From Octopus sinensis (Eukaryota), in the NCBI RefSeq assembly GCF_006345805.1, contig NC_043023.1, positions 9,610,001 to 9,674,000 on the forward strand: a DNA stretch of 64,000 nt, in the 5' to 3' direction. The notes under the pieces were generated by a model, which saw only the letters and a list, made by a program, of their open reading frames with translations, had not been told where the DNA came from and made no database searches. Position numbers and translations under genes: made by a program. Below are positions 1 to 64,000 of the stretch, piece after piece (position 1 is the stretch's first letter; each line of letters opens with the position of its first letter).

Positions 1-2083
1 AAAGTTTATTTGCCTTAGTATGAAAGTTTATTGGTCGCAGTATGAAATTTTATTTGCCTTAGTATGAAATTAGTAACCGAGAAACTCGGCGAGGGGCACA
101 AAATAACATGTCGAGGGCGGCAGTTTACCAATGCATACTCTAATTTTATTTGCCTTAGTATGAAATTTTATTTGTCGGAGTATGAAATTTTATTTGTCGT
201 AGTATGAAATTTTATTTGTCGTAGTATGAAATTTTATTTGTCGGAGTATGAAATTTTATTTGTCGTAGTATGAAATTTTATTTGTCGTAGTATGAAATTT
301 TATTTGTCGTAGTATGAAATTTTATTTGCCTTAGTATGAAATTTTATTTGTCGTAGTATGAAATTTTATTTGTCGTAGTATGAAATTTTATTTGTCGTAG
401 TATGAAATTTTATTTGCCTTAGTATGAAAGTTTATTTGACTCAGTATGAAATTTTATTTGTCGTAGTATGAAATTTTATTTGTCGGAGTATGAAATTTTA
501 TTTGCCTTAGTATGAAATTTTATTTGTCGTAGTATGAAATTTTATTTGTCGTAGTATGAAATTTTATTTGTCTCAGTATGAAATTTTATTTGTCGTAGTA
601 TGAAATTTTATTTGTCGTAGTATGAAATTTTATTTGCCTTAGTATGAAATTTTATTTGTCGTAGTATGAAATTTTATTTGTCTCAGTATGAAATTTTATT
701 TGTCGTAGTATGAAAGTTTATTTGTCGTAGTATGAAATTTTATTTGCCTTAGTATGAAATTTTATTTGTCGTAGTATGAAATTTTATTTGTCGTAGTATG
801 AAATTTTATTTGTCGTAGTATGAAATTTTATTTGCCTTAGTATGAAATTTTATTTGTCGTAGTATGAAATTTTATTTGTCGTAGTATGAAATTTTATTTG
901 TCTCAGTATGAAATTTTATTTGTCGTAGTATGAAATTTTATTTGTCGTAGTATGAAATTTTATTTGCCTTAGTATGAAATTTTATTTGTCGTAGTATGAA
1001 ATTTTATTTGTCGTAGTATGAAATTTTATTTGTCGTAGTATGAAATTTTATTTGCCTTAGTATGAAATTTTATTTGTCGTAGTATGAAATTTTATTTGTC
1101 ATAGTATGAAATTTTATTTGTCTCAGTATGAAATTTTATTTGTCGTAGTATGAAATTTTATTTGTCGTAGTATGAAATTTTATTTGCCTTAGTATGAAAT
1201 TTTATTTGTCGTAGTATGAAATTTTATTTGTCTCAGTATGAAATTTTATTTGTCGTAGTATGAAAGTTTATTTGTCGTAGTATGAAATTTTATTTGCCTT
1301 AGTATGAAATTTTATTTGTCGTAGTATGAAATTTTATTTGTCGTAGTATGAAATTTTATTTGTCTCAGTATGAAATTTTATTTGTCGTTGTATGAAATTT
1401 TATTTGCCTTAGTATGAAATTTTATTTGTCGTAGTATGAAATTTTATTTGTCGTAGTATGAAATTTTATTTGTCTCAGTATGAAATTTTATTTGTCGTAG
1501 TATGAAATTTTATTTGCCTTAGTATGAAATTTTATTTGTCGTAGTATGAAATTTTATTTGTCGTAGTATGAAATTTATTTGCCTTAGTATGAAATTTTAT
1601 TTGTCGTAGTATGAAATTTTATTTGTCTCAGTATGAAATTTTATTTGTCGTAGTATGAAATTTTATTTGCCTTAGTATGAATTTTATTTGTCGTAGTATG
1701 AAATTTTATTTGTCGTAGTATGAAATTTTATTTGTCTCAGTATGAAATTTTATTTGTCGTAGTATGAAATTTATTTGCCTTAGTATGAAATTTTATTTGT
1801 CGTAGTATGAAATTTTATTTGCCTTAGTATGAAATTTTATTTGTCGTAGTATGAAATTTTATTTGCCTTAGTATGAAATTTTATTTGCCTTAGTATGAAA
1901 TTTTATTTGTCGTAGTATGAAATTTTATTTGTCGTAGTATGAAATTTTATTTGTCGTAGTATGAAATTTTATTTGTCGTAGTATGAAATTATATTTGTCG
2001 TAGTAAGAAATTTTATTTGTCTTAGTATGAAATTAGTAACCCAGAAACTCGACGAGGGCCGCAATTTACCAATGCATACTCTA
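1..2083. repeat. 22-bp minisatellite array (consensus AGTATGAAATTTTATTTGTCGT), about 85 units between two related spacer segments
   Basis: Period 22 read directly (e.g. TATGAAATT at 181 and 203); variant units end in TCGT, CCTT, TCTC or TCGG; related spacer at about 68-143 and 2033-2083. Confidence 0.95.
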
Positions 2084-2517
2084 AATCTTGAATCCTTTGG
2101 AACATTCCCGCTTTCCCTCCAACTCCACCAAAGTCACAGCCCTTCATTTGTCTTTATACAGATATTACCATACATGCAGATACTGCTTTCACAATTTGAC
2201 ACCAGGGATTTAGTTTCGGGTGGTGGGGAGTAAGTTGGTTACATAGGCTACAGTGCACAACTGGTCCTTATTTTATCGACCTTGAAACAAGGGAAGGTAA
2301 TATCGACATCGGCAGAATTTAGAACGTCACAAAATGTCACCGAGCAATTTGCCTGCCGCGTTAAAGATTCTTCAATTTCGAAACCTTACCTTACACTGAA
2401 ATATTAGTCTTGGTCTGTAACTAAATGAGTCGCCTTCCCCATCTCCGTCTTCTCTAGAAAACAACCATCTCTTCAAACATTGGATATATTTAATTTTACT
2501 ATTATTTGTGGCCTGAA

Positions 2518-3117
2518 GGCGGCGAGCTGGCAGAAACATTAGCACGCCGGGCGAAGCGCGTTGCCGTATTTCGTGTGCCGTTACGTTCTGAGTTCAAATT
2601 CCGCCGAGGTCGACTTTGCCTTTCATCCTTTCGGGGTCGATAAATTAAGTACCAGTTACACACTAGGGTCGATGTAATCGACTTAATACCTTTGGCTGTC
2701 CTTGTTTGTCACCTCTATGTTTAGCCCATTGTGGGTAGTAAGGAAATAGGTATTTCGTCTGCCGTTACGTTCTGAGTTCAGATTCCGCCGAGGTCGACTT
2801 TGCCTTTCATCCTTTCGGGGTCGATAAATTAAGTACCAGTTACGCACTGGGGTCGATATAATCGACTTAATCCGTCTGTCTGTCCTTGTTTGTCCTCTCT
2901 GTGTTTAACCCCTTGTGGGTAGTAAAGAAATAGGTATTTCGTCTGCCGTTACGTTCTGAGTTCAAATTCCGCCGAGGTCGACTTTGCCTTTCATCCTTTC
3001 GGGGTCGATAAATTAAGTTCCAGTTACGCACTGGGGTCGATATAATCGACTTAATCCGTTTGTCTGTCCTTGTTTGTCCTCTCTGTGTTTAACCCCTTGT
3101 GGGTAGTAAAGAAACAG
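2518..3117 (+). mobile_element. SINE family A, one head plus 3 tandem bodies of about 185 bp
   Basis: GGCGGCGAGCTGGCAGAAAC head; body GTATTTCGTCTGCCG...AAAGAAA repeated three times. Confidence 0.9.
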
Positions 3118-3412
3118 TATTTAATTTTACTATTATGTATGTGAATTTCCTCATCGATATGCTCGCAAATGAACGTCATCAAATACTCTAGGCATTTTTC
3201 AAACAAATGTAGAAAACAAACAAAGAATAAATGTTTACTTTGCGAGTTCGATTTCTGTTAATGATTATCCAACCACCATATTAAGACTATAATGCCATAT
3301 ACCAAACTTGCATCGAATACTCGCTGCATTTCTCGATAATATTTACAAGACAGTCTGAGAATAGATTTACAATTTGCTAGTTAGATTTCTGAGGCAAGCT
3401 TCATATTAATAA

Positions 3413-3735
3413 TACTTTCTACTGGAAGCACATGGCCTCCATCAAATTTGGGGGTGAGAGATTAAGTCGATTACATAGACCCCAGTGTGTAACTGGTACT
3501 AATATTATCAGCCCAGAAAGGATGAAAGGCAAAGTCGACATCGGTGTAATTTAATCTCCGAAGGTAAAGACGGACGAAATACGCTAAGCATTTCGCCTGG
3601 CGTGCTAACGATTCTGCCAGCTCGGCGCCTTAATCTTCATATTAATAATCCTTTCTGCTGGAGGCACAATGCATCAAATTTGGTGGAAGGGATTAAGCCA
3701 ATTATACCGACCCTAGTGTGTAACTGGTACTTATT
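3413..3735 (-). mobile_element. Degenerate SINE family A copy plus a partial second body
   Basis: Reverse-complement similarity to family A (GGATGAAAGGCAAAGTCGAC, GCATTTCGCCTGGCGTGCTAACG). Confidence 0.75.
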
Positions 3736-4090
3736 TCCTCACCAGTAAACTTTTCATCAATATGAAGAACGGAAAAGTGAGTTTCGACTTTCCCAATAGC
3801 AAATTCTTTGGACGGACGACAACTGGTCGCATGCGTCTTTCAGTAATGGAAAGAAGCTCAATTTAGTTCTCACCGATGGTAGACAATACTTGTGACGTCG
3901 TAAAAGTGAAACATTGATTCATAAATACACAAAGAAATCAGTGATGATTGGAGGTGGGTGTTTAATGGGATGGCAATGATTTTTTGCTGCAGGTGTTAGG
4001 CATTTGATCCGGATACATATTCATGTGAATGTGGCCATAAACAAAAACGTTGTTCTACAGTATGTGCCAGCTATGAGGTCATCTCCAACT

Positions 4091-4181
4091 CGGCCGAATT
4101 TGAACTCAGAACGTAGCGGCAGACGAAATACTGCTAAGCATTTCGCCCGGCGTGCTAACGTTTCTGCCAGCTCACCGCCTT
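4091..4181 (-). mobile_element. SINE family A head fragment
   Basis: AATTTGAACTCAGAACGTAGCGGCAGACGAAATAC...CCAGCTCACCGCC. Confidence 0.8.
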
Positions 4182-4633
4182 ATCCTCCGCATATAATGTC
4201 TATTAATCCACTACAGAAAAGTGTGCTTGACATTTCACTGTCTCTCCTAGTCCGAGAAAGACGTTTCTGGAATTATTTTCTTACTGAACAACCTGTCTCT
4301 GTATGAATCTTGTTGATGATATTGATGCTCAATTCTCTTTATAATCCGAAACATATTAACACTTTAATCGCTGATAGGGACATGATATAAGATCAGAAAG
4401 CATTGACCAGCAAAATGTTACAAGAAAAACTTCAGGAAGGATGGGATAAAATTATCAATACATCAGAAGAAAGTGAGAAATTGGCCTCTTCTTGTGGACA
4501 GAGAAGTGCTGGGGTCAGTAAAGATAAAGGATTGTACATATCTAAATTAATATAATAATATAGATTGTAAAATTCTTCTGACAAAATTTTGATTTTTTAA
4601 AAAGTTTACGCCATACCTTCTCTAATTCTGTCC

Positions 4634-5012
4634 GCGCAATGGCCCAGTGGTTAGGGCAGCAGACTCGCGGTCGTAGGATCACCGTTTCGATTCCCAGACC
4701 GGGCGTTGTGAGTGTTTATTGAGCGAAAGCACCTAAAAGCTACACGAGGCTCCGGCAGGGGATGGTGGTGATCCCTGCTGTACTCTTTCACCACAACTTT
4801 CTCTCACGCTTACTTCCTGTTTCTGCTGTACCTGTATTTCAAAGGGCCGGACTTGTCACTCTCTGTGTCACGCTGAATATCCCCGAGAACTACGTTAAGG
4901 GTACACGTGTCTGTGGAGTGCTCAGCCACTTACACGTTAATTTCACGAGCAGGCTGTTCCGTTGATCGGATCAACTGAAACCCTCATCGTTGTAACCGAC
5001 GGAGTGCTTCCA
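4634..5012 (+). mobile_element. tRNA-derived SINE family B (about 380 bp)
   Basis: A box TGGCCCAGTGG, B box GTTTCGATTCC; flanking direct repeat AATTCTGTCC. Confidence 0.92.
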
Positions 5013-5174
5013 CAAATTCTGTCCATCTGTATTTTTTAAATTAAGATTATCCCTATTATAAATTATTTAGTTGTTAATCACTTCCGACAAAATGTATTGT
5101 ACATAAGGAACATACAGTAAAAAAAAAAGCCATTCAGAAAAATGGCGAAGAAATGTAAGAGTTTTTATTTCATA

Positions 5175-5550
5175 CTAGCAGTATCGCCCGACGTTGCTCG
5201 GGTTTGTAAGGGAAATAACTATAAAGCATTTTTAGAGAGTTATAGCCAAAAAATAGCAAAAAATGCATTAAAAATGGAAAAAAAAATTATGGTAAATTTT
5301 TTTTTATAAATCGTTGACTCATCGTAGACATTTTTAGAGAGTTACTTACCTTATATTTAAAAAAATATGCATTAAAATGGAAAAAAATGATGGTAAATTA
5401 TTTTAAAATCGTAGACTCATCGTAGACGCGCGGTAATACCCAGAAGGGCTCGATATGAATCACGACTATAAGAGTTAAACTGCACCGCAAAATGTGGGAG
5501 TAGTTAGGAATGTAAATCGGAGTAGACAGATACACAATCTTTCTTTTATA
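5175..5550 (-). mobile_element. Non-autonomous Helitron
   Basis: Minus-strand 3' end CCCGAGCAACGTCGGGCGATACTGCTAG (hairpin then CTAG); internal sequence shared with the copies at 6889, 41561 and 45088. Confidence 0.8.
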
Positions 5551-5993
5551 TTAGCCACTACTCAACATCATCCAATAACATGCATCAACCGGAGACACTG
5601 CCGCTGATGTGAAAAAACAAAACGCTTAGACACTAAATACAATTGGGCATTGTATTCAGAGTGCTAATCGGATACACCTGCAGTTTCAGACAATAAGCGT
5701 ATATGAGGAAACAGAGCAGTCGAAATAGTATTCAGTGCTTGAGAGACATAAATATTGAAGAAAATTACAATTGAATTGATATTTGGTTCCAGTATTGTAG
5801 AGGTCAGTGAATTTTTGATACTTTTCCTTTAAGATTTAATATTTAAATATACAAACAACTGCACGTATGTTTTATTATATCTCTCACTCTCTTTCTCCCT
5901 GTCTCTCCCTATCTATCTTTTTACCTCTCTCCATATACATAAATTCATATAAACAGGAAAACATATGTATGTATATATGTATTTATATACCTG

Positions 5994-6065
<72 letters not shown>

Positions 6066-6118
6066 GTTGGCGATTTTTTTCCTCTGTCTTCCCTTCTCTG
6101 GATCTTTCCTTCTCCTGT

Positions 6119-6153
6119 GTTTCCGACGAAGAGCTCCGCTCGAAACGTTATAC
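6119..6153 (+). ncRNA. Degenerate minimal type I hammerhead-ribozyme-like motif
   Basis: GTTT-CCGACGA-A-GAGC(TCC)GCTC-GAAAC-GTT-ATAC: core CUGANGA with one mismatch, 4-bp stem II, GAAA, palindromic ACGT stem III. Confidence 0.4.
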
Positions 6154-6258
6154 CCTCCTTCTTCCCTTCCTTCCTGAGCGTCCAATAATACTATATTTGT
6201 TCCACGTCCTCGTGTTGTTGTGTTTTCTCTTTGTGTTTTCATGTTTGGATTAACTTTA

Positions 6259-6297
<39 letters not shown>

Positions 6298-6506
6298 TCG
6301 AGGCTTTCTTCTAAGGAATCTTGGCTTAGATTTCCCTTGGGGGCTGCCCAGATCGGAGCAATCTCAAGATTAATCAGCCGAAATTGCGAAGATGATCCGG
6401 TTCTTGACTGATGATTGAGGGCTTCGAATGTCCCGTCCGTGTTTTTTGCGTCGTCTTCTAAATACTTCACGTTCTTGTCCCAATTTGTATATATTTTTTA
6501 AACTTT

Positions 6507-6538
<32 letters not shown>

Positions 6539-6888
6539 TGTAGACACACACATATATATATATATATAAAACGATTTCCCGCCTTGCCATACGCATAAAT
6601 ATTAGTCTGTAACTAAACGAATCGCATATATACAACTAGTTGTTCTGTAGGAAATAATCGCCTCTTCAAAGTTTTGATATATTTCGTTTCTGCTTATGTA
6701 TTCATTATAATTTCTGCATGTTCGATGTCAATCGTTGCATCGATACGCACACCCTTCTGCGAAATACACATTGTTGCATCAAAGAGTCGAGGCCTTTTTT
6801 AAACAGATTGTAGAAAACTATCAAGGAATAAATATCTGCTTTGCAAGATTTATTTCGGTTAACGTATATAAAACCATCATATTAAGAA

Positions 6889-7401
6889 CTAGCAGTATCG
6901 CCCGGCGTTGCTCGGGTTTGTAAGGGAAATAACTATATAAGCATTTTTAGAGAGTTACTCCCCTTATGGATGCCAATTCGGGCTTTCTTAGCCATTTCTG
7001 TTTTGGTGTCTTCAAGCCATGAAGTCGTTGTTCTAAAAGAACGCTGGTCTCCTTGACAACGCTTTACGACGTTGATTTCCTTACACTCCCTTCCCCACAA
7101 CTTCACGAGGGAGGGAAGAAGGGGGAGAAGCAAACAGGTGCAGGTGTGACCATGGACGCCAACTCCGCCGCCATCGACACACGAAAAAATATGCATTAAA
7201 ATGGAATAAAAAATGATGTTAAATTATTTTTAAAATAGTAGACTCATCGTAGACGCGCGCTAATAGCCAGAAGGGCTCGATATGAATTACGACTATAAGA
7301 TACCCGAATTTGGTTAAACTGCACCGCAAAATGTGGGAGTAGTTAGGAATCTAAATCGAAGGGGACAGACACTCACACAACTACAGTTTTATATATATAG
7401 A
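6889..7401 (-). mobile_element. Non-autonomous Helitron with about 215 bp of extra internal sequence
   Basis: Minus-strand 5' TCTATATATATAAAA, 3' hairpin plus CTAG, inserted between A and T. Confidence 0.88.
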
Positions 7402-7565
7402 TATCGATGATATGTAATGTCATACACTCGAGTTACACAATTCTTGTAACCAACTCTTTTTCTATGGAAGTACTTTCATACTTTGGATTTTAAAATCTGG
7501 GACATTTACGATCAGTAATTCGATGTTCATTATACTAGCGTTCCTTCTGCCTTTCGGTATATATA

Positions 7566-7720
7566 AGTGGCTGTGTGGTAAGTAGTTTGCATACCAACCA
7601 CATGTTTCCGGGTTCATTCCCACTGCGTGGAACCTTGGGCAAGTGTCACCTACTATAGCTTCGGGCCGACCAAAGCATTGTGAGTGTATTTAGTAGACAG
7701 AAACTGAAAAGAAGCCCGTC

Positions 7721-7780
<60 letters not shown>

Positions 7781-8033
7781 ATGTGTATGTGCGTGTATAT
7801 GTTTGTGTGTCTGCGTTTGTCCCCCCTCCGCCAACATCGCTTGACAATCGATGCTAGTGTGTTTACGTCCCCGTAAATTGGCGGTTCGGCAATAGAGAAC
7901 GATAGAATAAGTACTAGGCTTCCAAAGAATACTTCTTCCAAAGAATAAGTCCCGGGGTCGATTTGTTCGACTAAAGGCAGTGCTCCAGCATGGCCGCAGT
8001 CAAATGACTGAAACAAGTAAAAGAGTAAAAGAG
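7566..8033 (+). mobile_element. SINE family C (CORE-like, internal TA/TG microsatellite)
   Basis: GTGGCTGTGTGGTAAG head, ACCTTGGGCAAGTG CORE-like motif, tail GAAACAAGTAAAAGAGTAAAAGAG. Confidence 0.9.
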
Positions 8034-8094
8034 TATATAATAATGTACGCAAACACGCACGCGCACCACGCATTTAAGCAAATACATAAACATG

Positions 8095-9020
8095 AATGTA
8101 TATGCATGGCCGTATGCATGTATGTATGTATGTATGTATGTATGTATGTACGTACGTATGTATGTACGTATGTATGTATGTACGTACATATGTATGTACG
8201 TATGTATGTACGTATGTATGTACGTATGTATGTATGTATGCATGTATGTATGTATGTATGTATGTATGTATGTATGTATGTATGTATGCATGTATGTATG
8301 TATGTATGTATGTATGTATGTATGCATGTATGTATGCATGTATGTATGTATGTATGCATGTATGTATGTATGCATGTATATATATATGCATGTATGTATG
8401 CATGTATGTATGTATGTATGTATGTATGCATGCATGTATGTATGTATGCATGTATGTATGTATGTATGTATGCATGTATGTATGTATGTATGCATGTATG
8501 TATGTATGTATGTATGTATGCATGTATGTATGTATATATGTATGCATGTATGTATGTATGTATGTAAGTATGTATGTATGTATGTATGTATGCATGTATG
8601 TATGTATGCATGTATGTATGTATGTATGTATGTATGTATGCATGTATGTATGTATGTATGTATGTATGTATGCATGCATGTATGTATGTATGTATGTATG
8701 TATGTATGCATGTATGTATGCATGTATGTATGTATGCATACATGCATGTATGTATGCATGTATGTATGCATGTATGTATGCATGTTTGTATGTATGTATG
8801 TATGTATGCATGCATGTATGTATGTATGCATGTATGTATGTATGTATGTATGTATGCATGTATGTATGTATGCATGTATGTATGTATGTATGTATGCATG
8901 TATGTATGTATGTATGTATGCATGTATGTATGTATGTATGTAAGTATGTATGTATGTATGTATGCATGTATGTATGTATGCATGTATGTATGTATGTATG
9001 TATGTATGCATGTATTTATG
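8095..9020. repeat. (ATGT)n/(ATGC) tetranucleotide microsatellite
   Basis: Direct reading; source of the MYVC/HTYI pseudo-ORFs. Confidence 0.97.
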
Positions 9021-9447
9021 TACGTCACTGCGTGCTTTCAATTTTCTGTTGTCTACCTGCTATCGATCCATTATTAATTTTAACAAAAAATATGTGAAAT
9101 ATCAATATTTTCCATATAAAATATGAAAGGTTTCGAACAGCATTAAATGGATACGTTCACCATGTAACCAGTCACTTATATGTATGTGTAGTCACTTCAT
9201 GGGTTGGTCAAATTTCAGCTCGTTTGGCTGATTAGGATTTTGTTCAGGAAAACTCTTCGTTAGACAATATATTCACTTAATATCATCGTGATCACCGTGA
9301 CTGACCAGGCCATCAGATGCTGCTACACATCGCTGGTCACAATGCGCTTCGCATTGTTTTAGCCTTCAAATGATGCCACCCTACTGGCTAAGCGAGCAGG
9401 TCAATATTCACTTAATATACTGTTCAGCTGTGTTAGTATTGGAATGG

Positions 9448-9827
9448 AAGCACTCCGTCGGTTACGACGACGAGGGTTCCGGTTGATCCGATCAACAGAA
9501 CAGCCTGCTCGTGAAATTAACGTGTAAGTGGCTGAGTACTCCACAGACACGTGCACCCTTAACGTAGTTCTCGGGGATATTCAGCGTGACACAGAGAGTG
9601 ACAAGGCCGGCCCTTTGAAATACAGGTACAACAGAAACAGGAAGTAAGAGTGAGAGAAAGTTGTGGTGAAAGAGTACAGCAGGGATCACCACCATCCCCT
9701 GCCGGAGCCTCGTGGAGCTTTTAGGTTTTTCGCTCAATAAACACTCACAACGCCCGGTCTGGGAATCGAAACCGCGATCCTACGACCGCGAGTCCGCTGC
9801 CCTAACCACTGGGCCATTGCGCCTCCA
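9448..9827 (-). mobile_element. SINE family B
   Basis: Full reverse-complement match; flanking repeat GTGTTAGTATTG. Confidence 0.92.
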
Positions 9828-10077
9828 GTGTTAGTATTGATACATCTATTAGAAAGCGTTTCTTTATACGTATACATACTTTGCAAATAATTTCTAGTTC
9901 AAATTTAATGTCGCTAAGTAGATAACTTTCCATTCACATATATGTGTATAGTATGCTTGTTGCTCATCGTTCAAGTTTTAGCTTGTAACGTTAGTTTTAA
10001 GAAAACTTTTCCTTATCAAAGATGTTTACTTAGACGATCGTTCGAAATGTTTTAATCACAATATTCATGCGTAAAGG

Positions 10078-10345
<268 letters not shown>

Positions 10346-10357
10346 TGTGTGTATCAA

Positions 10358-10780
10358 GGCGGCGAGCTGGAAGAAACGTTAGCACGCCGGGCGAAATGCA
10401 TAGCGGTATTTCGTCTGCCGTTACGAGCTGAGTTCAAATTCCGCCGAGGTCGACTTTGCCTTTCATCCTTTCGGGGTCGATTAAATAAGTACCAGTTACG
10501 CATTGGGGTCGATGTAATCGACTTAATCCGTTTGTCTGTCCTTGTTTGTCCCCTTTGTGTTCAGCCCCTTGTGGGCAGTAAAGAAATAGGTATTTCGTCT
10601 GCCGCTACGTTCTGAGTTCAAATTCCGCCGAGGTCGACTTTGCCTTTCATCCTTTCGGGGTCGATTAAATAAGTACCAGTTACGCATTGGGGTCGATGTA
10701 ATCGACTTAATCCGTTTGTCTGTCCTTGTTTGTCCCCTCTGTGTTTAGCCCCTTGTGGCCAGTGAAGAAATAAGAAATAA
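10358..10780 (+). mobile_element. SINE family A, head plus 2 bodies
   Basis: Family A head and duplicated body. Confidence 0.9.
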
Positions 10781-11081
10781 GGATACACACACACACACTG
10801 ATTTAGTTATGTCTATTTGCTTAACGATATCACTTCTGAACATTGTCAATCGAAATCTAGAATTTCCCCGGGTTGCCCATTGCCTTACGTTTGCCGAAGC
10901 TAAATGATAGAGACAAGAGAGAGGATGTCACCAATTATAGACCTAATATTTATTGACCAATACTCTAGAAATTATTAACCTGTCTCATAGGAGAAGTATA
11001 TAATTTTCTGCAAAATGAAAATCTATTGGCAGTTGAGCAAAAAGGATGTAGAAAGAAATCAAAGGGAATTGCTATATACAT

Positions 11082-11680
11082 ATTTCTTTATTGCCCACAA
11101 GGGGCTGAACATAGAGGGGACAAAGAAGGGCAGACAAAGGGATTAAGTCGATTACATCGACCCCAGTGTGTGACTGGTACTTTATTTATCGACCCCAAAA
11201 GGATGAAAGTAAAAGTCGACGTCGGCGGAATTTGAACTCAGAACGTAACGACAGACGAAATACCTGTTTCTTTACAACCCACAAGGGGCTAAACACAGAG
11301 GGGAAAAACAAGGAAGACAAAGGGATTAAGTCGATTGCATCGACTCCAGTGCGAAACTGGTACTTTATTTATCGACCCCGAAAGGATGAAAGGCAAAGTC
11401 GACCTCGGTGGAATTTGAACTCAGAACGTAACGGCAGACTAAATACCTATTTCTTTACTGCCCACAAGGGGCTGAACATAGAGGGAACAAACAAGGACAG
11501 AGAAAGGGATTAAGTCGATTAAATCGACCCCAGTGCGTAACTGGTACTTTAATTATCGACCCCGAAAGGATGAAAGGCAAAGTCGACCTCGGCGGAATTT
11601 GAACTCAGAATGTGAAGACAGAAGAATTACCGCTAAGCATTTCGCCCGGCGCTCTAACGTGTCTGCCAGCTCGCTGCCTT
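11082..11680 (-). mobile_element. SINE family A, head plus 3 bodies
   Basis: Reverse complement of the family A concatemer. Confidence 0.9.
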
Positions 11681-12210
11681 GCTATATATAGATAGATAAA
11701 TATAAGAATGAAAGAACAATTTAGCTGGTAGATGGATAGATTGATGGAAGGTTTACGTCAATGTCTCACACAGCTGGCCGTGGGTGTGTTTGAGGACGCT
11801 CGAAATTCATTGAAATATAGACAAGTTTTTGAAAATTCATTCAAATGACGAAAACAATTAGAAAACCAACAGAAAGACTAACATGGCACTTGACATGTAG
11901 AGGAGATCCTGTCGTTGATGTTGGAAAACAAAACACTTAGAGCGTAATTACAAGTGGGACACTGTATTCAGTATGCTTATCGGATACAGCTGCGATTTTA
12001 GAGAATAGTATTATATGAAGAGAAAGAAGAGGCGAGTGTGTGTTATGCGTTTAAAAAGTATATGGATATTGAAAAGATTACATTTGTAGTTATATTTGGA
12101 TCCGACGTTATAGAGGTGAGTCAGTATTTGTTACTTTTCTTTTAGGACTTCACATTTAAATACACACACACACACGCGCGCGCGCATGTGATCCAGTGAT
12201 CTGAATGTTA

Positions 12211-12812
12211 GGGCGGCAAGCTGGCAGAAACGTTAGCACACCGGGCGAAATGCTCAGAGGTATTTCGTCTGCCGTTAAGTTCTGAGTTCAAATTCCGCCG
12301 AGGCCGACTTTGCCTTTCATCCTTTCGGGGGTCGAAAAATTAAGTAGCAGTTACGCACTGGGGTCGAAGTGATCGACCTAATTCCTTTGTCTGTCCTTAT
12401 TTGTCCCCTCTGTGTTCAGCCCCTTGTGGGTAGTAAAGAAGTAGGTATTTCGTCTGCCGTTACGTTCTGAGTTCAAATTCTGCCTAGGTCGACTTTGCCC
12501 TTCATCCTTTTGGGGTCGATTAAATAAGTACCAGTTACGCACTGGGGTCGATATAATCGACTTAATCCGTTTGTCTGTCCTTGTTTGTCCTCTCTGTGTT
12601 TAGCCCCTTGTGGGTAGTAAAGAAATAGGTATTTCGTCTGCCGTTACGTTCTGAGTTCAAATTTCGCCGAGGCCGACTTTGCCTTTCATCCTTTCGGGGT
12701 CGAAAAATTAAGTACCAGTTACGCACTGGGGTCGATGTAATCGACCTAATCCCTTTGTCTGTCCCTGTTTGTCCCCTCTATGTTTCGCCCCCTGTGGGCA
12801 ATAAAGAAATAA
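12211..12812 (+). mobile_element. SINE family A, head plus 3 bodies
   Basis: Ends CCCCCTGTGGGCAATAAAGAAATA. Confidence 0.9.
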
Positions 12813-12911
12813 ATCTGAATGTTTCTCACTCCTCCACTCCGTCTCTATATTTCTACCTATTGATATATAACTAATACACATGTACGTATAAATAACGAAA
12901 CATATGTGGGT

Positions 12912-13014
<103 letters not shown>

Positions 13015-13239
13015 TAGATGGTAAATGTTTGTCATTTCCAAATTTATTCCTGTCGATTTTATCCGTTATTTTTGTGCTTTACAGAACCTAGCTGTTCTTT
13101 CTAATGTGTTGAATTCCCTACAAGTGGATTCCTTATGTGTATAAATATACACTATATATCGTTATATATATATATATATATATATTACCCTCCGGCTGCA
13201 CCGCTCCTACCTATTTATTACTGTGGGCTCTACTTTTCT

Positions 13240-14860
13240 ACTTTTGATGAAAAACATATCTTACAATGGCACCGGTAACAAAACACGTGTCACTAAAGAA
13301 TATTTCAGTTGAATAAAGAAAATTTGGACCTGAGAACTCTCTGCATTCAATAAAACAATAAAAGAAAATAAATTTGTTTGCTGTGTCAGTACTCATAAAA
13401 CATTTGGGCTGCTTGATCGGATGCTTGATGAGATCCAAGTCATTGAGGTGAAGACCCGAAAAATACTAACACGCACACATTATTTCCACATAAACAGTAA
13501 TGTAGTCCGCTTATACCTAAAACAGAAAACAAGGTGGCAGACGCTTATTATCGATCCAAAATACCTTTGAATGTCGTATCATATCCTCCAGCAACATATT
13601 TTAAACAACAAATGTCGAAGTGCATCCCTTGACGAAGTTTGTATACATGAGGCTGGTAACATCATAAGACTTGGAAGCCAGCTCCTTAAGCAACATTCTT
13701 CGTCTGATAACCTAGAAACATGTCCAAAGAGGTCGCATGACTCTACCACAACGCATCATCAGATGAAAGGATGAGCCTATATGAGAAGACTGCATGGATA
13801 AGATAACAGAAGGATCCGAGACGATAGTAACATCGATCATCAAAGCAGTTTATCATAGAGCAATAACTGGCTTACTACCTCCCACTTTTAAAGGGTATGT
13901 GTTTGTAATCCAGGAACCGGAAATGTCAACCAAGTACTTGATGCCTAATCGGGATAGAAATGAAATGCTGGAAAAGCAGTAAAATGTGACAACCGATGCA
14001 GATTTTGTAGAGTTAACACTGAAGATATCAGTCACATCATAAGCAATTGTCCAAAACTGTAATCACGGTATTATCTACCGATGATACATGATGCGGTAGC
14101 TAGGACACTCTATAATAAAATCCGTCGGAAGAATAACTCCGAGAACAACGATATAAGAACCCACTGTATAGTAGAAGCCATAACCACTCCGAGTGAAGTC
14201 TGACCGAGTGAATATCTCAATAAAATGTAAGCACAGTAGACCTGATATAATGATTTCGGTTAGAGAAGAGAAACTGTGCACAGTGGTTGAAATTATCTGC
14301 CCAGCGGATGTTAACATAAAGTTGAAGATCAGTGAATAACACCTACATTGAACTATTAAGAAATCTGCTGTTACTTTATCCAGATTAGAAGTTTAGGTTT
14401 ATGCCTATAATTATTGAATCCCTGGTATATCTAACACATTGCCTAAATACAAATTTTGAAAAATTAGGCTTCTCAAAACCAGAAAGGAGAATGCTATTTG
14501 CAAAGACTACAGATCCGATCCATCACTGGAACAGTACAAATCCGTAAAACCTTCCAGAAGTTTATCATTTAAATATGTATGAGCATGTCTATATATGTAA
14601 CTATATGCATGAAGACACATGCATAGAGCAAAACGTACAGATCTTCACAAATACATACATACATACATACAAAAATACCCTGCATTTCGATGTCGAAATT
14701 CCAATGAAGGGGTCTTGAATATAGGTTAGAAGCCTGCTCTTTCTGTATTGGCTAGAAATCTTGAAATAAATCTCAAGCAATGACATAGATACATGATCGC
14801 TGTCTACTCCTTATGCAGAATCTGACCATCTCTTCTACTGTAGATCTATCGTGATACCTG
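13240..14860 (+). mobile_element. Decayed R4/NeSL-type (RLE-bearing) non-LTR retrotransposon, 3' part
   Basis: Broken frames give VKTRKILT..HINSNVVRLYL, CRFCRVNTEDISHIISNCPKL (CCHC), HDAVARTL, RPDIMI..VEIICPAD (restriction-like endonuclease). Confidence 0.75.
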
Positions 14861-14879
14861 TTGTACCCTTTAAAACCAG

Positions 14880-16390
14880 ATAATGTATTGAAAAGACACC
14901 AACATAACTTGAATATTTAACTTGGACCACAAATAGCTGCAGTTAAGTTCTGATCTTTGTGGATCCTTAAATGTTATTTGAGATCCCCGTTCGATTCACA
15001 TACCTTATGGCATACAGAAGGCATACACAGATCGATTGGTAGAGTTGGTGGGGGTTTGTTTTTCATGGGGCCGCAAATGAGATTTGAACCTTTCCAACAA
15101 TTTGAGGTGATTTTCGCAACAGGTTCATGTTTCATTGGAATACAACGGGCATGGTAAAACAAACTATTTGTAAAGAATCAATTTTCTTTTGTCATTTATA
15201 TGACGCTGGTGCCAAAGGTGTGAGTCCAAGCTACCCTTTTAATTCACAGATGTATTTCTGTGTTCATATTTCCATCATTCTATACAGAGCTTCCGAGATA
15301 GATGAAAGAGTCAAACACCTCAAGTAACTTACCCTTAAGGAAACTTTTAGTGCGGCTGCAAAATAGAACCACACGCAGGTTGATACATCATAACTGTCTT
15401 TTTTTCAGGTTGATGGTGAAACCAAAATCATCAGAAGCTGAGTCAAATGTAGATACAAGAGATTGCAGGCCTGTTTCAGAGTGACTAACTAGATCGCAAT
15501 TGTCGGCATACAAGAGTCTCGTAACGAGTGAAGTAAAAACCTCTGTTTCGAATTTCCGTCTGGTCAGATTAAAAACATTCCCTGTTCTGCGATATTTTAT
15601 GTAAGTAACCTCCTCGGAGTTTTGAAAGTCCTGTGACAGTATGACACCAAAATATATTACAAAATATATTACAAGGTGGCGAGCTGGCAGAAACGTTAGC
15701 ACGCCGGACGAAATGCGTAGCCGCATTCGTCTGTCGTTACGTTCCGAGTTCAAATTCCGCCGAGGTCGACTTTACCTTTCATCCTTTCGGGGTCGATAAA
15801 TTAAGTACCAGTTACACACTGGAGTCGATGTAATCGACTTATTCCCTTTGTCTGTCCTTGTTTGTCCCCTCTGTGTTTAGCCCCTTGTGGGTAGTAAAGA
15901 AATATATTACAAAATGCATCAATGTCTTCTTGCTTTACTCCCTTTTCCACGGCAAAATATTCAGGAAGCCTACCACCAAAATTAACTTAATATGTTGAGG
16001 CAATGCTCTGGTCAGGTTTACAAATTTTTCTGGTCACCCTATTTTCCTTGGACAATATACTTCATTAACATAAGAGTACAATTCCTTAGTATAATTTCTA
16101 TTAGCTGCTTCTTGCGCCCCCTTTGATTTGTCATTCTACCATTCCTGTTTAATTTTCGTTAGAGCAGGCTGTACTTACACTTTCAGCTTTCCGTAAGCTT
16201 CGTTTGAGTAGCGATTCAAGGACTGAGAAAGAGTTGTGTTGCATAAATTTTGTTTTCCTAAAAGCAGATAATGAATTTTTGGTGATTTGTCTAAAAACCT
16301 CTCACTGGAATTACACGGTTTAAATTCTCCTGGAAAACTTGCAGCCTGAAATACTTTAGAAATCTTCCAATAGATAGTTTGGATCAAGAG
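14880..16390 (-). mobile_element. Decayed RTE-clade LINE reverse-transcriptase remnant, interrupted by a SINE
   Basis: YRRTGNVFNLTRR..LLYADNCDLVSHSETGLQSLV..FGFTINLKK and KGVKQ RT motifs. Confidence 0.75.
15674..15903 (+). mobile_element. SINE family A monomer
   Basis: Single body; target-site duplication AATATATTACAA. Confidence 0.92.
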
Positions 16391-17079
16391 TGACTCTTTC
16401 TATAGCGTCATGGAATCTATGCTTATTGCTTGATTATTTGAAATTTGCAACATTTAATTTTTAGGGTACGTTAGAACAAGAATGTCGACTTTTAGGCATT
16501 ATCGAAATGATTTGGTGTACAAGATTTGGTGTACTAAGACTTGGTGTACAAGTAGTACCTGTGCAGGTGAAAAATGTTTAAGTGGGTGTAGAGTGTACTG
16601 CACTACCCCACCTATTAACCCAAGAAGACTTTCACCGTGGTAACATGAGAATTGACAAAACCAGGAACTTCGAAAACCTTAGAAATTATTTTAGAGATTT
16701 TTTTTCTCCTAGGTAGAGTACCAACCAATGTTAAAGACCTTCTACCCGCCCCTGCTCATAGGGTAGGTTATCTTGTGGCAGCCACCCAAACGACGTCCGA
16801 ACAATCCACGGTAAGATTAATTATCATTCCGATGTCCGAGGCGGAGCAGCTCACAAACGCAGGAAAAAATGTAAAGAATATAGAAAAGTAACAGACATAA
16901 AATTTTAAAATATGACGAAAATACTCATTAGTTCCTCTGCCCTTTGACGAGTCGTATTTTTCGCACCGCAAAAATCACCCTACTCACCAAGCCAGCCTGG
17001 TGGAGTTGGGAGTTTAGTCGCCGACGATCCGACCACGCAATAGGTCGTACTAGGTTGCATGTCACTAGTAGCACTCAAG

Positions 17080-17959
<880 letters not shown>

Positions 17960-17960
<1 letters not shown>

Positions 17961-20900
17961 AGATAGATAAGTTTCTTTATTGGCCACACAGGGCTGCACA
18001 CAGATGGGACAAGTTACAAGGTAGAGCTTTTCTTTTGGGGGATGAAGAGAACAAAAAAAACAAAAGAAAAAAAGGGGGTTTGCGTAGGTTTTCGATCAAG
18101 AGGGATCGTAAAAGGGAAGAACAGAACAAAAACAAAAAAAAAGTTTTAAGATAGATATGTTTCTTTATTAGCCACACAGGGCTGCACACAGATAGAACAA
18201 ATTACAAGGTAGAGCTTTTCTTTTGGAGGTAAAAAAAAAAATAAAAATAAAATAAAAAAAAAGGGGGGGTCGATCAAAAGGGATCGTAAAAGGAGAGAAA
18301 GAGGACAAAAAAAGGGGGGGGTTAAAAAAAGGGGGAGAGGAAAAAATTGATCAATAGGGATCGTTATCACAGAAATGTCAATATGAAGTGTAAAGGGGAG
18401 GACAGGTGAGGTTTACCCGTGGAAAGAAAAGCCTACGGAAAAGACCATGGTAACCTCGGTCAATGAAGTCACATGTTATTTTTTTTTTTTTTTTTTTTTG
18501 CAAATAAGCAACTCTCTGTATTAATTTTTACGGTTCATAGAATCATAGTCAAGGTGGCTTCGTCATTCATACGTGCCATCCTTGCTACATTCACCCATCT
18601 TTTTTTAAAACATTCACTAGACAAAACTTGCCTCTCTACTCTCACTTTTTTCTTCAAGTGATACTTGAAGAAGTTGATGAGAGATTGACCAGAGAGGAAA
18701 GTGTTTGTCTCTAATCCTTTCAGACGCGTCCACCAGATACATTCTTTCGCCATAGCCACAAGTATGATAAAAATAGCTCTTCCTTCCCGTTTGAAGGAAG
18801 GAGGCGTGACGATATTAACGATAGACTCGGCTGATAAACCGACACGTCCCACACGTGACAGCAGTCGTTCGACATAAGCCCACAGGTGGGAAATTGCTGG
18901 ACACTGCACGATTGCGTGCAGAGCGGTTTCGTCGCTCTGCCCGCATCTCGGGCAGGTCGGCCCCGTGTTTCTCGAGCCATGCCTATAGAGCTTATCCCGA
19001 ACGGGTAGCGCTTCTCGGTAGCACCGCCAGGCCAGGGATCTCTGGAAGTTGTCCATAGGCTCGGGCCGAAAGTCGTTTGAAACAGGCGGGTCAGGTATTC
19101 CTCGTCGACGCCCAGGTTTGCCCCGAGCTCGTCGTCGTACCTCCCCTCCACTAATCCCCTATAGAATGCTTTGGTTGTGTTGAAGTCACTCAAGGTCGAC
19201 CCAGGACGGCAGAGTTGCTTGAGAGCAACGCGACACTCGCGGTGCCATTCGCCCTTCCTCGGCCTCTTTTTGATCCACGACTGTAGTTCGGTCATGGAGA
19301 CGAGTTGCGGGAATGCGTGCCTCACAAACGGCGACCACACCTGTTCACCGTCGTCTACATAGAGCCGGAGATGTCGCAGTCTCAGCGCGTGTCTGCGCAT
19401 CATCAACCACGGCATGCCCAGCCCTCCTTTTAACGGGTGTTGACAGCAAATGGATCGCCTGACCATCGGGACGCATCCTTTCCACAAGAAGCGGAAGAGG
19501 ATGCGTTCTAGTTTGGTGATGGTAGGGTCGGGACAAGGTACGACGGTCAGGCGGTAGTAGATGATGGACGCGATGTACGCGTTCACCACCTCCGCCCGAC
19601 CTTTTAGGGACAGTTTCCTCTCGGCCCATTGCTGGGCGAGAGTGACCACCCTACTCGTTATCTCGTTCCAGTTCTTCTCCATTTGGAGGTCCGGACCGAA
19701 CCAGACCCCGAGCAACTCAACCGGGCCGTCTGTCCAGCGTCCCACGACGGAGGTACTGGTGGACGGCATGGGCTTGCTTCTCCAGGTGCCGAGCCGCAAG
19801 CCCACTGACTTTTCCCGGTTGATTTTTGCTCCTGTCACCGCTTCGTAGTCTTTCAGTGTCTCGCCGACCCGCTCGATGTGCTCGTGGCTTGACACTATGA
19901 CGGTGACGTCGTCCGCGTATGCAGACACGCTCGTCCCGCATCCTAATTCTCGCGGGATGCCCCTCAGAGTCGCCAGCTTCCGCAGTAGTGGCTCAAGAGT
20001 CAATACGTATAGAAGCGCCGAGAGGGGGCATCCCTGACGGACCGAACGTGCAATGTCGAAGGGTCTCGATAGATGTCCATTTACGCGAATTACCGAACGG
20101 ATGCCTCTGTACAAGGCAGCTATCCAGCCGCGGAAGACGGGACCGAAACCAGCCGCTCTCAGGACTGCCTCCAAGTATCGATGGTCTACCCTATCAAAGG
20201 CTTTCGATTGATCCAAGTTGATCAGGGCCCCACCCATGCCAGGTTCGTTAACTACCCTGTCTATGATGTAGCGCATCAGATGGAGGTTGTCATGGATGTT
20301 CCGGCCCGGCACGGCGCACGTTTGTGCGTTGTCGACCAGTTTCTCCATGACAAGCGCCAACCTCTTGGCTAACACCTTTGTCAAAATTTTCAGGTCTGAA
20401 TTGAGCAGAGTGATTGGCCTAAAGTTATCTATAATGTTTCCCTTGTTTGGATCTTTCTTCAGCAGAGTTACAGCTCCTCGACTCACAAAACCGGGTATGC
20501 TCCCGTTTTGCTGCCAGTTGTAGTATACCGCTGCCAAGACGTCTCCAAACAAGTCTGGCATACAATAGTAAAATTCGTAGGGTAGACCATCCAAACCCGG
20601 TGATTTGTCCCTCGAGCATTCTGCCATCGCTTCCCGCACTTCCGCCGCCGTGATGGCACCTTCGCAGCACCCTGCCTTTCTTGTCGAGAGTCGTGGCAGG
20701 CTATGTAGGTAGGCACTGAAGTCTACCCTACGTTCTTGCCCTCCACTCGTCCCGAACAGTCGGGCAAAATGCTGCTGAAAGGCCTCACACATTTTACTTG
20801 GCTCGAGCAATTCGCGCCCCTGTTCATCTACCAGTGACCGAATGGTGGCTTTGTTGCCCTGTTGCGCCTCTGCCACCCGGGCCTCTCTCGCGGCTCCAAC

Positions 20901-21990
20901 ACCTTCGTTCCTTAGAGCACGCATCCTAGCTCTGACAGCACATCCTTCGTGTTTGGCGTTGAAGTGTTGGTCGAGGGCCAACCTCGCCGCCAAAACGTCG
21001 GATGCGATGCCGCTTCTAATTGCCTCTTCTAGCTTCTTAACTAGCTCACCCTCTACTCTATTTCTATCTATGGCTAGTGCTTTGCTGTACCTAATCGCTT
21101 CTGCTTTTACTGCTCTCTTGAGGGCAAACCACCATTTGTTGTTGATGATGGCTCCCGTCAAAGCCCTCTTTACTAGTGTGCTAATCCGGTCTCTGAAAAC
21201 TTGTCTGGACGGGAATGATGCGTTCAGTTTCCAGTACCCAGGACCCTGTCTATGTGCCTTATCTAAGTCTAGCGTACACGTCACCAATTTGTGATCCGTG
21301 TAGCTGACTGTGTGGAATTGTGGACATCCTAAGTTATCCTTGTCTACTGTCCTACACAGTATCCTATCTAGATACGATCTCGACGACCCACTGCGGTTGC
21401 TCCATGTCCACGTTGGTGCATTTGGGTGGTCGAGTCGGTACCTGTCAGACAGTTGGAATCGTCTGAGCAGGTCTCTGAGGCATTTGCATCCCCTTCTGTT
21501 TCTGTCTCTACCCACGTAGTCTACATGCGTGTCCAAGGTAGCATTCCAATCCCCCACTAAGAGTAAAGGACGAGACGTTCCCAAGAATACTTCTAGACGT
21601 CGAAAGAAATCCGCCCGACCTGTTAAGGGCGGTGCGTAGACTGATACGAGTCGAAAAGCGCACCCATTGCTGCCGTCAACATCCGGGTCTACGAATATCG
21701 TCTTGACTTCGAGATCCAGGCTCTTGTGAAAAAGTACCGCGGTGCCACTACCGCCCATCCTCGGCAGACAGGGAGCGAAATAAATGTTAAACTGTCCGCC
21801 AAACATGGACTTTAGGGCCCGTGGCTCGTGGAGTCTGGTCTCACTTATGGCTATGATTCCCAAATCATGTGACTTGATGTCATTTAGGAGGTATCCTTGT
21901 TTCCAAGGAGACCCCAAGCCACGCGCATTCACACAACCAATCTTGACCATGATTCTATTGGGGTGTGTGCTTTAAAACACACAAATGAAA
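17960..21990 (-). mobile_element. Tx1/L1-clade LINE, nearly intact ORF2, no ORF1 seen, tandemly duplicated 3' end
   Basis: ORF2 at 21950-18535 followed by a 3' UTR ending ...GTGTGGCCAATAAAGAAAC at a GATA tract. Confidence 0.9.
18535..21950 (-). CDS. LINE ORF2: AP endonuclease, reverse transcriptase and C-terminal zinc-binding (zf-RVT-like) domain; single frameshift near 19060
   Basis: CVNARGL, LVGDWN, SYLDRI, SYTDHK (APE); KSPGLDG, LDQSKAFDRVDH, RQGCPLS, AYADDV (RT); CPRC..ETALHAIVQC in the shifted frame. Confidence 0.9.
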
Positions 21991-22229
21991 GTACAGAGAG
22001 TTACTTACTTGTGTCGAAAGTTTATAAATAGATAGATAGGTAGAAACATACATATGTGTAAATAACTGAGTGACTTTTTATACTTTTAATCACTCCAATT
22101 CAATTATTTTTTTTCTCTCAATACGGTTCGAGTGCATGCACAATCGATGTTGCTGTCTGGCAGTCACGTGCCTGAGGGGGAGGAGGAGGGAGAGGAGGAC
22201 ATCTTTATATTATGTTGCAATATAAATAA

Positions 22230-22538
22230 CGTTGTGAGTGTTTATTGAGCGAAAACACCTAAAGCTCCACGAGGCTCCGGTAGGGGATGGTGGTGATCCC
22301 TGCTGTACTCTTTCACCACAACTTTCTCTCACTCTTTCTTCCTGTTTCTGTTGTACCTTATATTTCAAAGGGCCGGCCTTGTCACTCTCTGTGTCACGCT
22401 GAATATCCCCGAGAACTACGTTAAGGGTACACGTGTCTGTGGAGTGCTCAGCCACTTACACGTTAATTTCACGAGCAGGCTGTTCCGTTGATCGGATCAA
22501 CCGGAACCCTCGTCGTCGTAACCGACGGAGTGCTTCCA
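22230..22538 (+). mobile_element. 5'-truncated SINE family B
   Basis: Lacks the tRNA head; target-site duplication CAATATAAATAA. Confidence 0.9.
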
Positions 22539-22800
22539 CACAATATAAATAAAATGGAAGGATATATAATTTATGAAACGCAGTTGAACTAAACTATAAT
22601 TTATATATATTTTTGATACTTTATCATGTGTGTGTATCTGTGTGTGTGTATCTGTGCATGGGTGTATGTTTGTGTGTGTATGTGTGTGTAATAGGTCTTA
22701 AGTTTTTATTTGACATTTTCACTTAATCATTATCATTAAAGTCCTAATCTATTATTATATTCTTCTCATTGGCTTATCGAGATTCAGTTTTATAATAACT

Positions 22801-23513
22801 TTGGATCTTTTCCTTTTGAACGGAAGTTTTCAACACAATTTCTAGTTAACTAAGCACTTTAAAACTTCGTATACTGGGTAGAATGTGTCAAAATAAAACA
22901 TTTTTCGGATCTTTTCCTTTTGAACGGCAGTTTTCAACACAATTTCTAGTTAACTAAACACTTTTAAACTTCGTATACTGGTAGAATGTGTCAAAATAAA
23001 ACATTTTTTGGATCTTTTCATTTTGAACGGCTGTTTTCAACACAATTTCTAGTTAACTATACATTTTTAAACTTCGTATACTGGGTAGAATGTGTCAAAA
23101 TAAAACATTTTTCGGATCTTTTCCTTTTGAACGGCAGTTTTCAACACAATTTCTAGTTAACTAAACACTTTTAAACTTCGTATACTGGTAGAATGTGTCA
23201 AAATAAAACATTTTCTGGATCTTTTCCTTTTGAACGGCAGTTTTCAACACAATTTATTGTTAACTAAACACTTTTAAACTTCGTATACTGGGTAGAATGT
23301 GTCAAAATAAAACATTTTTCGGATCTTTTCCTTTTGAACGGCAGTTTTCAACACAATTTCTAGTTAACTAAACACTTTTAAACTTCGTATACTGGTAGAA
23401 TGTGTCAAAATAAAACATTTTTTGGATCTTTTCATTTTGAACGGCAGTTTTCAACACAATTTCTAGTTAACAAGAAATTGTGTTGAAAACTGCCGTCCAA
23501 AAGGAAAAGATCC
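22801..23513. repeat. Tandem array of alternating 104/103-bp units ending in an inverted copy (hairpin)
   Basis: GGATCT at 22803, 22907, 23010, 23114, 23217, 23321 and 23424; 23472-23513 is the reverse complement of the last unit start. Confidence 0.92.
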
Positions 23514-23684
23514 ATAACTTTAATTATGACATTGAAAGCAAACGAATTCAAGGATAAATTCGTCCTACGAAACAGGGAACAACCTTCGTTCTTCAAAAGA
23601 ATCTGCAATATGAATGAAATAATATTGAAGTGTCTGATATTTCGTATTTTTCTTTATTTTACAGATTAATCTACGCCAGAAAAT

Positions 23685-62191
<38,507 letters not shown>

Positions 62192-62338
62192 GTAAGTTCG
62201 ATCAGTGTTACTGATACTATTCCTTGTCTGCATGTTTTTACATAACTAAAAATTTACCATACTTTGCTTCCGTCACTTTGCTCTTCCCTATCTCACACAC
62301 GAACATTCACAAACGCACTCAGACTTATATATTAATAG

Positions 62339-62477
<139 letters not shown>

Positions 62478-62759
62478 GTATATATATATATAATTAAAGA
62501 AAACAGAAAATGGAGAACTACTGATGAACAACAATTGACTTTCATCAATTATTATTTATAAATTTAATTTAAATAGACTGTATCCCGTGTAACAGCTGTT
62601 TCTGCTTCCAATCTTCTTGTGTGGTCTTGCCAATGATATACAAAAATATGTAGACTATTAAGCATATTTGGTAATAAAACGATATGAAACATCAGAGTGA
62701 AGAATAAATAAAGAAGAGGAGCATAGAGAAGAAAAAGGAAAAATATGGTTGTCATCACA

Positions 62760-63500
62760 CCAATTTGCTTGTGTGCCTCTTAACAGCGGTTTGATCAGAC
62801 CACGTCTTTACTATTTGTAGGCCGGGATTACCACAGAGCTCCCAAAAGATCCTTCTTGCCACATTGTCATGGCAACGTTTGTATTCGCTTTGCACAATTT
62901 CGGGCATTCTCTAACGATGTGTTCTACCGTTTTACCCCTCTCACAACACATTCTGCACTTTTCGCTACCAGCAGTGTTGACAATACTACTGATAAACAAG
63001 CGTTTATCAGATGCGCATATTAACGATTCTGTCTCTGTCTTCAGGTTACTCAACCACATACATTGTCATCGATCCTCTCTATCTGCTCTGGCGTTCACAT
63101 CTCTTGCAAACTAACCGTACATTTTTTTGTTCAGTTCTTGTGTAATTTTCTCTTAGTTACACATTTTCAGTTTTTAAGTCGCCGTCCGTTTTTGGGGAGT
63201 GGCTCCACAGCATTTTTTATATACCTCACTAGGCTATTTTCCCCTGCTTCGATACAGTTCTGGCAACTAATTAAACTTCTCCAACCCTTTGTTCTTTACA
63301 AGTACAGTCAATCGATGTCACTCTTAAAGTGGAAGGCTCCATGTACAGTCAACAGGTTTCTGATCTTGGTATCCATTTTATTCATTTCCAGCATTAGACG
63401 TTTTATAATTCCCGCTCCATACCGAAGTGATGCTATCGTCCATGTATTAACTGATTGCATTTTATTCCATCCAGTCTCGACGCTCTAACCACTGAGCATG
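62760..63500 (-). mobile_element. Decayed R4/Dong-like LINE remnant
   Basis: EMNKMDTKIRNLLTVHGAFHFKSDID and WLSNLKTETESLICA..CRMC..TVEHIVREC in broken frames. Confidence 0.7.
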
Positions 63501-63517
63501 CGCCTTCACTATACATA

Positions 63518-63579
<62 letters not shown>

Positions 63580-63615
63580 CATATGTGTGTGTATGTATGT
63601 ATGTATGTATGTATG

Positions 63616-63655
<40 letters not shown>

Positions 63656-63691
63656 CATATGTGTGTGTATGTATGTATGTATGTATGTATG

Positions 63692-63738
<47 letters not shown>

Positions 63739-64000
63739 CATGTATGTGTGTGAGTGAGTCTTTGTGTACATATGCAGGTAGTTATGATAAATTCCAGGTC
63801 TATTCTCTAGAAGCACATCTGCTTATTCTTATTATAACAATCAAGTATGGAACCACAGTTGCTGCTGTATGTTAGTCAAAGTTTATATTGCATTTGCGAA
63901 TAGTTGAAATATTTGCAAAATTACTGTATAATAAATTAGGTAATTGGAAATATTTTATTCACCATTACATGCGTTTACAGTGTCAGAGTTGACTAAAGAG

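Follow-up and report, generated by a model that had tools for sequence, protein, structure and literature searches.

Fourteen single-LRR exons in an octopus genome very probably belong to the 5' third of a lineage-specific adhesion GPCR gene

Introduction

What kind of gene places one signal-peptide exon in front of a long row of very small exons, each encoding a single leucine-rich repeat (LRR)? We met this question in a 64,000-nucleotide stretch of Octopus sinensis DNA (hereafter the window), which is AT-rich animal DNA with dense microsatellites, SINE-like repeats, and LINE fragments. The initial annotation, made from the letters alone, described a hidden array of interchangeable LRR micro-exons and considered it a candidate for an undescribed recognition or diversification system, with a plain constitutively spliced receptor as the fallback.

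Octopuses possess a lineage-specific expansion of adhesion G protein-coupled receptors (GPCRs), some members of which carry LRRs (Ritschard et al. 2019; PMC6408891). The expanded genes are co-localised and bear marks of positive selection, and their expression is found mainly in the axial nerve cord, suckers, and skin (PMC6408891). Here, we argue that the 15 exons in the window very probably make up the 5' third of one such octopus-lineage gene, a conventionally spliced adhesion GPCR with an LRR ectodomain, whose 3' part we infer from orthologues.

Results

One leader exon is followed by fourteen single-LRR exons

In a splice-aware scan of the window, we kept every AG...GT interval 66-81 nt long whose phase-2 frame is open and starts with an xLxxNxI motif. 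On the + strand, the array consists of one leader exon and exactly 14 single-LRR exons, the latter spread over 26023-62191 (Table 1). Thirteen of the 14 LRR exons are 72 nt long and one is 66 nt (29343-29408); all of them are open and in phase 2-2. Every one is preceded by a polypyrimidine tract and AG, and the donor is GTAAGT in 13 cases and GTAAGA in the remaining one. The coding part of the leader measures 188 nt (62 codons plus 2 nt), hence the intron that follows it is also in phase 2. Each LRR exon encodes one repeat of the 24-residue 'typical' kind (LxxLxLxxNxIxxIxxxxFxxLxxL). Splicing the 15 exons in silico produced an open peptide of 396 aa, with a signal peptide, a short LRRNT, and 14 LRRs, and this joined peptide matched Pfam LRR_8 at E = 5e-146.

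A nucleotide profile of the LRR exon and its flanks, run over both strands of the window with nhmmer --max, recovered the same 14 exons at E <= 1e-12 and no others below E = 0.4. Neither regular expressions nor tblastn nor nhmmer --max found extra or relic LRR exons in the large introns or on the minus strand of the window. Likewise, a search of the window for 7TM or Cys-rich exons, including any from an upstream neighbour gene, found none. The initial description of a leader plus one-LRR exons, all in phase 2-2, stop-free, and with strong splice sites, was therefore confirmed, and its count of at least 14 becomes exactly 14 within the window.

The array extends over 36 kb in the window and 10 kb in O. 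bimaculoides, owing to transposable-element and microsatellite insertions in the window introns. It does not end at 62191, as the orthologues have one further LRR exon and an LRRCT exon downstream.

Table 1. Positions of the array exons and of the recent tandem duplication in the window, with counterparts at the orthologous O. bimaculoides locus (L003)
Feature	Window position	Strand	Description	O. bimaculoides counterpart (L003) and identity
Leader exon	23665..23872	+	Acceptor 23665, ATG 23685, phase-2 donor after 23872; signal peptide MPSQRHQVMLTFVLILYMSLSFETRA, reduced LRRNT with 2 Cys	
LRR1 exon	26023..26094	+	72 nt, phase 2-2	10811-10882, 64/72 nt
LRR2 exon	29343..29408	+	66 nt, 22-residue repeat, phase 2-2	12044-12109, 61/66 nt
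LRR3 exon	47197..47268	+	72 nt, after a transposable-element-filled 17.8-kb intron	13049-13120, 65/72 nt
LRR4 exon	52111..52182	+	72 nt; orthologue skipped in O. bimaculoides X2	14694-14765, 66/72 nt
LRR5 exon	54146..54217	+	72 nt	16139-16210, 69/72 nt
LRR6 exon	54889..54960	+	72 nt	16698-16769, 64/72 nt
LRR7 exon	56156..56227	+	72 nt, first of the old 219-nt pair (56115-56531)	17414-17485, 66/72 nt
LRR8 exon	56375..56446	+	72 nt, second of the 219-nt pair	17633-17704, 66/72 nt
LRR9 exon	57413..57484	+	72 nt; missing from 3/3 annotated O. vulgaris isoforms	18031-18102, 67/72 nt
LRR10 exon	58516..58587	+	72 nt, 'NNILNIKE' type, recent duplication copy 1; 67/72 nt to exon 60447	18875-18946, 66/72 nt
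LRR11 exon	59108..59179	+	72 nt, recent duplication copy 1; 72/72 nt to exon 60655	19086-19157, 62/72 nt
LRR12' exon	60447..60518	+	72 nt, 'NNITYIEE' type, LRR10 duplicate in copy 2	Top match LRR10, 65/72 nt
LRR13' exon	60655..60726	+	72 nt, LRR11 duplicate in copy 2	Top match LRR11, 62/72 nt
LRR14 exon	62120..62191	+	72 nt, last coding exon within the window; orthologous to O. bimaculoides LRR13	19966-20037, 60/72 nt
Recent tandem duplication, copy 1 (LRR10 + LRR11)	58160..59698	+	~390-bp SINE-like insertion at 58622-59012	
Recent tandem duplication, copy 2 (LRR12' + LRR13')	60090..61245	+	96.3% and 98.8% identical to copy 1	

Orthologues continue into GAIN, GPS, and 7TM regions

The joined peptide matches O. 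bimaculoides proteins that are named variously chaoptin, IGFALS, and slit homolog. When we searched for full-length relatives with a 1063-aa composite query, the best match was an O. vulgaris 'adhesion G-protein coupled receptor G6-like' protein. For the O. vulgaris orthologue, three isoforms are annotated (CAI9743540 to CAI9743542; 1116, 1161, and 1080 aa, respectively), and Iso-Seq, RNA-seq, and PASA all went into that annotation (PMC10700109). The first 252 residues of CAI9743541.1 (1161 aa), which cover the leader and LRR1-8, are identical to the window peptide at 249 positions (98.8%); for the leader exon peptide by itself, the figure is 61 of 62 aa. Such matches put the window within the O. 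vulgaris species group, and the few residue differences set it apart from the O. vulgaris reference assembly. Another O. vulgaris isoform (P0131) uses the leader exon from the 23665 acceptor in a different frame.

The CAI9743541.1 gene spans 141 kb. After LRR14, its product has a further LRR and then an LRRCT (CGCHL…), which are followed by the Cys-rich module, the GAIN domain, the GPS, and a 7tm_2 domain. The GPS lies at residues 719-763 (E = 7.3e-17) and reads CSCNHLTSFA, with the cleavage motif CSCNHL↓T. The 7tm_2 domain occupies residues 783-1017 (E = 1.1e-39), and there is no 7tm_1 match in this protein. In a comparison of its GAIN-7TM region with solved structures, ADGRG6 was closest (3.7e-61), ADGRG2 came next (4.6e-54), and ADGRL3 followed.

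The O. bimaculoides orthologue is the gene of XP_014776846.2 / XP_052833918-21, for which RefSeq lists four isoforms, X1-X4. At this locus (L003), ~24 kb of a single strand holds, in collinear order, the leader, 14 LRR, LRRCT, two Cys-rich, GAIN, GPS, and 7TM exons, with the GPS exon at 28863-29006. The RefSeq model ends at 617 aa, before an assembly gap (L003 25871-26324), and the GAIN, GPS, and 7TM exons lie beyond the gap on the same strand. The LRR-only RefSeq names are thus misleading, because the model stops just short of the gap. We rejected the identities that RefSeq gives to the O. bimaculoides isoforms and to neighbouring paralogues (chaoptin, IGFALS, Slit, and decorin) on account of these GAIN, GPS, and 7TM exons after the gap and of a Pfam result with no EGF or LamG domain. 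Proteins of those names are LRR-only and either secreted or GPI-anchored or, in the case of Slit, combine four LRR blocks with EGF, LamG, and CTCK.

Adhesion GPCRs are recognised by a GAIN domain that ends in a GPS autoproteolysis motif (C-x-C-x-HL↓T/S), a 7tm_2 domain, and a long ectodomain of adhesion-type modules behind a signal peptide. The first two are present in the orthologues and would lie beyond the end of the window. The third is provided by the window itself, which encodes 14 LRRs after an LRRNT remnant and a leader whose core is hydrophobic.

Related genes lie in tandem nearby. In O. bimaculoides, a paralogue upstream ends with a 7TM exon (L003 380-784) that sits 9 kb before the leader, so the genes form a head-to-tail array. 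The O. vulgaris orthologue has a 7tm_2 gene 5 kb upstream, and in O. bimaculoides a GPS/7tm_2 gene comes after the paralogue P0059 on one chromosome. Close full-length relatives were all Octopus proteins, and a query covering LRR15 to GAIN retrieved Octopus proteins only.

A second O. vulgaris locus (L002, the locus of P0130) was considered as the orthologous locus and rejected as a partial paralogous copy. Only window positions 61303-63477 are collinear with it (93-97%), and its peptides differ from CAI9743541.1. Moreover, the 35 kb that precede its exon 14 are devoid of LRR exons, and its second Cys-rich exon is missing. The LRR14 peptide of the window is identical to that of the corresponding L002 exon. 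This paralogous copy also displays the downstream GPS/7TM layout, with its GPS exon at 60999-61148.

The proposal of an LRR receptor locus is borne out by these annotated orthologues, and of the downstream signals that were to be looked for, an LRRCT and a 7TM domain were found in them. The words 'hidden' and 'undescribed' are not supported: the annotation gives the orthologues ordinary multi-exon mRNAs, with 12-15 LRRs in genomic order, and the family has been published (PMC6408891). Both the gene and the family it belongs to were known before, and no new kind of system is needed.

A Cys-rich module separates LRRCT from GAIN

Outside the window, between the LRRCT and the GAIN domain, the orthologous proteins carry a Cys-rich module with the pattern LQCxxC…CCxxxxCN. 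In Pfam, this module gave sub-threshold matches only. We compared a profile built from ten octopus copies with PDB sequences, and every match at E <= 10 was a three-finger protein: LYPD1, which aligned from end to end (E = 0.014), along with LYPD6, SLURP1, and an activin receptor ectodomain. AlphaFold2 modelling of the LRRCT plus Cys-rich region (P0126 and 11 relatives) returned a mean pLDDT of 42. Given the weak but consistent profile-versus-PDB result and the cysteine pattern, the module is likely to be a Ly6/uPAR-type domain.

Exon identity and order are conserved between species while exposed residues change

For every window exon, the positional orthologue is the closest of all O. bimaculoides LRR exons (60-69 of 72 nt; 61 of 66 nt for LRR2), whereas the best pair of non-duplicated paralogous exons in the window agrees at 58 of 72 nt. 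Intron blocks beside each exon are also collinear between the window and O. bimaculoides. The two lineages split ~34 My ago (PMC10700109). That the positional orthologue is always the closest exon indicates that exon identity and order have been stable for ~34 My, which argues against conversion or shuffling. The claim that the exons are interchangeable, or subject to conversion, does not hold up against these values.

Across 12 orthologous exon pairs, dN/dS is 0.66 (dS = 0.144, dN = 0.095). Between species, no change falls in the L, N, I, and F scaffold columns, and replacements cluster at exposed positions. On these substitution patterns, the LRR surface is a fast-evolving yet constrained surface, presumably one that binds a ligand. 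Cysteines have been lost elsewhere in the ectodomain: the first and third of the four LRRNT cysteines are gone in the window/O. vulgaris lineage, and 3 of the 12 cysteines of the Cys-rich module are gone in the vulgaris lineage. These losses could reflect relaxed constraint. The LRRNT disulfides we take to be paired 1-3/2-4, in which case loss of the first and third cysteines would remove one disulfide.

Duplications of two ages have altered the number of repeats

The exon-plus-intron modules of LRR7 and LRR8 are 79% identical and make up a 219-nt tandem pair. Because the same 219-nt spacing is found in O. bimaculoides, this pair predates the species split. A second, two-exon duplication (LRR10 + LRR11 to LRR12' + LRR13') is not seen in O. 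bimaculoides, where both window copies map to a single segment (L003 18331-19396). A SINE-like element of ~390 bp is present in copy 1 only, and the corresponding O. bimaculoides site is free of any insertion. We estimate the age of this duplication at a few million years, based on a divergence of 1-4% between the copies as against an interspecies intron divergence of ~15%. The nested duplications of different ages reported initially are thus real (Table 1 gives the identities of the younger unit).

A counterpart of O. bimaculoides LRR12 (L003 19605-19676) was sought in the window, and none was found there. The number of single-LRR exons before LRR15 is 14 in the window genome, 13 in O. bimaculoides, and 12 in O. 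vulgaris mRNAs. The O. vulgaris mRNAs have the repeat order LRR1-8, 'ITY' type, 'Y' type, 'ITY' type, LRR14, with no LRR9, and the window order after LRR8 is 9, ILN, Y, ITY, Y, 14. The former cannot be derived from the latter by skipping alone, so splicing, genomic copy number, or both differ at this point between close relatives. A fixed exon number across species is not what we found, and every window exon shows one-to-one positional orthology. The notion of an actively expanding locus survives in part: there is one lineage-specific two-exon duplication and one exon present in one species only, but exon order is otherwise stable.

Annotated splice variants lack single LRR exons

Orthologue mRNAs from the two species contain 12-15 LRR exons in series. 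In O. bimaculoides, isoform X1 (617 aa) is the full-length-array form; X2 lacks LRR4, X3 lacks LRR10, and X4 lacks LRR12, a loss of 24 residues in each case. With all LRR exons symmetric in phase 2, skipping any of them leaves the reading frame intact, as had been anticipated from the one-LRR-per-exon layout. Strictly constitutive splicing of the LRR exons is contradicted by these three exon-skipping isoforms. In-frame skips evade nonsense-mediated decay, and hence low-level splicing noise would look just like the annotated single-exon skips. Our best reading is the fallback of the initial annotation, a plain constitutively spliced receptor, with minor cassette-exon isoforms added. The prediction that variants arise by exon skipping was accurate as far as X2, X3, and X4 go, each without one LRR exon, but it does not extend to a diversification system.

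Discussion

Comparison with known receptors

The gene resembles the octopus adhesion-GPCR expansion ('group 3'; PMC6408891) in the LRR, GPS, and 7tm_2 content of its orthologue, in its tandem, co-localised paralogues, and in its fast protein evolution, and we regard it as a putative member of that group. Vertebrate ADGRG6 (GPR126) and ADGRG2 offer the closest solved GAIN-7TM regions and share the GPS autoproteolysis motif. The ectodomain of ADGRG6 is of the CUB-PTX-SEA type. In contrast, the octopus ectodomain consists of ~15 LRRs, an LRRCT, and the putative Ly6/uPAR-like module. In ADGRA2 and ADGRA3, only ~4 LRRs are present, and Ig and hormone-receptor domains come after them. These two vertebrate receptors (GPR124 and GPR125) also place an N-terminal LRR block and an LRRCT before the GAIN-7TM region (noted as well in PMC6408891). 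The octopus 7TM, however, is nearest to the G subfamily, with ADGRA not among the PDB matches, and the octopus LRR block was probably acquired independently of ADGRA.

LGR4-6 and the glycoprotein-hormone and relaxin receptors are encoded with one LRR per ~72-nt exon and same-phase introns, and in-frame exon-skipped isoforms of them are known. They are class A receptors with a rhodopsin-type 7TM (7tm_1) behind a hinge region, and they have no GAIN or GPS. The octopus locus has the same one-LRR-per-exon, same-phase-intron layout, but its orthologue carries a GPS and 7tm_2 rather than 7tm_1, and the LGR-type system that had been drawn on as a precedent is set aside on that ground. Further afield, LRR exonic modularity is associated with in-frame alternative splicing in human NLRP3 and other NLRs (PMC6642158), and LRR exons are shuffled in brown-alga ROCO/LRR genes (PMC3341825, PMC11378527). 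As in those genes, a repeat-per-exon layout allows in-frame loss, gain, and duplication, and isoforms that skip a single LRR exist. Yet those are other, cytosolic families, and in NLRP3 one specific exon is skipped with a demonstrated functional consequence, whereas the octopus locus is known from sequence.

Alternative explanations

Could the LRR exons be cassettes under regulated combinatorial splicing, joined in tissue- or cell-specific combinations to yield an ectodomain repertoire for recognition diversity? The layout would permit it, since all 14 exons are in phase 2-2 and multiples of 3 nt, so that any subset is in frame. Three O. bimaculoides isoforms each skip a different exon, and LRR9 is missing from the O. 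vulgaris models. Modular LRR exons are also an accepted prerequisite for functional alternative splicing, for example in NLRP3 (PMC6642158), and the family's sites of expression include the nervous tissue of the arm and the suckers (PMC6408891). We nevertheless consider this unlikely. The annotated variants differ from the full form by a single exon, and the full form exists as X1; splice sites are near consensus throughout, as is typical of constitutive micro-exons; and the retention of per-exon sequence identity and position for ~34 My fits a fixed solenoid better. Some low-level noise is in any case to be expected in an annotation when in-frame skips escape nonsense-mediated decay. A different possibility is that the array is a relic in an eroding tandem family, that is, a decaying or recently disabled copy in which duplicated exons are functionally meaningless. 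A dN/dS of 0.66 is fairly high, 2 of 4 LRRNT and 3 of 12 Cys-rich cysteines are gone in the window/O. vulgaris lineage, the partial paralogue L002 in O. vulgaris is without its second Cys-rich exon, and protein searches returned no annotated protein from the window's own genome. Set against these points are 15 of 15 open exons with intact splice sites, scaffold residues that are invariant across species, and an O. vulgaris orthologue with three transcript-supported full-length isoforms in which GPS and 7TM are intact; moreover, the lost first and third LRRNT cysteines would amount to a single disulfide under the 1-3/2-4 pairing assumed above. Decay is, in our judgement, very improbable.

Many LRR modules behind a single leader exon also bear a superficial resemblance to lamprey VLR genes, in which splice-site-free cassettes flanking an incomplete germline gene are copied into it somatically and in variable order. 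Somatic DNA-level assembly of this style has almost no probability here. Each octopus module has its own canonical acceptor and donor (AG/GTAAGT-type sites), all modules share a single orientation, no spare or relic cassettes occur on either strand, germline order equals mRNA order in the orthologues of two species, and the orthologous germline gene is complete; the VLR-type system that the initial annotation had invoked falls with these observations. In insect Dscam1, one exon is chosen per cluster, whereas 12-15 octopus LRR exons stand in series in every annotated orthologue mRNA. The likeness to VLR and Dscam1 goes as far as having many similar modules in one locus.

A model for the receptor and its changing ectodomain

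In a conventionally spliced adhesion GPCR, as we read this gene, the LRRs would stack into a curved solenoid, as is known for LRR proteins, and would form the ligand-binding tip of the receptor in the distal ectodomain. Ligand binding or a mechanical pull might then be relayed through the GAIN/GPS tethered agonist to the 7TM, in the manner usual for adhesion GPCRs. Unequal crossing-over between homologous exon-plus-intron modules may let the number of repeats drift, and it would account for the young two-exon duplication and for the gain or loss of LRR12. Occasional skipping of phase-2-symmetric exons would generate in-frame minor isoforms that are one repeat shorter. Meanwhile, exposed LRR positions would evolve fast, with scaffold residues and exon order being kept.

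A stronger version, in which LRR-exon skipping, together with the copy-number differences of the young unit, is under cell-type-specific regulation in the suckers and in the nervous system of the arm, appears distinctly unlikely from the sequences at hand. If it were true, each LRR adhesion GPCR would be a set of ectodomain-length variants with differing binding surfaces, and octopuses would have a splicing-based recognition code alongside their expanded protocadherins.

Implications for the octopus receptor family

Several points follow for this family. Several octopus entries named chaoptin, IGFALS, slit, or decorin-like in RefSeq are truncated models of adhesion GPCRs. In octopus receptors of this type, the LRRCT and the GAIN domain are likely to be separated by a Ly6/uPAR-like module. 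The repeat-per-exon layout lets a lineage-specific receptor family alter its ectodomain, through tandem exon gain, a species-specific repeat, and isoforms that skip a single repeat, and meanwhile each repeat holds its position for tens of millions of years. With its expression in the arm nerve cord and suckers, this gene family is a place to ask whether the choice of LRR exons is regulated.

Cysteine-rich module and annotation of the O. bimaculoides models

Between the LRRCT and GAIN regions, the orthologues of the window gene carry a Cys-rich module (see table). A PDB profile search with this module matched solely Ly6/uPAR-type three-finger proteins (LYPD1, E = 0.014), and a downstream query running from LRR15 to GAIN, module included, matched only Octopus proteins. 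Relative to O. bimaculoides, the lineage of the window and O. vulgaris has lost 3 of the 12 module cysteines (residues ~430-520 of P0249, the O. vulgaris orthologue) and 2 of the 4 LRRNT cysteines encoded by the leader exon (23685-23872; replaced by W and R).

In O. bimaculoides, RefSeq gives the names chaoptin, IGFALS, slit homolog, or decorin-like to several proteins whose models are truncated LRR adhesion GPCRs. The models concerned are P0001, P0251-P0253, P0059, and presumably P0003. On the same strand, 3' of the orthologue and P0059 models, lie GAIN/GPS/7TM exons or a GPS/7tm_2 gene.

Repeats, transposable elements, and a partial paralogue

The introns are full of two abundant repeat families, found at many window sites and present at ~90% identity in the O. 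bimaculoides and O. vulgaris loci as well. Because of these families and kb-long microsatellites, the array spans 36 kb in the window as against 10 kb in O. bimaculoides. A 103/104-bp satellite (22800-23471; 6.5 copies, 94% identical) stops ~190 bp 5' of the leader-exon acceptor.

Locations of the module, repeats, and partial copy
Feature	Location	Strand	Remarks
Cys-rich module, ~90 residues, LQCxxC…CCxxxxCN	P0252 (longest O. bimaculoides isoform) residues ~424-517; L003 (O. bimaculoides locus) 23562-24926		outside window
LINE ORF2, 1076 aa uninterrupted, endonuclease and reverse transcriptase	window 18723-21950	-	upstream of gene
LINE fragment, 5'-truncated, RVT_1 and zf-RVT	window 49528-51188	+	inside LRR3-LRR4 intron
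Repeats of ~380-420 bp	window 26231-26611, 34533-34920, 37718-38102, 47316-47734, 47939-48332, 55006-55416, 56931-57315, 58616-59015		example sites
kb-long microsatellite	window 52687-53749		example
L002 (partial copy)	O. vulgaris OX597842.1 20722754-20800964		reversed

L002 is a paralogous partial copy of the 3' part of the gene, from exon 14 through the 7TM, and is 93-97% identical to window 61303-63477. It lacks the second Cys-rich exon, and no LRR exons occur in the 35 kb upstream of its exon 14. The annotation there gives a hypothetical protein of 303 aa (P0130), whose first exon is transposon-like.

Repeat order and copy number across species

An LRR1 exon occurs twice in the O. bimaculoides locus (L003 6695-6766 and 10811-10882). 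Both encode the same peptide and lie 4.1 kb apart with assembly gaps between them, and the doubling is either a true exon duplication or an assembly artefact.

Against window 57413-61245, where LRR9, ILN, Y, ITY, and Y stand between LRR8 and LRR14 (ILN, ITY, and Y being repeat types of the duplicated region), O. vulgaris mRNAs (P0249) read LRR8, ITY, Y, ITY, LRR14, and LRR9 is missing from them. Exon skipping from the window order cannot yield this arrangement. Very close genomes thus appear to diverge, in copy number or in sequence, within the duplicated region.
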